A stretch of DNA of 64,000 nt, from NCBI GenBank assembly GCA_964632315.1, contig CAZWEM010000016.1:1-64000 (forward strand), in the 5' to 3' direction. The number at the start of each line of letters is the position of its first letter. Positions within the stretch are counted from its first letter, which is position 1. A program made the translations under genes and the position numbers. Below the pieces are notes generated by a model. The model worked only from the letters and a program-made list of their open reading frames with translations. It did not search any database and was not told the origin of the DNA. Shown in pieces: positions 1-64,000 of the stretch. The DNA comes from an uncultured archaeon. Lineage in GTDB: Archaea; Asgardarchaeota; Lokiarchaeia; Sigyniarchaeales; SOKP01.

Positions 1-46
1 CGCCCAGTTTATAATTCTTAAGCAGGTCTGTATTGGGTAGTACATT

Positions 47-1372
47 ATGCAATTGCAGAGTACTGCTGCCCAGGGCGAATCTCCCTTCCAGATAGATAAG
101 AATGGTTTTTTCGTATCCGGGATGCTTTTTTCTGAATATCTTGAATATAATGAAAAGAAGAGAAATTCAGCAAATTTAGCTTTTTGCGTTGGATATGGGA
201 ATATTAGATGGGCTGGTGGTCAAGGCTTTGAAAATCGCGATGCGACACCAAATGAAATGGAACAGATGAAATTTTATTTGCGAGAAGCCATGGAAGCAGG
301 AGCTTTTGGGATGAGTACTGGTTTGATTTATGCTCCTCAAATTTTCTCTAAAACGCGTGAAATAATTGAACTTGTGAAAGTTGTTGCAGAATTTAAAGGA
401 ATATACTTCTCTCACATTAGAAGTGAAGGAAAAGACATAATCAATGCAATTCAAGAAGTTATAGAGATTGTTGAACAATCGGGATGCATTGGTGGTCAAA
501 TTGCTCATCATAAAATAGCAGGAGAAGCTTTTTGGGGGAGAAGTAAACAAACTTTAGAACTGATTGAAAAAGCAAATGAAAGGGGAATCCATATAACTTA
601 TGATCAATACCCATATAACAGAGGTATGTCTGATCTTGTAACTGCTCTCCCTCCTTGGGTTCGTGAGGGGGATAATGATTTAATTATAAAAAGAATAAAA
701 GATACGGAAACTCAAGAAAGAATCAAGAAGGATGTTGAGGAAGGAATCGAGGGATGGGAGAATTGGATTCAGAACGAGGGAATGAAGAACATCTATATTT
801 CAACCGTGGTTTCTGAAAAATGGAAAGATACAGCAGCTTTAAACATTCCAGAGATCACACGAATGAAAGGGTTAGCTGACGATTGGGAAACATTTTTTCA
901 GTTACTCATTGATAACAATTTATCGGTAGGGATTACTATTGAAAGCATGAGTGAGGATGATATTCGAAGGATAATGAAAGGACGGTATCACATGGTTGGT
1001 ACTGATGGATTTGGCATTCCTGGAGCATTCACCGCTGGAGCATTTCATCCAAGATGTTTTGGAACTTATCCTCGTATTTTAGGAAAATACGTGAGAGATG
1101 AAAAACTTTTAACCCTTGAGGATGCGATAAGAAAGATGACCTCGTTTCCAGCCTCCAAACTGAGACTAAAAGATAGAGGGCTCATCAAACAAGGAATGTG
1201 GGCGGATCTAGTCTTATTTGACCATCATAAAATCAACGATAAAGCCACCTATAAAAATCCATATCAGTTACCTGAAGGTATTCCTCACGTTTTAGTGAAT
1301 GGCACCATCGTGGTAAAAGATGGAATAAAGAATAAGAAATCTCCTGGCAAAGTTTTAAAATTCAGGCCTTAA
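47..1372 (+). CDS. N-acyl-D-amino-acid deacylase / amidohydrolase, 5'-truncated
   Basis: Motifs EAMEAGAFGMSTGLIYAP, SHIRSEG, DQYPY, GTDG, HPRCFGTYPR, DLVLFD. The N-terminal HxH metal motif is missing, and family-like sequence starts only near nt 128 (FSEYLE). Confidence 0.85.
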   Translation: MQLQSTAAQGESPFQIDKNGFFVSGMLFSEYLEYNEKKRNSANLAFCVGYGNIRWAGGQGFENRDATPNEMEQMKFYLREAMEAGAFGMSTGLIYAPQIFSKTREIIELVKVVAEFKGIYFSHIRSEGKDIINAIQEVIEIVEQSGCIGGQIAHHKIAGEAFWGRSKQTLELIEKANERGIHITYDQYPYNRGMSDLVTALPPWVREGDNDLIIKRIKDTETQERIKKDVEEGIEGWENWIQNEGMKNIYISTVVSEKWKDTAALNIPEITRMKGLADDWETFFQLLIDNNLSVGITIESMSEDDIRRIMKGRYHMVGTDGFGIPGAFTAGAFHPRCFGTYPRILGKYVRDEKLLTLEDAIRKMTSFPASKLRLKDRGLIKQGMWADLVLFDHHKINDKATYKNPYQLPEGIPHVLVNGTIVVKDGIKNKKSPGKVLKFRP

Positions 1373-1463
1373 TTCAAACAATTTCTTTTGGGAAACGAGA
1401 TCAGATATAAATACATGGATGACAATTTATCATTAATTTAAATTATATCAAAAGGAAAATATA

Positions 1464-2840
1464 ATGGAAAGTGAAATTGTTCACTCGAAATTGAACATGG
1501 CTTCGTATGGTTGTGGTAAAGCTCTGAATGAATTCTTTTCAATGGCCTTTGGAGCAACAGCTTTTTACTTTTATGAAGCTGCGCTCGGTTTGGATAGCTT
1601 ATTTGCTGGTATCGGATTTATTATTTATGCAGTATGGAATTCTATCAACGATCCGATCATTGGATATTTTACAAATAGGCCCTTTAAATTTACACGAAAG
1701 TGGGGTCGAAGATTTCCTTGGATGTTAATTGGGGGTATTCCATGGATTTTCTGTTACTTTCTTATATTTGTTCCACCTTCAACAGCACAATTACCAATGT
1801 TCTTTTGGTTGATATTCACAACATGTCTTTTCGACGGTTTTGGCTCTTTTTGGTTCGTAAATTTCATGTCGTTATTCCCTGATAAATTTAGGGGTGTTAG
1901 AGAACGCAGAAATGCATCAGGAATTGCTACACCAATTGGTATACTGGGAATCGCCTCAGGAGCAATTTTACCATCACTTTTTTACCAATATGAACATCCA
2001 GCTACTTTCGTTATAGCTGCCGGAGTTGTAGTTATCGGAGCTATAATATTATTCGGATTATCAATCCCCGGCAGTCGAGACGAAAAAGTTTATGTAGAAC
2101 GCTACTTGGCAAATTATGAAGAGAATCCTAATAGACAACCATTTTTTACAATGTTAGTGAAATCCCTAAGGCATAAAAATTTCTTGGTTTTCATTATAAC
2201 TTACTTACTTTATCAGTTTTTAGTTGCTTCAATGATTGCATCGATCCCATATGTTAATAACTTTTTATTAGGTCAAGAAGCTAGCGCAACTACAATGATT
2301 ATGGCTGGGTTTCTGATTGGTGCCCTTATTTCAATCTTTTTCTGGATACGTGCTGCTCAAAGAACCAATAAAAACAAAAATGTTTTAGTTGTTGCGGGAT
2401 ATTATCTAGCAGGAATGACTCTTGTTTTGTTCTTCGTACGCGATTATTGGATAATGGTTATATTATTAATCGTTTGGGGGGGTGGTTTAGGTGGTTTTTG
2501 GGCCATTTATCCCCCTACTTTCGCTGAAACTATTGATGAAGCCGTTTTAATGTTTCAAAGTCGAGAAGAAGGGATATATAATGGAATATTTCAGTTCTTT
2601 GGACGACTTTCAACTGCTTTACAAGCAATTAGTTTTTCTGTTGTTCATATGTTAACGGGATATGTCGAAGGGAACCAAACTTCTCAATCGGCAGAAGCTA
2701 TATTTGGCATTCAAATTCATTTTGCGTTAATACCTGCAATTGCAATGTTTATTGGTGTTACAGTATTCTTGCTGTTCTATGATTTGACTCCTGAGAAAAT
2801 AGAAGGCATAAAAATCAGAATAAAGGAGCTTGGATTATAA
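1464..2840 (+). CDS. MFS transporter, GPH (MelB-like) family
   Basis: About 12 hydrophobic segments; NDPIIG...KWGRRFPW and REEGIYNG motifs. Confidence 0.85.
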   Translation: MESEIVHSKLNMASYGCGKALNEFFSMAFGATAFYFYEAALGLDSLFAGIGFIIYAVWNSINDPIIGYFTNRPFKFTRKWGRRFPWMLIGGIPWIFCYFLIFVPPSTAQLPMFFWLIFTTCLFDGFGSFWFVNFMSLFPDKFRGVRERRNASGIATPIGILGIASGAILPSLFYQYEHPATFVIAAGVVVIGAIILFGLSIPGSRDEKVYVERYLANYEENPNRQPFFTMLVKSLRHKNFLVFIITYLLYQFLVASMIASIPYVNNFLLGQEASATTMIMAGFLIGALISIFFWIRAAQRTNKNKNVLVVAGYYLAGMTLVLFFVRDYWIMVILLIVWGGGLGGFWAIYPPTFAETIDEAVLMFQSREEGIYNGIFQFFGRLSTALQAISFSVVHMLTGYVEGNQTSQSAEAIFGIQIHFALIPAIAMFIGVTVFLLFYDLTPEKIEGIKIRIKELGL

Positions 2841-2928
2841 TTCAATTTAAATGGTAATGAGATTATCTTTTATCTTATTTTTTTTATACATCTATTTATA
2901 ATGTATTAAATTAATCTTATTAAGTAGA

Positions 2929-2952
2929 TAATTACTTATCCATAAGTAATTA
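2929..2952. promoter_or_regulatory. Perfect inverted repeat (candidate operator) upstream of the rubredoxin gene
   Basis: TAATTACTTAT-CC-ATAAGTAATTA, between a TATA-like CTTATTAAG and the SD AGGTGA (2969-2974). Confidence 0.65.
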
Positions 2953-2979
2953 GTATCAAATTAATCTAAGGTGATAAAA

Positions 2980-3152
2980 ATAGCTAAATATGAATGCTCC
3001 GCGTGTGGGTATGTATATGACGAAGAAGAAGAAGGAACTAAATTTGAAGACCTACCCGATGATTGGGTATGCCCGGTAAATTAAATATTATTTCAATATT
3101 TTATCTGGTTTGCGGGGTCGACAAAAGTTTCTTCAATAAAATCTCAGATTAA
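2980..3152 (+). CDS. rub: Rubredoxin, split by a 32-nt intron (exon1 2980-3078, exon2 3111-3152; alternative GTG start 2971)
   Basis: Joined exons read (M)[32 protein letters not shown]|[13 protein letters not shown], with both CxxCG motifs and the [11 protein letters not shown] signature. The unspliced frame stops at CPVN*. Confidence 0.9.
3079..3110 (+). other. Candidate bulge-helix-bulge (BHB) intron in mRNA
   Basis: Central helix CCGG(3073-76)/CUGG(3105-08); 3-nt bulges UA^A(3077-79) and UU^U(3109-11); intron stem 3080-89/3095-3104 (9 of 10 pairs); exon stem UGC/GCG. Canonical cut sites restore the frame. Confidence 0.8.
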
Positions 3153-3346
3153 ATAACGAAAATCGTATAGAACTTATTTTTTTTCTTACATTTTTATTCT
3201 TAAGTTTTTGTATTGGTTTAATGAAAAGGCAAATTCAGAATATAATCTAAAGAAAATCCATTTGAAAAAGAAATGTTATGAGTGGCAGGTATTAATATAA
3301 TTCTCATTCATTCCATTTCAGTAAGTCTATAAAAAACGTAAATTTA

Positions 3347-4207
3347 TTGTTAATGAGAATCAAATTGAAAAATATGAAAATGAAGACTAAAATATTATTA
3401 TCTGGTCTTGAATTCCCCGAGGGGCCCCGATGGCGAAATGAGAAATTATTTTTTTCAGATTTTATTGGAAGAAAAGTCATTGCCGTCGATAATAAAGGTA
3501 AACCTGAAATTATAACAGAATTGCAAGACTCTCCATCGGGATTGGGTTTTTTAAATGCCGGGACGATGCTAATAGTTTCAATGCAAAGACGCTGCTTGAT
3601 GCGTTTAGATCCAGATGGATTAAAGATTCATGCGGATTTAAGCAAGTTTACAGAATATAACTGCAATGACTCTGTAACTGATAGTTATGAACGAACTTAC
3701 ATAGGAAATTGGGGCACTAAATCCCTTGAATCCCCGGCAAAACCGACAACTATCATCTTAGTAACTAAAGATGGTGATGCAAGAATAGTTGCAGAAAATC
3801 TAATTTTCCCAAATGGATGTATCGTGACTCCAGATTGTAAAACTTTGATTGTAGCAGAAACATTTGGGAACAAATTGACTGCTTTTGATATTGAAAATTC
3901 AGGGAACTTAATAAATCGGAGAATTTGGGCGGAACTCGAAGATTTTACACCAGATGGCATATGTCTTGATAAGGAAGGTGGGATTTGGGTTGCAAATCCA
4001 TCCAAAGCGGAAGTCTTACGTATTTTGGAAGGTGGTGAAATCACTTCTAAAATTAAAGTAAAAGGAACAAATGTTTATGCATGTGCTTTGGGTGGAGATG
4101 ATGGTAAAACTCTTTTTCTTTGCACCAGTCAATTTTTAGAAGGAAAAAGATCAAGTGGTAGAATTGAATTTCAAAAAGTTGAAATCCCAGGGGTAGAGAT
4201 TCCGTAA
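3347..4207 (+). CDS. SMP-30/gluconolactonase/LRE family protein
   Basis: FPEGPRW, CND, FPNG and PDGICLD motifs. True start is probably one of the downstream Met codons. Confidence 0.85.
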   Translation: MLMRIKLKNMKMKTKILLSGLEFPEGPRWRNEKLFFSDFIGRKVIAVDNKGKPEIITELQDSPSGLGFLNAGTMLIVSMQRRCLMRLDPDGLKIHADLSKFTEYNCNDSVTDSYERTYIGNWGTKSLESPAKPTTIILVTKDGDARIVAENLIFPNGCIVTPDCKTLIVAETFGNKLTAFDIENSGNLINRRIWAELEDFTPDGICLDKEGGIWVANPSKAEVLRILEGGEITSKIKVKGTNVYACALGGDDGKTLFLCTSQFLEGKRSSGRIEFQKVEIPGVEIP

Positions 4208-4286
4208 AAGAAGGAAAATAATCTCGTCTAAAATAACTATATAAAGGAATTCTAAGTTGAAAATGAGTAAAAAATTTTGAAATGCT

Positions 4287-5114
4287 TTATTCTACAATGA
4301 CATAAGAGTTACCTAAAACTACGGTATTTTCCTTTCGAACTTGAATTATATAACGCCCGTCATCTTTCCAACCTTCTGTCGTAAGAGTTTCTCCGGGAAA
4401 CACGACATCTTTAAATCTTGCACTAAATTCTTTAAAGCGAGAAACATCTCCATCACATAATCCATTCACGATAGCCCTTGTAGCAATACCATATGTACAT
4501 AAGCCATGAAGGATTGGTTTTGGTTGACCCGCTTTTTTAGCAAAATCTGGATCTATATGTAGTGGATTAAAATCTCCGTTTAGTCTATAAAATGCTGCTT
4601 GATTCTTGCTAGTCTGATATGAGCTGCTAAAGTCCGGTTCTACTCCCTTGGGAGGATTTATAGATTCACTTTTGGGTCCTGGATCCCCTCCAAAACCCCC
4701 TGATCCAACAACGAAGAAAACATACTTGGTATCAAAGATGTGCGCATTTTCTTGGGAATATCCAGAAATTTTCACGTGTATGACCGCAGCTTTGCCTTTA
4801 TCATATATATGTTCTATAACTCCTTTTGTTTTTATAATCCCGCTTGGATCAAATGGTGTATAAAGTCGGATTAATTGCTCACCATGTAATAATCGAACAA
4901 AATCCGTTCCCTTTGGGAAGAGAAGTCCACTACCAGCTACTATTGTTGCAAAACTTGGGAATACCTTCATTCCTCCTTTTACCCTTTCATAAACAAAAGG
5001 TAAATCTTCAGCTTGAGCACCAATTCCCAAATTGTATAAGGCACATGTTTTCCAATCATATTGAAATGTCCCCTCTTTTGTTTCTCCTACTGAATCCATG
5101 TCTATTTTTACCAT
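4287..5114 (-). CDS. MaoC-family (R)-specific enoyl-CoA hydratase (double hotdog)
   Basis: LLHGEQ and YRLNGDFNPLHIDP...PILHGLCT motifs. Confidence 0.9.
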   Translation of the reverse strand: MVKIDMDSVGETKEGTFQYDWKTCALYNLGIGAQAEDLPFVYERVKGGMKVFPSFATIVAGSGLLFPKGTDFVRLLHGEQLIRLYTPFDPSGIIKTKGVIEHIYDKGKAAVIHVKISGYSQENAHIFDTKYVFFVVGSGGFGGDPGPKSESINPPKGVEPDFSSSYQTSKNQAAFYRLNGDFNPLHIDPDFAKKAGQPKPILHGLCTYGIATRAIVNGLCDGDVSRFKEFSARFKDVVFPGETLTTEGWKDDGRYIIQVRKENTVVLGNSYVIVE

Positions 5115-5296
5115 ACTAACTCACGTAATTTCTTTAGTAATAATCTCTTTATAATTTAAACTTTTTAATCAATTTTTAGCTTTATTTGACTAAGTATTAT
5201 GATTCTTTCATTTTAAATTTCCATGCGAAAATTTCTAAAAACTAGAAAATAAATTTATAATCGAATCAAATCTCTTATACTTAAAATTTAATTCAA

Positions 5297-6523
5297 TTGG
5301 TGAAATTTCGCGTGATTGATTTACAAATAATGAAAGACGTTTGGTACGTCGGGTATGTTGATTGGGAAGTGAGGAATTTTCATGGATATTCAACTCATAA
5401 AGGATCCTCTTATAATGCGTATATTGTAAAGAGTGGAGACACTTATATTCTTATTGATACGGTTAAGAGACCATACTTTAAGTATTATTTAGAGAATATT
5501 AAGTTGGTTTGTGATCCAAAAGAGATTAAGTATTTGATTGTAAATCATGTTGAACCCGATCATTCTGGATCTTTCCCATTAATTATCGAACATTTACCTA
5601 ATGCGGAAATAATTGCATCAACGAAAGGAGTTGAAATCTTAGAACAACATTATCATGACGAAGTAAAAAAAGAGGTTTTTGAAAAGATTCGAGGGGTTAA
5701 AAATGGTGAGAAGTTAGAAGTGGGAAATGGTAAGCAGTTTACTTTTGTCCCCATTCCGATGATCCATTGGCCTGATTCAATGGTATCTTTTATGACTGAT
5801 GAAAATGGTAAAAATGTATTATTCTCAAATGATGCTTTCGGTCAGCATTTCGCGACATCGAAGCATTGGGATGACGAAAATGGATTCTCGGAGATAATGT
5901 GGGAAGCAGAAAAGTATTATGCCAACATTTTACTTCACTTATCTAATTTAATCTCTAAAACTCTTCCCGTGGTTGGAGCCCTTCCAGTTGATATCATTTG
6001 TCCTTCTCATGGAGTTTGCTGGAGAACACATCTCCCAGACATATTAGAAGCGTATAAAAAATGGTCAAGTGGTGAAATTGCAGAAAATAGTGCTGTGATA
6101 ATTTATGATAGCATGTGGGAAAGTACGACTAAGATAGCTAAGGAATTATATCAAGAGATCTGGCGAAGAGGGATTCCTGTTAAGCGTTTTAACCTAACAC
6201 ATTCAGATTATAGTGATGTCATTACAGAAGCAATGAAAGCTAAGGCCATACTCGTAGGAAGTCCAACTCTAAACGGTGGATTATTTCCTTCGGTTGCAGA
6301 ATACTTGGCTTACCAAAAGGGTTTAAAACCCATGAATAAAGTAGGTTTAGCTTTTGGCTCCTATGGATGGAGTAAGGGGGCGGTTAGAGCGATTATTAGT
6401 GAAATGGAAGCAACTGGTATAAACATGATGGACGATTCGATAGAGATCCAATTCGTTCCTAGAAAAACTGACTTAAATTTCACTGAAATTATTGATAAAT
6501 TAGTAAAAAAAATGGAGGTTTAA
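5297..6523 (+). CDS. fprA: Flavodiiron protein (FprA family)
   Basis: HVEPDHSG, HWPDSM, SNDAFGQH, PSHG and a flavodoxin domain (YDSMWESTT, GSYGW). Probable start is GTG 5312 after SD GGTGA. Confidence 0.92.
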   Translation: MVKFRVIDLQIMKDVWYVGYVDWEVRNFHGYSTHKGSSYNAYIVKSGDTYILIDTVKRPYFKYYLENIKLVCDPKEIKYLIVNHVEPDHSGSFPLIIEHLPNAEIIASTKGVEILEQHYHDEVKKEVFEKIRGVKNGEKLEVGNGKQFTFVPIPMIHWPDSMVSFMTDENGKNVLFSNDAFGQHFATSKHWDDENGFSEIMWEAEKYYANILLHLSNLISKTLPVVGALPVDIICPSHGVCWRTHLPDILEAYKKWSSGEIAENSAVIIYDSMWESTTKIAKELYQEIWRRGIPVKRFNLTHSDYSDVITEAMKAKAILVGSPTLNGGLFPSVAEYLAYQKGLKPMNKVGLAFGSYGWSKGAVRAIISEMEATGINMMDDSIEIQFVPRKTDLNFTEIIDKLVKKMEV

Positions 6524-6526
6524 AAT

Positions 6527-7705
6527 ATGGATTTTGAATTAACTGAAGAACAAAAGGCATTACAGAAAAAGGCAAGAGAATTTGCCATTAATGAGGTTCT
6601 TCCAGTTGCAAGAAAGTATGATGAATCTGAAGAATTCCCAATGCCAGTCATTAATAAAGCATGGGAACAAGATTTATTAAATAGTGGAATACCTAAAAAA
6701 TATGGCGGTCCTGGTTATGGATTATTAGATGCTTGCATTATCGTAGAAGAAATCTCTTCCGCGTGTCCAGGAATTGCAACATCTATTTTTGATAATAACC
6801 TTGGCGCCGAACCAATTATAATAGGTGGAAATGAGGAACAAAAAACTAGAATCCTTGGAGAACTTACGAATGAATTCAAATTAATCGCATTTGCAACTTC
6901 AGAACCCACAATGGGAAGTGACGTTGCTGGAATGAAATGTAAGGCTGAGAAAGAAGGTGAGGATTACATTCTTAATGGTGCCAAATTTTGGATTACAAAT
7001 GGAGGATTTGCTGATTATATAACTGTATTCGCAACTGTTGATCCTGAGCAAAAGCATAAAGGGATAGCCGCTTTTATTGTAGATACAAAAACAGAAGGAG
7101 TGAGACTTGGAAAGCATATACCGAAGCTAGGTCAAAGAGCGTCAAACACAGTCGCAGTTACTTTAAAAAACGTAAGAGTTCCCGAAAAAAATGTATTGGC
7201 AAAACCAGGTCGGGGTTTTGTCTTAGCAATGCAGACTTTTGCCCATACAAGACCTGCAATCGGCGCTTTTGCTACTGGTTGTGCTAGATCAGCAATGGAA
7301 TATGCTATTGATTACGCAAATAAAAGAGAAGCGTTCGGACGACCAATTAGCAATTTTCAAGCGATTCAACATAAGATAGCAGATATGTATAAAGACATTG
7401 AAGCCGCAAGGTTATTGACGCACAAAGCAGCTTGGGAGGCAGATCAAGGATTAGATAATAACATGAGTTCAGCCATTGCTAAAGCATTTGCTTCTGATGT
7501 CGTAATGAGAGTAACCACGGAAGCAGTCCAAGTATATGGAGGATTTGGATATTTAAGGACTTATCCGGTCGAAAAACTTTTCAGAGATGCAAAATTATAC
7601 CAAATTTATGAAGGAACTAGTGAAATACAAAGAATAGTAATTTCTCGCTTTGCTCTTAAGGGTTATAAACATGCTATGCCTAGCGTGTTTAAACGAGACA
7701 GATAA
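6527..7705 (+). CDS. Acyl-CoA dehydrogenase
   Basis: SEPTMGSD, NGAKFWITNG, REAFGRPI, QIYEGTSEIQR. Confidence 0.95.
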   Translation: MDFELTEEQKALQKKAREFAINEVLPVARKYDESEEFPMPVINKAWEQDLLNSGIPKKYGGPGYGLLDACIIVEEISSACPGIATSIFDNNLGAEPIIIGGNEEQKTRILGELTNEFKLIAFATSEPTMGSDVAGMKCKAEKEGEDYILNGAKFWITNGGFADYITVFATVDPEQKHKGIAAFIVDTKTEGVRLGKHIPKLGQRASNTVAVTLKNVRVPEKNVLAKPGRGFVLAMQTFAHTRPAIGAFATGCARSAMEYAIDYANKREAFGRPISNFQAIQHKIADMYKDIEAARLLTHKAAWEADQGLDNNMSSAIAKAFASDVVMRVTTEAVQVYGGFGYLRTYPVEKLFRDAKLYQIYEGTSEIQRIVISRFALKGYKHAMPSVFKRDR

Positions 7706-7737
7706 TCTCACTTTTATTTTTTTTTAATATTTTGAAA

Positions 7738-8175
7738 TTAAATGTTATAATTCTTGAAAAACTTACGTTTGCATAAATTATCGCAAAATAAAGGTTTATT
7801 TTCATTTAACCAAACTTCTTTTAATTCATGAATTTTCAGGTAAGAATTATCCTCACTAAATTTAAATAAACTTATCTGTTTTGAACAGTATTCGCATGAT
7901 CTGTAATCTAAGATTTGCTGAATCTTATCAAGCTCACTCGTGTTTAAGGATTTATAGCATTCACAGCAATGATATTCCAAAATTGGTGATTGCCACAATT
8001 TTAGAAGATATTCTGAGGAAAAACCTACATTATCACTCAAAAAATCATAAATATTAAGTTCTTTTCCACATTTCCAACAACTTCTTTTGCTAAAATTGGA
8101 CTCGAGTGCAATTAATTCTCGTAATTTCTGAATTTTACGCCATAAGGTTGCGTTATTAATCTTTTTAAAATACAT
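7738..8175 (-). CDS. Hypothetical Zn-finger protein
   Basis: CWKC, CCEC, CEYC and CDNLC cysteine clusters forming two internal repeats. Confidence 0.7.
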   Translation of the reverse strand: MYFKKINNATLWRKIQKLRELIALESNFSKRSCWKCGKELNIYDFLSDNVGFSSEYLLKLWQSPILEYHCCECYKSLNTSELDKIQQILDYRSCEYCSKQISLFKFSEDNSYLKIHELKEVWLNENKPLFCDNLCKRKFFKNYNI

Positions 8176-8226
8176 TTGCTATTAATTTAAAAAAATACAT
8201 GATTTTATACTAACCTATTATATTAA

Positions 8227-8778
8227 TTAAGTAGAAAATTCGATAATCTTTTTCGTAGCTGAAATAAAATCATTACAAATGAAAGTGGGTTTAGTTTTAA
8301 TTCTATTAAGATCATTGAGATGTTCCTTTCCGTGCCCCGTTGTAAGAAAGATCGTGCTAGAACCACCATAATTTCCAAATAAAATATCTGATGGATGATC
8401 ACCTATCATCCAAGATTTTTTTAAGTCAACATTCCAACCATTTCGAATTTCATTTATGAACTTTTGATTAGGTTTTCTACAAGCACAATTTTCATCTTTT
8501 AGGTGCGGACAAAAAAAAGTCTTTTCTATCTTGATCCTATTTTGACTTAGGATTTTTATTAGATGATTATTGAACACATGAAAATCTTCAACAGTATAAT
8601 ATCCTTTTCCTATTCCGGATTGATTGGTCACAATAAAAAGAAGATAATTTTTGCTAAACATTCTTAATCCCTCAATCACACCCGGTAATAATTCAAAATC
8701 TTCTATTCGGTATACATAATTCTTATCTTCAATTAAAACGCCATCCCTATCCAGTATAATGGCTCTTTTTTCATTCAT
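8227..8778 (-). CDS. gmhB: HAD phosphatase, GmhB/HisB-N family
   Basis: LDRDGVL, TNQSGIG, CPH...CACRKP, MIGD. Confidence 0.85.
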   Translation of the reverse strand: MNEKRAIILDRDGVLIEDKNYVYRIEDFELLPGVIEGLRMFSKNYLLFIVTNQSGIGKGYYTVEDFHVFNNHLIKILSQNRIKIEKTFFCPHLKDENCACRKPNQKFINEIRNGWNVDLKKSWMIGDHPSDILFGNYGGSSTIFLTTGHGKEHLNDLNRIKTKPTFICNDFISATKKIIEFST

Positions 8779-8865
8779 ATTTTTGAATTTTAAGGTTTTA
8801 GTTAAAAATTGAATTAATTGTTTCAGTTTCTGAATAAATTAATTTAAAAAATAAAAAGAAAGAAT

Positions 8866-9444
8866 CTAAAAGTCTTCACACTTTTTTACGAAATAAGATC
8901 TTGGATGATCGCAGCTTGGGCATTTCCAATGTTCTGGTAAATGATCCATCTCAACTTCATAACCACATTCAAGACAAACCCAGACAATTTTTTTTCCTCG
9001 CTTAAAAAATGCATCATCACCAACCAATTTTAAAAGTTTACCATATCGCTCAGCATGGTGTTGCTCTGCTCTAGCGATGGCTCGTGCCCGTGAAGCGATG
9101 TCTGGATAACCTTCTTTTTCCGCAGTATCTGCCAAATTGGGATAAAGAGTTTGCCATTCCATGGTTTCTCCTTCAATGGCTGATTTTAAATTTTCGATTG
9201 TTGTTCCATAAGTTGAGGGATAATCTTCACAAACATTGAAAGGAGCATCTTTTTCTTTAAATTTCTGAAACATTTTATAAAAATTCAATCCATGTTCTTT
9301 TTCTTGATTTGCTGTCTCTTCAAAGATCCTAGAGACAAACACGTATCCCTCTTTCTTCGCAATCGAAGCAAAATATGTATATCTAGCTCTTGCTTGACTT
9401 TCTCCTACATATGCAGCAAACAACATTTTTTGGGTTTCTTTCAT
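8866..9444 (-). CDS. rbr: Rubrerythrin
   Basis: GESQARARY, EKEH, EQHH and a C-terminal CLECG...CPSC rubredoxin-like domain. Confidence 0.93.
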   Translation of the reverse strand: MKETQKMLFAAYVGESQARARYTYFASIAKKEGYVFVSRIFEETANQEKEHGLNFYKMFQKFKEKDAPFNVCEDYPSTYGTTIENLKSAIEGETMEWQTLYPNLADTAEKEGYPDIASRARAIARAEQHHAERYGKLLKLVGDDAFFKRGKKIVWVCLECGYEVEMDHLPEHWKCPSCDHPRSYFVKKCEDF

Positions 9445-9563
9445 AATTCAAACCTCTTTTACTTGTTTTTAATTTGTAATTTGATATATTTATTAAATTT
9501 GGGAATAATAATTCAAAAGAGATTTTAACTTTTTTTCTTAGGATTTAAAAGGTAAAAAAAAGT

Positions 9564-11957
9564 TTATTCATATTCTCCTAACGCTGGTTTAGTTGGATAT
9601 CCTTTACGATGCCAAGCAATCATTCCTCCTGTTAAGTTTCTTACGTCACTGAACCCTGCTCTTACTAATAATTGCGATGCCATCATTGAACGAGAACCAC
9701 TATGACAAATAACCACCACTTCTTCATCTTTATATTGGTCTAATTCTTGCACGTTATTGATTAAATCACCAAGAGGTAATAAAGTTGCACCAGGAACATG
9801 ACCTGTTCTTCCATGAAACTCTTGAGGAGTTCTTACATCAACTAAAACTGCAGGGGCATCATCAGAATCTAATCTATTATGTAGTTCCTCTGCGGTAATC
9901 TGGGAAAGTGGTGGTGCATTAGGACCAAGTTTCTCCTTTCTTGTTTTCTTCTTAATTTGAACAGGAGCTTTGACTTCTTCTGAATCTATTTTTCCTTTTT
10001 CTAAAATTGCTACTAACTTTCCACTTTCTTTTCCAAGCGATACTAATTTAACTCCCTCATTGAGTTTTGAATATGCCTCAACACTTGATTTAAATCCTGG
10101 ATCAGTCGCATAAATTCTCAATCTTTTATTTTGAGGTAATTTTTCCAAACCTTTAATTAATGTATTCAAGGGCCCAGGACATGATAATCCACAAGCATCG
10201 ACATCTACAAACTCATCAGTCTCAGTGGTTTTTGATTCTATCATTTCTTCTACTATCTCTTCAGAAGCACCACATGCTGCAGCTATTTCCTCAGTTGTCA
10301 TTCTAGCAATCTCGAAAGTTCTATGTCCTCCAGTGAGGTTATATACTTTCTCATAACCTTTCTGTTTCAGTAGTCTTGTTGCTAAATATCCTCTAAATCC
10401 TACCTCACAGAATACATATATGGATTTATCTTTTGGAATCTCATCTAATCTACTTCTCAGTTCTAAATCGTCAATGTTATGAGCATCTTCAATCGTTCCA
10501 ATTTCAAATTCTTCCGGAGTCCTTACATCGAGAATAAAACTATTATTTTTTTTAATCTCCTCTAATTCGTCCCAGTGCCAAATCGGCATATCTCCCCTTA
10601 AAAAATTCGAGGCTACAAATCCTGCCATATTTATTGGATCTTTTGCAGAACCGTAGGGAGGTGCATAAGCAAGTTCTAATTCTTCTAAATCGAAAACATT
10701 TCCTCCATACTTGATTACGGTAGAGATCACATCGATGCGTTTTTCTGTCCCTGGTCCTCCTACTGCTTGAGCTCCTAAAATTTTACCGGTTGGAATTTCA
10801 AAAATTAATTTTATACTTATTGGAATGGCTCCCGGATAGTAACCAGCGTGATTATTTGGATGGACGTAAATCTTCTCATAGTTATAATTTAAATTTTTTA
10901 CTTGTCTTTCATTCAGCCCCGTAAAAGCTACTGTAAGGTCAAATACCTTCAAAACCGATGCTCCTAATACTCCCTCATATGTAGAGTCACGACCAGCAAT
11001 GTTATCAGCAGCAATCCTTCCTTGCTTATTTGCTGGACCAGCTAATGGAATCGCCGTGGGATCATGTGTTTGGAATTGTTTAACTTGTATAGCATCTCCT
11101 ACAGCAAAAATAAAAGGATCAGATGTACGCATGTGATCATTAACTATTATATGCCCCTTAGGGCCAATTTCTAATCCCGCGTCTTTCGCTAATTTATTTT
11201 CTGGCTTAACTCCAATTGCTAAAATGACCATATCGGTCTCAATTTTCTTTCCACTCTTAGGAATTACAAAATTGCAATTATTTTCATCACACTTGAAAGA
11301 ATCTACGGGATCTCCTAATTGTAAGCAAATTCCGTTAAGAATTAATTCTTGGTGAACAAATTGTGCCATTTCTTTATCAATGGGAGAGAGAACTTGCTCT
11401 AACATTTCCACAATTTTGACCTTTATTCCTCGTTTTTTCAAGTTTTCTGCCATTTCTAAACCTATATATCCTCCTCCAATAATTGTTGCATGCTTTACAT
11501 TGTTTTTCTCGGCATAATCCTTTATTTTAACAGAGTCTGGAATTGTTCTCAAGGTGAACGTTGGAACTTCTTCTATTCCTTTAAAAGGAGGAACAATTGG
11601 CGACGCTCCCGGTGAAAGAATCAAGTAATCGTATTTCATACTTAATATCTTGTTCGAAGCTAAATCTTTTACCATCACGGCTTTCTTTTCTTTATCAATT
11701 GATATGGCTTCGTGATTAACTTTTATGTGGATATTAAATCGATCTAAGAATTTTTCGGGAGTCATTAGTTCAAGCTGCTCACGTTGCTTAATTACATGCC
11801 CTACATAATATGGTAATCCACAATTAGCAAATGATACATATGAACCTTTTTCTAATACTGTGATTTCAACGTTTTCATTTAATCGTCTTAATCGGGCTGC
11901 TGCTGATGCACCACCAGCAACACCTCCAACTATTAATATTTTATCCATGTTTTTCAC
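9564..11957 (-). CDS. CoA-disulfide/persulfide reductase fused to rhodanese, TusA and a second rhodanese
   Basis: GGVAGGAS, SFANCGLPY, YAPPY; rhodanese FCEVGFRG; TusA-like DACGLSCPGP; second rhodanese CHSGSRS. Confidence 0.9.
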   Translation of the reverse strand: MKNMDKILIVGGVAGGASAAARLRRLNENVEITVLEKGSYVSFANCGLPYYVGHVIKQREQLELMTPEKFLDRFNIHIKVNHEAISIDKEKKAVMVKDLASNKILSMKYDYLILSPGASPIVPPFKGIEEVPTFTLRTIPDSVKIKDYAEKNNVKHATIIGGGYIGLEMAENLKKRGIKVKIVEMLEQVLSPIDKEMAQFVHQELILNGICLQLGDPVDSFKCDENNCNFVIPKSGKKIETDMVILAIGVKPENKLAKDAGLEIGPKGHIIVNDHMRTSDPFIFAVGDAIQVKQFQTHDPTAIPLAGPANKQGRIAADNIAGRDSTYEGVLGASVLKVFDLTVAFTGLNERQVKNLNYNYEKIYVHPNNHAGYYPGAIPISIKLIFEIPTGKILGAQAVGGPGTEKRIDVISTVIKYGGNVFDLEELELAYAPPYGSAKDPINMAGFVASNFLRGDMPIWHWDELEEIKKNNSFILDVRTPEEFEIGTIEDAHNIDDLELRSRLDEIPKDKSIYVFCEVGFRGYLATRLLKQKGYEKVYNLTGGHRTFEIARMTTEEIAAACGASEEIVEEMIESKTTETDEFVDVDACGLSCPGPLNTLIKGLEKLPQNKRLRIYATDPGFKSSVEAYSKLNEGVKLVSLGKESGKLVAILEKGKIDSEEVKAPVQIKKKTRKEKLGPNAPPLSQITAEELHNRLDSDDAPAVLVDVRTPQEFHGRTGHVPGATLLPLGDLINNVQELDQYKDEEVVVICHSGSRSMMASQLLVRAGFSDVRNLTGGMIAWHRKGYPTKPALGEYE

Positions 11958-12171
11958 TATATTTTTTATAACTTTATCTATTTAGTAATGATTTTGTAAT
12001 ACACAACTTAATTTAGAAAGTAAAAATTTTCATTTAAAACTCACTCTTATGAATTATTTCCTCATTTTCGAAGATTGCTATGGCATGATAAAAATTTCAA
12101 ATGGAAATTTATTTTTTGAAATACTTGGATTTTTCTTTAAATTTGGCAAAATGGAATTTCTAAAATTAAAG

Positions 12172-13521
12172 CTAGAAAAAAATAATCAAGAAAGTAATAT
12201 ATCCAATTCCCAGTATAATATGAAGTAAAGCAAATAATCCACCGACCTTAAATAACCTTTTATACGACATGTCTTTAACATCATTCTCTCTACTGATTTC
12301 CAGCGTCATCATATCAGCAGCAGATCCTTGAGGAAGGAAATTTCCACCTAAATTAATTCCGAGTATAAAGGCGACAACCAATGGACCAAGATAAAATTCG
12401 GGTAAGTTGAACAAAACCCGAATAACAGGAATAAAAATAATTGTTACGGGTGTGTTATCAATCAAACCACTTAGAATAGAGGTTAAAAGAAGAATAATTA
12501 TCGCAAGAATAAACTCACTCTGAGCAGATATGTTCTCAATTAGTAATTCTATAAAAGAGATTGTTCCATTTAATTCCATTAAACCAACAAAGATAAATAA
12601 GCAAATAAAAAAGTAGATAATTTTATAATCTACATGAGATAGGTATTTTGATAAGGAAAATGATTTCTTTCCTTTTTTGTTTTTCAATGGGTTGATTAAT
12701 ACGAAAATTAATGCACTAATTAGTCCCGCAAGATATAACTCCGGTATTAACACTAAAAAGAATATAAATACTATTAATCCAATCAGATTTTTCCTAAAAA
12801 TCCTTTTATCTATAATTGGTTCTGCTAACATCTTGTTTTCAACGAATTTTTCCTCACTACAAGCATGAGATGCACAATAATCTAAATCCTTTTTAAGAGA
12901 AAACTTATCTAAAAGTGTAAGCGTAATAACAAGTGATATTAGAAAATAAGGACCTAAATTTATTAAAAACCATATGGTATCTAAACCAAATTCATTGGAT
13001 ATAAGAATATTTTGAGCTGATCCAAAGGGTGTTAATGTCGCTGCTATATTAATACATATTGTCATGCCTAACAAGTATGCTGCAGGTCTAATATTTAATT
13101 TTCTACTGGCTACAATTATAATTGGAGCAAATATCATTGCTATTGAAAGATCCTCAACAATCGTCGCCATAAAAGTGGATACAATACAAAGAATATAAAA
13201 CATTTTTCTCAAGTTATTATGATATCTTGAGACAATTAAACGTGCAATTTCATCAAAAATCTTGTTTTCTTTAAGAATTTCAACGATAACAAACATTGTG
13301 ATTAAAAAGACAACGACCTCCCACTCAATGCTATTAATATAAAAATCTAAATTTCGAGCTTTTGGGATAAATATTGCTGTAATTATACCTGCCAAAACAA
13401 TAAACATAAATGAGAAGTATACGTAATCTTGATCTTCGAAGAATAAAACAATTACAACTCCGATAAAGCATAATAAAACAAAAATTTGAAGAAATAAATT
13501 TGTCATGATAATTTGCATCAA
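12172..13521 (-). CDS. SLC13/ArsB/NhaD-type ion transporter permease
   Basis: Multiple TM segments; TPFGSAQN, SGLIDNTP, NLGGNFLPQGSAA. Confidence 0.8.
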   Translation of the reverse strand: MMQIIMTNLFLQIFVLLCFIGVVIVLFFEDQDYVYFSFMFIVLAGIITAIFIPKARNLDFYINSIEWEVVVFLITMFVIVEILKENKIFDEIARLIVSRYHNNLRKMFYILCIVSTFMATIVEDLSIAMIFAPIIIVASRKLNIRPAAYLLGMTICINIAATLTPFGSAQNILISNEFGLDTIWFLINLGPYFLISLVITLTLLDKFSLKKDLDYCASHACSEEKFVENKMLAEPIIDKRIFRKNLIGLIVFIFFLVLIPELYLAGLISALIFVLINPLKNKKGKKSFSLSKYLSHVDYKIIYFFICLFIFVGLMELNGTISFIELLIENISAQSEFILAIIILLLTSILSGLIDNTPVTIIFIPVIRVLFNLPEFYLGPLVVAFILGINLGGNFLPQGSAADMMTLEISRENDVKDMSYKRLFKVGGLFALLHIILGIGYITFLIIFF

Positions 13522-13634
13522 ATCAATATTTAGGTTTTAATTTATAATTTTGGTTTTTCTTATAAGAAGGATAATCGGAAAATAACCATTGTTAATTCTA
13601 AAATCCTAAAAGTAGCGTTGTAAAAAGTTCTTAT

Positions 13635-13792
13635 ATCTGATTTCTATGGAGTTTACCATCATGACCTGGGATATACATTTATGATCATGAAACGGGGAAA
13701 GCCCGTCAATATGGAACTAACTCATATTGAACCTTCCTATATAGCATTTTTGTATGATTTCCCTTAGGTTTTTCATTACTTTTCTATCAGAT
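13635..13792 (-). ncRNA. Candidate structured leader/RNA upstream of the transporter
   Basis: Three stems visible by eye; G-U pairs favour the minus strand (see findings). Confidence 0.35.
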
Positions 13793-13892
13793 GCCATTTA
13801 GGAAGCGTTTTTTAAACTAACAAGTATTTTCGCTATTATCATATAACTAATTTGATATTTGAAAAAATAGATTAATGAAAAATGATTTTTTA

Positions 13893-14696
13893 TTATCCTC
13901 TATAGCTCAAAAGTATTACTGCATCCACTGTAAGATCGTAATCTTCATCTTCGTCAAAATCATGAATAGTTACTTTTTCAACTTCGTCTAATTCTCCCTT
14001 AATCTCTTTTAGCTCTGATTGATATAAGATTTTTACTTCTGAATGCTTTAGATCTTTTCTTAATTCAACTGTTCCAGGTACTGTTTTTGCTGAGGTGATG
14101 ACTATAACTCTTCCTGTATACTTTAGCAGTTTTAAAGCTAGTGCGAGTGACTCATCCCCAGAGTCAGAAATGATTACTCTCTTATCATGTAGTTCCTCCA
14201 AATTTTGTGGGATCTCTGTGTATACTCCTTTACCTAGAAATTTATCGACTCCTAAAATTACTTGTACCTCAAGTTGACATGAAGTAGCAACTTCTACGTC
14301 AGGAGTTGTGCCTGTTCGATAATTATCAATTGCAGCCTTTAAAGCATCTGCAGCTAAGTTGCTACAATGCATTTTAATGGGTGGTAAACCATCTAATTCA
14401 TCTGCAACATCTTGTCGGCTAACATTGTATGCTTCATCAAGAGGCATTCCCTTAACCATTTCCGTTATCATTGATGAAGTGCTTATAGCACTACCACAAC
14501 CAAATGTTTTAAACTTAATATCATCGATAATTTCCTCTCCTTTATCATTCTTTCCCACTTTAATATATATCCACATGAGATCCCCACAGACAGGATTACC
14601 TACCTTTCCAACACCATCAGCATCCTCTATTTCTCCTACATTACGTGGGTGCTGAAAATGATCTAGTACTTTATCAGAATATTGAGTTGATTTCAT
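13893..14696 (-). CDS. iscU: IscU/NifU-N Fe-S scaffold fused to a degenerate TrxB-like Rossmann domain
   Basis: GNPVCGD, FGCGSA and KMHCSNL in aa 1-130; the C-terminal part resembles the TrxB NADPH domain. Confidence 0.88.
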   Translation of the reverse strand: MKSTQYSDKVLDHFQHPRNVGEIEDADGVGKVGNPVCGDLMWIYIKVGKNDKGEEIIDDIKFKTFGCGSAISTSSMITEMVKGMPLDEAYNVSRQDVADELDGLPPIKMHCSNLAADALKAAIDNYRTGTTPDVEVATSCQLEVQVILGVDKFLGKGVYTEIPQNLEELHDKRVIISDSGDESLALALKLLKYTGRVIVITSAKTVPGTVELRKDLKHSEVKILYQSELKEIKGELDEVEKVTIHDFDEDEDYDLTVDAVILLSYRG

Positions 14697-14710
14697 ATTT
14701 TTTTTCTCAC

Positions 14711-15892
14711 CTAATTTAGTTGTTTTAACATTTCTGGAGGTGTTAAGGGTGACAATTTTCTAAGCCTTCTGACCGAATTTGGTAAGACTTCGATTAATTT
14801 ATCTATATCAGATTCTTTTGTAGTACGTCCTAAGGACACCAATAGAGATCCATGAGCCTCCTCATGTAATAATCCCATCGAGATCAGTGTATGTGAAGGT
14901 TCCAGTGTTTTTGAGCTGCACGCTGAACCAGTAGCAGCAGCTATTTTCTTTTCTTTTAATGTGAGGATTAAAGATTCACCTTCAATATAATCAAATCGAA
15001 AATGAGCATTGTGAGGTAACCGTTTTGTAGGATGTCCATTTAAATATGACTTTGGGATCTTTTCTAATACGTTTTTAATAAGTTTATCACGTAATCCTTC
15101 CAAATACTTTGATTCACTTGGCATTTCTTCTTTCATTATTTCAGCAGCTTTAGCAAAGCCAACTATTCCTGGTATGTTTTCTGAACCAGATCTAAAACCT
15201 CTTTCTTGTCCACCACCAATAATTATTGGATTAACTCGTACCCCCTTTCTAAGATACAACGCTCCAACTCCACGAGGTCCATAAATATCATTTGATGATA
15301 GGGTTATTAAATCAATTGGTATTTTTTGAACATCTATTGGTATTACTGATTCACTTGAGACAGCGTCCGTGTGAAACAAAACATCATGTTCTTGTGCTAG
15401 CTTGCTAATCTCTTTTGTTGGTTGTAGAGATCCCACCTCATTACTTGCGGTTGCTATAGATATTAGTATAGTGTCATCTCTGATATACTTTTCTAACTTA
15501 TCTAAATCAACTATTCCAAATGTATCTACAGGAACTCTACTCACTTTAAATCCGAGTTTTTCAAGATGTTTTCCAATGTTTCGAATGGATATATGCTCGA
15601 TCTCTGATATTATTACATGATTCCCTTTTCTTTTTCGATTCATTGCAGCTCCTATCAGAGCCAGATTGTTCGATTCAGTAGCTGACGCTGTGAAAATGAT
15701 ATCGGATCGGTTTGGAGCATTGATAAAATCAGCAACTTTTTTTCTGGATACTTCTAAAATATCGGTCGCAATATCTCCATCACAATGCAAAGAAGCAGGA
15801 TTTGCAAATTTTTCATTAAAATATACCATCATTTCATTAACTACTCTTGGATCAACAGGCTTGGCCGCTTGATTATCTAAATACACAGACAT
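14711..15892 (-). CDS. iscS: Cysteine desulfurase (IscS/NifS family)
   Basis: ANPASLH, HTDA, RSGSEN, GSACSS. The usual PLP-lysine motif SxHK reads SSND here. Confidence 0.88.
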   Translation of the reverse strand: MSVYLDNQAAKPVDPRVVNEMMVYFNEKFANPASLHCDGDIATDILEVSRKKVADFINAPNRSDIIFTASATESNNLALIGAAMNRKRKGNHVIISEIEHISIRNIGKHLEKLGFKVSRVPVDTFGIVDLDKLEKYIRDDTILISIATASNEVGSLQPTKEISKLAQEHDVLFHTDAVSSESVIPIDVQKIPIDLITLSSNDIYGPRGVGALYLRKGVRVNPIIIGGGQERGFRSGSENIPGIVGFAKAAEIMKEEMPSESKYLEGLRDKLIKNVLEKIPKSYLNGHPTKRLPHNAHFRFDYIEGESLILTLKEKKIAAATGSACSSKTLEPSHTLISMGLLHEEAHGSLLVSLGRTTKESDIDKLIEVLPNSVRRLRKLSPLTPPEMLKQLN

Positions 15893-15906
15893 ATCTTACA
15901 CTCCCA

Positions 15907-16161
15907 TTATTTCCTCCTTTTAAAATAAAAAACTAAATCGTCGCCATCTTTGTAAAATTCAACTAAATCTGTATCATTTTTATTAGCCCACCTTTTTAGA
16001 TCATCTTCAGCAGCGGGATCATCGGCTATAACCTTAAAACATTGACCAACTTCAATTTTTTCAGAAAAGTTCCGTACTTCAAAGAGAGGTTCTGGACAAT
16101 ATAATCCACGCGTATCTAGTTCATCTTCATATTCTATTTCATCTTTACTTTTTTCACTCAT
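15907..16161 (-). CDS. tusA: TusA/SirA sulfur carrier
   Basis: LDTRGLYCPEP and ADDPAA. Confidence 0.9.
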   Translation of the reverse strand: MSEKSKDEIEYEDELDTRGLYCPEPLFEVRNFSEKIEVGQCFKVIADDPAAEDDLKRWANKNDTDLVEFYKDGDDLVFYFKRRK

Positions 16162-16377
16162 ATAACATTCCTCCTAAGAAATTCAAAAATTATTATTAGA
16201 TTCTATGTTTGATTTATATACTCGAAAAGAGAAAATAAATATTGTCATTATAAATTAACGATTAATTTCATGACAAGAGTGAGGCAGATAAAACCTCTTA
16301 TAAATGAATGTTATAAAATATAAAAAAGAAAAGAAATTCAAATCTTTAAATAGATTAAAATTAAAAAAATTGCAGAC

Positions 16378-17025
16378 TTACATTTCTGCTAATTTTTTGA
16401 TGTGTTTAACCCCATCAACAGCATCTTCAGCAAAATCATCTGCTCCTAACTTTTTAGCTAACTCCATGTTTAAAGGTGCCCCACCAACAATTAATTTCAC
16501 TTTATCACGAACTCCCGCATTTTTTAATGCTTCATCAACAGCTTTTATTTGTTCAACAGTCATTGTTAATAGAGAACTGAGAGCTATGATCTTCGCCCCT
16601 GTTTCCTTTACTTTTTCTACAATCACATCTTCAGAAACATCCATTCCTAAATCATGCAATTCAAATCCACTACTTAAAAGTAAAGATCCTAAGATGTTCT
16701 TTCCAATATCATGGTTATCTCCCTTAACAGTTGCTAATATTATTTTTATTTTCTCAACAGATTGATCCGCAGCAGCTAATGCCGGTTGTAGAACTTTAAA
16801 AGCTTCTTTCATGGTTTCTCCAGCTAAAACGAGTTCAGTAAGATAATACTCTTTCTCTTCATAACGTTTTCCAACTTCATCCATCCCTTTGGTTAGGGCA
16901 TTCAAAACTTCAAAAGGATCCTTATTATCCTCCTCTAATGCTTCCTTAACTGCACCAGCTATATCATCGACTTCTAACTCAATAATAAGTTCCGTAAGTT
17001 TCTCAAAATCCATAACTAATCCCAT
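16378..17025 (-). CDS. Methyltransferase-cognate corrinoid protein (MtbC/MtaC family)
   Basis: B12-binding GDNHDIGKN, SSLLT and GGAP, with an N-terminal cap domain. Confidence 0.92.
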   Translation of the reverse strand: MGLVMDFEKLTELIIELEVDDIAGAVKEALEEDNKDPFEVLNALTKGMDEVGKRYEEKEYYLTELVLAGETMKEAFKVLQPALAAADQSVEKIKIILATVKGDNHDIGKNILGSLLLSSGFELHDLGMDVSEDVIVEKVKETGAKIIALSSLLTMTVEQIKAVDEALKNAGVRDKVKLIVGGAPLNMELAKKLGADDFAEDAVDGVKHIKKLAEM

Positions 17026-17136
17026 TCTTATAGTTTATTAATATTATACCTTAAATTTTATAAATTTTCTTAATGTAAATATTTTCAGAAATTTTCGTTT
17101 ATTAAGTAAAATTCATGTAAAAATGCCTATAAGGTT

Positions 17137-17280
17137 AAAAAAAGAGAACGAGGGAAGCCAGAAAATCAAAAACCTTAAGATAAGGTTTATTTAAGGATAA
17201 AATTTAGTTACCATTTAATTAGGAAATTAGGGGATATTTATAGTTTAATTTTCTTCTTTAATGACTTCCCTCCTAATTAA
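17137..17280 (-). ncRNA. Candidate small RNA / attenuator-like leader
   Basis: TATA box upstream on the minus strand, 11-bp closing stem, internal 8-bp hairpin and a T7 tract. Confidence 0.4.
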
Positions 17281-17412
17281 TAATTATTACAGTCGGATAT
17301 ATAAATGTTTTTTATGATTTCTGAATATTCTCATAAATGATTATTTAGGCAAATAAGGTTTTAAATTAATGAAGATTAAATAAATAAAAAAGGTAAAGTT
17401 GGAGAACAACTC

Positions 17413-18165
17413 ATGGATAGCGAGTTTTTTGAAGGAGATCAAGAGATTGGAGATATTAAATATATTAATAAAATTAAAGAACTGAATTTGATCATCTTAG
17501 TTGAAGATTTAACGAAAGTATATGAGATTGGAGATTTTGTAGTAAAAGCGGTTGATGGAGTATCTTTACAAATTGAAACTGGGCAAACAATGGTAATTAG
17601 AGGATTTTCAGGGGCAGGGAAAACAACATTATTAAATTTGATCGGGGGTTTAGACTCTCCAGGCCAAGGTGTCATATACTCTAATGGAGTAAGAATAACA
17701 AATATGAATGAAGAATCCTTGGCCCTATTTCGTTTAATGAATTCTGGATTTATTTTTCAGAATTATAATCTGATAAGTACTCTCACGTGTGAGGAAAACA
17801 TTATGTTTCCAATGAATTTAGCAGGGATGTCCTTAAAAGATCAAAGAGATCGAGCAATTAAGCTAATAGAAGATGTGGGACTTTTAGAAAGAAGAGAGCA
17901 TCTACCGTTTCAATTATCTGCGGGTGAACAACAAAGAGTAGCTATTGCTAGAGCTTTAGCCAATGATCCACCAATTATTTTAGCCGATGAACCTAGTGCA
18001 AATTTAGATAAAAAGACTTGTGGATTCATCCTTGATCTCTTTAAAAAACTCAAAAATGATGGAAAAACACTTATTATCGCCACTCATGATGATAACATTA
18101 TTGAATTAGCAGATCAATTAATTTCTTTTGAAGAAGGAAAAATTATTGAAACAATAAATAAATGA
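17413..18165 (+). CDS. ABC transporter ATP-binding protein (LolD/MacB type)
   Basis: GFSGAGKT, LSAGEQQRVAIARA, ILADEP. Confidence 0.92.
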   Translation: MDSEFFEGDQEIGDIKYINKIKELNLIILVEDLTKVYEIGDFVVKAVDGVSLQIETGQTMVIRGFSGAGKTTLLNLIGGLDSPGQGVIYSNGVRITNMNEESLALFRLMNSGFIFQNYNLISTLTCEENIMFPMNLAGMSLKDQRDRAIKLIEDVGLLERREHLPFQLSAGEQQRVAIARALANDPPIILADEPSANLDKKTCGFILDLFKKLKNDGKTLIIATHDDNIIELADQLISFEEGKIIETINK

Positions 18166-18196
18166 TATTTAAATTATAAACTCAGAGGAGATATAA

Positions 18197-20101
18197 ATTT
18201 CATTAGATTTTGCCCTTAAGGATTTTTACCGTAAAAGGGAAATATCGTTACCGTATACCTTAATCATTGCTTTAGTTATCGGATTAGCAGAGTTTATGAT
18301 TTATTTCTCAACCTCTTTTGGGTTAAATACCCTTATCACTTACAATTTTGAAAATCCATTATATTTTTCAGGAGGTTTGAGCCAAATTTATTCTAATTTT
18401 ACACTAATGATTATTAGTTTGATTCTTTTATTAGCTTTTGTAATGGTAATTGTAGTTACGAGTAGTCTAATTGTGACTAAAAAAAGAGATATCGCAATAA
18501 TGAAATCACTTGGAGCCATCCCAAGAAAATTATATAGCTTCTATTTGACAGAAACTTTTATTTCTTTTCTTTTAGGCTTTGTATTAGGATTGGTTTTTGG
18601 GTTTATTACATATTTAATTTTTAATTTAGTCATGATGAATATTGGTTTTTTTCCTTACTTTTATTTTGATTTCTTCTTTACACCAATTCTTTTTGTTAGT
18701 TGTATCTTAGGAATTTTTTTCATATCAGGTGCTGTATTACGTAAGCTTGGGAATAAACAAGTTATTGATAGTTTTTCAAAAGATATACCATATGATTATG
18801 ATGCTTCAAAAATCAATTTAATACCTCGATGGTTAACTCGCTTTGGATTTAACTTTAAAATTTCAATCATTAACATAACTAGAAGAACCAGTGAATTTAA
18901 AAGGTATTTCACGGTTTTTTCTTTCCTCTCCATTCTTATATTTACTTTGGCATTAGGTACCCTTGTGTTGAATAATTCTGCTCAAACCTGGATTCAAAAA
19001 TCGCAAGGAGATGATGTTATTGTCATCGGACACCGAGAATTATTAAGTAATTATTCAAATATGTACGAACTATTTTCAAATCCTACCATTCACATTGATG
19101 ATGGATTTAATCTCTTGAAAAAAGATTATATGATCAATTTCAGTTTGATTGAAGGATTAAAGAATTTTTCTCAAATCCAACAATTTGATGAGAGATTATT
19201 ATTATATTCTGATTTAAAAGAATTAGACGGATATTATTATTATGAAGGTGGCGGATATCAGATTGTTGGTCAGCAACGAACGGGAAGGTATCCAGTTATG
19301 GGAATAAATACAAGTAGTCTAATTCAAAACTTTGAAATCGAGGGAGACTACTTTACTTCTTCAAATTCCTATGATTTAATGCTCATAGGAGATGGATTAG
19401 CGTATAATTTTTTTGATTATCCTTTTGATCAAAGTGCTCGGATCGAACAAATTGATCATACATTTCACGTTTCTGGAGTAGTAATTGATACATTTTTTAG
19501 TGGATATGCTGCATATATAGATCTCAATGTTATGAGGGAAGCCTTAAATTATACTAATAGAGAAAGTAACCTTGTCTTATTAAAACTTAATCCTAACACG
19601 TTTAACACAATTAAAGATGATTTAAATGATTATGTTAATACAACATTAGGAGGAGATTTTCAAGTTAGGTCGATGGCGACAACTTTTCACAAGAATATAA
19701 ATTTCGTCAATGATCTCAGCCTTATTCCTGGGTTTTTGATCCTGATATTAGGTATTATCTCTGTTCTGAGTTTATACAACTACCAAAAAAGTGGAATTAT
19801 AGATAAGGCAAAGGATTTTTTAATAATAAGGGCTTTAGGTTCAAAATACCGAAACTTAAAACGTATAATTTTTTTAGAATCCCTTTATGTCATTATACCC
19901 GCTTTATTCTTGAGTTTGGGAGTAGGAATGATCCTGAATGGCATAGTCCTTTTTGACAGAGTGAGTCTACCCAATATTTCAGTCCCCTTTTTATTAATTG
20001 GGATAATGATGGTCTTATTTCTATTAATTAACTATTTGAGTGTGTTTCCCTTGATGAAAAAAATTGAAAAATTTTCTATTAAGGACTTTGAAATTTATTA
20101 A
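18197..20101 (+). CDS. FtsX/MacB-like ABC permease (probable ATT start 18197)
   Basis: Two FtsX-type motifs (IAIMKSLGA, IIRALGS). The frame is open from ATT after SD GAGGAG and adds a first TM helix. Confidence 0.8.
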   Translation: MSLDFALKDFYRKREISLPYTLIIALVIGLAEFMIYFSTSFGLNTLITYNFENPLYFSGGLSQIYSNFTLMIISLILLLAFVMVIVVTSSLIVTKKRDIAIMKSLGAIPRKLYSFYLTETFISFLLGFVLGLVFGFITYLIFNLVMMNIGFFPYFYFDFFFTPILFVSCILGIFFISGAVLRKLGNKQVIDSFSKDIPYDYDASKINLIPRWLTRFGFNFKISIINITRRTSEFKRYFTVFSFLSILIFTLALGTLVLNNSAQTWIQKSQGDDVIVIGHRELLSNYSNMYELFSNPTIHIDDGFNLLKKDYMINFSLIEGLKNFSQIQQFDERLLLYSDLKELDGYYYYEGGGYQIVGQQRTGRYPVMGINTSSLIQNFEIEGDYFTSSNSYDLMLIGDGLAYNFFDYPFDQSARIEQIDHTFHVSGVVIDTFFSGYAAYIDLNVMREALNYTNRESNLVLLKLNPNTFNTIKDDLNDYVNTTLGGDFQVRSMATTFHKNINFVNDLSLIPGFLILILGIISVLSLYNYQKSGIIDKAKDFLIIRALGSKYRNLKRIIFLESLYVIIPALFLSLGVGMILNGIVLFDRVSLPNISVPFLLIGIMMVLFLLINYLSVFPLMKKIEKFSIKDFEIY

Positions 20102-20190
20102 GAAAAACGTGATCAAAAAAGTTAAAAATGTAATTTTTGATGAAATATATATAATTAGGTTATTTTGATTCATAAATAGAGATAGCGAAT

Positions 20191-21522
20191 ATGGCGGAGA
20201 GGGATTTAAGAAACTTTAACGACTCAAATAAAAATCCAAATCAAATTCAAAAAGAGATGACAAAAAAGGATAAGGAGATCGATGATTTGAAGGAGGATTT
20301 AAACCAATTACAATTAGAACTTAATAAGAGAAACAATGATATGGTTATATACTCTCAGAAAGTAGCAACTTTAGAAGATGAGATTATTACCTTACGAGAA
20401 TTATTGTCAGATGATTCATCAAAGAAAAAAGGGAAGAAGGTAAAAGAGACTAAACTTATTCTCGATTTAGAAGCAAAAGATAGTGAAATTAGACAATTAA
20501 AGGATAAGATGGGTTTCCTTAGAAAAGAAAAAATCGCGGTTCAAAAACAACTTGAAAAGTTTAAAGAAAAAAACAAGAGTAATTCAACAGTTCTCAGAGT
20601 AGAGGATTTGAGAAAAGAACAGCCATTAAATATGTTAGTGAAGGATCTTCAAGAAAAAATTAAAAAACAGGATACTTTAATCAATAGATTGAGTCGAGAT
20701 GGTAATATTAAAGATTTTGAGGAAACAATAACTCATAAAGATAATATCATCGAATCTCTCAATCAAAAAGTGGGTGAATTAACCGAGAAGCTAAAGAACA
20801 TTGAGAAACAAATAGAAAAGGAGTCCAGTGGGCGGATTCAAAAAAAGATTCTCCAAGATTTGCAGGATAAACTAAATAAGTTCAAAAGAATAAATGAGGA
20901 ATTAAATGCTAAATTAGAGAAATATCAAAAAAAGGAAGATAAAGAAACTGAAAGGGAGAAAGACAAAAAAATAAGAGAGTTAGAAAGCAAAATAAAAGAT
21001 TTGAGTCTTCGATCACTTGGTACCAATTCTCACCAAAAAAGCACATTAGATCAAGTTATTGAAGAATTACAAAATAAATTAAATAAATCAAAAGTAGAAG
21101 TCCAAATATTAAAAGAGCAAATCACAAATAACAACCCCGAAAAAAGTGCACCAAATATTAATAATCAGCTAAAAATTCAACGAGAAATGGCCATCTTCCT
21201 ACAGAATCAATTAGATGATGCAAAAAGAGCTTTAAAAACTAAAGTTGAGGAGATAGGTACTATCAAGAATGAAGCTATACGAATTAAACGAAAATATGAA
21301 GAACTTGAAAACCAAGTGAAGGCTAAAGAACAAATCTATAATAACTTGCGGAATGATTTTGAGTCTCTTAAGGTTAATACTCAACTCCAAAGTAATTCAA
21401 ATTCTACTCAAAGTCCACAGATTGAATTACGGATTCAAGAATTAAAAAGTCAGATCGACGATTTGACCAAGCAAAACATCCAACAGAGATTGGAAATAAA
21501 TCAATTAAGAAAAAGCACGTGA
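20191..21522 (+). CDS. Long coiled-coil protein of unknown function
   Basis: K/E/Q/L-rich heptad pattern over the whole length. Confidence 0.7.
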   Translation: MAERDLRNFNDSNKNPNQIQKEMTKKDKEIDDLKEDLNQLQLELNKRNNDMVIYSQKVATLEDEIITLRELLSDDSSKKKGKKVKETKLILDLEAKDSEIRQLKDKMGFLRKEKIAVQKQLEKFKEKNKSNSTVLRVEDLRKEQPLNMLVKDLQEKIKKQDTLINRLSRDGNIKDFEETITHKDNIIESLNQKVGELTEKLKNIEKQIEKESSGRIQKKILQDLQDKLNKFKRINEELNAKLEKYQKKEDKETEREKDKKIRELESKIKDLSLRSLGTNSHQKSTLDQVIEELQNKLNKSKVEVQILKEQITNNNPEKSAPNINNQLKIQREMAIFLQNQLDDAKRALKTKVEEIGTIKNEAIRIKRKYEELENQVKAKEQIYNNLRNDFESLKVNTQLQSNSNSTQSPQIELRIQELKSQIDDLTKQNIQQRLEINQLRKST

Positions 21523-21536
21523 GATATTAATTTTTT

Positions 21537-22517
21537 ATGGATCTTATTATATTAGGTTCTTCAGCCGCAATTCCAATGAGTAATCGAAATCTACCTTCTA
21601 TTGCATTGCGATATAAAAATGAATTAATTCTATTTGATTGTGGAGAAGATTTGCAACGTAGGTTTATTGAAGCGAAATTAAAATTTAATAAGCCAATGAA
21701 AATCTTTATATCACACTTTCACGGAGATCACGTGATTGGTCTTCCTGGATTATTATTTCGCTTTGGGTTAATTGAGAGAGATGCCCCATTGACTATTTTT
21801 GGACCCCGCAATCTTTTTCTTTATCTAATGCTTCACTCAAAAATTCTTGGACTCAAAACTAATTATCCTCTAAAAGTTATTGAAATTGATCATGAAAATC
21901 AAAGATTGATTAAATATGTAGGCTTAGATCCTGCAAAAACGCATCAAGAGATTCAAATTCATGACAATGTGATTATAGATGAAAAACATTATTATGTAAA
22001 ATATACCGCTGTAGATCACTCTGTTCTTGCTTTTGGGTATAGTTTCAATGAAAAACCTAGAAAAGGGAAATTTAATCCTGAAAAAGCAAGAGAGTTGGGT
22101 GTTCCAGAAGGAAAGCTTTGGGGAAAAATGCATAAAGGTCAAGAAATCATTTTAAACGGAAAATTAGTAAATCCTGAAATCGAAGGAATCGTTGGCCCCA
22201 AAAGACCAGGGAGGAAACTAACATATTCAGGAGATACTGCCCCATGTGACGATTTAGTCAAATTAGGCATGAATTCGGACGTTCTGATCCATGAAGCTAC
22301 TTTTTCTAAAGAATTAGAATCCATTGCAAGGGAAAAGAAGCATTCAACAAGTACGGATGCAGCAAAAATGGCAATAAAAATGAGTGCCAAAAAACTGGTT
22401 CTCACTCATCTATCCTCTCGATACCAAGAAGATTCAGAACTTTTATTAGAAGAAGCTAAACAGATTTTTCCAGACACTATACTAGCTCACGATCTTATGG
22501 AACTATCGATTAAATGA
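21537..22517 (+). CDS. rnz: Ribonuclease Z
   Basis: FDCGE, SHFHGDH, exosite GVPEG, SGDT, HEAT, HST, THLSSRY. Confidence 0.95.
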   Translation: MDLIILGSSAAIPMSNRNLPSIALRYKNELILFDCGEDLQRRFIEAKLKFNKPMKIFISHFHGDHVIGLPGLLFRFGLIERDAPLTIFGPRNLFLYLMLHSKILGLKTNYPLKVIEIDHENQRLIKYVGLDPAKTHQEIQIHDNVIIDEKHYYVKYTAVDHSVLAFGYSFNEKPRKGKFNPEKARELGVPEGKLWGKMHKGQEIILNGKLVNPEIEGIVGPKRPGRKLTYSGDTAPCDDLVKLGMNSDVLIHEATFSKELESIAREKKHSTSTDAAKMAIKMSAKKLVLTHLSSRYQEDSELLLEEAKQIFPDTILAHDLMELSIK

Positions 22518-22585
22518 ATTTTAGCTTTAAATCAAATTTCAAGTATTAAAATTAAGTGAAAAGGATATTAAAAAATTTTATTTAA

Positions 22586-22795
22586 CTAAATTCCTCCTGC
22601 GATGTGCGGTAAGATTACAACAGAATCACTCTCTCGTATTACCGTATCCTCGTCAGCCTTTTTCCCATTTACTAAGATACCAAAATATTTTCCTTCTAAA
22701 TTGAGTTCTTTGAGCAAGTCATTCACGGTCATGCTCTTATCGGGAGTAAACGTTTCATAAATTCCAGTTTTTAATATTTCTTGAGTTTGTTTTAT
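22586..22795 (-). CDS. ThiS/MoaD/SAMP ubiquitin-like protein with one residue after the di-Gly (ATA start)
   Basis: (M)KQTQEILKTGIYETFTPDKSMTVNDLLKELNLEGKYFGILVNGKKADEDTVIRESDSVVILPHIAGGI*; SD AGGTGG. Not in the ORF track. Confidence 0.85.
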   Translation of the reverse strand: MKQTQEILKTGIYETFTPDKSMTVNDLLKELNLEGKYFGILVNGKKADEDTVIRESDSVVILPHIAGGI

Positions 22796-23044
22796 TTTTA
22801 TCCACCTTAAAATTATTTATTTAACTACTATATTTAAAACAAAATTCCTATTTAAAATTAATTCCTAAGGAAAGAAAGTTGTCCTTCGATAAAGTTCCTA
22901 AATTATTTCTTAGTTATTCATGTAGGTTGACTTTTCATGTAGATTATAACGTATTTAATCTGTTTTAAATAAAAAAGAAGCATTTTTATTGTAACTATAA
23001 TTTTACTGCATAAAGGTAAGAGCCAACATTAGGGTTGATCTCAC

Positions 23045-24697
23045 ATACTTCAAGAAGATTTCAGTGACTATGGGGAATTTTTAGAAAAATTACGAGAATA
23101 CACTGACAAAATTGAATCTTTAAGCAATGAAGATGAGAGATCAAAGTTACTTGAAGCCCTAATGGAGGATTCTGTCAATTTTGCAAAAGAAACTGCAGAA
23201 TCTGGTGAGTTTTTTGAAGCAGGAGAATTCATTTACTCTGCTGCTACATTATTGGAAGAATATGACCCATCAAAATCTTTAAACTTATATGCAATTACTC
23301 AAAATTATTGGGAGAAACAAATATCTTCTTATAAACTGCAAGCTAAATTACATGAAATCGCTGAGGTCTATCTAAGAATAGCTGATTTACACGCAGAAAA
23401 GTTTCGTGATCAAAAACTCGAACAAGAAAATATCTTAAATAGTATTAACTTTTTAAAGCAAGAAAGCAAACTATTAGAAGATTTTGATGAAAAAAGGAAG
23501 TTAGTACAAAATTATCAAAATATTGCTGAATTATATTTAAAAGTTTCTGATTATCAAAATGCTATCAAGTATTTTTCTTACGTAATCGAACTTGGTACCC
23601 AATTTAACTATTTTGATTTATTATCATATTCATATCAGCAGATATCCTCTTGTTATGAGGAAATAGATGAATATGAGAAATCGAGTGACATAATTTTGCA
23701 AGGAATGGATTACTTTCTCGATTTATTTGAAGTTTTCGAACGTAAGAATGATAATCTAGCTATAGCACAGCTTTCTCAAGTTTTGCGAAAGTTGCATGAA
23801 TTAAAAGATGATAACGATCAATTTATTTATTATTCTAAAAGAGAGGCTGGTGCATATATTAACTTAGCTGAAAATTTGAAAAAAAAGCCTAAAAATTTTC
23901 AAAAAATTGCTCGATATTATCGTGGTGCTGCCCTTTGCTATCAAGAAATAGATAATAATCTTATAGAATCTGCGTCTTGTTTTGTTTTAGCAGGAAACTA
24001 TTCAGAAAGAGTAGAAGATTTTGAAGGGGCTGCTACGAATTTCTTTAATGCTGCTATAACTTTTAAAGAAATGAATAACTTAGATATGTCCTATCGAAAT
24101 TTTGTGAGAGCAGGAGATAATTATTGGAAGAGTGGAAACGTAAACGATTCTACTGAAAGTTATTTGAATGCATATGATAATGCTGTTGAGGGTAAATTAG
24201 AATATAATCGCTTTGGTTTATTTAACCAGATTGTAAGAGGATTAAGTATTATAGCAAAAGAAGGTTTAAAAAATAAGCAATTTTACATCGCTGCGACGCT
24301 CATTTTAGAAAGCATCAAATTTTACCAACAAATAGACAATGCTAAAGATTTCCTTTTGAATGAAATGGTCCGAAATGTTTATAAATATTATTATAAGGCA
24401 GCAAATTTAAAGAAAATTGGTCAATCCCACATCGTGCAGTCATACATTCTTGCAGCTCTTTCTTCAATCTTGAATGGACAAATCGAAAAAGCTCGAAAAA
24501 TCATATCGGAAATTGAGCCCGATGGAACTATTGTACAGAAATACAAAAAACTTGTTGAATTAATTATTTCCTGGGTTAATAATGGTCAAAAAGTTTCTTA
24601 TGAAAAATTACCTTACCAAATCCAACGACTAATCGAGAACTCTGAAGAAATAATGTACCTCTTGAACTTATTTAAGGGTTATAAGGTTATCGTGTAG
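23045..24697 (+). CDS. TPR/alpha-solenoid protein, SNAP-like (probable ATA start 23045)
   Basis: Repeated A-x-x-Y/F-x-x-A helices. The frame is open from ATA 23045, just after an in-frame TGA. Confidence 0.7.
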   Translation: MLQEDFSDYGEFLEKLREYTDKIESLSNEDERSKLLEALMEDSVNFAKETAESGEFFEAGEFIYSAATLLEEYDPSKSLNLYAITQNYWEKQISSYKLQAKLHEIAEVYLRIADLHAEKFRDQKLEQENILNSINFLKQESKLLEDFDEKRKLVQNYQNIAELYLKVSDYQNAIKYFSYVIELGTQFNYFDLLSYSYQQISSCYEEIDEYEKSSDIILQGMDYFLDLFEVFERKNDNLAIAQLSQVLRKLHELKDDNDQFIYYSKREAGAYINLAENLKKKPKNFQKIARYYRGAALCYQEIDNNLIESASCFVLAGNYSERVEDFEGAATNFFNAAITFKEMNNLDMSYRNFVRAGDNYWKSGNVNDSTESYLNAYDNAVEGKLEYNRFGLFNQIVRGLSIIAKEGLKNKQFYIAATLILESIKFYQQIDNAKDFLLNEMVRNVYKYYYKAANLKKIGQSHIVQSYILAALSSILNGQIEKARKIISEIEPDGTIVQKYKKLVELIISWVNNGQKVSYEKLPYQIQRLIENSEEIMYLLNLFKGYKVIV

Positions 24698-24789
24698 ATT
24701 TATCTCTCAATTTCTAGAATTTTAGAAAGATTCCCTTTTAACTATTTAGAGTTTTAACTTTTTATTTTTTCCTTTATTACCTTAAATTA

Positions 24790-25467
24790 TTGATCATGAA
24801 ACCTGAAAAAATCATTCTCAGTTTTGACCTCGATAACACCTTAATTAATAATCGGGAGGGAATCGTTAATTCTTTCAATCATGCTCTCCAACAATTTGAT
24901 TTACCTTTAATGAACACAGATGATATAGAAAAAATGATTGGAATTCCCCTTCATCAAATGTTTTCTAAAATTACTAAAACAAATGTAGATGAACTTGTCA
25001 TGACATTTAGGGAATATTATGTACGTAAAGGAATCTATCAGGGACACTTGATCACTGGTGTTAAGGATAAACTACAAGAATTAAACGATGCTGGGTTTAT
25101 CATGGGAGTGATTACCTCAAAAAAACAAGAAATGGCTGAAAAAATGGTTGAGATTCTAAAAATTCGAAAATTTTTCGATTATGTTTTGGGAGAAACCGAT
25201 GACCGAAAAGAGCTTGGAAAGTTAGATCCATCGCTGAAATTATTTTTTCAAACGAAATATCCTAATCATCACGTCATGGTAATTGGAGATCATCCTAAAG
25301 ACGTATTGCTTTCCAATAATTTGGAATGTCCTTTTATAGGTGTCCTCACTGGCAATCATTCCGCTCAAGAACTAAGTGAACTCAAAAAGGGTAGATACTT
25401 GATTTTAAACAGTATTCAAGAAATCAATCAAAATATAATTAATGAGCTATTATGCTCAGTTCCTTGA
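24790..25467 (+). CDS. HAD-family hydrolase (phosphoglycolate phosphatase-like)
   Basis: FDLDNTL, ITSK, IGDHPKD. Confidence 0.85.
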   Translation: MIMKPEKIILSFDLDNTLINNREGIVNSFNHALQQFDLPLMNTDDIEKMIGIPLHQMFSKITKTNVDELVMTFREYYVRKGIYQGHLITGVKDKLQELNDAGFIMGVITSKKQEMAEKMVEILKIRKFFDYVLGETDDRKELGKLDPSLKLFFQTKYPNHHVMVIGDHPKDVLLSNNLECPFIGVLTGNHSAQELSELKKGRYLILNSIQEINQNIINELLCSVP

Positions 25468-25503
25468 TGATATTTATATAATAAAAAAGAAATAAAAAAT
25501 AAA

Positions 25504-26961
25504 TTATTCTTTTCCCCAGGATTCATATTCCTTCATAAATTCCTCGGGTTTCCATTGAGTCTCCATGAACTTTGGAATGCCAGAACTGTCTCGTGGACCA
25601 ACTACAACAAACGCATTCGCTTCATCTTCCAAGGCCCCACTTAATCGAGCTGCCATCCCAGGAAGCACGAGAATCCGGTGCTTTACCTTATCAAAAGGCT
25701 TAAATTCGTTTACCGCTTCGGCGATTCCCCCAGCGGAAAACTGTCCTCCAGCAACGGCTGATTCAATCCCAATTCCTTCCGTATCAACTACTAATAAATA
25801 ACAGGCCAAGTTAGCCCCTTGTAGGTCTTGCTCCACGGGGATCTTGGTCATGCGATAGTTACTTGTCACAAAGACAGGTGCCATGTCTCCAGGTTCGCCG
25901 ACCTTATAAAGACCGGGATCAACAGCAGGGTAAATGCGAGGGTCGCTGTACACGCTCTGCCTTAAAGTCATTAAAGCTAAGAGTGCCCAAATTTCATCTT
26001 GTAATTGTCCCGTATGAAGTACTATAAGGCTGGTTCCAATTGCTTCCATGATCGCACCCATGATGACTTCTTCATATTGATGCCTCCAAAGATCCTTATC
26101 ACCTTCTACCTTGACTTGAGACCAATACGCAGCTGGTACGCCCATAATTGGCCATCCTGCATTCTTATTCTCCTTGTCAATACCAGCAATTCGAAGTTGC
26201 ATGATATTATCATACGTGACGGTTAAATTTCCAGGACCAAAATAAGTTCCAGCGTCCAAAACAATGTCTTTCACGCCTAGTTTTTGTAAAGTTGCACTTA
26301 ATGACATTAATTCGTCAATATTTTGAGAAACAGCCGCAATTGGTAGGTCATTTTGCACGGCAAATGTGCCTATCTTTTCCCAACTGTCTTTTGTCGCGGC
26401 ATAAAGTAATGGCCTTTGGGTCTTAATTTCACCCGCAGCTCCTAATAAATTATCGGTATTTAAACTACATAAAATTATAGGGAGATTCGAGGCTTCAGTT
26501 AACTTTTTTGCTGCCAATTTAAATTGATCTGCATCTCCAGATACATTCCTTAATGCTATTCCGTTAACCTTTAACACATCTCCAATGCGTTCAACTGTTA
26601 AATTTGTTAAATATTTCGCTTTATCCTCGAGGTCGGGGTCATCATCAGCAATCTCAACGAAAATAGCAGTTTGATTGTAGTACGTTAATTGATGACGAAA
26701 AAGCACTTCCTCTCCTCCTATAATAACTTGACGCTCTCCAGTACCAATGATTACGGGTTTTTGAGGCGGTGTGACCAACTTAATTAGCTTTTCTCGATTC
26801 TTGGCTTGCCGAGATTCCTTCATGAGATGCGTACAATCTTGAACCCGAACCTTGCGTTCAAGAAGGTCAGTAGCAAAGGCCATACATGTATCATAACCAC
26901 AATCCTTGCAATTTGACTTATCTAATAGACTATATATATCGAGTGGACTTGGTCTTCCCAT
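25504..26961 (-). CDS. cdhE: Acetyl-CoA decarbonylase/synthase gamma subunit (large corrinoid Fe-S protein)
   Basis: NCKDCGYDTCMAFA Fe-S motif, GGEEVLFRH, LRQSVYSDPR, VGPRDSSGIP. Confidence 0.93.
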   Translation of the reverse strand: MGRPSPLDIYSLLDKSNCKDCGYDTCMAFATDLLERKVRVQDCTHLMKESRQAKNREKLIKLVTPPQKPVIIGTGERQVIIGGEEVLFRHQLTYYNQTAIFVEIADDDPDLEDKAKYLTNLTVERIGDVLKVNGIALRNVSGDADQFKLAAKKLTEASNLPIILCSLNTDNLLGAAGEIKTQRPLLYAATKDSWEKIGTFAVQNDLPIAAVSQNIDELMSLSATLQKLGVKDIVLDAGTYFGPGNLTVTYDNIMQLRIAGIDKENKNAGWPIMGVPAAYWSQVKVEGDKDLWRHQYEEVIMGAIMEAIGTSLIVLHTGQLQDEIWALLALMTLRQSVYSDPRIYPAVDPGLYKVGEPGDMAPVFVTSNYRMTKIPVEQDLQGANLACYLLVVDTEGIGIESAVAGGQFSAGGIAEAVNEFKPFDKVKHRILVLPGMAARLSGALEDEANAFVVVGPRDSSGIPKFMETQWKPEEFMKEYESWGKE

Positions 26962-27204
26962 TTTTCATTCCTATCCGTTCTAATTTTAGAGAATTTAATT
27001 TTGAATAAGTATGTCTAGGTTAATTTTGAATTGTAATTAAAATTTAGTTTTTCCTTATTGGATGTATATTTTCTAACATTTTCATCTATCAAAAACGATA
27101 TTAGTATATATCAAGTGGTTCATTTTTCCCCATCTTTGATTTAAGATATGTCAATATAAATTAAAATGAGTTACTCTGTAAGATTAATTTTAGTTAAATG
27201 AAAA

Positions 27205-27308
27205 GCAGTAAAGAGAATAGAAAGAGGAGAGCTCTATTTTTAGAGAAAGGGGTAAATTTGTGCGAATGGATAAAATTTGTATAGCCTTCCTTTTCCATTC
27301 TCTTCTGC
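27205..27308. repeat. Long imperfect inverted repeat
   Basis: GCAG-TA-AAGAGAATAGAAAGAGGAGAGCT ... AGCCTTCCTTTTCCATTCTCTT-CTGC, with inner hairpins. Confidence 0.55.
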
Positions 27309-27375
27309 GAAACAATATCAAAAAAACTAACAATGATTAGATACTTATGTATTTAAAGCCCACCTATATTTCTGA

Positions 27376-27876
27376 TCAGAATGCTATTTCGGGTAAAATC
27401 TCATTTATGTAATGAACATTTTCAGCATTGACTTCCTGGACAAGTCTTTTTGACATCGAATTGATAAAGCCCCAAATCTCGATTTGTTTCTGTAATTGTT
27501 TTAACTTTCTCACTATTTCAATAAAATCACTGTCACCACTAACCAAGATGGCTCTATCAAAGACATCTTCAGTGGCTAACTCCACTATGTCTCGATAAAG
27601 AAATATATCAAGTTGTTTTTGTACTTTTTTTCCACTCGGTGTAGTTTTGACTGGTCTTGATTGTATTACATAACCTTGGGAGGTTAAATAATCGAGAAAG
27701 CGACGTTTTTTAGGATAAACAGTTTCTGGAATTCCCATATACATGAAAGCCCCAACTAAATAGTCATCTTTAGTTAATATTTGCTTGAATTTTTGGTAAT
27801 CAATTCTCATTTTCAAATCCTCAATTGAATGGAAGAGATTAGCATGATCTATAAAAATAATCGTTCTAACAGTCAA
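27376..27876 (-). CDS. NYN domain protein (LabA/DUF88, PIN-like)
   Basis: FIDHANL, QKQLD, LVSGDSDF. Confidence 0.9.
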   Translation of the reverse strand: MTVRTIIFIDHANLFHSIEDLKMRIDYQKFKQILTKDDYLVGAFMYMGIPETVYPKKRRFLDYLTSQGYVIQSRPVKTTPSGKKVQKQLDIFLYRDIVELATEDVFDRAILVSGDSDFIEIVRKLKQLQKQIEIWGFINSMSKRLVQEVNAENVHYINEILPEIAF

Positions 27877-28047
27877 TTTAAACCCCTTATAGATAATATC
27901 GTAAACTACCCTTATTTTATAAGTTAATATATAAACATAGAGGATTTTTGAATGATTTTCTCGAAAATAAAAAAGAGAGTGAAAATATGAAGGTTTTTTT
28001 AGATAATTGAATGATGGATCACCATAACTGAATTAAGGAGTGTTTCC

Positions 28048-28170
28048 TTAGGGAACTGTACCCCCACCTGGAGGATACCAATGAATTTTCCCAAATGATG
28101 CAAAACCTAACCATAATGCGATGATACTTAATACTGATAAAGCAATCATCAATTTTTTACTTTTATCCAT
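28048..28170 (-). CDS. Small 40-aa signal-peptide-like protein
   Basis: MDKSKKLMIALSVLSIIALWLGFASFGKIHWYPPGGGTVP*; SD GAGG, own TATA (TTTATATA 28233-28226) and a hairpin over the stop codon. Confidence 0.65.
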   Translation of the reverse strand: MDKSKKLMIALSVLSIIALWLGFASFGKIHWYPPGGGTVP

Positions 28171-28258
28171 GATGTTTGTACCTCATTTTTTTATCTAATG
28201 GTACGACTATCATTATTTGAATGACTATATAAACCCCGAATAAAAATAAACCCTAAAA

Positions 28259-31200
28259 TTATTCATCATTTTTGAAAGGAGGATAATTAAATACAAAATT
28301 TTTTCCTATAAGTTTCCAATTCTTCCATTGTTTCTCAGTATTGTTCCATATTAAATTTTTAAATGGATTAAATTTATCATATTCGAAATCATGTAAAATA
28401 GATTTAAGAAATGGGGTTCCATCGACGAGCTCAGTTATGATAAACCAATGTTTTATTCCTAAAATTTCAAATATTTTGTTAAATAGGTCTATATAAAGTG
28501 AAATTTCAGTATCTGGAAACCATATTTTGATTGATAATCCACTTTCAAACACTTGTTTTTCATTTGAATTGTGAATATAATATTCTCCTTTAATTTCACA
28601 TATTTTGACCACATTAAAAAAACAGAAAATATCAATTAGAATTTCAATCTGATTTTTATTTAAATTGGGAACAATAATCTTGATATGCTCATGAAGCATC
28701 AAGTTCTTGAATTTAGGGTATATGTAAATCAATTTCTTTCTTATTAAGGATTTTAGGATTGGTTCAATCTTTCCCCCCAATTTTGTGTTTATGAACTTTT
28801 TAAGATTTTTTGATTTTTTCCCATATATTTGAAGTAAATCTCTAAATTCCTTAGAATTGGGAGAAAGGAATTCCCCAGGTTCGTATAGTTGAGCTTTTTT
28901 CGCATTTAATTTCGTAGGATTATATTTTGAATCGAATAAAACTTTATAGGCATAAGATTCAAACTTGCTTATATCTCCAATCCATCTATGAGGATCTAAA
29001 TTTTGATAGAAATTTGTGTATCTTAATTCTGTTTTTTTCGTGAATAAAATATACTCACTTATGTTTTTCTTGGAGGAAGTCATCCAATTCACGTAACTTA
29101 TTAGAGATTTGGGATTATTTCTAGGGAAAATGTAAGAAATAAAAAAACCAATAAATTTAGGAGATAATGAAGTAATTTTAATGGATTGGAAGTTATTAGC
29201 CAGTAACAACCTATAATCTACATCATTTGCATCAATAGGTTGGATATATAAAAAGTATCTATCTAATCCAAATTTATTTAATATGGGAAGAACCTTTATT
29301 CTTTTAATATAATTCTGGTAAAATTTTTTGTTTTTCATTTTATTAAATTCGTCATTTAGAAGAAATTTATCAATTTTAAGATTAAAATCCTCTAATTGGC
29401 TTAATTGAGAAAGATCTAAACTTGATCTTTCAATATATCTCTTTGTATTAATTAAATCACTGAATTCACCAAGTTTATACTTTGATTCCCATATATTAGA
29501 AAATGAACTAAATTCTTTCATAGTACTGGATGGGATCATTGAACCTAGAAGATTCGAAGAATATTTATTGAATTCTTCAAATAATGAACGCTTATACAGG
29601 AATTCTTTGGAAATAAAATCATAGAAATCCTTTCTTGTAAAAGAGCTAAATATTCCTGGATTTAAAAATCTATTACAAACAATGATCTCGCTAAAAAATT
29701 GACTATAAAGGATTGAAAGAAAGGTTGTTCTCTCTTTATTTGACAAATTAGGGATACTCAATTCACAGTAGATAAATTTAGAGGAATTAAAAACATCAGT
29801 TATGATATGAATTATATTACTTGGGAATAGAGTACAGAATTCTTCTAATTTTTCATAAACTTCTTGAGAATATCTTAGTATTACGTTGATATACTGCCTA
29901 GCGACAGTAAAAGCAGGTATAGACCCTAAAAGCATGGGGTGAATTACGGGAGGATCACTTGATGAAAATTTTTCTAATTTATTTTCTATTCTTTGACTAC
30001 TGATCTGTCGAACTCTTGAATCATCGTATATCGTATCTAATTTCTCTTCCTTTTTTTGATAAATTTCAGTTGATAATTCAATTTCTTTTATAATATTTTG
30101 TATTGATCTTGGATTGAAAATCTTCATTTCCTTACAGTTTTCTAAAAATTCATAAAAAAGTGTTAAATGGGATAATTTTTCATTAAATGTATCGTAATTT
30201 TTTGTGTATAACGATAAAACGTCTTTGTAAATCAATTTTAGAGCTTCTATGTCATTAACGACTAATTTTTCATCAAATGTACCAAAATTCTTGTCTCTTT
30301 GTAAGATTGATTTTAAGTCTTCTATTGTATTAATTTTAAAAATTTCTTTTTTTAATTTAGGTATAATTCTTAAGATCTTCAGGACATTTGATATTCTTTT
30401 ATTAATTAAAAAAAATCCTAAATCTTGATTCCTTCTTAGTAGGTTTAAGAATTCTGTTCTTATCTTTTCAGATTTTCTAATGATGTCTAATTGTGTTCTT
30501 AATTTTCTTACGACTTTTTTTTGATGGAATATTTCATTTAATAAATCGGTCTTTAATTGGGTTAATGTTGCAGTTCGTCGTTCAAAGCCAAACCCTGTTA
30601 TGGAAAAATGTCTTACTCTGTCAAGGAGAAGAAAATCTAATAAACTCAGATTTTTAAAAATTGTTTTATCACTATAATTAAGTGAGAATTTCAACTCCAA
30701 TTCATTATTATAATGCTTACTATTTGGAGTTACAAATTTTCCTTCTCCGAAAAATTCTTTTAGATAATTTAAATTTAAGAAATTTCTAAAAAATTCAATT
30801 CTATAAATCGAACCATCTTTAAGATAACCCCTTTGTTTTAAATTAATGAAATATCTTTTAAGATCATTAACGTAAGAATTAGGAATCACAAAATATCCAA
30901 AAACCGCTGTTGTTAAACCTATGACTGAGATTCGAGGGTATAAAAAAAAAGGCATATTTTCAAGCAAATCATTTATTTGTGCCCATCGAATACTAGGCTC
31001 AAAATGAAAATAAGAGATAAAGAAAGATAGATCTAATGTATTCCAATCTACTTGATATGTTGGAGCACAAAATGAACGCTGATTTAAGATTCTAACGTTT
31101 TGAGAAAAGGATCTCAAACTTAAATCTGTTCTTATTTCCCCATTTTGTTTCATCTCTTTAAAGTATTCTTGGTAGTCGAGAAGGGCTTTATAGTTTTTCA

Positions 31201-31852
31201 CCTTGTAAAAAATATATTTAAGAATTCTAATTGTTTCTAGAATATCGTCTTGTTTAAGGATCTTTTTCATTCTTTTTAAAAACTGTAGTCCTAATTTATC
31301 AAATATATCGTCATCAATGGGTTTAAGCTCAAGTGTTCTGATATAATTAAAGAAAAAAGAGATAATGCTTTCACTAGAATCGGGATCTTCTAGTTTTAGA
31401 AACTTTAATAGAGAATCATAGTTATTTGTAAAATAGAAGTTATATGTATCATAACTACGAATAAATTTTTTCCAATCATTTGAAATAGGTAACTTTTCTA
31501 GCTCTACTTCAATCATCATATAGATTAAAAATTGAAATTGGATAAAGTTTTGAAAATATGTGGGAATAAAAAGTCTATAAGCCTCACGTAATAATATTAT
31601 GGGAAAATATTTCTTGTATTCTATCGAAATATGAATTATTGATTCATTGTTCTCAATTCTTCTTTCAACACCAAAATCAAAAGGATGCTTATTTTTTGGT
31701 ATATGAGAGTTTACTTTAATCTTTATATTACTAAAGCTTTCAAACAAGGGATTAAGGTTTAATTCATCCTTAAGATTTTGAATTAATTTATCATATATTT
31801 GTTGAATTTGTGAAATTTCAATTTTTTTGAGTAAATCTGCTATTTGAGTAAT
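28259..31852 (-). CDS. Giant (about 1197 aa) hypothetical protein with repeated HTH/Lrp-like modules (probable ATT start 31852)
   Basis: The frame is open from ATT 31852, after an in-frame TAA and SD AGGTTG. Segments such as PTYQVDWNTLDL, LPILNKFGLDRY and PKFKNLML recall the HTH-RAM linker of Lrp/AsnC proteins. Confidence 0.7.
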   Translation of the reverse strand: MTQIADLLKKIEISQIQQIYDKLIQNLKDELNLNPLFESFSNIKIKVNSHIPKNKHPFDFGVERRIENNESIIHISIEYKKYFPIILLREAYRLFIPTYFQNFIQFQFLIYMMIEVELEKLPISNDWKKFIRSYDTYNFYFTNNYDSLLKFLKLEDPDSSESIISFFFNYIRTLELKPIDDDIFDKLGLQFLKRMKKILKQDDILETIRILKYIFYKVKNYKALLDYQEYFKEMKQNGEIRTDLSLRSFSQNVRILNQRSFCAPTYQVDWNTLDLSFFISYFHFEPSIRWAQINDLLENMPFFLYPRISVIGLTTAVFGYFVIPNSYVNDLKRYFINLKQRGYLKDGSIYRIEFFRNFLNLNYLKEFFGEGKFVTPNSKHYNNELELKFSLNYSDKTIFKNLSLLDFLLLDRVRHFSITGFGFERRTATLTQLKTDLLNEIFHQKKVVRKLRTQLDIIRKSEKIRTEFLNLLRRNQDLGFFLINKRISNVLKILRIIPKLKKEIFKINTIEDLKSILQRDKNFGTFDEKLVVNDIEALKLIYKDVLSLYTKNYDTFNEKLSHLTLFYEFLENCKEMKIFNPRSIQNIIKEIELSTEIYQKKEEKLDTIYDDSRVRQISSQRIENKLEKFSSSDPPVIHPMLLGSIPAFTVARQYINVILRYSQEVYEKLEEFCTLFPSNIIHIITDVFNSSKFIYCELSIPNLSNKERTTFLSILYSQFFSEIIVCNRFLNPGIFSSFTRKDFYDFISKEFLYKRSLFEEFNKYSSNLLGSMIPSSTMKEFSSFSNIWESKYKLGEFSDLINTKRYIERSSLDLSQLSQLEDFNLKIDKFLLNDEFNKMKNKKFYQNYIKRIKVLPILNKFGLDRYFLYIQPIDANDVDYRLLLANNFQSIKITSLSPKFIGFFISYIFPRNNPKSLISYVNWMTSSKKNISEYILFTKKTELRYTNFYQNLDPHRWIGDISKFESYAYKVLFDSKYNPTKLNAKKAQLYEPGEFLSPNSKEFRDLLQIYGKKSKNLKKFINTKLGGKIEPILKSLIRKKLIYIYPKFKNLMLHEHIKIIVPNLNKNQIEILIDIFCFFNVVKICEIKGEYYIHNSNEKQVFESGLSIKIWFPDTEISLYIDLFNKIFEILGIKHWFIITELVDGTPFLKSILHDFEYDKFNPFKNLIWNNTEKQWKNWKLIGKNFVFNYPPFKNDE

Positions 31853-32190
31853 CTCTTATCTCAACCTATATCCGTATTTTTCTAATGATTTATCTTATAA
31901 GATTAGATGCACCTTGTTAATAAATATTACTTCCGATCATCATAATTTTGAATTATTAAAAAGATAAAGGAGTTAAGAAGGAAAGTAAAATTCACCTAAT
32001 TGTATTAAAAAGGAGTTTAAGAGGGCGAAATCCAAATTTTGAGCATAATTTTGCTTTCCATTCTAACATTTTCTTATTGAGAATGAACTATATAAACTCA
32101 GAAAAAAAGATGTTTCCAATAGAAACTTTAATTTGACTCGCGAGTAAGCAACCTTTCATAAACAATTTATTAATTAGATTATTTAGTTCA

Positions 32191-33633
32191 TTGATGGACT
32201 CTCAAGAATACTCTTTTGAAAAATTTGATACGTTATTTTATCCCAAACACATTGCATTTATCGGTGCATCTGAACAAAGTCGATTTGGGTCAATGTTATA
32301 TTTGGTGGCATTCAAGGAATCTAAATGGGCAGATACATTTTATCCTGTTAATCCCAAGTATGAAAAAGTGTTAGATTGGAAATGCTATCCTACTGTTCTA
32401 GATATTTCTTTTCCCGTAGACACTGCTTATATTTCAGTAAAGACTCAATTCATTCCTCAAGTATTAAAAGAATGCGTGCAGAAAAATATACAATGGGTCA
32501 TTATTTTCGCTTCTGGATTCTCTGAAACTGGGGAAAAAGAGGGTTTACGGTTAGAACAAGAGATCAAGCAGATTATTCAAGGTACAAATACCCATGTAAT
32601 TGGTCCGAATTGCTTGGGCCCTTTTAATGGGAAAACTGGCATGGCTTTCACTTTTAATTCTCCTATAGGTATTCCTGGAAATATTTCATTTATGTCTCAG
32701 TCAGGGGGGCACTTAAATCAGCTTCTTGATATCGGAATAAGGAGAGATCTTCGTTTTCGATATGGAGTTTCTTTTGGAAATCAAATAGATTTGAATTGTA
32801 TCGACTTTTTGCGTCATTTCAATTATGATAACGAAACAAAACTGGTAGCAGCTTATTTAGAATCATTTGGATCAGGTAATGGAAATGAATTCTTGAGAGA
32901 ATTAAAGAAAACAACTAAGAAAAAGCCAGTAATAATTTGGAAAGGAGGTTACACAAGTTACGGATCTAAAGCCGCATTTTCTCACACAGGAGCACTTGCG
33001 GGTAGGGGAGAATTATGGAATCTCTTAGCAAAACAAGCCGGAGGAGTATTAGTTAGAAATAATGAAGAATTTTGGAATGTTATTAAGACTTTTGAGCTTT
33101 TATCACCAAATTTGTTTCCAAAGGGGCGAAAAGTTGGAATTGTGACTCCTGGAGGAGGATCTTCTGTGAATGCTACTGATCTACTCGCCCTTAATAATTT
33201 ATTAGTTCCTGAATTAACAAAAGAATCACAGTTTAAACTTTCGGAAATCTTACCAAAAGAGAATGTAAATATTAAGAATCCAGTTGATTTAGGAGCTTTA
33301 GGATTCGTTGTTGAAGTTTTTGTTAACTGTATAGAAGTAGTTATGCAAGATCCGAATATTGATGTCATCTTAATTCCTTTATGGCCCCATTTCATGTATA
33401 ACCATGTTTTTTCAAAAATGTTAAGAGTATTACAAGGACAAGATAAACCTTTTGCTTTCTGCCTCCCAAGTATCGCAGATTCCTTAGAACTCGCCAAAAA
33501 ATTTGCAAACGTGCAGAAATTGCTTCATAAACAAAGAACATTGTACTTCTTTTCATTAAGGGATGCTGCAAGGAGTATTTCATTATTATGTGATTATGTA
33601 GATTATATAAAATTACAGGGTTGTTTGGATTAA
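32191..33633 (+). CDS. Acyl-CoA synthetase (NDP-forming) alpha subunit / CoA-binding protein
   Basis: IGAS, GPNCLG, SQSGG, SFGNQID, AAFSHTGALAG, NPVDLG. Confidence 0.9.
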   Translation: MMDSQEYSFEKFDTLFYPKHIAFIGASEQSRFGSMLYLVAFKESKWADTFYPVNPKYEKVLDWKCYPTVLDISFPVDTAYISVKTQFIPQVLKECVQKNIQWVIIFASGFSETGEKEGLRLEQEIKQIIQGTNTHVIGPNCLGPFNGKTGMAFTFNSPIGIPGNISFMSQSGGHLNQLLDIGIRRDLRFRYGVSFGNQIDLNCIDFLRHFNYDNETKLVAAYLESFGSGNGNEFLRELKKTTKKKPVIIWKGGYTSYGSKAAFSHTGALAGRGELWNLLAKQAGGVLVRNNEEFWNVIKTFELLSPNLFPKGRKVGIVTPGGGSSVNATDLLALNNLLVPELTKESQFKLSEILPKENVNIKNPVDLGALGFVVEVFVNCIEVVMQDPNIDVILIPLWPHFMYNHVFSKMLRVLQGQDKPFAFCLPSIADSLELAKKFANVQKLLHKQRTLYFFSLRDAARSISLLCDYVDYIKLQGCLD

Positions 33634-33636
33634 TTA

Positions 33637-34018
33637 TTATAAGTAAATTTTTTTAGTTATTTCATTGAGATACTTTTTCATAAAATATCTTTGAAGTTTA
33701 GCATAATCCAATTTTTGTGCATTACTTAAATCTTCATTACTCAAGAGAAGTAGATGTATTTCTATAATATTATGGAAGAGATCGAACTTAACATTACTAA
33801 GTGGCTGAGTGTGAATATGATTGAAGTTTTGGTCTAGATCTCCTGAAATCATCAATATTTGACTTAAATTTAGAGACTTTAAATCTCGCTCCGTAAATTC
33901 TTCAAATGGTACCTTTATATCAATGATTAAATTGTCCTTAGATTGATTATAGTCAAAATTTGATTTTCCAGAAATCATAGAGTCTTCCATTCGGATTTAA
34001 TTTATATATATTTATCAA
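33637..34018 (-). CDS. Hypothetical protein, apparently split by a +1 frameshift near 33956
   Basis: SD GGAGG precedes TTG/ATA-NIYKLNPNGRLYDFWKIKF*, which ends at TTT TGA C; the +1 frame continues DYNQSKDNLIIDIKVPF... Confidence 0.5.
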
Positions 34019-34235
34019 AAACCTCCCTAATTTTTAAGGGTTAATACCTTTTTGTCGACATAGAGGAAATGCCATCGCAGAGATTTCTTATTCCCAAGAT
34101 CTTCTCTATAGTACTCTAGTTTAAGTTATTAATTGTTAAGCTAATATTAAATACCGTTTGAAAGGGATATTAATGGATTGATATCCTTATTTGGACTTGA
34201 CGCAATAATGATGATCATATTTAAAAAAAAGTTTT

Positions 34236-35303
34236 ATGATCTCTAATGTATTAAAATACTTATTAAACGTGAAATTTTTGTCATTTTATGCAGGTTTAAA
34301 AGGACTTTTAAAGCGACCTTTTTATTTGTTCCTTGTTTTATCATTTATACTCATCTGGATATTGATCTTAACCTTTTTCCAATTTACAAACCCTATATTG
34401 TTTTTAATAATCATTACATTTGGTGGAGGCTTTCTTTTTTTCGAATTAATAAGTCTTGTCATCTCACTTTTTAAACCGATTGAAGAAATAGAATGGTATA
34501 TTTGGGGCTCGATTTTTATCCTCTCATTATTTTTAGCGCTTTTTTTAGCAAATACCGTGTTTTTTCCCACCTCAGATATTGCATTCGTAATTATGCTCAA
34601 TGTTAATATGGTTTTTACCGCTTTTTTTGCATTCAAATTTTGCATAGACTCTGCTACTAAAGTTGATGACTATTTATATGGGGGAAAAAGGTCTAGAATA
34701 GTTTTAAGAGTTATTAGTTTTATCATCTTCGGATTTTTAAATTTATGGGTGTTGAGAATAACTTGGGGATTTTTTGATCGTTTTTTAACTCCTTTTCAGC
34801 AAGCAATTGGGCTGATATTGAGAATAATATTCTGAATTAATTTAATTCTAATGGGTTTTATCTTGATAAGATTAATTATAACTGGAAAATTCGCAGCTTA
34901 TATTACTCTTTTCTTCTTACTTACCGCATTTTATACACTTTATTTATTCTTTGATTTCATTTTTGGCCATTTTTTTAATAATGAAGCATCGGATCCGTAT
35001 TATCTAATTATATCATTTATTGTAGATATTTTCATTTTCCTTTACATGCTTGGAACTGTTTATGATAGGATTGAGTATCTAAAAGAGAAGCTCAAATTCT
35101 TTAGAGTCGATACATTAGCAATTTTTTTAATTACCATGAAATTATATGTTCAAATAGCAAAGATCGTTGATCGAACAGTTGCAGAAGATTATTTAATTTT
35201 ACAAGAATGGGGGATTTTCATAGTATTCATGTTATTCACCTTAATATTTGGAATTTATTCCATTTTTGCCCATAAATATGAAAAATCTAAGAAAATTGTT
35301 TAA
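34236..35303 (+). pseudogene. Multi-pass membrane protein interrupted by one in-frame TGA (34833-34835)
   Basis: ORFs 34236-34835 and 34851-35303 are in the same frame: RIIF*INLILMGF, with continuous hydrophobic character. Confidence 0.65.
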
Positions 35304-35415
35304 TTCTTCTTTTTCTATTTATAACTACTATAAAGTTTAAAATTGAGGAAAAAATTAATAGAATTTTAAAAATGAGAAAAAAATAGAAATATCAAAACAC
35401 ATATGTATTGAAAGA

Positions 35416-35928
35416 TTAATAATACTCCGTTTTGGTGAATAACAAAGCAAATGCGCCGTAAAATATGCCATTGGTGATTCCACCAATCAATGCAATTATC
35501 AGTGTTTCAGCGGTTGCGACTAACCCATAATATGCTAAAGTTGTAGGACTTAAATATACTAAAAGCCCAACTGCTATCGCACATAGTATGCATGTTAAAA
35601 ACCAGCCCCCAAAACTCGCTCCATTCTTATTTCCAACTCGTCCAGCCACTATTGCAGCAATAAAAGGTGAAACAATGTAACCGACTAACTGAATTAACGA
35701 CTCTGGTACAAGTGGACCTATTACTCCATTATATATCTCAAGAATTACAGTTCCTGGGAAGTTAATAACCGGGCCGCATAATACCAAAAGAATTATAAAG
35801 GGATTTGCTGTAATATCACCAAACAGAATATTTAAATCACCCGAAACTGTGTGTGCTATGATGACAAACAAAAAATTCATTCCTAAGTATGTTAAAAGGC
35901 TAAATCCGAACGACTTTCCAAAACCCAT
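35416..35928 (-). CDS. Hypothetical membrane protein
   Basis: About 5 hydrophobic, Gly-rich segments. Confidence 0.7.
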   Translation of the reverse strand: MGFGKSFGFSLLTYLGMNFLFVIIAHTVSGDLNILFGDITANPFIILLVLCGPVINFPGTVILEIYNGVIGPLVPESLIQLVGYIVSPFIAAIVAGRVGNKNGASFGGWFLTCILCAIAVGLLVYLSPTTLAYYGLVATAETLIIALIGGITNGIFYGAFALLFTKTEYY

Positions 35929-36107
35929 TATTCACTAACTCTTTTTAAGCTATAACTTTTTTAATCTATTATAATATCCTATTATAATAGGAATAGATTA
36001 GCTTTATAAATTTATATTAGTCCAAAAGTTAATTCCTTTAATATTCTAATTATAAAATTGAATCCACTTCACTAACAAATCATAAAGAGTTTTCAAATAT
36101 TTTCCTA

Positions 36108-37163
36108 TTGAGAGTTGAACTGATAATGAGAAAGGGTTCTAATAGCTTAGGATTAGGTAAATTAAAGCATGATTATTTATCTAAAATTTTAAAAAAGCAT
36201 GTTTCTGACCTCGAGATTAACGATGAGAGGATTATTTTAGGTTCTAAAATCGGAGAAGATGCTGCGGTCATTGATATGAAAGATCATTATCTCGTAGCTA
36301 AGACTGATCCCATAACATTTGCAACTGATGAAATAGGATATTATTCCGTTCATGTAAACGTCAATGATATAGTATGTACAGGAGCCATACCTAAATGGTT
36401 CTTAACTACTATTTTATTACCAGCAAAAAAAACAAATGAGAATTTAATTGAAAAAATTTTCAAAGATCTTCACGATACGTGTAAATCTTTAAATATTTCT
36501 ATGATAGGGGGCCACACGGAGGTTACCTCTAATCTAGACCGTCCTATTGTTGTTGGATCGCTTTTAGGTGAAGTTGAGAAAGATAAATTAGTGAAAACTT
36601 CAGGAGCTAAAGTTAATGATGTTTTGATATTGACAAAAGGAATTTTTATTGAAGGGACATCAATTATAGCAAGAGAAAAAGAGGAACTATTGCTAAGCAA
36701 AGGATTGGATCAGAAATTTATTAACAAATGCAAGCAATTTCTTCATGATCCAGGGATTAGTATATATAAAGATGCTTTGATTGCGAATGCCAATTTTAAA
36801 ATAAATTCAATGCATGATATTACAGAAGGAGGTTTAGCTACTGGTATAGCCGAAATAGCAATTGCATCTGATCTTGGCGCATTAATTTATGAGGATTGTA
36901 TAAAAATATTACCAGAACCAGCAAAATTAAGTAGAATATTCAATTTAAACCCTTATGGAACAATATCTTCGGGATCTCTATTAATATCTATAAATGAAAA
37001 AGAAGCAACCAAATTAGTCGATACATTACGGAATGGTGGGATCGATGCCGAAATAATTGGAAAAATGGTAGAAAAAAATGAGGGATTAAAAATACTAACT
37101 GAGAATGATAAAACTCAGCCATTATTATTTTCAGAAGTAGACGAAATTCTGAAAATTTTTTAA
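36108..37163 (+). CDS. AIR synthase-related (HypE/ThiL-like) protein
   Basis: GEDAAV, KTDPIT, NVNDI, GGHTEVT, MHDITEGGL. Confidence 0.88.
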   Translation: MRVELIMRKGSNSLGLGKLKHDYLSKILKKHVSDLEINDERIILGSKIGEDAAVIDMKDHYLVAKTDPITFATDEIGYYSVHVNVNDIVCTGAIPKWFLTTILLPAKKTNENLIEKIFKDLHDTCKSLNISMIGGHTEVTSNLDRPIVVGSLLGEVEKDKLVKTSGAKVNDVLILTKGIFIEGTSIIAREKEELLLSKGLDQKFINKCKQFLHDPGISIYKDALIANANFKINSMHDITEGGLATGIAEIAIASDLGALIYEDCIKILPEPAKLSRIFNLNPYGTISSGSLLISINEKEATKLVDTLRNGGIDAEIIGKMVEKNEGLKILTENDKTQPLLFSEVDEILKIF

Positions 37164-37283
37164 AATTATGACACTATATATCGATAAGCTAATATTTTTA
37201 TTCATATAATATTTTAATATTATGATTTCTGATTTTATTTAGGTAAGAGAATATAAGTTGAAATTAACACCCTTAGATCCAAA

Positions 37284-39188
37284 TTGGCGAGCAGAAACTT
37301 GCAAGAAATATTAGAAAATATGGGAGAAAAGTTAAAACTTGAGGGGATGGCCCTTAAATTAAACTCTAATAGCTTATTTGGTCTTTTAATTAGTACAAGT
37401 CAATTAGATAAATTTCAAATAGAAATCGCATCTAAATGGGATGATTTTAAAAAAAAAAATCAACAAAGAATCATAACAACATCCTATACTACTTTTTTCT
37501 ATTTGAACTTTGATGAGATTTTCCGTACTTTTCTAAATGAATTTTGCGGTCTAAAAAGCAAATCCCTTAAATTAATTGTAAAAGAAAAGATATCAAATGA
37601 AAACCTCTTTTTAGAATATAGTTATGACATGTCAAAGGATGAATTGAGGAATTTCAAGGAGTTTGGGCAAAATTATGGTAATATTATCAATGGGATTACC
37701 AGTCCAACTGGATATTTGTATTTAATAGTATCGATATTGGGAGGAATATTAAGGAAGATCACCAAGCAAAATTTTTACGTTATCTTAGACGGAGCTGTAA
37801 TACAAGATGATGAAAATCAAAATCTCTTGAAATTTTTAATTGTAATTAAAGATAGTAAGGATAATTTGTTTGAATATTATTACCAAATGTTCCTCTATTA
37901 TTTTTTGAAACACTTCAATGGAATTCCCGAAAATTATTATGAAAAATTATTGCTTGGGAGAGAGAAGTTGTATGATCTTGCAATTCAAGAATATCCTTTA
38001 GCAAAGGAAAAACTTGTTGATTTATTATATTATTTCTATAAAAAGTGTAATTTACTCCACAATTTTTCTCCACTCTTAGATTTCTTCAATTTTGTATGTT
38101 CTCGAGTTGAAGATTCAGTTTTTTCCAAGTATGATATCATTAAAAAAGAATTTTTAGTCAATTTTAATTATACCGAAGCAAAAAAAAAGGCAATTTTAAA
38201 GATTTTTGAATTTTTAGATAAGAGTTCGACACTATATAGTACATTTCAAGCCAACAATTTACCCAGTTCTAAAAGCCAATTTAGCCTATTCTTACTTTAT
38301 ATGAAATTTTATTTTGGAAGTGGAAGTTTGGAAGCTTTAAAGAATGCAGATCTGGTATTTCTTCCGAAAATATTACTTAAATTCGCAAATGAATGTAATA
38401 TCGATGAAAAAATGGTATTAAATGTGCAAAATTTTATCGAAAACTCTTCAATATTAGCAACATTAAACGATGTAAGTCTCATATTCAATAAGATCTTCAA
38501 AAGACATGTAGCAAGCATCAATTATGATTTCTTTAAAACGTTTCTAAGAAGCCTTAACTCAAAACTCACTTCAATTATAGAAAAAGAAAATCAAGTTATC
38601 GCCGAAGATTATGGAGATGAACCCTTTTCATTTAAAAATATAGTCGATCATATTTGTAGAATGCTCTATGTTTTAATTGATAAGATTTTCATACGAATTT
38701 CTCCAAATCAAGCATCAAAGAACTTCATTGATCCTAGAAGCAGGTATATAGGAAAGAACATCGCTTTACGTGTATTAGAATTATTCATATTTCAAGATTT
38801 AAATGTTTCTGACGATGTTTGGCCTGATTACGTCATAAGTATGAAAAAAGACGAATTATTAAAAGATTTGGAACCATACAAAGTAGACATCCCCGAAAAA
38901 TACTTTTATAATGTTGAGGATATCATTCGATTCGTAATCACGTATAATTTTCAGACTTATTCAGATAAAATACTCTTGGAAGAATGGCTAATTAAACAAA
39001 TAATTATACCCTTAAATGATTTTTATGTTGTGATTAAAGAAAAAATCAAAAATCCAACGGATAAAGCTGAGATTAATCGAGTTCTTGAAAATTATTTTAT
39101 GAAAGGTGAAAAATTTGATGATACTGAAACAAAAGAAGAAGTTGAATTTGCTTGTAGTCAACTTGTTCCAATATGGCATGTTAAATAA
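37284..39188 (+). CDS. Hypothetical protein
   Basis: 634-aa open frame with no recognisable motif. Confidence 0.7.
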   Translation: MASRNLQEILENMGEKLKLEGMALKLNSNSLFGLLISTSQLDKFQIEIASKWDDFKKKNQQRIITTSYTTFFYLNFDEIFRTFLNEFCGLKSKSLKLIVKEKISNENLFLEYSYDMSKDELRNFKEFGQNYGNIINGITSPTGYLYLIVSILGGILRKITKQNFYVILDGAVIQDDENQNLLKFLIVIKDSKDNLFEYYYQMFLYYFLKHFNGIPENYYEKLLLGREKLYDLAIQEYPLAKEKLVDLLYYFYKKCNLLHNFSPLLDFFNFVCSRVEDSVFSKYDIIKKEFLVNFNYTEAKKKAILKIFEFLDKSSTLYSTFQANNLPSSKSQFSLFLLYMKFYFGSGSLEALKNADLVFLPKILLKFANECNIDEKMVLNVQNFIENSSILATLNDVSLIFNKIFKRHVASINYDFFKTFLRSLNSKLTSIIEKENQVIAEDYGDEPFSFKNIVDHICRMLYVLIDKIFIRISPNQASKNFIDPRSRYIGKNIALRVLELFIFQDLNVSDDVWPDYVISMKKDELLKDLEPYKVDIPEKYFYNVEDIIRFVITYNFQTYSDKILLEEWLIKQIIIPLNDFYVVIKEKIKNPTDKAEINRVLENYFMKGEKFDDTETKEEVEFACSQLVPIWHVK

Positions 39189-39193
39189 TTTTT

Positions 39194-39706
39194 TTATTCG
39201 ATTCCAAATGTTTCTATGAAGATTTTAAAATTTTTCTCAATGTCTATTATTGGGATTTTAATATATTTCTTCGAATAGGCCTCATTTTTAGTTATAATTC
39301 CAGATATCAACTTAACCTCACCGGAAATCTGAGTCTCGATATCCTCTTCATTCTTCACGCATAAAATACTAGAAATTTTCAAATTTCTAAACCCTTCTAT
39401 AAATAAGATATCAAAATCAAATGGTCCTTTCTCTAACCACTCAATTAGCCTATTAAAATCAATAGAGCTGTTGAAAAATAAAGCGTGATTATTAAACTTA
39501 TTCTTAATGAGTGCAAACTTGGCTCCACTAACGAGGAAGCGTTGTGAATCTTTTCCCTCAATGTCTACGGAATGCATATAGACATTTTTAAAAACTCCAC
39601 TCCTAAGACTAAGACGTTCCTTTAATAATTTTATCGCATGTTCAATAAAAAACGTCTTTCCTGATCCTGAATATCCAATAATACTAATAAACTTCATCGA
39701 TCTCAA
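39194..39706 (-). CDS. mobB: Molybdopterin-guanine dinucleotide biosynthesis protein B
   Basis: IIGYSGSGKT, DIEGKDSQRF...GA, IEGFR. Confidence 0.85.
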   Translation of the reverse strand: MRSMKFISIIGYSGSGKTFFIEHAIKLLKERLSLRSGVFKNVYMHSVDIEGKDSQRFLVSGAKFALIKNKFNNHALFFNSSIDFNRLIEWLEKGPFDFDILFIEGFRNLKISSILCVKNEEDIETQISGEVKLISGIITKNEAYSKKYIKIPIIDIEKNFKIFIETFGIE

Positions 39707-39821
39707 ATCACATCCAATTAAGCTAAAATAATATAAACATCCAATTAATTATATATTAAACATTGATTTCAATTTTATTGCTGATGTAGAGAATTCATTC
39801 AAAAAAGATAATAAGATTATT

Positions 39822-41816
39822 ATGTCTAAACAAAATGAAATAATAGTTTTTGACGCCAACTTCTTCATTTGCTTATTATCAATACACGTCAAAGACATCT
39901 TGAAGAATCTTGAACGTGCTGGAAGCGAATTAGGTTTAAATTATAACATTTCAGAAGTAGTCTTTGATGAAGTCAAAGCGCCCCACACTTACAGAGAACG
40001 CTTAGCAGAATTTGTTAATGTGGAACGAATACTGAATTCACAAATAGAAATTGTCAAATCAGACTTAGGACGATTTAACGTGAAGTGGCCAGCACAAGAC
40101 CCAGATCTCTCTCTGTTAGTTTTAAGTGAACGATTAATGGAGAATAATGAAGGTGTGCCAATTCATCTGGTGACAGATGATTTTAAACTGGCCAAAAACG
40201 CTTCATTGTTGTTTAAAAATAAGCTAAGCATTCTTTCACTTTCCAGCTTTTTATTAAAAATTCAACGCACTATTCCAAACAAGCAATTAAGACATTATTT
40301 CAAGAATGTTTGGAAGAAAAGTTTAAATTACACCCTCTCATACATGATTGAACGTTCAAAAATTTATCCTGCTGAACAGAAGATCCAATGGCTTATTGAA
40401 AGAGCTGTATCTGTTACAGAAAGTTCTATCCTTACTAAAGATGCTCAATTAGTTGATAGAAAGGATGTAAAATTTGGAATTGGTTTTTCAAAATATAATG
40501 AGGAGATTGAAGCCGCTGAGAAATATATAGAAAACCAAAAATTACCATCTAATAAAGAGGAATTGATTACAGGTATCATCTACTTCCTTGAAAATTTAAA
40601 AATTTCTAGGGAATATGTGAACAAAGCTCGAGAAGCAATAATTAAGAATGAGAACAAGGGAGCAGTATCATTTTTAAAAAAAGGAAATGCTTTTTTAATT
40701 TCACTTTTACAACTCGCAGCAGGAAAATTACAGAATATTAAAGACTTTGACATAGTACAGCAACTAATTTGCTCAGAAATATCCAAGATGGAGTTTTTAC
40801 GAGCATTTTTACTAGTAATGTTAGGAAGAGTAAGTGTTGCAATTAACTCTCTTGAAAGGGCAGCTTTATTTTCGACAATCATACATAATAATGATACGTG
40901 CCTTACATTAAATTATCTTAAAGCCTTAATTTTATTGTTTCATGGACTCTATAAAAACGCGATTCTGCAATACAATTTTACGGAAGAATTAGCTGATATA
41001 TACAATGATGAAAAACTTAGATTAAAATGTGCAATCGGAAAAGCAATCGCACTATATATCGAAGGGGAGGAACGTGCCACTGCGATGGGAATTATGGAAG
41101 AAATTTCGAATATGGATTTAGAGAAAAACTTTCTTGACGCAATCATTGTGTTCAGTGAGCTTGGAGATTATTTTTTAGCACTTGGCCATTCCCAAATCGC
41201 TGCTAATCTATATAACGAAGCACTTGAAATTAGTATAGACTATAAATTAAATGTGAGAAGTGATATGCTTATTGAAAAGCTTAAAAGATCGTACATCGCT
41301 ACAGTCTTAAATGGATATTCTGCGGAGGATATCATGGTTGACAAATTAGATGTTTTGCTTGATAAAGCGTATTCTGTAAAAGATGTGGAACGCTACAACG
41401 AACAGATAAAAAAGATCTCTAGTTTTAATATATTATTTTATACCAAATTTCCCTATATTACAGGTAAGAAGAAGATCATACCATTTTCGAAATTACCAAA
41501 AGAGTTGCAGGATGATTATTTAGAAGTCGTGCATTTTGAAAAAGTTAAAAATGATTCCATTAATCAGTATTTATTCATCGTATCTCATTATGAACTAGGA
41601 TTATTAGGATTCCTTGTTAAAACTAACGAAAATGTAATAGGCATTGCAGAAAATTATACGATTAAAATCAAACCTTCAGCGAAAGTTAGAATTTATAATC
41701 CAACCTCTGATTTGAGAGATACTTTTTTGATTCGCGCGATTATTGAACCTATGCAAGAAGATCAATGTGAGATAATTTATTCTCTTCCATCATTCTTTAA
41801 AAGTTTAAACATTTAA
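39822..41816 (+). CDS. PIN-domain protein with TPR-like helical repeats
   Basis: VFDANFF, VFDEV, DPDLSLL and LVTDDFKL (PIN acidic residues), followed by TPR-like helices. Confidence 0.72.
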   Translation: MSKQNEIIVFDANFFICLLSIHVKDILKNLERAGSELGLNYNISEVVFDEVKAPHTYRERLAEFVNVERILNSQIEIVKSDLGRFNVKWPAQDPDLSLLVLSERLMENNEGVPIHLVTDDFKLAKNASLLFKNKLSILSLSSFLLKIQRTIPNKQLRHYFKNVWKKSLNYTLSYMIERSKIYPAEQKIQWLIERAVSVTESSILTKDAQLVDRKDVKFGIGFSKYNEEIEAAEKYIENQKLPSNKEELITGIIYFLENLKISREYVNKAREAIIKNENKGAVSFLKKGNAFLISLLQLAAGKLQNIKDFDIVQQLICSEISKMEFLRAFLLVMLGRVSVAINSLERAALFSTIIHNNDTCLTLNYLKALILLFHGLYKNAILQYNFTEELADIYNDEKLRLKCAIGKAIALYIEGEERATAMGIMEEISNMDLEKNFLDAIIVFSELGDYFLALGHSQIAANLYNEALEISIDYKLNVRSDMLIEKLKRSYIATVLNGYSAEDIMVDKLDVLLDKAYSVKDVERYNEQIKKISSFNILFYTKFPYITGKKKIIPFSKLPKELQDDYLEVVHFEKVKNDSINQYLFIVSHYELGLLGFLVKTNENVIGIAENYTIKIKPSAKVRIYNPTSDLRDTFLIRAIIEPMQEDQCEIIYSLPSFFKSLNI

Positions 41817-41878
41817 AATGATTTATTTCAAGTTATAAATTACTTAAAAAATTAAAACAAGAGAAGGCTTAAAAATAA

Positions 41879-42151
41879 TTATCTCTTTCTAAGATTTTTA
41901 TCTCTCTGGGATATTGACCCCGAATGTACAGCGCAACTTATACAATAGTATTTTGTTTTAGAGGGTGTCTGAATAATCGCTCCATCTTTTTTTAATTCGG
42001 CGTACATTCTTGAATCTACTAAAGAGACTCTTCTTGTTACTGCTTTAGCCTTGCTTCTTGCAACAAATCGACCACATTTAGCACATTGCACTCTATTATA
42101 GTGTCCTTTACTTGAACCAGATCTTCCGCCACTTTTTCTCTTCTTTGGAAT
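41879..42151 (-). CDS. rps26e: 30S ribosomal protein eS26 (ATT start)
   Basis: (M)PKKRKSGGRSGSSKGHYNRVQCAKCGRFVARSKAK...YCISCAVH. An in-frame TAA lies upstream and there is no ATG. Confidence 0.93.
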   Translation of the reverse strand: MPKKRKSGGRSGSSKGHYNRVQCAKCGRFVARSKAKAVTRRVSLVDSRMYAELKKDGAIIQTPSKTKYYCISCAVHSGSISQRDKNLRKR

Positions 42152-42281
42152 GGAAATCAGCTTCTTTTTTTAATATTTGTTTGAATAATAAGTTCTAGTA
42201 TATGAATTAGACAAAATTTAAAAAATTTATTATTTCAGCTTATAGAAGTTAATTTTAGCAACTAATTGCATTTATTTTTTT

Positions 42282-43007
42282 TTAAGTCATCTGATCAAGA
42301 TTTTTAAGATTTTTATAAGAATAGACAAATCGTTGTAAAATCGTTATGATAAGCAAAATGATAAAAATTAGAATAAAAATTTGGAAAAAAAGGGGGCTTG
42401 GATAACCAAAAAAAGTTGTGGTTAAATAGTGAACCCAGATTTCTATGATAAATGCAAAAAACAGTAATATAAATCTCTCTGCTCTTTCCATTAGCCCTAT
42501 CCCAATCATTCCTATTCCCTCATTTTCTGCCCTTGCACGAATATAAGAAATCATCATAATTAAAAAGATAAGTATAAATCCAGTAATATAATCAATTAAG
42601 TTTCCTAAAATCATCCCAATAACAATTAGACCATCAGAAACACGATCTAGATTTGAATCTAAAAATGCTCCTGCTCTTGTATTTTTTTCTGTCCGTCTTG
42701 CCACCTCTCCATCAAAAACATCAAATGCTCCTGCCCAGAATAAAAAAAAGGGCCCTATCCAGCCCCACCATAATGAAATATGTAAAATTCCAAAAGCAAG
42801 CAATACAGAAAAGATCAAGGAACACGCGAATCCTAAAAAGGATAGTTGATTAGGAGTGATATTATGCTTAATCAAGAACTTTACTGGATGATCAATAAAT
42901 TTATTCAGTATTTTCCTTTGGTTTACTTGTTTATTGTTTTCAGATTCTAAAATGCTCACTGTTAACTGTGGTTGTCTTTTTAAAGATAGTAGTAATCTAA
43001 AGTTCAT
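42282..43007 (-). CDS. CDP-alcohol phosphatidyltransferase (archaetidylinositol-phosphate synthase-like)
   Basis: ITPNQLS and DVFDGEVAR...GAFLDSNLDRVSD. Confidence 0.9.
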   Translation of the reverse strand: MNFRLLLSLKRQPQLTVSILESENNKQVNQRKILNKFIDHPVKFLIKHNITPNQLSFLGFACSLIFSVLLAFGILHISLWWGWIGPFFLFWAGAFDVFDGEVARRTEKNTRAGAFLDSNLDRVSDGLIVIGMILGNLIDYITGFILIFLIMMISYIRARAENEGIGMIGIGLMERAERFILLFFAFIIEIWVHYLTTTFFGYPSPLFFQIFILIFIILLIITILQRFVYSYKNLKNLDQMT

Positions 43008-43609
43008 TTAAATTTAAAATTTTTGCTACTATTCATTAATGCTATTTTGACAAGTCGGATTATTGAAGAAGCTAAATAAGTTTCTTTTCCAAAAGAGACT
43101 TCTGGAAGATTAAACTCCCTTAATTCACTATTGTTTATTAAATCACCAGTTTGATCACCGATTATACATATAAGCTTACTAATGTCTCGCTCACCAATAA
43201 AAAATTTGTCAAAATAATGGCCTGATTCGCTTAATAGTATGATTTTATGCTCATCTTGCATAAATTTATTGATTGCTTCAAAAATGTTCATTCTAGTCTT
43301 CTTGATTTTTAAATCTTGATCGTTTTGAAGTATGAAATCTTTAAATTTCTTAGCTAATAAAAGCTCATTTTTAGGAAATGTCTCAAGATTTAGCTCTCTA
43401 TTGGTGAATATGAAAGTTCCATATCTCGGTAAAAAGACCCAGACTTGAACAAGTAGCTCAGGAATAATAGTATTATCTAAAGCAGCTAGAATACACCTAC
43501 AAATCACGTCGAATCTACCTGATGATCCTGGCAGATCTTTTAACGTGAATTTTTCAAGATTTACCGTTTTTGATTGAATAAAGAATATTAAATCCATTGA
43601 ATTAGTCAA
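43004..43609 (-). CDS. trmY: tRNA (pseudouridine54-N1)-methyltransferase, SPOUT family
   Basis: FTLKDLPGSSGRFDVICRC, IIGDQTG, VSFGKETYLAS. Confidence 0.85.
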   Translation of the reverse strand: MTNSMDLIFFIQSKTVNLEKFTLKDLPGSSGRFDVICRCILAALDNTIIPELLVQVWVFLPRYGTFIFTNRELNLETFPKNELLLAKKFKDFILQNDQDLKIKKTRMNIFEAINKFMQDEHKIILLSESGHYFDKFFIGERDISKLICIIGDQTGDLINNSELREFNLPEVSFGKETYLASSIIRLVKIALMNSSKNFKFK

Positions 43610-43675
43610 TTGTAATCGTTATAGTTTTCCAATATTATTATATTGAATGAAATGAAAATATTATAGTGATGTTTT

Positions 43676-44605
43676 TTGGATAAGATTGATTTCAAGATTT
43701 CAATGCTCTTAATGAGTAACTCAAGGACTCCTTACAAAGAATTTGCGGATATGTTCCATATCAGTGTCAATTCCATTCATAAGCGAATAAAATCATTAGT
43801 GGATTTGAAAATTATTCAAGGATTCAAAGCTAGACTCGGATTCGCTAATTTTGGCAATATAACGAATATTGTCATGTTTGGTATACCAAATGTTAAGAAT
43901 AAGAAAGAATTAATGGATGAATTAGGTCGCAACGAAAATGTCTATAACATCACTCGAGCTAGTGGGAATATGTTTTACATATATGCATATCTTCATAAAA
44001 TTAGTGAATTAGATTATTTAGTATCATACATAAGAAAAACTGGTGATATTAATGAGCTTAAAATTGGAATCGATAGGAATTCTCCTGTTTTTTCTCAAGA
44101 TTATTATAAACCACTTAATAGTACAGATTATCTAATAATAGACTCCTTAAAGAATAATTCTAGAAAAAATATCTCTGATATTGCCAATGAATTACAGGTT
44201 TCCACTAAAACCATTAGTCGAAGATTGGAAAATTTAATTGAATATAATTTAGTGCAATGCTATATTGATTGGTATCCTGATAATTCAGGTCAAATATTAT
44301 CAATGATAATCTTAAAATTAAAATCTGAATTGATTAAAAACGATACTGAATTTATCAATAGCTTTAAGAAACGATACGGTTCAAAAGTCATATTTACATG
44401 GTCTTTTAGTAATTTACCGAATATTAAGTTGATTAACATTTGGACAGATACGATGAGGGAACTGCAAGAGATTGAATCCTCGTTGTTATCTGATGAAATA
44501 TATGAATCAGTAGAGATTACCGTCCTTCTATATGGTAAAATGTATCCTATCTGGATTGAGAAGCTTTTGGATGAAAAAGTAAGGGAAATCAATAATCAAT
44601 CTTAA
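43676..44605 (+). CDS. Tandem Lrp/AsnC-type transcriptional regulator
   Basis: Two HTH modules (NSRTPYKEFAD...SVNSIHKRI and NSRKNISDIANEL...STKTISRRL). Confidence 0.85.
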   Translation: MDKIDFKISMLLMSNSRTPYKEFADMFHISVNSIHKRIKSLVDLKIIQGFKARLGFANFGNITNIVMFGIPNVKNKKELMDELGRNENVYNITRASGNMFYIYAYLHKISELDYLVSYIRKTGDINELKIGIDRNSPVFSQDYYKPLNSTDYLIIDSLKNNSRKNISDIANELQVSTKTISRRLENLIEYNLVQCYIDWYPDNSGQILSMIILKLKSELIKNDTEFINSFKKRYGSKVIFTWSFSNLPNIKLINIWTDTMRELQEIESSLLSDEIYESVEITVLLYGKMYPIWIEKLLDEKVREINNQS

Positions 44606-44942
44606 TACGACAATTTTTGTTAAAAATTACCTTTTATTTAATCTAATTAGTTGAAAAAAGTGAACCAATTATTTCTGATTTTCTTTTTAAATTTAATTAT
44701 AACACCGCATAAGAATAAAATAGAGTAAAAATAAGTTGAAGTCAAAACTTTTTGAGGTATGATTCTTAACCCATATGGATTAAAAATGTCCCATTTTAGC
44801 AAATCTTTTTACCTTTTTATTATGTAAAAGGGTAGCATTAATTTTAAAAGGGTTTTTCTATATTTTGATATCAAATAATGGACTAAATATGTTTTATATT
44901 GATCTAAAAATACAATTAAAATAATAAAAATTTGGTGATAAT

Positions 44943-45761
44943 ATGTCAGAAATAAAATTAAAATCATATGAAAAACCCGAGAATATAATTAATCCAGATT
45001 CAGAATTCTCAATAGAGGTTAATAATCTTAGAAAGGTGTTCCGAGGGAAAAAGTATTATGATGATATCATTGCGGTAGATGATATCTCCTTTAAAATAAA
45101 ATCGGGAGAATTATTTGGCTTTTTAGGTCCAAATGGAGCTGGAAAAACTACAACCATCAACATCTTGATTGGATTATTAAAAGCTACAAGTGGTGTTGCC
45201 GTAATTAATAGTTACGATGTCAATGATGCTCTTTCTCATATAAAAGAGTTAATCGGAGTTTGTCCTCAAGAGCCAGCTGTTTTTAAGAATTTAACAGGTA
45301 AAGAAAACATCAAGCTATTTGGAAGATTGCATTCAATGAAAAAACTTGAAATAGATAATAGAATGGATAAGTTAATGAAAATTCTTGATTTAGGAAAAGC
45401 TATAAAAAGAAAAACCAAAGGTTACAGTGGAGGCATGATAAGGCAGCTTAACATCATCATTTCACTTATTCATGATCCTAAGATTGCTTTTTTGGACGAA
45501 CCTACGGTTGGAATGGATCCAAGAGCACGGAGAGCAACGTGGGATTTTATTCGCTCATTAAAAAAGACAAATAAAACAGTTTTCTTAACAACACATTACA
45601 TTGAAGAAGCTGAAAAGTTGTGTGATCGGGTTGCGATCATCGATTATGGCAAAATCATTGAAATTGGAAATCCAAAAGAATTGATTCAAAAATATTCAGT
45701 GAATAATCTGGAGGAGGTTTTTATGAAAATTACAGGTAGAAGGATTATGGAGGGGATGTAA
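44943..45761 (+). CDS. ABC-2 type exporter ATP-binding protein
   Basis: GPNGAGKTT, YSGGM, LDEPTVG, TTHY. Confidence 0.92.
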   Translation: MSEIKLKSYEKPENIINPDSEFSIEVNNLRKVFRGKKYYDDIIAVDDISFKIKSGELFGFLGPNGAGKTTTINILIGLLKATSGVAVINSYDVNDALSHIKELIGVCPQEPAVFKNLTGKENIKLFGRLHSMKKLEIDNRMDKLMKILDLGKAIKRKTKGYSGGMIRQLNIIISLIHDPKIAFLDEPTVGMDPRARRATWDFIRSLKKTNKTVFLTTHYIEEAEKLCDRVAIIDYGKIIEIGNPKELIQKYSVNNLEEVFMKITGRRIMEGM

Positions 45762-46499
45762 ATGAATATTGGCAGAATGGCTGCTCTTTTGAAAATGATG
45801 CTTCTAAAATTGTTTCGAGAACCTGCTTATGTTTTTCTGATGCTCTTGTTCCCTGCTATGTTAACGATCATGTTTGGTTTTATATTTGCTGATCCTGAAT
45901 TTGGAATGTCGATGAATGTTACTGCGCCGGGATTATTCGCATATGCTTGTATATTTATAATAATGACGGTTGCTCAATCATTTGCAGATATGAGGGATCA
46001 GGGTCTCCTTAAAAGACTGAACACAACCCCAATGAAATCATCCGATTTTATGGGGGGTGAAATCATTTCAAATATGATATTAGTAATTTTACAAGTAATT
46101 ATTGTTTATTTACTCGCACTTCCATTTGGATTTACGCCTGATACAAACTTTTTTGGAATTCTATTAGCATTTCTATTGATGGTAGTGTTTTCACTAAGTT
46201 CAGTTGGTTTAGGCTTAATAACCGCAACAATATCGAAATCTTCTGGAATTGCCACAGGAATATCATTTATCTTCATCTTACCCCAAATGTTTTTTGGTAC
46301 CTTTATGCCAATTACTTCAACTGCTAAACCAATAGCTTCGTTAATGCCAAGTTATCATGCGACTCAAGCACTTTCCGCGATCTTTAATGGGGATCTTACA
46401 AGTCCTCAGGTGATTTCTGGTTTCACATTTACAGCAATTGCAAGTATTATAATAATAGTTCTTGGGATCTTCTTATTCAAGAAATATGGAAATAAATAA
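45762..46499 (+). CDS. ABC-2 type permease
   Basis: Six TM segments and GLLKRLNTTP; abuts the ATPase gene. Confidence 0.88.
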   Translation: MNIGRMAALLKMMLLKLFREPAYVFLMLLFPAMLTIMFGFIFADPEFGMSMNVTAPGLFAYACIFIIMTVAQSFADMRDQGLLKRLNTTPMKSSDFMGGEIISNMILVILQVIIVYLLALPFGFTPDTNFFGILLAFLLMVVFSLSSVGLGLITATISKSSGIATGISFIFILPQMFFGTFMPITSTAKPIASLMPSYHATQALSAIFNGDLTSPQVISGFTFTAIASIIIIVLGIFLFKKYGNK

Positions 46500-46567
46500 A
46501 ATATTTTTTTTTCTTTTTTTCTTAAATATATTTAAGTAAAGTTTTTTAGATTTAAGGTAATATAATA

Positions 46568-46816
46568 TCTTGGGAAAACGAGGAAGGAACATTTCGCATA
46601 ATCGAGGACGTGGATGAATTATCTTGATTTCACGTGCAAATTTATGCATACATCCAGAGTTTAATAATCAGGAATAACACTGCAATACAAATGGGCTCTT
46701 TACTAAGCTATGGTATGTTCCTATGCGATGAAGTGTGAGTCAGTATCCCTAATTGCAGATATGATTATGTCCCCAAAACGGCATAGAAATTAAAGCCTAA
46801 CACGAGAGAACTTTTT
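46568..46816 (+). ncRNA. Candidate structured ncRNA (about 240 nt) between convergent genes
   Basis: More G/C than the flanks, many complementary blocks including a pseudoknot-order pair, a TATA-like element upstream and a T-tract downstream. Strand is uncertain. Confidence 0.5.
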
Positions 46817-46960
46817 CGATAAAAATTGGTATTACCTAAATATGAAAAAAAAGAGTTAGTGTTTTTAGGCGACAATATATGCTCATAAACAAACTTACAT
46901 ACTTTTTTTAGACCAAAGTTGATAGTGTGAAATCATTAACTAATTTTTCATGAAATTTAC

Positions 46961-47431
46961 TTAAAGCAAACCTACCGTATCTGAACTGAATAAATCTTTT
47001 AATTCATTACTGAGTTCTCCTTGATCTGCCTGTAAATATCGTTTTAAAATTGCGCTAATTTTTGGAGCAAATCTTTTAATGATAGCTCGCATATAGCCGA
47101 TTTGAACATTTTTATCAGTCACTATACATATAATTCCCTTTCCAGCTTTTCCAGAAAAGATAAATCCTTTATCATATTCTGTAATTTGGAGCTCTGTACT
47201 TCCATATCCAAGGATATGTCCTTGCTCTTCACCCGCTGTAAATACTGCGCCTCCTATAGCACCAATCTTTTCCACTGAAATTTCTTGTTCATTAGAAAAT
47301 CTGAATTTTGACTCACTTAGAATGGTTATTCCGGTATCGTCAATTAGGATGACGTTTTTTAATCCTGGAGTACTATTGATGATTGATTTTAAAATTTTTC
47401 TTAAAGCAGTCTCATCTTGAGAATAACTCAT
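46961..47431 (-). CDS. Roadblock/LC7 domain protein
   Basis: VILIDDTGITI, IGAIGGAVF, ITEYDKGFIF, VQIGYMR. Confidence 0.85.
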   Translation of the reverse strand: MSYSQDETALRKILKSIINSTPGLKNVILIDDTGITILSESKFRFSNEQEISVEKIGAIGGAVFTAGEEQGHILGYGSTELQITEYDKGFIFSGKAGKGIICIVTDKNVQIGYMRAIIKRFAPKISAILKRYLQADQGELSNELKDLFSSDTVGLL

Positions 47432-47567
47432 AGTATTTACCTTAATATAAATAACAGTGAATGATATTAGAACAATTTTTATATTACTTATTTTAAAAAT
47501 AACTCTTTAAACTTAAAAATTTAGGTTCTTTTTTTAAAATATCGCTCGAAGGATTGTTAAAACCAGA

Positions 47568-47927
47568 TTAAAAGAGTTCTTGACTTTTGATAATTTTCTT
47601 TAAATACTTAATACCTTCTTTATACCTTTTAGATCTTTCTAACAAAAGGAACAAGCGATATCTCTTTCCTCGGTCGATGTCAAATTTAAGTTGGATCAGA
47701 TTTGGATCCTTAATGGAAAATTCACGATTTTTAGCAACAGCTGATAAAGCTAACGTATTTTCATGAACCCACAATCGTTTTGAAATATCTGCCCCAATTG
47801 GAAACCCATTGCGATCCGTAATTACACCCGCTACGAAATTTGGAAAGTTTTTTTTAATTCGATGCAGAAAATAATTAACTTCGGTTTGCTTTACCAATCT
47901 GGTTGATTCTGGTTTCATCAAACCCAC
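47568..47927 (-). CDS. Divergent Roadblock/LC7-like protein
   Basis: VAGVITDRNGFPIGA motif; lies next to a Roadblock gene. Confidence 0.55.
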   Translation of the reverse strand: MGLMKPESTRLVKQTEVNYFLHRIKKNFPNFVAGVITDRNGFPIGADISKRLWVHENTLALSAVAKNREFSIKDPNLIQLKFDIDRGKRYRLFLLLERSKRYKEGIKYLKKIIKSQELF

Positions 47928-48040
47928 CTGCCAATTTTAACTTTTACGATAGGATCAACATAAATGAGTTTAATCTTTAAATAGTGTATTATGAGAATAT
48001 TACGAAAAGGAGGTCTAAACTATAAAAAAATTTAATTAAG

Positions 48041-48997
48041 CTATTTTTTCTTGAATTTAATGCCTAAATTCAGATTTTCAATCAATTCACTAAATCGATT
48101 ACGTACTGTAACTTCGGTTACTTGAGAAATCTGAGCAATACGACGTTGAGTTCTTCTTTCCTTAGTCAAAATACTCGCAGCATATATTGCTGCCGCACAA
48201 ACTCCTGTAGGGCCTCTTCCTGATGTCAATCCACGAAACTCAGCCATTTTAATAACTTTTTTTGCTAGTTTATGACATTCTGTTGATAATCCAAGTTCAG
48301 AAACAAACCTAGTAAGAAAATCAGCAGGTTTTGTGGGATTCAAGTTTAAAATCAATTCTTTTGAAATAAAACGAAAAGATCTCCCTATTTCCTTTTTATC
48401 GACCCTTGCAACCTCCGCAATTTCATTTAAAGTCCTAGGAACTTTGTACATTCTACAAGCGGCGTAAAGTGAAGCCGCAGCAACCCCTTCTATTGATCTT
48501 CCACGTATTAAATGTTTTTCGACAGCATCTCGATAAATTTTTGCAGAACATTCTCTTAGATTTTTTTGAAGATCAAGATTTGAAGCCATTCTGTCTAATT
48601 CACTAAGTGCGAAAGTTAAATTCCTTTCAGTTGCGTCTGATACTCTAATACGACTTTGCCACTTTCGCAATCTGTATATCTGTCCTCTTAGTTTAGCAGG
48701 TATTTCTTTTCCGAAAATATCTCGATTTTTCCAATCTATCATTGTACTTAAACCTTTATCGTGAATCATGTATGTCATTGGTGCACCCGTACGAGTTCGT
48801 TTTTTCTTTTGATCAGCATCGAATGCTCTCCATTCCGGACCATGATCGATATGATTCTCAGAATGTACTAATCCACACTCTTCACATACAATTAAACCGC
48901 GATTTTCATCAAATAAGATATTTTTTCCGCATTCAGCACAAACGCCATCACGGATTTTAATATTTTCTTCAGTAGAAAGATTATTCCAACTTGAAAT
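48041..48997 (-). CDS. tfb: Transcription initiation factor IIB (ATT start; the Zn ribbon is missed by the ORF track)
   Basis: Open frame from ATT 48997 encodes CAEC...[22 protein letters not shown] and then the cyclin repeats; SD AGGTG. Confidence 0.95.
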
Positions 48998-49038
48998 GAT
49001 TTACACCTTGTAATATAATAAAAAATAAATCCGAAATT

Positions 49039-49287
49039 TCAATCTATTTTAACATAACACTTGTCTTGTGAACTAAATTGATAGTTCGATGTCGTTTTTA
49101 CTGAAATAAACGGTAAATTAACTGGACCAAATACTTCTTTCACATAACCGATCTCATCATAAGACTCAGAGAATAATGGTTCATTCACTATTTTTTCTAA
49201 AGCTTTATTCCATTGTTTTGCTCTAAAAATCTGGTATTTTTTCGATTTCCCGAGGTAGAATAAATTTAACTTTACCCAGTTTTTCAA
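49039..49287 (-). CDS. gar1: H/ACA RNP protein Gar1
   Basis: IGYVKEVFGPVNLPFISVK; directly upstream of tfb, as is common in archaea. Confidence 0.8.
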   Translation of the reverse strand: MKNWVKLNLFYLGKSKKYQIFRAKQWNKALEKIVNEPLFSESYDEIGYVKEVFGPVNLPFISVKTTSNYQFSSQDKCYVKID

Positions 49288-49441
49288 GGCTTACCCTATA
49301 GCATTGTTAAAATATTAAAGTAGAAAATTGAATATTAATATTTAAAATTAATGATTTAAGCAATTCTTTACAATATTGTAAAAAATATAGAAGTGTTTAG
49401 CTTTTTAAAAACTATATATAAAGAAAATAAAATATCACTAT

Positions 49442-50518
49442 TTACTCATATATTTTTTGGATATGATACTTCAATTTGCAATCACATTCCATTTTCTCTT
49501 CTGGATACTTGATTTCATTAAGGTTTTGAGTAAGTACAAACTTTTGTAGTATTTTTTTCATGTTCTCATTACACAGCCTATCATTACAATTGTGTATTCC
49601 CCTTTTTGTACCTGCTCCAGAAGGATCTGACACAATACGCGTGCTTTCTAATATTTCTTGAGAGCTTATTGCAGACTTCAGACATTTTATTAAAGAGTAA
49701 AACCATGGTGGACGATAAAGCTTTTTTTTCCAAAGATATTCAACCAAAGTACCTTTTTGAATGTTAATAGGGTTAATAGAGATAGTATTAACTTTTAATT
49801 CTATCAATTTCTTGATTGAAGTGACACAATCATCGATCGCGGACTTTTCATTAAGGAAAGGGGGTTTTAATAAAAGATATACTCTTACGCCTAATTGATA
49901 GCTTTTGCATAACTTTACAGCTGATAAAAAGTCATCATAAAGTAGTCCCTTGTTCAAGTATTTAATACGGATATGATCATTCGAAGTTTCTAGTCCTATG
50001 GCTATCTCAATATGTTTATTCCCTAACATTTCTTTCATTTTCTTTAGCTTTGTTTTATCCAAAAATTCAACTCGAGATTCCACAACTATCTCCTTAATCT
50101 TATCAACTTGACTGATTTTTTGATAAATTAACTCTCTCGTATCTTCATTCATTTCTTCATCATCAAAGAAACTGCCAGAATTAAATATTTTTATAATAAA
50201 ATTAAAACTATCTTTCTCTATCTCTTCAATTTTAGCATTCCATGCTTTCTGGAATTGATTTATAATGTGATGGGATTCCACATTTTTTATATAAGAATCT
50301 TTAATGTATCCACACATAGAACATCCCCCTGTATCGCTTAATGCCCATTTACATCCTCTTGTTCTAAGAATAATTGTAAACTCTTTGCCAATCTCGTTTA
50401 ATAAACGATCTTCCTTTATCCAATAACTTATTGGGTTACTCAATTCCCTTTCAGATAGTTCGGGTATTTCTTTTAGGGCTTTTTTCCGAATTTGTTTCAA
50501 TTCTTCGATCATTTTCAT
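49442..50518 (-). CDS. Radical SAM enzyme for archaeosine synthesis (RaSEA-like)
   Basis: ILRTRGCKW...GGCSMCGY, FNSGSFFD, GLET, LLKPPFL, YRPPW; overlaps the arcS stop. Confidence 0.85.
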   Translation of the reverse strand: MKMIEELKQIRKKALKEIPELSERELSNPISYWIKEDRLLNEIGKEFTIILRTRGCKWALSDTGGCSMCGYIKDSYIKNVESHHIINQFQKAWNAKIEEIEKDSFNFIIKIFNSGSFFDDEEMNEDTRELIYQKISQVDKIKEIVVESRVEFLDKTKLKKMKEMLGNKHIEIAIGLETSNDHIRIKYLNKGLLYDDFLSAVKLCKSYQLGVRVYLLLKPPFLNEKSAIDDCVTSIKKLIELKVNTISINPINIQKGTLVEYLWKKKLYRPPWFYSLIKCLKSAISSQEILESTRIVSDPSGAGTKRGIHNCNDRLCNENMKKILQKFVLTQNLNEIKYPEEKMECDCKLKYHIQKIYE

Positions 50519-52584
50519 TATTTTCCTGCTTTATTGATTATTTCTGCAATTCTACCTGACATTGAATTTTTAAGAAATGAAGCTCCCACTATCATCTTTG
50601 CAATGGAAATAATGTTTTGCTTTTCGTTATCCCATATCACTACATACCCTTTCGGTTTTAAATCTAAACTATAATCGATAATACCTGGTCTGAATAAAGT
50701 GCTCCCTCTTATTTGCTTACCGTCAAAAATTATATACTTATATTTTCTGAAATGCTCTTTAATCTTATTTGCTCCTTTCAAAGTTAATTCTAACTCGCCG
50801 GTATTTTGATCATATTCTCCCAAATTAGATTTTGATTTTAAATCAACTATGAAAGAGAGTTTTCTTCTTCTATCTTCCTTTATCTTATAATCACCAGAAA
50901 GAAGCAGTTCTCCAACCATTTTACCGTAATGATAATCGATAATTTTTTCCAATTTTCTTTTATGATAATTTACTTTTGGATTAGATTGGATCGGATTAAG
51001 ATTAAATTTTTCTATTGAATTTCCTAAAGATACGAGGGAATCACGTGAAGTCGTGGATCCAACAATATCAGTGAAATAAAAATTATGATCAGTTTTATCA
51101 ATTACTTTAGATACAATTTTTCGATAGCCTCCCTTTGGGAGATGACAGATTATTGGTATTTGGGAGTTATATTTTTCAAGGAATTTTAATAGCATATTTT
51201 CAGTAATCTTGATCTCAGTATCATCCCACTCTCCAGTTACTGAGATATTATATGAATTTGCTGGATATATTGTTTCAAGTTGCCGAGGAATGACTCCTAG
51301 TGGAGATGTAAGGATAAATTCTTGGATCTGTGAAAAGTTTGCATTTTTCTTCATTACTGAAAGAAATTTACGATGAGATTTTGATAAAGAATACGGTTTT
51401 TTAGATGAACACGGTAATAAAACGATTATCTTAGTCCAATTCTCAGGTGTAAATGTCTCCACCACTCTTTTCCTAAATCTTACAAAATCAGGGCGATGAT
51501 AAGAGGAGGGGCCTATGCTATTAATCGTCATTCTTTCTTGAATTACTGGTGTTTCACTACAAATAAATTCAGAATACTGTTTATCTAAAATTTTTAACAT
51601 TGAAATGAGGTTTGTGTCATCATTCGAAGATTTTTCAACGAAAAACCTAAAATCTTCCGTTTTAAGATATTGTTTTATTTTTTGCATGTAATTGTTAAAT
51701 GTTGTTAAATTATGCAGCGAAAGCAATTCTATTTTCTCTCTTGAAGGAGATGTTGAATCTAGATCTAATAATTTTGTCCTACATGAGCTACATGAACAAG
51801 CGAAATATTTCATTTTATGCAATGGTATTGAATATTCAATGGTATTATAAAAATACTCAGATGCAAGAAAGAGAGAATAAGATGCATCAATTAAATCAAA
51901 TCCCAAATATACCAATAAAGGGTAAAATTTTGGAATTATTTTACCCGAAATCATTAAGACTAAGTTAGGATCTAAATCTCTTTTTACTTGGATAATTAAT
52001 TTTAAGATTTGTCTGAAATTTTTGATGGAATTAAAAAGATCTTCAAAATTCAGGAGCTTGATATTATTATACTGTTTGAATAAATCAATGTATTCCTCTA
52101 TTAAATCTGGATAATCAAATAATTTAATGGTGACTCCAAAATTTAAATCAGGATACTCTTCCAATATATTTCTTGCTGTTTTAACATAATGATTTATTTC
52201 ATTTTTAGCAAACTCTCTATTTACAACATATGATGGATTATTGAATGGGATTAATGCAATTAAGTTATCTTGTGAGAAAATTTCAATTTTTTCCTCTAAA
52301 ATCTCTTGAAATCTTTCCAGAGTTCCATAATGAGTGTAAATAAACCCATTTTCTCTGAATTTATCTTGAATAAAAGCGATTTTAAGAAACATCACTTTTG
52401 AAATTATAAAAATTTGGTGTTTTTCAAATTCCTCCAAAAATGATACGATGCTCAATAAAAAATTCTTTAAAGGAATTACCGTATTTGGAGTAGATACAAA
52501 CCTTTTGAATTCTTTGGATAATATGATTCGACCCGTTCGTGATAAACCAATCTCTTTTCTCAGTAACTCAAAAAAAAAAGTCAT
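50518..52584 (-). CDS. arcS: Archaeosine synthase alpha subunit (TGT-like, DUF5591-like and PUA domains)
   Basis: CSCSSC...HN, LLPCSSKKPYSLSKSH, TSPLGVIPRQLE and PUA-like GSTLFRPGI. Confidence 0.85.
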   Translation of the reverse strand: MTFFFELLRKEIGLSRTGRIILSKEFKRFVSTPNTVIPLKNFLLSIVSFLEEFEKHQIFIISKVMFLKIAFIQDKFRENGFIYTHYGTLERFQEILEEKIEIFSQDNLIALIPFNNPSYVVNREFAKNEINHYVKTARNILEEYPDLNFGVTIKLFDYPDLIEEYIDLFKQYNNIKLLNFEDLFNSIKNFRQILKLIIQVKRDLDPNLVLMISGKIIPKFYPLLVYLGFDLIDASYSLFLASEYFYNTIEYSIPLHKMKYFACSCSSCRTKLLDLDSTSPSREKIELLSLHNLTTFNNYMQKIKQYLKTEDFRFFVEKSSNDDTNLISMLKILDKQYSEFICSETPVIQERMTINSIGPSSYHRPDFVRFRKRVVETFTPENWTKIIVLLPCSSKKPYSLSKSHRKFLSVMKKNANFSQIQEFILTSPLGVIPRQLETIYPANSYNISVTGEWDDTEIKITENMLLKFLEKYNSQIPIICHLPKGGYRKIVSKVIDKTDHNFYFTDIVGSTTSRDSLVSLGNSIEKFNLNPIQSNPKVNYHKRKLEKIIDYHYGKMVGELLLSGDYKIKEDRRRKLSFIVDLKSKSNLGEYDQNTGELELTLKGANKIKEHFRKYKYIIFDGKQIRGSTLFRPGIIDYSLDLKPKGYVVIWDNEKQNIISIAKMIVGASFLKNSMSGRIAEIINKAGK

Positions 52585-52639
52585 GTTTTCAAGTAAAAAT
52601 ATCTTTTTAATCTATTAAAATTAATTTATTTGAGAATTC

Positions 52640-53896
52640 CTAAAAAATTATGAAATTCGTGTGACTAATTAGCTCATCCAAAACAAAATTAGTAAAAGTA
52701 TCTTCTATATCTTCGGAATTGTAAAGATTTCTCATAAAATCAGCATAATCTTCTATTTTATTAACTCTAACAATGGCGAATAATCCATATTGTTCTCCAA
52801 TTCTAAATAGATCTGTAATGTATTTATTTGAATCTAGTCTCTTAGCAAGCTCATCATATTTTGAAGGATTTTTTGGTTTTATCCTAAGTAGATATTTTCC
52901 TTCAAACCCTACTTTTTTCGGAGAAAAGTTTACGGTATAATTTAAGATATTTCCATTATTTTCCAATCTTTTAATTCTATTATGTACAGTTGATTGAGAT
53001 ATTTCCATTTGAAATTGATTCTTGAAAATTTTACTTATTTCATATGTCGATATCGGTCTAGAGCCTTGAAAATCCCGAAGTATATGAAGAATTGAAAAAT
53101 CAATATCATCTATTTCAAATTCTGTATCCGCAATTTTCTTATCTGGTTTTAAGCCAATAATTTTGAATATCATTTCTATAATTTGTTCTATCTTACTATC
53201 CTTTTTTAAACCAGAAATAACAACTTTTCCATTTTCAAATATCGTAAATGATCTTGTTGGGCTCTCAAATCTTATTAATAGACCTGGAAATTTCTCGGGA
53301 TTAAATTCGATATTCATTTTTTCTTTATTCCTTGAAATAATTTCATTTAAGTCCAATCTCTCTTTAAGTTCTACTATAACATTATTTTTAGAAGGATCTT
53401 TGTTTTCTAAATCATCAATCAATTTTTCTTTCAGTGACATTCTTGTTTTTCTTAAACTTATACCGTTTGTTTTAAACACCTTAATAGTGTCAATAATTTG
53501 GTATTTTTTAAAATAGGACTTTGCCATTATTTTATCAATCGTGTTCAATATCTGATAATATTCTCTTGAAGATTTAAAAATTAATAAAGCAAATAAAGAA
53601 AAATCCCCAATAATACCATCTAACATCCTTAATTGTGAGATTTTTAATAGTTCATTTACCAATTCAGGTTCTTTAGGATTAGTTTTAATCTCAAGCATCA
53701 CAAATTTCAAGTTATTGGGTCGAATATCAGGATTTATGTTTATAGTAAAGTTTGTAATAATTCTGTCTTTTCTTAAATAACCAAGCTTATTTTGATATGT
53801 TTGCCTTGATAGTCCTAATTTTCGGGAATTTTTTGAAGCGCTGAACTTGGATTTACTATTTAGATTTTTTAATATATTTAAGGATTGGATATTCAT
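52640..53896 (-). CDS. Tandem Lrp/AsnC regulator with an inserted TBP-like repeat
   Basis: HTH-RAM at aa about 1-145 and 260-418; aa about 171-247 read LDLNEI...EFNPEKFPGLLIRFESPTRSFTIFENGKVVISG. Confidence 0.8.
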   Translation of the reverse strand: MNIQSLNILKNLNSKSKFSASKNSRKLGLSRQTYQNKLGYLRKDRIITNFTININPDIRPNNLKFVMLEIKTNPKEPELVNELLKISQLRMLDGIIGDFSLFALLIFKSSREYYQILNTIDKIMAKSYFKKYQIIDTIKVFKTNGISLRKTRMSLKEKLIDDLENKDPSKNNVIVELKERLDLNEIISRNKEKMNIEFNPEKFPGLLIRFESPTRSFTIFENGKVVISGLKKDSKIEQIIEMIFKIIGLKPDKKIADTEFEIDDIDFSILHILRDFQGSRPISTYEISKIFKNQFQMEISQSTVHNRIKRLENNGNILNYTVNFSPKKVGFEGKYLLRIKPKNPSKYDELAKRLDSNKYITDLFRIGEQYGLFAIVRVNKIEDYADFMRNLYNSEDIEDTFTNFVLDELISHTNFIIF

Positions 53897-54033
53897 TTCA
53901 TTACATTTTATTAATTTTTATGGAAATTATAAATTAAATGTTAGTTTTTACATAAAAATATTTGCTTTTAACCAAAAAAAGCTTTATTAATTAATTAAAC
54001 TTAAAAATCTTAAAACTCAAAAACTGAACAAAA

Positions 54034-55302
54034 ATGGTAAATTACAAAGTTGCTGATGAAAACCTTGCAGAACAAGGCAAAGAAGCTTTATACATTGCTG
54101 AAAATAAAATGCCGGTAACAGCTAAAGTCATCAGAGAGCGATTTGAAAGAGAAAAACCTTTAAAAGGAATAACGATAGCAGGATGCCTACATGTTACCAA
54201 AGAAACTGGAAATCTGGCCCGAACTCTAAAAGCTGGCGGAGCAGAAGTATACTTATGTGGTAGTAATCCATTATCTACACAGGATGATGTCTCAGCTGCT
54301 TTAATCAAGGAAGGCATTAATGTTTTTGCGTGGCACGGAAACACTGATGAGGAATTTTACTGGTGTATCAGACAATGTCTTAAAGCCAAACCAAATATAT
54401 TGATTGATGATGGGGCCGATATGATAGTCACTGCCCACAAGGAATTCCCTGAATTAATTCAAGATGGTACTATAATTGCTTGTCAAGAAGAGACAACTAC
54501 GGGGGTAAAACGATTTAGGGCAATGGATAAGCAAGGAGCCCTTAAAGTTCCTTTATTTCCAGTTAATGACGCACGATGTAAAAATCAATTTGATAATGAA
54601 TTGGGCACGGGACAAGGTATTGTGGCAGCAATCTATGGAATGCATGTTTTATTTGCTGGAAAGAATGTAGTTATTGCGGGATATGGGCATTGTTCATCTG
54701 GAATGGCTCTTCGAGCAAGAGGATTAGGCGCAAGTGTAACGGTTACAGAAGTAGATCCCATCAAAGCACTTCAAGCAAAATTTTCTGGTTTTAACGTGAT
54801 GCCTATTGCAGAAGCTTTACCTAAAGCAGATATAGTTCTCACTGCGACCGGATGTAAACATGTTATTACTCCTACTGAAGAAATGTTCAATAAACTTAAA
54901 GATGGGGTGATTCTTGGCAATTTAGGTCATTTCGATATTGAGATTCCAACAAAAGAACTCTATGAATATTCTAAAGAGATTAATCCAATTCGAAAGGATG
55001 TAGAGGAATTAATCTTTTCTGAAGGTAAGAAAGTATATTTATTAGCAAAGGGAAGACTGGCTAACTTGGTTTTATCTGAAGGGCATCCAAGCGAAGTCAT
55101 GGATATGTCATTTGCACTTCAGTCATTAATGTCCGAATTCATCGTCAAGAATAAGGAAAAGCTGAAAGCCGGTATAATTGAAGTCCCTACTGAAATAGAC
55201 GACCAAGTTGGACTTTTAAAGCTTAAAGCAATGGGGGTTGAAATTGATAAGCTAACTGAAGAACAATATAATTACATTCATGGTTATGAAGAAGGAACTT
55301 AA
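54034..55302 (+). CDS. ahcY: Adenosylhomocysteinase
   Basis: GCLHVTKET, SNPLSTQD, EETTTGV, GYGHC, GHFDIEI, GRLANL, GHPSEVMDMSFA. Confidence 0.96.
   Translation: MVNYKVADENLAEQGKEALYIAENKMPVTAKVIRERFEREKPLKGITIAGCLHVTKETGNLARTLKAGGAEVYLCGSNPLSTQDDVSAALIKEGINVFAWHGNTDEEFYWCIRQCLKAKPNILIDDGADMIVTAHKEFPELIQDGTIIACQEETTTGVKRFRAMDKQGALKVPLFPVNDARCKNQFDNELGTGQGIVAAIYGMHVLFAGKNVVIAGYGHCSSGMALRARGLGASVTVTEVDPIKALQAKFSGFNVMPIAEALPKADIVLTATGCKHVITPTEEMFNKLKDGVILGNLGHFDIEIPTKELYEYSKEINPIRKDVEELIFSEGKKVYLLAKGRLANLVLSEGHPSEVMDMSFALQSLMSEFIVKNKEKLKAGIIEVPTEIDDQVGLLKLKAMGVEIDKLTEEQYNYIHGYEEGT
55188..55302 (+). repeat. Left copy of a 115-bp direct repeat (ahcY 3' end)
   Basis: 93/115 identical, ungapped, to 58981-59095 (hand count). 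Confidence 0.9.
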
Positions 55303-55316
55303 TTTTTTATTTTAAA

Positions 55317-55460
55317 TTATTTTTTTCGACCTACTGGGCAACCTGGCCAATAAAAAGGATCAAATTTTTCTTTATTAAATCTATCATACCACTCTTTAAC
55401 AAATTCTTTGATTAAAAGAAAAGTTGGAAGCGGGAAGAAATTATAAAAATAGAAATTCAA
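55317..55460 (-). pseudogene. Short ORF or C-terminal gene remnant
   Basis: (M)NFYFYNFFPLPTFLLIKEFVKEWYDRFNKEKFDPFYWPGCPVGRKK*; the second half looks protein-like. Confidence 0.35.
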
Positions 55461-55708
55461 GATTGAATTATTAAATCAGCATCACTTCACTTCAATAAAA
55501 TTTATTCAATTATTTCTTGATTTTATTGAATAGCATCATAGACCAAAAATATCTCAAAAAAACCCATTTAGAGAATAAAGATGTACATTTGGATTATGTA
55601 ATAATCGAAAAAATTACACTAGAATTAATAATAGTTTGGCTGGAATAAGTAATTGTTTAATTTATCTCCATATATTTAATAATTAAATATTAAAAATTAA
55701 TTCAAATC

Positions 55709-57967
55709 ATGAATTCTATTTTTGAAAAAATTATTGAACCTACTGACAAATTTATATTTTTAGTTGGAGCAGGAATTTCTATGGATACTCCAAGTAGACT
55801 GCCTTCAGCTAAAAAGTTTGTTGAAACTCTGGTAAGATTATCCGTTCCTGCTGAAGAAATTGATCTGATTTTACAACAAGAATCTTTAAGATATGAGGTT
55901 TTTATTGAACAACTTCAACAATATATTGATAAATCTCTTAGATTTCTGGATTTTTTGGAAACAAGAATGAAACCAAATCTTATCCATTACTTTTTAGGTC
56001 ATAACATTATTGCTAAAAACTTTGTAATAACCACGAATTTTGATTACTTAATTGAATATGCACTGATAAACCTTCTTTCCAAAGAAGAAAGGAGCAAGAT
56101 AAATCCTATAATCCTAAAAAAACAATATTTAGATCTTAATCCGATAAGCGATTTAGCAAATACCAAACAGTTCTTACTTTTTAAACTCCATGGGTCAAAG
56201 AGAAATCTTATAACAGAACAAAATACAATCGAATCTTTGATTACTACCATTTCCTCACTAGGAAGGGATCGAGAGGAAGGGGACACTTTGACTATTGAAC
56301 CATATAAAAAGCCAATAATTTCTAAAATAATAAAAGATCGTGTTCTAATCATATTAGGCTATTCTGGAAGTGATGATTTTGATATTACTCCTTTCTTAAA
56401 AGAAATCACTTCATATCGAAAAGTCATTTGGATTGACCATATCCTGAAAACAGGATTAGAAAATATAGAAATAAATCATTTCAATTCAGGTTTAAATTCA
56501 GATCTAGCAAAACAAGAAAAACTCTTATTTGATATAAAGAATACACACAATATTGAGACATACTTAGTCAAAGTGAATACTAAAACTTTTATATCAGAAA
56601 TCTTATGGTCGAAAATTCTACCATCCATTGCAATCACTAAAGAAGAGGTTGAGGATGATATAATTTATCCTGATTTTGATGAATGGATAAAAACATTGGA
56701 TGAGTATGAAAATATTGATTTAATTACCCAATATAAATTCGCAGGATATATTTACTACAGTCTAAGTGATTGGAAAAATGCAGGACGTGTATGGCAAAAA
56801 GGATTAGATTTAGCTAGATCTAAGAATGATCTAAAAGGGGAATCAGAATTTTTAACCAATGTTGCAAGCCTCCCTTCTAGAGAATTACCCATTAATGAAT
56901 GTTTAGAAAATTTAGAAGTAGCAAAAAATTTATATGTCAAGCTTAATGATTATGAAGGGCAATCATCTTGTCTGAATAATATCGGAACCATCTATTCTAA
57001 TGAAGCCGATTTCAAAAATGCTATAAATAATTATTTGGAATCATTAAAGCTTAATGAAATACATAATGATTTAGAGGGATCTATAGTCCCTCTTCTTAAT
57101 CTTGGAGCCACTTATGGAAAAATGGGAAATCAGGATAAAGCTTTAGATTATTATCAAAAAGTTTTAAATATAGTAAATAAAACAGGAGATTTGCAACATA
57201 AAGCGCAAGCACTGATGAATATTGGGGTGGTTCATAAAGCCTCTGGAGAGAAGGAGAAAGCCTTGAAATTTTTTGAAGAAGCTTTACAGATTGATATTTT
57301 ACTTGGAACAATTCCAGAACAAACTGTAAGGCTAAATTATATTGGTTTAACATATCAAGATTTAGGGGATTATGACAAAGCATTTGAATTTTTTAATAGA
57401 GGACTTTATTTAGCAACAGAGATAAATGATTATGAGAGCAAGGCAAGTCTCTTTCATATGATTGGAAATTTACATGATCTTTTGAAAAACAAGCTAGAAG
57501 CTACTAAGAATTGGGAGAATGCTCTTAAAATTTGTGAAGAACACAATATGATCCCTAATAAAGTGAACATTCTAAACTCTATGGGATCCTCCGCCTATAA
57601 TCTCGGGAATTATGATGAAGCTTTAGCACTATTCAGGCGCTCTTTAGAAACCGCTCAGGTAATTGGTGATAAGAATTTCATTATTGAAATGTATAATAGT
57701 ATAGCTGTAGTATCTCATACTATGCAAGACTACGAAAGATCTTATAATAGTTATTTAATGATCCTTGATCTCTTAAAAGATGGCGATGATATAGAGAGAA
57801 AAGCGAAATATCTTAGAAGTATGGCTATTTCTTATTATAATTATACACAAGATTGTGAAATGGCAATTGAGATATTAAAAGATGCCCAAGCAATTTATGA
57901 AGGATTAGGTGATGCTCAAACTATAGAGGAAATTAAAAATGACATTGAAAATCTTCAAAATCAATAA
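55709..57967 (+). CDS. SIR2-like domain protein with C-terminal TPR array
   Basis: FLVGAGIS, TTNFDYLIE, KLHGS and ILGYSGSDDFDI, followed by about 9 TPRs (e.g. LNNIGTIY, LMNIGVVH). Confidence 0.88.
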   Translation: MNSIFEKIIEPTDKFIFLVGAGISMDTPSRLPSAKKFVETLVRLSVPAEEIDLILQQESLRYEVFIEQLQQYIDKSLRFLDFLETRMKPNLIHYFLGHNIIAKNFVITTNFDYLIEYALINLLSKEERSKINPIILKKQYLDLNPISDLANTKQFLLFKLHGSKRNLITEQNTIESLITTISSLGRDREEGDTLTIEPYKKPIISKIIKDRVLIILGYSGSDDFDITPFLKEITSYRKVIWIDHILKTGLENIEINHFNSGLNSDLAKQEKLLFDIKNTHNIETYLVKVNTKTFISEILWSKILPSIAITKEEVEDDIIYPDFDEWIKTLDEYENIDLITQYKFAGYIYYSLSDWKNAGRVWQKGLDLARSKNDLKGESEFLTNVASLPSRELPINECLENLEVAKNLYVKLNDYEGQSSCLNNIGTIYSNEADFKNAINNYLESLKLNEIHNDLEGSIVPLLNLGATYGKMGNQDKALDYYQKVLNIVNKTGDLQHKAQALMNIGVVHKASGEKEKALKFFEEALQIDILLGTIPEQTVRLNYIGLTYQDLGDYDKAFEFFNRGLYLATEINDYESKASLFHMIGNLHDLLKNKLEATKNWENALKICEEHNMIPNKVNILNSMGSSAYNLGNYDEALALFRRSLETAQVIGDKNFIIEMYNSIAVVSHTMQDYERSYNSYLMILDLLKDGDDIERKAKYLRSMAISYYNYTQDCEMAIEILKDAQAIYEGLGDAQTIEEIKNDIENLQNQ

Positions 57968-57986
57968 ATTATATTCCTACTAAATT

Positions 57987-58082
57987 ATGTTTGATGTAGA
58001 AAAATGTGTAAGATGTGGAAAATGCTTAGAAAGTTGTCCCATAATCGATTTAAATATTAATTCTTATGAGAAATATTTTTAG
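57987..58082 (+). pseudogene. 31-aa fragment with a 4Fe-4S motif
   Basis: MFDVEKCVRCGKCLESCPIIDLNINSYEKYF* (CxxCxxCxxxCP). Confidence 0.65.
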
Positions 58083-58117
58083 AAGTATTTTAATTCAGTA
58101 ATGCAAATGTTGAATTT

Positions 58118-58951
58118 ATGAGTGATAATTTCCTAAAAAAATATGAGCTTGCAATTTATTACATACTAACGTTTGTATTTATGGGTATTGGGGCTTTAAT
58201 ATCATTCATATTTCAAATCGAGATTTTTAGTATCACTAACTTAGATGCTATTGCTTTGATTTTGTGGGTGTTCATGGTCTTTAGTCCCACCTACTCTGCT
58301 TTCCTTCTTACAGGTATAAATTATGGTAAAGAAGGTCTGAAAGAACTATTCTCAGGTTACTTAAAGTTTAGAGTATTATGGAAATGGTGGTTAGGTGCAT
58401 TAGCTCTTATAATTGTGCCATTTTTGATATGTGTCGTCATTGCATTAGTAAGTGGAGGATACACGCTTCCTGGGGAGTTTACAATCCCGCTTTTACTTGT
58501 TAGTATAGTTTACACCTTCTTTTCTGGGCCTATCGCGGAAGAAGCTGGTTGGAGAGGTTTTGCACTCCCCCGAATGCTTAAGAAACAAAGTGCTACTACT
58601 GCTACACTCTTACAAGGGGTGATTTGGATTTTTTGGCATGTGCCTTTAATCATTGTTCCGGCATCCTCTCAATCAACCGCATTTTGGCCAGTTTATGCTA
58701 TTTTAATATTATTGATTAATATTATTTTAAACTGGTTATATATAAATTCAAAAGGTAGCTTAGCAATTACAATCCTTGCCCACTTCTCTTTTAATTTTAG
58801 TAGCGTACTTATAATTAGTTTGCTCTCTTTGGTTCCATACATGATCTTTAGTATTGTAGGCTCTATTCTCGGAGTGCTTTATCTCTTGTATATATATATC
58901 TTGTTTGGTTCGAAGACATACAAACGCCGTTCTAAACAAGCTAAAGAATAA
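58118..58951 (+). CDS. CPBP (CAAX/Abi) intramembrane metalloprotease
   Basis: EEAGWRG, WIFWHVP, AHFSFN. Confidence 0.9.
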   Translation: MSDNFLKKYELAIYYILTFVFMGIGALISFIFQIEIFSITNLDAIALILWVFMVFSPTYSAFLLTGINYGKEGLKELFSGYLKFRVLWKWWLGALALIIVPFLICVVIALVSGGYTLPGEFTIPLLLVSIVYTFFSGPIAEEAGWRGFALPRMLKKQSATTATLLQGVIWIFWHVPLIIVPASSQSTAFWPVYAILILLINIILNWLYINSKGSLAITILAHFSFNFSSVLIISLLSLVPYMIFSIVGSILGVLYLLYIYILFGSKTYKRRSKQAKE

Positions 58952-58980
58952 TCTAAATCCTATTTTCTTTTTGATTTTAA

Positions 58981-59095
58981 TACTGAAATCGATGACCAAG
59001 TTGGGTTCCTAAAGCTTCAATCAATGGCTGTTGAAACTGATGAGTCAACAAAAGAGCAATATAATTATATCCATAGCTACGAAGAAGGAACTTAA
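58981..59095 (+). repeat. Right copy of the direct repeat: orphan ahcY 3' fragment
   Basis: Translates TEIDDQVGFLKLQSMAVETDESTKEQYNYIHSYEEGT*, versus AhcY TEIDDQVGLLKLKAMGVEIDKLTEEQYNYIHGYEEGT*. Confidence 0.9.
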
Positions 59096-59228
59096 ATTCT
59101 ATCTTTTTTTGTTTTTTTAATTACATCTAAATTTGCTTTGCTATTTATTTAAACATAATGATTTTTATTTAAATCATCTCGAGTGATATTTCTAGAGAAT
59201 CTAAATAGAAAGAAAAAAAATTAGCAAC

Positions 59229-59828
59229 TTATAATTTTTGTTCATCACTAATACATGGATGAGATCGCATATCAGTATGAGGATATGCGGAATTGAATTT
59301 ATTTTTCCCATTTTCATGCAACTCTTTGAACTGCTCACCTATTGCATACATCCAGTCGGCGATTTTAACATTTAACGGAGAATCATACGAGGGTAGATGG
59401 GGTTTGATATCTAATACCGGTGATCCGTTTATTGCATCTAATCCTTCAACGATAAGAATATTTTCTTTGCATTCGAGAAGTCTTACTGAGCTAAGTGCGA
59501 GTGGATTTGGTCTAACAGGAGATCTCGTAGCAAATACTCCCTTTATAGGCATTGATTTGAGTCCCGCTGGGTGTACTTTCTTAATACTTCGGGCATGGAC
59601 CGGTGTTTTATGTGTCCAATATATTATCATCAGATGGGAAAAATCTTCGATTCCATCCAAGCATTCCAGATATTCATCATATATGATAATCTCAGAGGTA
59701 TCAAATGTATGTCTGGATGATTTAATTCTTTTAGGATCCAACTCAATATCATTATTAGCATATTTGAGTATTTCAGTATCTACTTTATTTTTTACTATTC
59801 CTATTGGTCTAATGATACATTCTTTCAT
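59229..59828 (-). CDS. tsaA: TsaA/TrmO family tRNA methyltransferase
   Basis: IRPIGIV, LDGIEDFSH, GVFATRSPVRPNP, GLDAINGSPVLDIKP. Confidence 0.9.
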   Translation of the reverse strand: MKECIIRPIGIVKNKVDTEILKYANNDIELDPKRIKSSRHTFDTSEIIIYDEYLECLDGIEDFSHLMIIYWTHKTPVHARSIKKVHPAGLKSMPIKGVFATRSPVRPNPLALSSVRLLECKENILIVEGLDAINGSPVLDIKPHLPSYDSPLNVKIADWMYAIGEQFKELHENGKNKFNSAYPHTDMRSHPCISDEQKL

Positions 59829-59885
59829 ATTTATTTCACCAATTTTTTTAATTGACTTAAATTATTTTTTTAGAAGAAAAATTTT

Positions 59886-60659
59886 TCAAATTTCTGTTGA
59901 TGGTTGAATTGGGATAATAAATTTCATTCCCTCTTTTTCAAGCACTTCCACTTTTACTCCATAGACGGTCTCAATATTTTCCTTACTTATAATCTCTTGT
60001 CCTCCACTAGCAAATACTTGACCTTGATTGAGTATTATAAATTTATCACAATATCTTAGCGCAAGGTTGAGATCATGAATAGCAATAATAATAGATACTC
60101 CATTTTCCTTGGTCTCCAATAATAAATCCAATACCTCAAGTTGATGCTTTAGATCGAGATTTGCGGTAGGTTCATCTAAAAGTAGAATTTTTGGTGTTTG
60201 GACTAAAGCTCGTGCAATAGACACCTTCTGGCGCTCTCCACCACTAAGTTGGTTGATATCTCGTAAAGCAAAATCTCCTAAACTCAGTTTTTCAATCATA
60301 TGTGCCACAATTTCTTTATCTTCTTTTGTCTCCATCCATTTAATGTGTGGTTTTCTTCCCATAAGTATGAATTCAAAAACAGTGGTGCTAAAAACGTTAT
60401 TATCATTTTGTGGAACATAACCTATCAATTTAGCAATTTCTTCTCTGCTTAAATCTTTTTGATTCTGATTCTGAATAAAAATAGTTCCATTTTTTGGATG
60501 TAGTATTTTATCTATATTCCTTAGTAATGTGCTTTTTCCAGAGCCATTTGGTCCCACAATTCCCAAAAATTCGCCTTCTTCCAACCCAAAACTGATATCA
60601 ATCAGTACAGGAAGCTTGTTATAAGAAAAATTTACATTTTTAGCGCTAAGAATCACCAA
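59886..60659 (-). CDS. Cobalamin/iron-chelate ABC transporter ATPase
   Basis: GPNGSGKST, LSGGERQ, LLDEPT, HDLNLA. Confidence 0.9.
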   Translation of the reverse strand: MVILSAKNVNFSYNKLPVLIDISFGLEEGEFLGIVGPNGSGKSTLLRNIDKILHPKNGTIFIQNQNQKDLSREEIAKLIGYVPQNDNNVFSTTVFEFILMGRKPHIKWMETKEDKEIVAHMIEKLSLGDFALRDINQLSGGERQKVSIARALVQTPKILLLDEPTANLDLKHQLEVLDLLLETKENGVSIIIAIHDLNLALRYCDKFIILNQGQVFASGGQEIISKENIETVYGVKVEVLEKEGMKFIIPIQPSTEI

Positions 60660-61723
60660 AATCCCCTTTTTTCCTTTTTCAAGAGTAAATATAGAAACAT
60701 GGGAGCGCCCATAAATGATGTGAGTATTCCAATCGGCAATACAATAGGAGATATAATGGTGCGTGCGATTGTGTCTGCTATGAGTAAAAATGCTCCCCCA
60801 AATATGCTAGAAGCTGGGATCAGATATCTTTCATCTCCACCTATAATTCTGCGAACTATGTGGGGAACGACTAGCCCCACAAACGCAACTACGCCAAAAA
60901 ATGCAGTTACAACTGATACGATGAGGGATGCAACAAGCATCCCCGTAATTCTTAATCGTTCTGTATTAACCCCGAGGCTTTCTGCAGTTTCATCTCCTGA
61001 ATTTAGCGCATTATAATCCCAAGCATTTTTCACGAAATAGAGAAAAGCTGGGAAAATAATTACACATAAAATAAGAAAATTTTCCCAAGTAGAGCGACTA
61101 AAATCCCCAAATGTCCAAAAAATCACTGATGCTATCTGTACATCACTAGCGAAATACATTAAAGCTGTTGTCAATGCACTAAATAATGAACCTAAAATAA
61201 CTCCTGTAAGGATCATAGTTTCAGGTTTTGCACCTTTAAATTTAATTAAAAGTAACATTACACTGGTGCTTAGAAGCGAAGATAAGAATGCAAAAATAGT
61301 CACCGAATAGGGATTATTAATCAATACGGCGTCACCCGAAAGGCTTTGAATGCTTCCAGCACCAAGTATAATAACTGCAAAAGCTACTCCAAATACTGCA
61401 GCTTGTGATATTCCCAAAGTAAAAGGAGATCCAATTGGGTTTCGCAGGATACTTTGCATGCTCACTCCTGCTAATGATAATGCTACACCTGCCAATAGTG
61501 CTGAAAGCACCCTGGGCATTCTTATTCTCCAGATGATTATGCCTTGTAATTCATCTCCTCCTCCGAAAAATACTTTAATCACGTCAAGGAAGGAAATTTC
61601 AAAAGGTCCAAAACTGATTCCTACAAATATAAATATAATGGAAAAAAAAAGACTCAGGATTATAAAATATATCCTTCGTTTATTATAATTCTTATATTCT
61701 TTCAGGATGATTTCTGACTTCAT
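60653..61723 (-). CDS. FecCD/BtuC family permease
   Basis: IRMPR, RNPIGSPFTLGIS, GDETAESLG, FVGLVVPHI. Confidence 0.92.
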   Translation of the reverse strand: MKSEIILKEYKNYNKRRIYFIILSLFFSIIFIFVGISFGPFEISFLDVIKVFFGGGDELQGIIIWRIRMPRVLSALLAGVALSLAGVSMQSILRNPIGSPFTLGISQAAVFGVAFAVIILGAGSIQSLSGDAVLINNPYSVTIFAFLSSLLSTSVMLLLIKFKGAKPETMILTGVILGSLFSALTTALMYFASDVQIASVIFWTFGDFSRSTWENFLILCVIIFPAFLYFVKNAWDYNALNSGDETAESLGVNTERLRITGMLVASLIVSVVTAFFGVVAFVGLVVPHIVRRIIGGDERYLIPASSIFGGAFLLIADTIARTIISPIVLPIGILTSFMGAPMFLYLLLKKEKRGFW

Positions 61724-61753
61724 ATCTCTCCCAGATCAAACGTTTATCAGATA

Positions 61754-62923
61754 TTAAGGTGAGCCATATTCATCTATTTCCATTCGAGTAATGTTATGAA
61801 AACCTCCATAGAAGTCGGTTTCCATATATGCGTATACTCCTTTACCAACAAATTTTTCATAAATTTCGTCATATACTCTGCCATTAGTATAATTTAAATC
61901 ATTAAATTCTTCAGGAAAGAACTGCTTTCCTAAATAGTAAGCATCAGCAAAAACAGTACCAAGATTGGTTGTATAATAGTTGTAGGGAAGTGTCATAATT
62001 GCGCGCGGGGGATTGGCTTGTATGCAATTTAAGAGACCTGCACCCCCTGCTGATTTATTTTGTAGATCTTGCAAGCATAACCCATATCCACCTGCATCAA
62101 CTATGATATAATCTAATTGGTTTTGAGATTCCCATTGGAATAATTGTTCCGTATTTATAAAAACATGTCCAGTACATCCTTCAATTAGGCTGGCAGTATT
62201 ATTTCCATTGATGTATTTTAAGGGCTCATATTGACAATCGGTTGATGCAATTCCATGGACTCCTTGGTGTCCAATCCCTCCCACGTAAATCCATTCCTTT
62301 TCTCCAGGTGGAATGTCCTCAGTCCTATTACATAAATCAATTATTAATTGATTGATGTAATTTTTTAATTCTACGGCTCGATCTTGCTCATCTAAGATAT
62401 TTCCAAGAAGATCTAAGGAGTCGAAGAAGTAATCCAGCTGTAAATCTCCGAAATAATCCCCATAGCCTAATGCTACCACGGGAACTCCCGTTTGTGCTTG
62501 CAAAGTATTAGCCTCTTCAATGGTTCCATAAGTTATAAAAATCACGTCAGGATTTTGCCCAAGAATGAGTTCTGCATCTCCTCCAAATTGCGGACCGATG
62601 CTAGGCAGATTTGAGAGTTCGGGGTGTGCATACAGATAAGGCCTACCGATTGAACTTTGACTTAATCTCTCTATATCCTCTACTCCACAGACAAGAGCCT
62701 CTGCACCTATATAGACTAATAATCTTAAACAACCAGGATTTACTCCTACTATTCTATCAATGTTGGCCGCGTGAGGAACCTTAATTTCTCTTCCCAAGAA
62801 ATCGGTTATTGTTCTATCTCCTTCAAATGTATTTAAATAATAGTTAAAAATCGCTATGCCTGATAGAGTTCCAGCTAATGCAACTATAATAACAATACTT
62901 CCAATAATTTTTTTATTTAGCAT
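61754..62923 (-). CDS. Cobalamin/iron-chelate ABC substrate-binding protein
   Basis: N-terminal membrane anchor, TITDFLGREI, LPSIG, ELILGQNPDVI. Confidence 0.88.
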   Translation of the reverse strand: MLNKKIIGSIVIIVALAGTLSGIAIFNYYLNTFEGDRTITDFLGREIKVPHAANIDRIVGVNPGCLRLLVYIGAEALVCGVEDIERLSQSSIGRPYLYAHPELSNLPSIGPQFGGDAELILGQNPDVIFITYGTIEEANTLQAQTGVPVVALGYGDYFGDLQLDYFFDSLDLLGNILDEQDRAVELKNYINQLIIDLCNRTEDIPPGEKEWIYVGGIGHQGVHGIASTDCQYEPLKYINGNNTASLIEGCTGHVFINTEQLFQWESQNQLDYIIVDAGGYGLCLQDLQNKSAGGAGLLNCIQANPPRAIMTLPYNYYTTNLGTVFADAYYLGKQFFPEEFNDLNYTNGRVYDEIYEKFVGKGVYAYMETDFYGGFHNITRMEIDEYGSP

Positions 62924-63235
62924 GGGAATAAATCAATTTTAGCCTTTTCATAATAAATTATAAAAAAGTATGAAGTTTTATTAAAGTAACGCTTTTTTTT
63001 AACTACTGAAGATTAGATTCAAACTGCTATAAAAGTCTGATTTACTTAGATATTTATTTAACTATATTCAAGAGTTAGTTGAAAATCTTTACATTAAAGA
63101 GTAACGGCATTGATCAAGTTGGGATCCTTTTTAGATAGAATGTAAATTCAATCTATGTACTTTATTAAAATTTTTAAAATTAAATAAATTTCTACTTTTA
63201 TTCATTCTATATAAAACTATAATTAAGAAATTAAT

Positions 63236-63739
63236 ATGAATGAAAATATAGAATTATCTCAAGAAGAATTACTGGAGTTAATGAGATATTCATTTCTCCG
63301 GTTAGATGGTGCGTGGTTTATAGCTTCGGTAGAAAAACTGGGTTTAGAGACTGCGACAGAGTTAGATATAAAAGCCTGGGAAATATTTTCTGAAAGGTTA
63401 GGAAAGAAAATTGCTTCAATAACAAATTTGGAGGGCAATCTTTCTCAAACATTACCAAAACTAATGAAGATCCAACATACACTCATGAATATGAACTCAG
63501 AATTCGTCGTTATTAATAAGAATAAAATGATTCATAGAGTTTTAGAATGTGAAGTTTGGAGAATGGTACAGAAAGTATGGGCTCAGGAAGAAATTCCGTG
63601 TCACAAGGTCACACTAGCAAGTATTAAGGGTTTATTAAAGGGGGCTTTTCCCGAGAAAGAATTTGTTTTAAACTTTAAGAAGAAAATTCCTTTAGGAGAT
63701 CCTTACTGCGAGATTGAAATTTCAGTTATAAATTCATAA
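63236..63739 (+). CDS. DUF6125 / V4R-like small-molecule-binding protein
   Basis: LDGAWF, ECEVW, IPCH and GDPYCEI cysteine pattern. Confidence 0.65.
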   Translation: MNENIELSQEELLELMRYSFLRLDGAWFIASVEKLGLETATELDIKAWEIFSERLGKKIASITNLEGNLSQTLPKLMKIQHTLMNMNSEFVVINKNKMIHRVLECEVWRMVQKVWAQEEIPCHKVTLASIKGLLKGAFPEKEFVLNFKKKIPLGDPYCEIEISVINS

Positions 63740-63768
63740 ATTGTAGGGGCATAACGAACTAGTTAATA

Positions 63769-63999
63769 TTAAAGAAAAAGATATGGAATTATTGAAAAAC
63801 CTGTCCAGAATAATGGAATTAGGTTTAAAATAAGATGAGGGATGAAAGTGTAGGTCATCTGATTACTTTTTCTCCAAACAACCAGATGTAAAAATCCAGA
63901 TAATATCGTCAGAAAAATAAAAATAATACCGAAGATCGTTTTTGAATCTACTACATTAAGGAAATTTACCCAAAACATTACGTGAATTAACCCTACAAA
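63769..63999 (-). CDS. C-terminal part of a CPBP-like membrane protein (runs off the window)
   Basis: The frame is open to the window edge; FVGLIH and PHLILN motifs. Confidence 0.55.
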   Translation of the reverse strand, partial: FVGLIHVMFWVNFLNVVDSKTIFGIIFIFLTILSGFLHLVVWRKSNQMTYTFIPHLILNLIPLFWTGFSIIPYLFL

Positions 64000-64000
64000 T

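Follow-up and report, generated by a model that had tools for sequence, protein, structure and literature searches.

A probable bulge-helix-bulge mini-intron in the rubredoxin gene of an Asgard archaeon

The rubredoxin locus and its insert

The window, the whole 64,000-nt stretch of DNA analyzed here, covers positions 1-64,000 (forward strand) of contig CAZWEM010000016.1 in assembly GCA_964632315.1, from an uncultured Asgard archaeon placed by GTDB in Lokiarchaeia; Sigyniarchaeales; SOKP01. Near its beginning lies a rubredoxin gene whose reading frame is interrupted by 32 nt between the codons for CPV and CG (Table 1). The first part of the gene ends ...GAT GAT TGG GTA TGC CCG GTA and runs on in frame as AAT TAA, with the stop codon at 3082-3084; the C-terminal part resumes in a different frame, with a shift of +2. 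By itself, exon 1 matches positions 1-39 of the 47 in the Pfam Rubredoxin profile (PF00301, E 2e-11). When the two exons are joined, they give a complete rubredoxin of 46-49 aa, within the length of about 45-55 aa typical of PF00301 and with its two CxxCG knuckles and four cysteines. The junction reads ...WVCPVCGVDK... (the peptide across it is ...DDWVCPVCGVDK), and the CSAC and CPVC motifs are the same as those in 32 intact orthologs, to which the joined product is 83-91% identical over residues 4-49.

Table 1. Coordinates of the rubredoxin locus, its putative intron, and two nearby genes
Feature	Positions	Strand	Basis
Shine-Dalgarno-like GGTGAT	2970..2975	+	Read from sequence; AGGTG/GGTGA box in 30 orthologs, 6-9 nt ahead of the start position
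Rubredoxin exon 1, Cys 1-3, ends ...DDWVCPV	2971..3078	+	ORF list (from GTG 2971), PF00301, start-codon comparison
Outer helix h, 5' strand UGC, pairs with GCG 3112-3114	3070..3072	+	Paired in 4/4 species, one G-C to G-U
Central helix H of 4 bp, 5' strand CCGG in the exon, partner CUGG 3105-3108	3073..3076	+	Paired in 4/4 species; G-U in two, A-U in two
Bulge 1, UAA, predicted 5' cut 3078/3079	3077..3079	+	UAA in 4/4 intron-bearing species
Putative 32-nt BHB intron	3079..3110	+	DNA contigs of two independent studies; same-site inserts in G019, G010, and G035
Inner hairpin h', 10-position stem (3080-89/3095-3104), 9 pairs, one U-U mismatch, 5-nt loop 3090-3094	3080..3104	+	
Central helix H, 3' strand CUGG (intron)	3105..3108	+	Invariant in four species
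Bulge 2, UUU, predicted 3' cut 3110/3111	3109..3111	+	UAU in three other species
Rubredoxin exon 2, Cys 4, stop 3150-3152	3111..3152	+	Matches ortholog residues 36-49
FprA-type flavodiiron protein	5297..6523	+	Pfam ODP and Flavodoxin_1
Rubrerythrin gene	9031..9426	-	PF02915, E 1.2e-28

The true translation start is probably ATA 2980 and not the GTG at 2971. About 30 rubredoxin orthologs begin at one fixed position behind a Shine-Dalgarno sequence of the AGGTG type, using ATG, GTG, TTG, ATA, ATT, or ATC; ATA 2980 seems the likelier start because it is at this position, and because GTG 2971 lies inside the Shine-Dalgarno-like GGTGAT itself.

[quoted passage not shown] On each strand the helix is followed by the bulge, as in pre-tRNAs whose intron lies at 37/38. 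If each bulge is cut behind its second base, exactly 3079-3110 is removed and the conserved reading frame is restored. The coordinates, pairings, bulges, and stem had all been laid out in the initial annotation, and every one of them proved correct when we reread the sequence and joined the exons. Since CCGGT and CTGGT form direct repeats, five deletion registers (starting at 3075-3079) lead to one and the same protein, and therefore the "exact" restoration of the frame is less unique than had been claimed. Searches of the window with Rfam and ARAGORN gave no match.

The BHB is not the most stable fold that can be calculated. Its energy is -5.0 kcal/mol as drawn, or -9.3 kcal/mol when only the core is enforced, compared to -16.2 kcal/mol for a competing long hairpin, a deficit of 7-11 kcal/mol. 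RNAalifold, given the four species discussed below, also favors another pairing, GUAUGCC/GGUAUGC interrupted by one UAA bulge; this competing helix has the inner stem and the UAA bulge in common with the BHB. In the four-species alignment, the competing helix has two broken cells and the BHB core has none; for this reason, and because the BHB rule fits the sister introns of the genome as well, we retain the BHB. In relatives, the coding repeat (W)VC...(P)VC creates GGUAUGC twice, at the places of 3066-3072 and 3107-3113 (columns 8-14 and 49-55 in their alignment). This sequence is quasi-self-complementary, and the competing helix would bury the 3' splice site; it may be relevant to folding kinetics or to splicing efficiency.

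The 32 nt are part of the organism's DNA. A search for sequencing runs of any kind that contain this stretch listed no RNA run. Four contig sets, recorded as DNA or with the kind not recorded, were compared with this stretch; no join across the intron was seen in them, and DNA contigs from two different studies, covering 3037-3146 and 2966-3173, contain the insert with zero differences. An intron-free allele is found in the same salt-marsh and rhizosphere samples; over 3074-3154, its exon 2 is identical for 47 nt and its exon 1 differs (…GATTGGGTTTGTCCA|GTTTGC…). Because the exon 1 sequences differ, the intron-free alleles come from other strains or species, and because both alleles are present in the same samples, intron-bearing and intron-free relatives co-occur.

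The genome to which the window belongs (as contig C16) is 4.45 Mb in 119 contigs, with 33% G+C and an estimated contamination of 8.6%. Seventeen of its contigs, 126 kb in total, have 49-70% G+C, compared to the genome median of 33% (C36, C74, C80, C82, C87, C90, C98, C103, C105, C106, C108, C109, C111-C113, C115, and C117). These are probably contaminants in the metagenome-assembled genome (MAG), and they gave spurious high-GC matches in our BHB scan.

A role for this rubredoxin is suggested by its neighbors. In more than 20 congeners, fprA lies directly downstream of the rubredoxin gene, and it is thus likely that the rubredoxin is the electron donor partner of the FprA flavodiiron O2/NO reductase. 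The initial annotation had named FprA as a likely recipient and had pointed to a rubrerythrin nearby; the adjacency in relatives favors the former, and the latter is indeed encoded on the opposite strand (Table 1). In the present genome, an SMP-30/gluconolactonase-like gene (+) and a MaoC-like dehydratase gene (-) at 3347-5114 separate rubredoxin from fprA, which, given the direct adjacency in those congeners, implies a local insertion or rearrangement. Rubredoxin paralogs are present elsewhere in the genome (contig C91).

Same-site inserts among congeners

The genus (Promethearchaeota, Asgard) is represented by 42 species genomes, and 36 have an ortholog of this rubredoxin. In 32 of these, the gene is uninterrupted and reads CPVCG; in the remaining four, namely this genome (G000), G035, G019, and G010, it is interrupted at the identical site. 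A further gene, that of G043, was considered as an interrupted case on account of "1 TAA" and was rejected as an ordinary uninterrupted rubredoxin. A search of 24 genomes belonging to other genera in the order and class found no interrupted copy of the gene. A strict pattern, run on 185,579 GTDB species genomes, matched only in three congeners, and a relaxed pattern, run on metagenomes, gave at least 120 matches, largely by chance, with at least one further copy among those listed, on a JGI metagenome contig (L092) and identical to that of G035.

The insert is 32 nt long in this genome and 32, 30, and 31 nt long in the other three, so that all three phases are represented; each insert brings in a stop codon or a frameshift, and the 30-nt insert contains an in-frame TAA. 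Frameshifting as a means of repair was rejected because of these lengths: no single frameshift scheme fits all three phases, and only removal of the insert repairs all four genes. The C termini that would be made from unspliced messages differ between species (CPVN*, CPVSGILL*, and CPVSFC*).

What the four inserts have in common is the BHB. UGC with G(C/U)G, CC(G/A)G with CUGG, the UAA bulge, and the U(U/A)U bulge are conserved in all of them. The inner hairpins of G000 and G035 are identical at 28 of 32 nt; those of G019 and G010 are unrelated in sequence, still forming a stem that abuts the bulge and central helix, so that three unrelated inner hairpins exist among four inserts. Both flanking helices are kept in all four species, and h' shows compensatory changes across species at four of its seven aligned pairs, which are changed on both sides. 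Both variable pairs of the core are replaced by another valid pair. Over the 14 BHB pairs, 96% of the alignment cells are paired, compared to 27-48% when the partners are slid, a comparison that is statistically thin at four sequences from three lineages. The initial annotation had suggested homologous inserts with covarying BHB pairs as a test of its reading, and G035, G019, and G010 supply them, with the geometry kept in each. The congeners are named as Promethearchaeota/Promethearchaeia MAGs, Asgard of the Loki type, which, together with the four same-site inserts, supports the earlier claim of a tRNA-type intron in an Asgard protein-coding gene. In the G000 genome, strict BHBs whose inner stem has 6 bp or more occur at about 2e-5 per position and length; given this low rate and the recurrence at the same site in three species with different sequences, a chance origin is negligible.

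Selection on the exons is strong. Between G000 and G035, dN is 0.049 and dS is 0.92 (dN/dS about 0.05), indicating strong purifying selection. In degree of conservation, the proteins predicted from spliced messages in the four species match the intron-free ones, with one region identical to that of the intronless orthologs. The codons for Cys-Pro-Val, which make up the exon half of the motif, are TGC-CCR-GTA in all four intron-bearing alleles; the intron-free alleles use TGC or TGT, all four proline codons, and mostly GTC or GTT. Among the intron-free alleles, GTA is found only in G016, G029, G022, and G001, and the first three of these are the nearest relatives of the intron-bearing species on the fprA tree. 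Their GTA codon would fit either a recent precise loss of the intron or a site permissive for its gain.

The tree of the neighboring fprA gene was used as a proxy for the history of the intron, and it should not be read as a species tree. On this tree, the distribution of intron states needs four changes, at least three of which are required by branches with good support. In the AU test, one clade uniting all four intron-bearing species is rejected (p about 3e-54), as is a pairing of G010 with G019 (p about 5e-6); G000 and G035 as sisters are not rejected (p 0.11). From these results, at least three lineages carry the intron. This pattern would fit either a single ancient gain, with precise losses in many lineages afterwards, or several gains at the same site. 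One can tentatively envision the rubredoxin intron as a snapshot of active gain and loss in Asgard protein genes, with mini-introns of about 30 nt being inserted repeatedly at, or lost precisely from, sites where the codons allow the exon half of a BHB; we put somewhat less than even weight on this picture. If it were true, the closest prokaryotic relatives of eukaryotes would already have a dynamic population of mRNA introns, and Asgard gene expression would depend on a protein-based mRNA splicing step.

Splicing enzymes and further interrupted genes

The initial annotation had named the splicing endonuclease EndA and the ligase RtcB as the host enzymes, and genes for both are present. RtcB is encoded on contig C26, with a score of 568 bits. 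There are two EndA paralogs (PF01974; 103 and 70 bits), one with the Tyr/His/Lys pattern, which we take to mark catalytic EndA subunits, and the other without the His; presumably the former is the catalytic one. The two paralogs lie at C28:34794-35417 (minus strand) and C8:40855-41472 (plus strand). A broad-specificity (alpha-beta)2 EndA has been reported for Asgard and TACK archaea (PMC5829648), and the two paralogs are consistent with an enzyme of this Asgard type. The same article links the (alpha-beta)2 type to splicing of the cbf5 pre-mRNA (Yoshinari 2006, cited in PMC5829648).

Rubredoxin does not appear to be the only gene in this genome interrupted in this way. The acetyl-CoA synthetase gene contains a 32-nt insert of canonical BHB form (C25:786-820, minus strand; locus L164), with the junction ...WYCTA|DIGWITGHSY; its exon pieces match Pfam AMP-binding positions 4-211 and then 215-370. 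The leucyl-tRNA synthetase (LeuRS) gene contains a canonical BHB insert of 30 nt (C41:26254-26283, minus strand; L165:2755-2784), with the junction ...PMGYD|SFGLPAENAA, and its exon pieces match tRNA-synt_1g positions 5-46 and then 48-145, consecutive parts of the class I synthetase profiles. The BHB cut rule repairs both frames. LeuRS is an essential gene, and its product is impossible without removal of the insert.

Genome-wide, we counted 49 strict BHBs that restore a frame (with an intron of 26-40 nt, 6 bp or more in the inner stem, and no fewer than 30 open codons on each side and 150 in total), compared to 34-37 under control rules of the wrong length. The strict scan yields mostly chance matches and is insensitive to relaxed BHBs. 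Our first genome-wide ORF filters for BHB inserts showed no enrichment over the control rules, since most of what they picked up consisted of natural gene ends and adjacent genes. The acetyl-CoA synthetase and LeuRS inserts are two of the 49 and were confirmed as described above; these cases and the excess in the count speak for the reading of the rubredoxin insert as an intron. A candidate strict BHB of 38 nt is located on the minus strand of contig C28 near 30982, immediately ahead of a ...GGCVAVPGGFGTGKT P-loop; this gene resembles the A subunit of a V/A-type ATPase, and the candidate could be another mRNA intron.

In a genome estimated to be 99% complete, ARAGORN found only 30 tRNA genes and flagged 19 of them as having intervening sequences, some of a length that is hardly plausible. 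It is probable that many tRNA genes are interrupted to a degree that ARAGORN fails to recognize. This result is in line with a preprint describing Asgard tRNA genes as heavily interrupted (bioRxiv 10.64898/2026.10.13.758758).

Explanations for the insert and relation to known systems

Taken together, we put the probability at about 85% that 3079-3110 is a genuine BHB (tRNA-type) mini-intron in the rubredoxin pre-mRNA, whose splicing we infer. We imagine that after transcription the junction RNA would fold into the h-B-H-B-h' motif, or be captured in that form by the enzyme; that a heteromeric (alpha-beta)2 EndA would then cut after the second base in each 3-nt bulge; and that RtcB would ligate the exons, freeing a 32-nt intron that is probably circular. 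Only the spliced mRNA would encode the four-cysteine rubredoxin, which most likely feeds electrons to FprA, and the intron would be one of a population of BHB introns of about 30 nt in the protein genes of this genome. Removal is most likely constitutive; that LeuRS and acetyl-CoA synthetase have an intron of this kind as well argues for a routine process. Coupled transcription-translation in archaea would be a competitor of splicing. The steps just described, cleavage, ligation, release of a circle, and constitutive removal, are to be understood as predictions from sequence.

The initial annotation went further and proposed that splicing acts as an on/off switch. Removal of the intron, controlled by O2, iron, or redox state, for example, would switch the rubredoxin-FprA electron chain between active and inactive in a manner similar to HAC1/XBP1. 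An unspliced message would indeed give a truncated peptide with three cysteines, and the gene is part of a set for oxidative stress that also includes FprA and rubrerythrin; in addition, the introns of G000 and G035 (28 of 32 nt identical) are about as similar to each other as the exons are, and more so than third codon positions, which match at 19 of 31. We nevertheless see no sign of such regulation and consider it unlikely. The intron is absent in 32 of 36 congeners, introns of the same kind interrupt housekeeping genes (LeuRS and acetyl-CoA synthetase), the unspliced C termini are not conserved, and no sensor element is evident in the 32-nt hairpin. An IRE1-type RNase domain (PF06479) was not matched in this genome, with control genomes equally silent. 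As for the parallel to HAC1/XBP1, the fold is a BHB and not a pair of 7-nt loops, and the HAC1/XBP1 cut is made by IRE1 and not by the tRNA endonuclease, which leaves only the ligase step in common. A different way of reaching the C terminus would be translational bypassing, as in T4 gene 60: peptidyl-tRNA-Val would leave GUA at 3076-3078, skip the hairpin, and re-pair at a GUN codon before UGC. Identical GUA codons flank the gap in three of the four species, the gap contains a hairpin, and a stop follows within two to seven codons, all of which would favor such a mechanism. In the present gene, however, the landing codon is GUU and not GUA, and the stop is the second codon after take-off here and lies four to seven codons after it in G010 and G019, so that none is adjacent. 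The GUA repeat itself follows from the near-palindromic CCRG/CUGG helix and from bulges that start with UA. In the acetyl-CoA synthetase and LeuRS inserts, the take-off and landing codons do not match, the acetyl-CoA synthetase junction falls inside a codon, and the BHB rule repairs both; bypassing thus fails as a general explanation. To our knowledge, ribosomal bypassing has not been described in archaea, and we regard it as very improbable in this case.

The gene might instead be dead, inactivated by a small insertion (a mobile element, or slippage with GGT(A) target duplication) whose BHB-like fold is incidental. The CCGGT/CTGGT repeats that flank the insert would fit such an event, and the rubredoxin paralogs on C91 and the lost adjacency to fprA also speak for this reading. 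Yet two intron-bearing species, separated by a dS of about 0.9, show a dN/dS of about 0.05 and no other lesions, and a frameshifted and stopped dead gene would not stay so constrained. The insert also recurs at the same site in four species and at least three lineages, with different hairpins and with the BHB kept in all. A repeat family as the source of the insert was rejected, since the genome contains no second copy of the intron sequence at up to 5 mismatches, which likewise counts against this reading. We find inactivation hardly credible. That the 32 nt are an assembly or sequencing artefact, absent from the organism's DNA, might be suspected in a 119-contig MAG with the contamination given above; the zero-difference contigs from two studies, and the same-site inserts in three other independently assembled species genomes and in one JGI metagenome contig, make this possibility vanishingly small. 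The reading as a spliced BHB intron is the one that we carry forward.

The same mechanism is strongly indicated for an Asgard redox protein and, in the same genome, for an aminoacyl-tRNA synthetase and an acetyl-CoA synthetase. If confirmed at the RNA level, this would mean that Asgard archaea routinely splice mRNAs, with a bearing on the origin of intron-containing genes before eukaryogenesis and on the uncoupling of transcription from translation. It would also mean that genes of this kind are wrongly annotated by standard gene callers, which treat them as truncated or frameshifted; the rubredoxin of this genome was called as a fragment of 37 aa. With its 4 intron-bearing and 32 intron-free alleles, the rubredoxin locus would then be a compact natural experiment on intron gain and loss and on the coevolution of codons and RNA structure.

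It is useful to set the rubredoxin intron beside known systems. In phage T4 gene 60, bypassing relies on a landing codon that is identical to the take-off codon and on a stop immediately following the latter. The likeness lies in a hairpin-containing noncoding gap between matching codons (GUA...GUA in 3 of 4 species); the differences are that the codons in the present rubredoxin are GUA and GUU, that the stop is not adjacent, and that the conserved part is the BHB core. HAC1/XBP1 mRNA is cut by IRE1 at twin 7-nt stem-loops in a stress-regulated manner, and its exons are joined by tRNA ligase (RtcB in metazoa). Like the process predicted for rubredoxin, this is a nonspliceosomal, protein-catalyzed removal of a short, frame-changing mRNA intron; the cut is made by IRE1 at twin stem-loops, whereas a tRNA endonuclease acting at a BHB is predicted for rubredoxin. 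BHB introns in pre-tRNA and pre-rRNA share the hBHBh' geometry (bulges of 3 nt, a helix of 4 bp, and cutting after the second base of the bulge), and the same enzymes are encoded here. Unlike the pre-tRNA introns, the rubredoxin intron has no tRNA body to aid its recognition.

The closest precedent is cbf5. The splicing of its pre-mRNA, which contains a BHB intron, has reportedly been shown by RT-PCR and by in vitro cleavage. Like the rubredoxin intron, that of cbf5 is short, sits in an archaeal protein gene, and has a BHB-like fold for a heteromeric EndA. Both are patchy among related species, implying lineage-specific loss or gain, and both break gene prediction. BHB introns in archaeal mRNA have been described for cbf5 (pseudouridine synthase) of Crenarchaeota, in Desulfurococcales and Sulfolobales (Watanabe 2002; Yoshinari 2006; Yokobori 2009, PMC2738675). 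We found no paper on BHB introns in Asgard protein genes in the searchable literature; the published archaeal protein-gene introns of the tRNA-splicing type are essentially one family, that of cbf5 in Crenarchaeota. In contrast to cbf5, the host here is an Asgard archaeon (Promethearchaeota) and not a crenarchaeon, the gene encodes a rubredoxin, and the intron is carried by 4 of the 36 congeners with an ortholog. Where cbf5 is a single case, the rubredoxin intron would be one of several or many in its genome, with splicing deduced from the DNA. The mechanism is thus already known, and the interest lies in the host lineage, the multiplicity of such introns within one genome, and the polymorphism of their presence and absence.

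What the first reader, a model, noticed from the sequence alone, without database searches (positions are those of the whole stretch)
53156..53386. TBP repeat embedded in a tandem Lrp/AsnC transcription factor
aa about 171-247 (NNVIVELKERLDLNEI...EFNPEKFPGLLIRFESPTRSFTIFENGKVVISGLK...IEQIIEMI) match one TATA-binding-protein repeat, whose consensus is LDL..IA...EY.PEQFPGL.YR...P....LIF.SGK.V.TG.K. Both DNA-intercalating Phe positions are kept (FPG and IF). The repeat sits between two HTH-RAM modules. Established: TBP has two such repeats, Lrp proteins oligomerise, and some (Ptr2) recruit TBP. Inference: oligomerisation could assemble a built-in TBP saddle, giving a regulator that supplies or occludes TATA binding, plausibly at the divergent ahcY promoter.
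Basis: partly seen in the sequence, partly recalled or inferred. Interest (0 to 1): 0.75.

Follow-up and report, generated by a model that had tools for sequence, protein, structure and literature searches.

The report
Lrp regulator carrying half a TBP
A gene regulator of a Loki-type Asgard archaeon, encoded beside the SAH-hydrolase gene, has one half of the general transcription factor TBP inserted between its two DNA-binding units; the half is real, conserved and undescribed in the papers I could search, but it is optional and is more likely an extra DNA contact than a private TATA-binding saddle.

Summary
Observation confirmed. The ORF at window 52640-53896 (-) encodes 418 aa: a divergent Lrp/AsnC module, one TBP repeat (Pfam PF00352, E 3.8e-16, aa 175-247; fold Z about 10 to solved TBPs) and a second Lrp/AsnC module. 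It is not an assembly artefact: 86 full-length orthologs carry the repeat, all in Loki-type Asgard archaea.

The regulator lies between an ArcS-like gene and a divergent ahcY in all 24 loci examined, including two outgroup families that lack the repeat. Trees plus leftover linker stubs indicate one gain and at least four later deletions.

The repeat derives from the N-terminal lobe of the lineage's own TBP. It keeps both intercalating Phe positions (97/97 and 84/97). Its central strand S1 is about 4 residues shorter, and it evolves 3-5 times faster than the Lrp modules (dN/dS 0.26-0.39 against 0.04-0.17). Lineages that deleted it kept the same promoter.

The "built-in saddle" idea is therefore not supported. 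An optional tethered DNA-contact or kinking module is my best reading (about 0.45).

This scan has already found and followed up the same family in at least 8 other genomes, with similar conclusions.

New here: this genome's only canonical TBP gene carries a 30-nt intron-like insert.

The parts
52640..53896 (-). Whole gene: 418-aa tandem Lrp/AsnC regulator with an embedded TBP repeat (stop codon at 52640-52642)
   Evidence: ORF list and translation. 100% self-match and 86 full-length orthologs that carry the repeat.
53447..53896 (-). Module 1 (aa 1-150): divergent Lrp/AsnC unit, a three-helix HTH plus a RAM domain; the recognition helix around R31-K37 is invariant
   Evidence: No Pfam hit alone. 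A profile of 20 orthologs hits PH1519/FL11 at E 6e-8 over chain residues 10-127, and LrpA at E 2e-5. AF2 secondary structure is HTH plus beta-alpha-beta-beta-alpha-beta. Invariant columns are listed.
53120..53434 (-). The insert relative to TBP-less orthologs (aa 155-259): an acidic linker helix, the TBP repeat and a C-terminal linker
   Evidence: Clean gap at query aa 155-259 in the 318-aa orthologs.
53147..53383 (-). TBP repeat proper (aa 172-250): short S1 172-176, H1 183-190, S2 195-199, stirrup, S3 203-210, S4 215-219, S5 224-228, H2 236-247. F203 is at 53288-53290 and F220 at 53237-53239.
   Evidence: Pfam PF00352 E 3.8e-16. PDB TBP hits. AF2. VIA Z 8-10 to TBPs, for example 1mp9_B residues 14-101, the N-terminal lobe. 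Conservation counts.
52643..53119 (-). Module 2 (aa 260-418): canonical Lrp/AsnC unit (HTH plus AsnC_trans_reg/RAM)
   Evidence: Pfam PF01037 at 39.9 bits and HTH_11 at 27.8 bits. PDB PH1519 E 3e-9 over aa 260-407.
53897..54033 (.). 137-bp shared control region between the regulator and ahcY. Conserved blocks: a putative operator at 53956-53973, a purine run at 53972-53981, and an A/T-rich TATA-like stretch at 53983-53999 that contains a 12-bp palindrome at 53987-53998.
   Evidence: Alignment of 21 loci. Coordinates. The same blocks are kept in lineages that deleted the TBP repeat. The functional labels are inference.
54034..55302 (+). ahcY (S-adenosyl-L-homocysteine hydrolase), divergently transcribed; the likely regulated target
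   Evidence: Pfam AdoHcyase E 1.6e-62. Divergent partner of the regulator in all 24 loci, including outgroup families f2 and f21.
50518..52584 (-). ArcS-like gene (TGT, DUF5591 and TGT_C2 domains) downstream of the regulator; a conserved neighbour
   Evidence: Pfam. Synteny in the family-f1 loci that reach far enough.

Best explanation
The gene encodes the conserved regulator of the ahcY locus of Loki-type Asgard archaea. It is a single-chain pseudo-dimer of two different Lrp/AsnC units.

In one sub-lineage, a copy of the N-terminal lobe of the cell's own TBP was inserted into the linker between the two units. My reading is that this lobe works as an optional, tethered accessory DNA-contact module. 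The two wHTH units anchor the protein on the 137-bp ahcY/regulator control region. The lobe then lays its beta-sheet face, with the two wedge Phe residues and the basic residues of S3 and S5, on nearby A/T-rich minor groove. This adds affinity or a kink and so tunes how the regulator competes or cooperates with TBP/TFB at the adjacent promoter. Repression by occupying part of the TATA region is the most likely outcome.

Shown: domain identity, fold, origin, conservation, optionality and synteny.

Inferred: DNA contact by the lobe, the site it touches, the sign of regulation and the effector.
For: - Real TBP repeat: Pfam E 3.8e-16, PDB TBPs E 1e-18, fold Z about 10.
- Origin from the N-terminal lobe of Loki TBPs: mean identity 39% to N lobes against 27% to C lobes. 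In the own genome, E 1.5e-17 against 2.9e-5.
- DNA-facing positions of S3-S5 are kept in 97 family members: Phe(S3) 97/97, Pro 96/97, Lys/Arg at the S3 Arg site 85/97, Leu/Ile(S4) 83/97, Phe(S4) 84/97, Lys/Arg(S5) 90/97, Val/Ile 84/97, Thr/Ser/Asn 81/97. An exposed Phe kept in every member argues for a contact through the concave face.
- Purifying selection acts on the lobe: dN/dS 0.26-0.39 in the more diverged of the six pairs listed.
- Both recognition helices of the Lrp units are invariant, so the protein is anchored on DNA.
- The regulator is divergent from ahcY in 24 of 24 loci.
- Precedent for a single TBP-fold domain acting as an accessory binder across a minor groove: the RNase H3 N-domain (PMC4132731).
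- A second Loki protein family also carries the same lobe as an optional C-terminal add-on. This fits a portable module.
Against: - No binding experiment exists, and I could obtain no geometry. The full-length AF2 model has pTM 0.40, so the position of the lobe relative to the HTHs is unknown.
- The S1 part that carries TBP's central Asn/Val contacts is missing or shortened.
- The Arg of S3 is mostly Lys and the Thr of S5 is often Ser or Asn. Net charge of the lobe averages +1.9, against +5.2 for canonical N lobes.
- The isolated RNase H3 N-domain does not bind dsDNA.
- Repeated loss without promoter change shows that whatever the lobe does is dispensable.
Confidence: 0.45

Rival explanations
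1. Protein-contact module. The lobe mimics TBP so as to bind something that normally touches TBP's N-terminal lobe or stirrup. Candidates are TFB, another TBP lobe, or the regulator's own RAM surface of the kind Ptr2-type activators use on TBP. The effect would be recruiting, sequestering or auto-inhibiting.
For: The stirrup segment (Y198, N199, P200, K/R202, F203, P204, G205) is the best-conserved stretch of the lobe. Archaeal Lrp activators contact TBP through RAM-domain surfaces (PMC2995911). The lobe is preceded by a conserved acidic amphipathic linker helix at aa 155-164. Such a helix could occupy a TBP surface.
Against: The lobe is N-type, whereas TFB binds the C-terminal stirrup of TBP (my own knowledge of the 1AIS complex, not tested here). 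Helix H2 and the convex side vary freely. The earliest-branching forms lack the acidic helix. No partner was tested.
Confidence: 0.25
2. Two lobes from two protomers of an Lrp oligomer pair up, or swap strands, into a TBP-like saddle that binds or occludes the TATA box.
For: Lrp proteins oligomerise (PMC2995911). A two-copy model of aa 158-258 scored 0.42, with the best of 3 controls at 0.00. That mark was reached by 20 of 30 proteins solved as pairs of one chain and by 1 of 23 solved as single chains. The runs agree in at least 70% of their contacts, and the partner's pLDDT is at least 59. The counts hold only roughly, because my own alignment was used. Two-lobed TBPs are solved, so the pass may come from memory.
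Against: One of the three runs scored only 0.06. The confident contacts (208 with 217, 206 with 219, 174 with 225) reproduce within-domain hairpins, which means a swapped or overlaid arrangement. They are not the S1-S1' edge pairing of TBP lobes. S1 is shortened or absent. Lineages that deleted the lobe kept the same TATA-like region. The lobe evolves far faster than a general factor would. The genome keeps a canonical TBP.
Confidence: 0.12
3. A nearly neutral passenger: a domain captured by chance in a tolerant linker, with no function of its own, on its way to being lost.
For: At least four independent deletions. Constraint is relaxed relative to the Lrp modules.
Against: dN/dS is well below 1 across deep divergence. 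F203 and G223 are invariant, and P204 is nearly so (96/97), in 97 sequences. No frameshifted or decayed copies were seen among the 86 full-length members. The same lobe was added independently to a second protein family.
Confidence: 0.08

Closest known systems
Archaeal Lrp/AsnC (feast/famine) regulators: FL11/PH1519 (PDB 2cyy, 2e1c), P. furiosus LrpA (1i1g), M. jannaschii Ptr2
   Same: wHTH plus RAM units. They are encoded next to and divergent from a metabolic target gene, and they probably bind just upstream of BRE/TATA. Module 2 passes Pfam PF01037. Module 1 matches PH1519 by profile.
   Different: Two non-identical units are fused in one chain, forming a pseudo-dimer. In this sub-lineage, a TBP lobe is inserted in the linker between the units. 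Known members touch TBP in trans; none in the papers I searched carries part of it.
Canonical archaeal TBP (S. acidocaldarius 1mp9, P. woesei 1ais/1pcz, M. jannaschii 2z8u; this genome's own TBP on contig C18)
   Same: Clear sequence homology and the same lobe fold. Both wedge Phe positions, the stirrup motif and the S5 Gly-Lys are kept. It is closest to the N-terminal lobe of Loki TBPs.
   Different: There is one lobe, not two. S1 is about 4 residues shorter and has lost the central Asn/Val register. The lobe evolves fast and is optional. It is embedded in a gene-specific regulator.
Monopartite TBP-domain proteins of Thermococcales (about 95 aa) and halobacterial TbpA (Brindefalk et al. 2013, PMC3597702)
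   Same: A single TBP domain exists outside a two-lobed TBP, and its function is unknown.
   Different: Those are stand-alone proteins, and the Thermococcales ones are only distantly related to TBP. This one is a recent copy of the host lineage's TBP lobe, built into another DNA-binding protein.
N-terminal domain of RNase H3 (PMC4132731)
   Same: A single TBP-fold domain serves as an accessory nucleic-acid grip in a multidomain protein, binding across a minor groove with its sheet face.
   Different: It is only a structural relative with three strands. It is specific for RNA/DNA hybrids and belongs to an enzyme, not a regulator.

Membership tests
Lrp/AsnC (FFRP) transcription regulators | C-terminal RAM / AsnC_trans_reg domain (beta-alpha-beta-beta-alpha-beta) | tested here: met
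   Module 2: PF01037 at 39.9 bits against a cut-off of 25. Module 1: profile hit to PH1519 covering the RAM part, E 6e-8. AF2 secondary structure agrees.
Lrp/AsnC (FFRP) transcription regulators | N-terminal winged helix-turn-helix DNA-binding domain | tested here: met
   Module 2: HTH_11 at 27.8 bits (cut-off 25) and HTH_AsnC-type at 23.3 bits, which is below its cut-off of 27. PDB alignments start in the HTH. Recognition helices are invariant in 98 sequences.
Lrp/AsnC (FFRP) transcription regulators | Dimer or higher oligomer formed through RAM domains; small-molecule effector bound between RAM domains | not testable with these tools
   The full-length model has pTM 0.40, so the inter-domain packing is unreliable.
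TATA-binding protein (Pfam PF00352 repeat) | Repeat sequence signature above the family's gathering score | tested here: met
   59.1 bits against 22.9, E 3.8e-16, aa 175-247, profile positions 11-82 of 85.
TATA-binding protein (Pfam PF00352 repeat) | S1-H1-S2-S3-S4-S5-H2 lobe fold | tested here: met
   AF2 element order with pLDDT 74-85. VIA Z 8.1-10.1, rmsd 2.4-3.8 A over 81-97 residues, for 33 TBP entries ranked first.
TATA-binding protein (functional TBP) | Two tandem lobes forming a ten-stranded saddle | tested here: not met
   One PF00352 stretch only. The flanks are Lrp modules.
TATA-binding protein (functional TBP) | Full-length S1 with the central Asn/Val DNA contacts and the lobe-lobe edge | tested here: not met
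   The Pfam alignment starts at profile position 11. S1 is 4 residues shorter than in Loki TBP N lobes. There is no separate S1 in the 408-416-aa early-branching forms. AF2 gives an S1 of 5 residues.
TATA-binding protein (functional TBP) | Pair of DNA-wedging Phe residues per lobe | tested here: met
   F203 in 97/97 and F220 in 84/97 sequences, aligned to the invariant Phe of 50 canonical lobes.
TATA-binding protein (functional TBP) | TATA-box binding and TFB recruitment | not testable with these tools
   This needs EMSA, footprinting and in vitro transcription.
Monopartite TBP-domain proteins (PMC3597702) | Stand-alone protein of under about 150 aa consisting of one TBP domain | tested here: not met
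   The domain is internal to a 418-aa protein.

The most novel reading that the evidence does not exclude
Lobes from neighbouring protomers of the DNA-bound Lrp oligomer pair up, possibly by strand swapping as the two-copy model hints. They would form a gene-specific TBP surrogate that nucleates or blocks TFB/RNAP at the ahcY promoter without the general TBP. This would be a natural experiment in how a two-lobed TBP could arise from a one-lobed DNA binder. In this particular genome the only canonical TBP gene is itself interrupted between its lobes.
Probability: 0.1. Interest if true: 0.9.

Novelty: new variant of a known kind. Interest (0 to 1): 0.6.

Why it matters
Specific regulators and general transcription factors are normally separate proteins that meet on DNA. 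Here a specific regulator has physically captured half of the general factor TBP. This happened in the archaeal lineage closest to eukaryotes, and natural with-lobe and without-lobe versions sit at the same locus.

That offers a ready-made system for two questions:
- What can a single TBP lobe do on its own? This question has been open since monopartite TBP domains were proposed as the ancestor of TBP (PMC3597702).
- How do archaeal Lrp regulators interface with the basal machinery?

It also points to a conserved, unstudied regulator of the SAH-hydrolase gene in Asgard archaea.

Tried and rejected
- Full-length AF2 model: the domain folds are acceptable, but pTM is 0.40. I could not use it to place the lobe relative to the HTHs or the linker. 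The Foldseek hits of the full model to whole TBPs have rmsd about 12 A and say nothing about the arrangement.
- Search of the 50%-identity representative library with the lobe alone returned only canonical two-lobed TBPs and a few odd ones. It did not return the fusion family, probably because the cluster representatives lack the lobe. It gave no survey of single-lobe architectures.
I have no read-level check of expression, of the regulator's transcription starts, or of splicing of the TBP insert.
- I looked for promoter features that go with presence of the lobe and found none. The A/T palindrome and the putative operator are present in with-lobe loci and are unchanged in secondary-loss loci. 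Some ancestral lobe-less loci have near-identical versions.
- Three literature searches, plus reading the TBP-domain superfamily paper and the archaeal Lrp review, found no description of an Lrp-TBP fusion. The library is incomplete, so this is not proof of absence.
- The ahcY tree was tried as a species proxy. It is poorly resolved and follows neither genus nor lobe state. I claim only incongruence, not a donor or a direction of transfer.

Full report
WHAT IS THERE

The minus-strand ORF 52640-53896 encodes 418 aa.

Pfam finds one TBP repeat (PF00352, aa 175-247, E 3.8e-16, 59.1 bits against a cut-off of 22.9). It also finds an Lrp/AsnC ligand-binding domain with its HTH at aa 264-407. The best PDB sequence matches of the middle segment are archaeal and eukaryotic TBPs (1mp9 E 9.5e-19). 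The C-terminal part matches PH1519/FL11, LrpA and AsnC.

The N-terminal 150 aa have no Pfam hit on their own. A profile of 20 orthologs hits PH1519 at E 6e-8 across HTH and RAM.

AlphaFold2 gives the lobe the canonical S1-H1-S2-S3-S4-S5-H2 order, and the lobe has the highest confidence in the chain (pLDDT 74-85). A domain-only model aligns to 33 solved TBP entries at Z 8-10. One example is the N-terminal lobe of 1mp9 over residues 14-101.

NOT AN ARTEFACT; WHERE IT OCCURS

A search of 5.8 billion proteins returns 486 relatives. Of the best 120, 86 are full-length proteins of 400-443 aa with the PF00352 segment. Another 30 are 311-343-aa proteins without it. Where sources give a name, all are named as Loki-type Asgard archaea.

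The short forms differ by one clean gap at query aa 155-259.

In a sample of 200 genomes of the phylum, the tandem regulator is in 39 of 40 other genomes of the window's family.
- 11 of these genomes carry the lobe, and G000 makes a twelfth.
- Both states occur inside genera g1 and g2.
- Two further families (f2 and f21) have a lobe-less tandem regulator.

CONTEXT

In all 24 loci examined the regulator is divergent from ahcY, including the outgroup families. In the family-f1 loci that reach far enough, an ArcS-like gene follows it. The regulator is therefore an old, locus-bound partner of ahcY, and the lobe is a later addition.

The 137-bp control region has conserved blocks, with window coordinates:
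- a putative operator at 53956-53973;
- a purine run at 53972-53981;
- an A/T-rich TATA-like stretch at 53983-53999, containing a 12-bp palindrome.

HISTORY

I built trees from the Lrp columns only, rooted on f2/f21. In these trees the lobe-less forms are basal and every lobe-bearing form falls in one well-supported clade (support 98). Lobe-less forms are nested in that clade at four places, and starred branches force at least four changes (FastTree; IQ-TREE PMSF).

Independent of rooting, two nested lobe-less proteins keep stubs of the insert. P0116 keeps the acidic N-terminal linker helix. P0106 keeps the C-terminal linker. The deletion boundaries differ among the four.

So the history is one gain followed by at least four deletions. 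The neighbouring ahcY tree does not track lobe state (6 changes, shuffled mean 6.5). For example, G000's ahcY groups with lobe-less genus-mates. The regulator allele has evidently been exchanged by recombination. I claim no direction.

ORIGIN AND STATE OF THE LOBE

The lobe is closer to the N-terminal than to the C-terminal lobe of Loki TBPs.
- Mean identity is 39% against 27%.
- In the own genome the match is E 1.5e-17 against 2.9e-5.
- It shares lineage-specific residues in H1 and in the S5 turn.

DNA-facing positions of S3-S5 are largely kept across 97 sequences:
- Phe(S3) 97/97;
- Phe(S4) 84/97;
- Lys/Arg at the S3 Arg site 85/97;
- Lys/Arg(S5) 90/97;
- Thr/Ser/Asn 81/97.

These positions are invariant in canonical lobes.

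The lobe differs from canonical lobes in three ways.
- S1 is about 4 residues shorter. The Pfam match begins at profile position 11, and the earliest-branching forms have no separate S1.
- Net charge averages +1.9, against +5.2 for canonical N lobes.
- dN/dS is 0.26-0.39 for the lobe against 0.04-0.17 for the Lrp modules, in the more diverged of the six pairs listed. The lobe is selected, but 3-5 times more loosely.

TEST OF THE SADDLE IDEA

A two-copy model of aa 158-258 scored 0.42, with the best of 3 controls at 0.00. One of the three runs scored 0.06. That mark was reached by 20 of 30 proteins solved as pairs of one chain and by 1 of 23 solved as single chains. The runs agree in at least 70% of their contacts, and the partner's pLDDT is at least 59. 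My own alignment was used, so these counts hold only roughly. Two-lobed TBPs are solved, so the pass may come from memory.

More important, the confident inter-chain contacts (208-217, 206-219, 174-225) are the within-domain hairpin pairs. That means a swapped or overlaid arrangement, not the S1-S1' edge pairing that joins TBP's lobes.

Loci that secondarily lost the lobe keep the control region essentially unchanged, palindrome included. The genome also keeps a canonical TBP. I therefore rate the built-in saddle at about 0.12.

BEST READING

The lobe is an optional tethered accessory on a DNA-anchored regulator. It most likely contacts or kinks A/T-rich minor groove near the promoter (0.45).

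The invariant exposed Phe, the kept basic residues and purifying selection favour a concave-face contact. The RNase H3 N-domain is a precedent for a single TBP-fold domain used as an accessory grip (PMC4132731).

A protein-contact or mimic role (0.25) cannot be excluded, given that Ptr2-type Lrp activators work through TBP (PMC2995911).

NOVELTY

Three full-text searches and two key papers gave no description of this fusion. The databases do carry the Pfam hits.

This scan has already met the same family in at least 8 other genomes, and several were followed up with the same outcome. This report is an independent confirmation on another ortholog. It adds the linker stubs, the S1 detail, the contact pattern of the dimer model and the unchanged promoters after loss.

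SIDE FINDINGS

- The only canonical TBP gene of this genome (contig C18) has an in-frame 30-nt insert with a stop codon between its lobes. Removing L001 1799-1828 restores the junction seen in all relatives. The RNA folds into a relaxed bulge-helix-bulge shape (-21 kcal/mol, z -4.6). None of the 29 genus-mates that gave a match, and none of 23 other family genomes with a TBP match, has the insert.
- A second Loki protein family exists with a C-terminal copy of the same lobe (about 320 aa) and without it (about 220 aa).

Noticed in passing
G000 contig C18, about 18710-19396; locus L001 1426-2112 (+), insert at L001 1799-1828: The genome's only canonical two-lobed TBP gene is interrupted between its lobes by a 30-nt in-frame insert that carries a TAA stop. 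Removing it restores the lobe junction found in all relatives. The RNA folds into a relaxed bulge-helix-bulge shape (MFE -21 kcal/mol, z -4.56). The insert is absent from the 29 other genus genomes that gave a match and from 23 other family genomes with a TBP match. It is probably a recently gained tRNA-type mini-intron, like the one this scan noted in dnaG of the same genome.
   Followed up: partly
L063 2276-3241 (+) (G071 contig C14): A second Loki protein family carries the same N-type TBP lobe as a C-terminal add-on. About 58 of the listed clusters are 316-324 aa with PF00352. Many relatives of 219-232 aa lack it, and no Pfam family matches the N-terminal 220 aa. G000 has only lobe-less relatives of that N-terminal part.
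   Followed up: partly
Genomes of family f1: Many relatives encode 2-4 canonical TBP paralogs, whereas G000 has one. The global library also holds proteins with four TBP stretches (P0121 at 376 aa and P0126 at 702 aa).
   Followed up: no
window 54034-55302, and ahcY of 18 other loci: The ahcY tree follows neither genus codes nor the regulator tree. For example, a g2 copy pairs with a g1 copy at support 99. This suggests frequent recombination at this locus.
   Followed up: partly
L024 13-2268 (G083), against window 55709-57967: The SIR2-TPR gene that follows ahcY in the window is also next to ahcY in another genus-mate, at 78% identity over 751 aa. This bears on the scan's separate note about an islet at the 3' end of ahcY.
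   Followed up: no
window 50518-52584 (-): The conserved downstream neighbour is an ArcS-like protein (TGT, DUF5591 and TGT_C2 domains). It lies beside ahcY, the gene for SAH hydrolase. Whether the two genes share the regulator is open.
   Followed up: no
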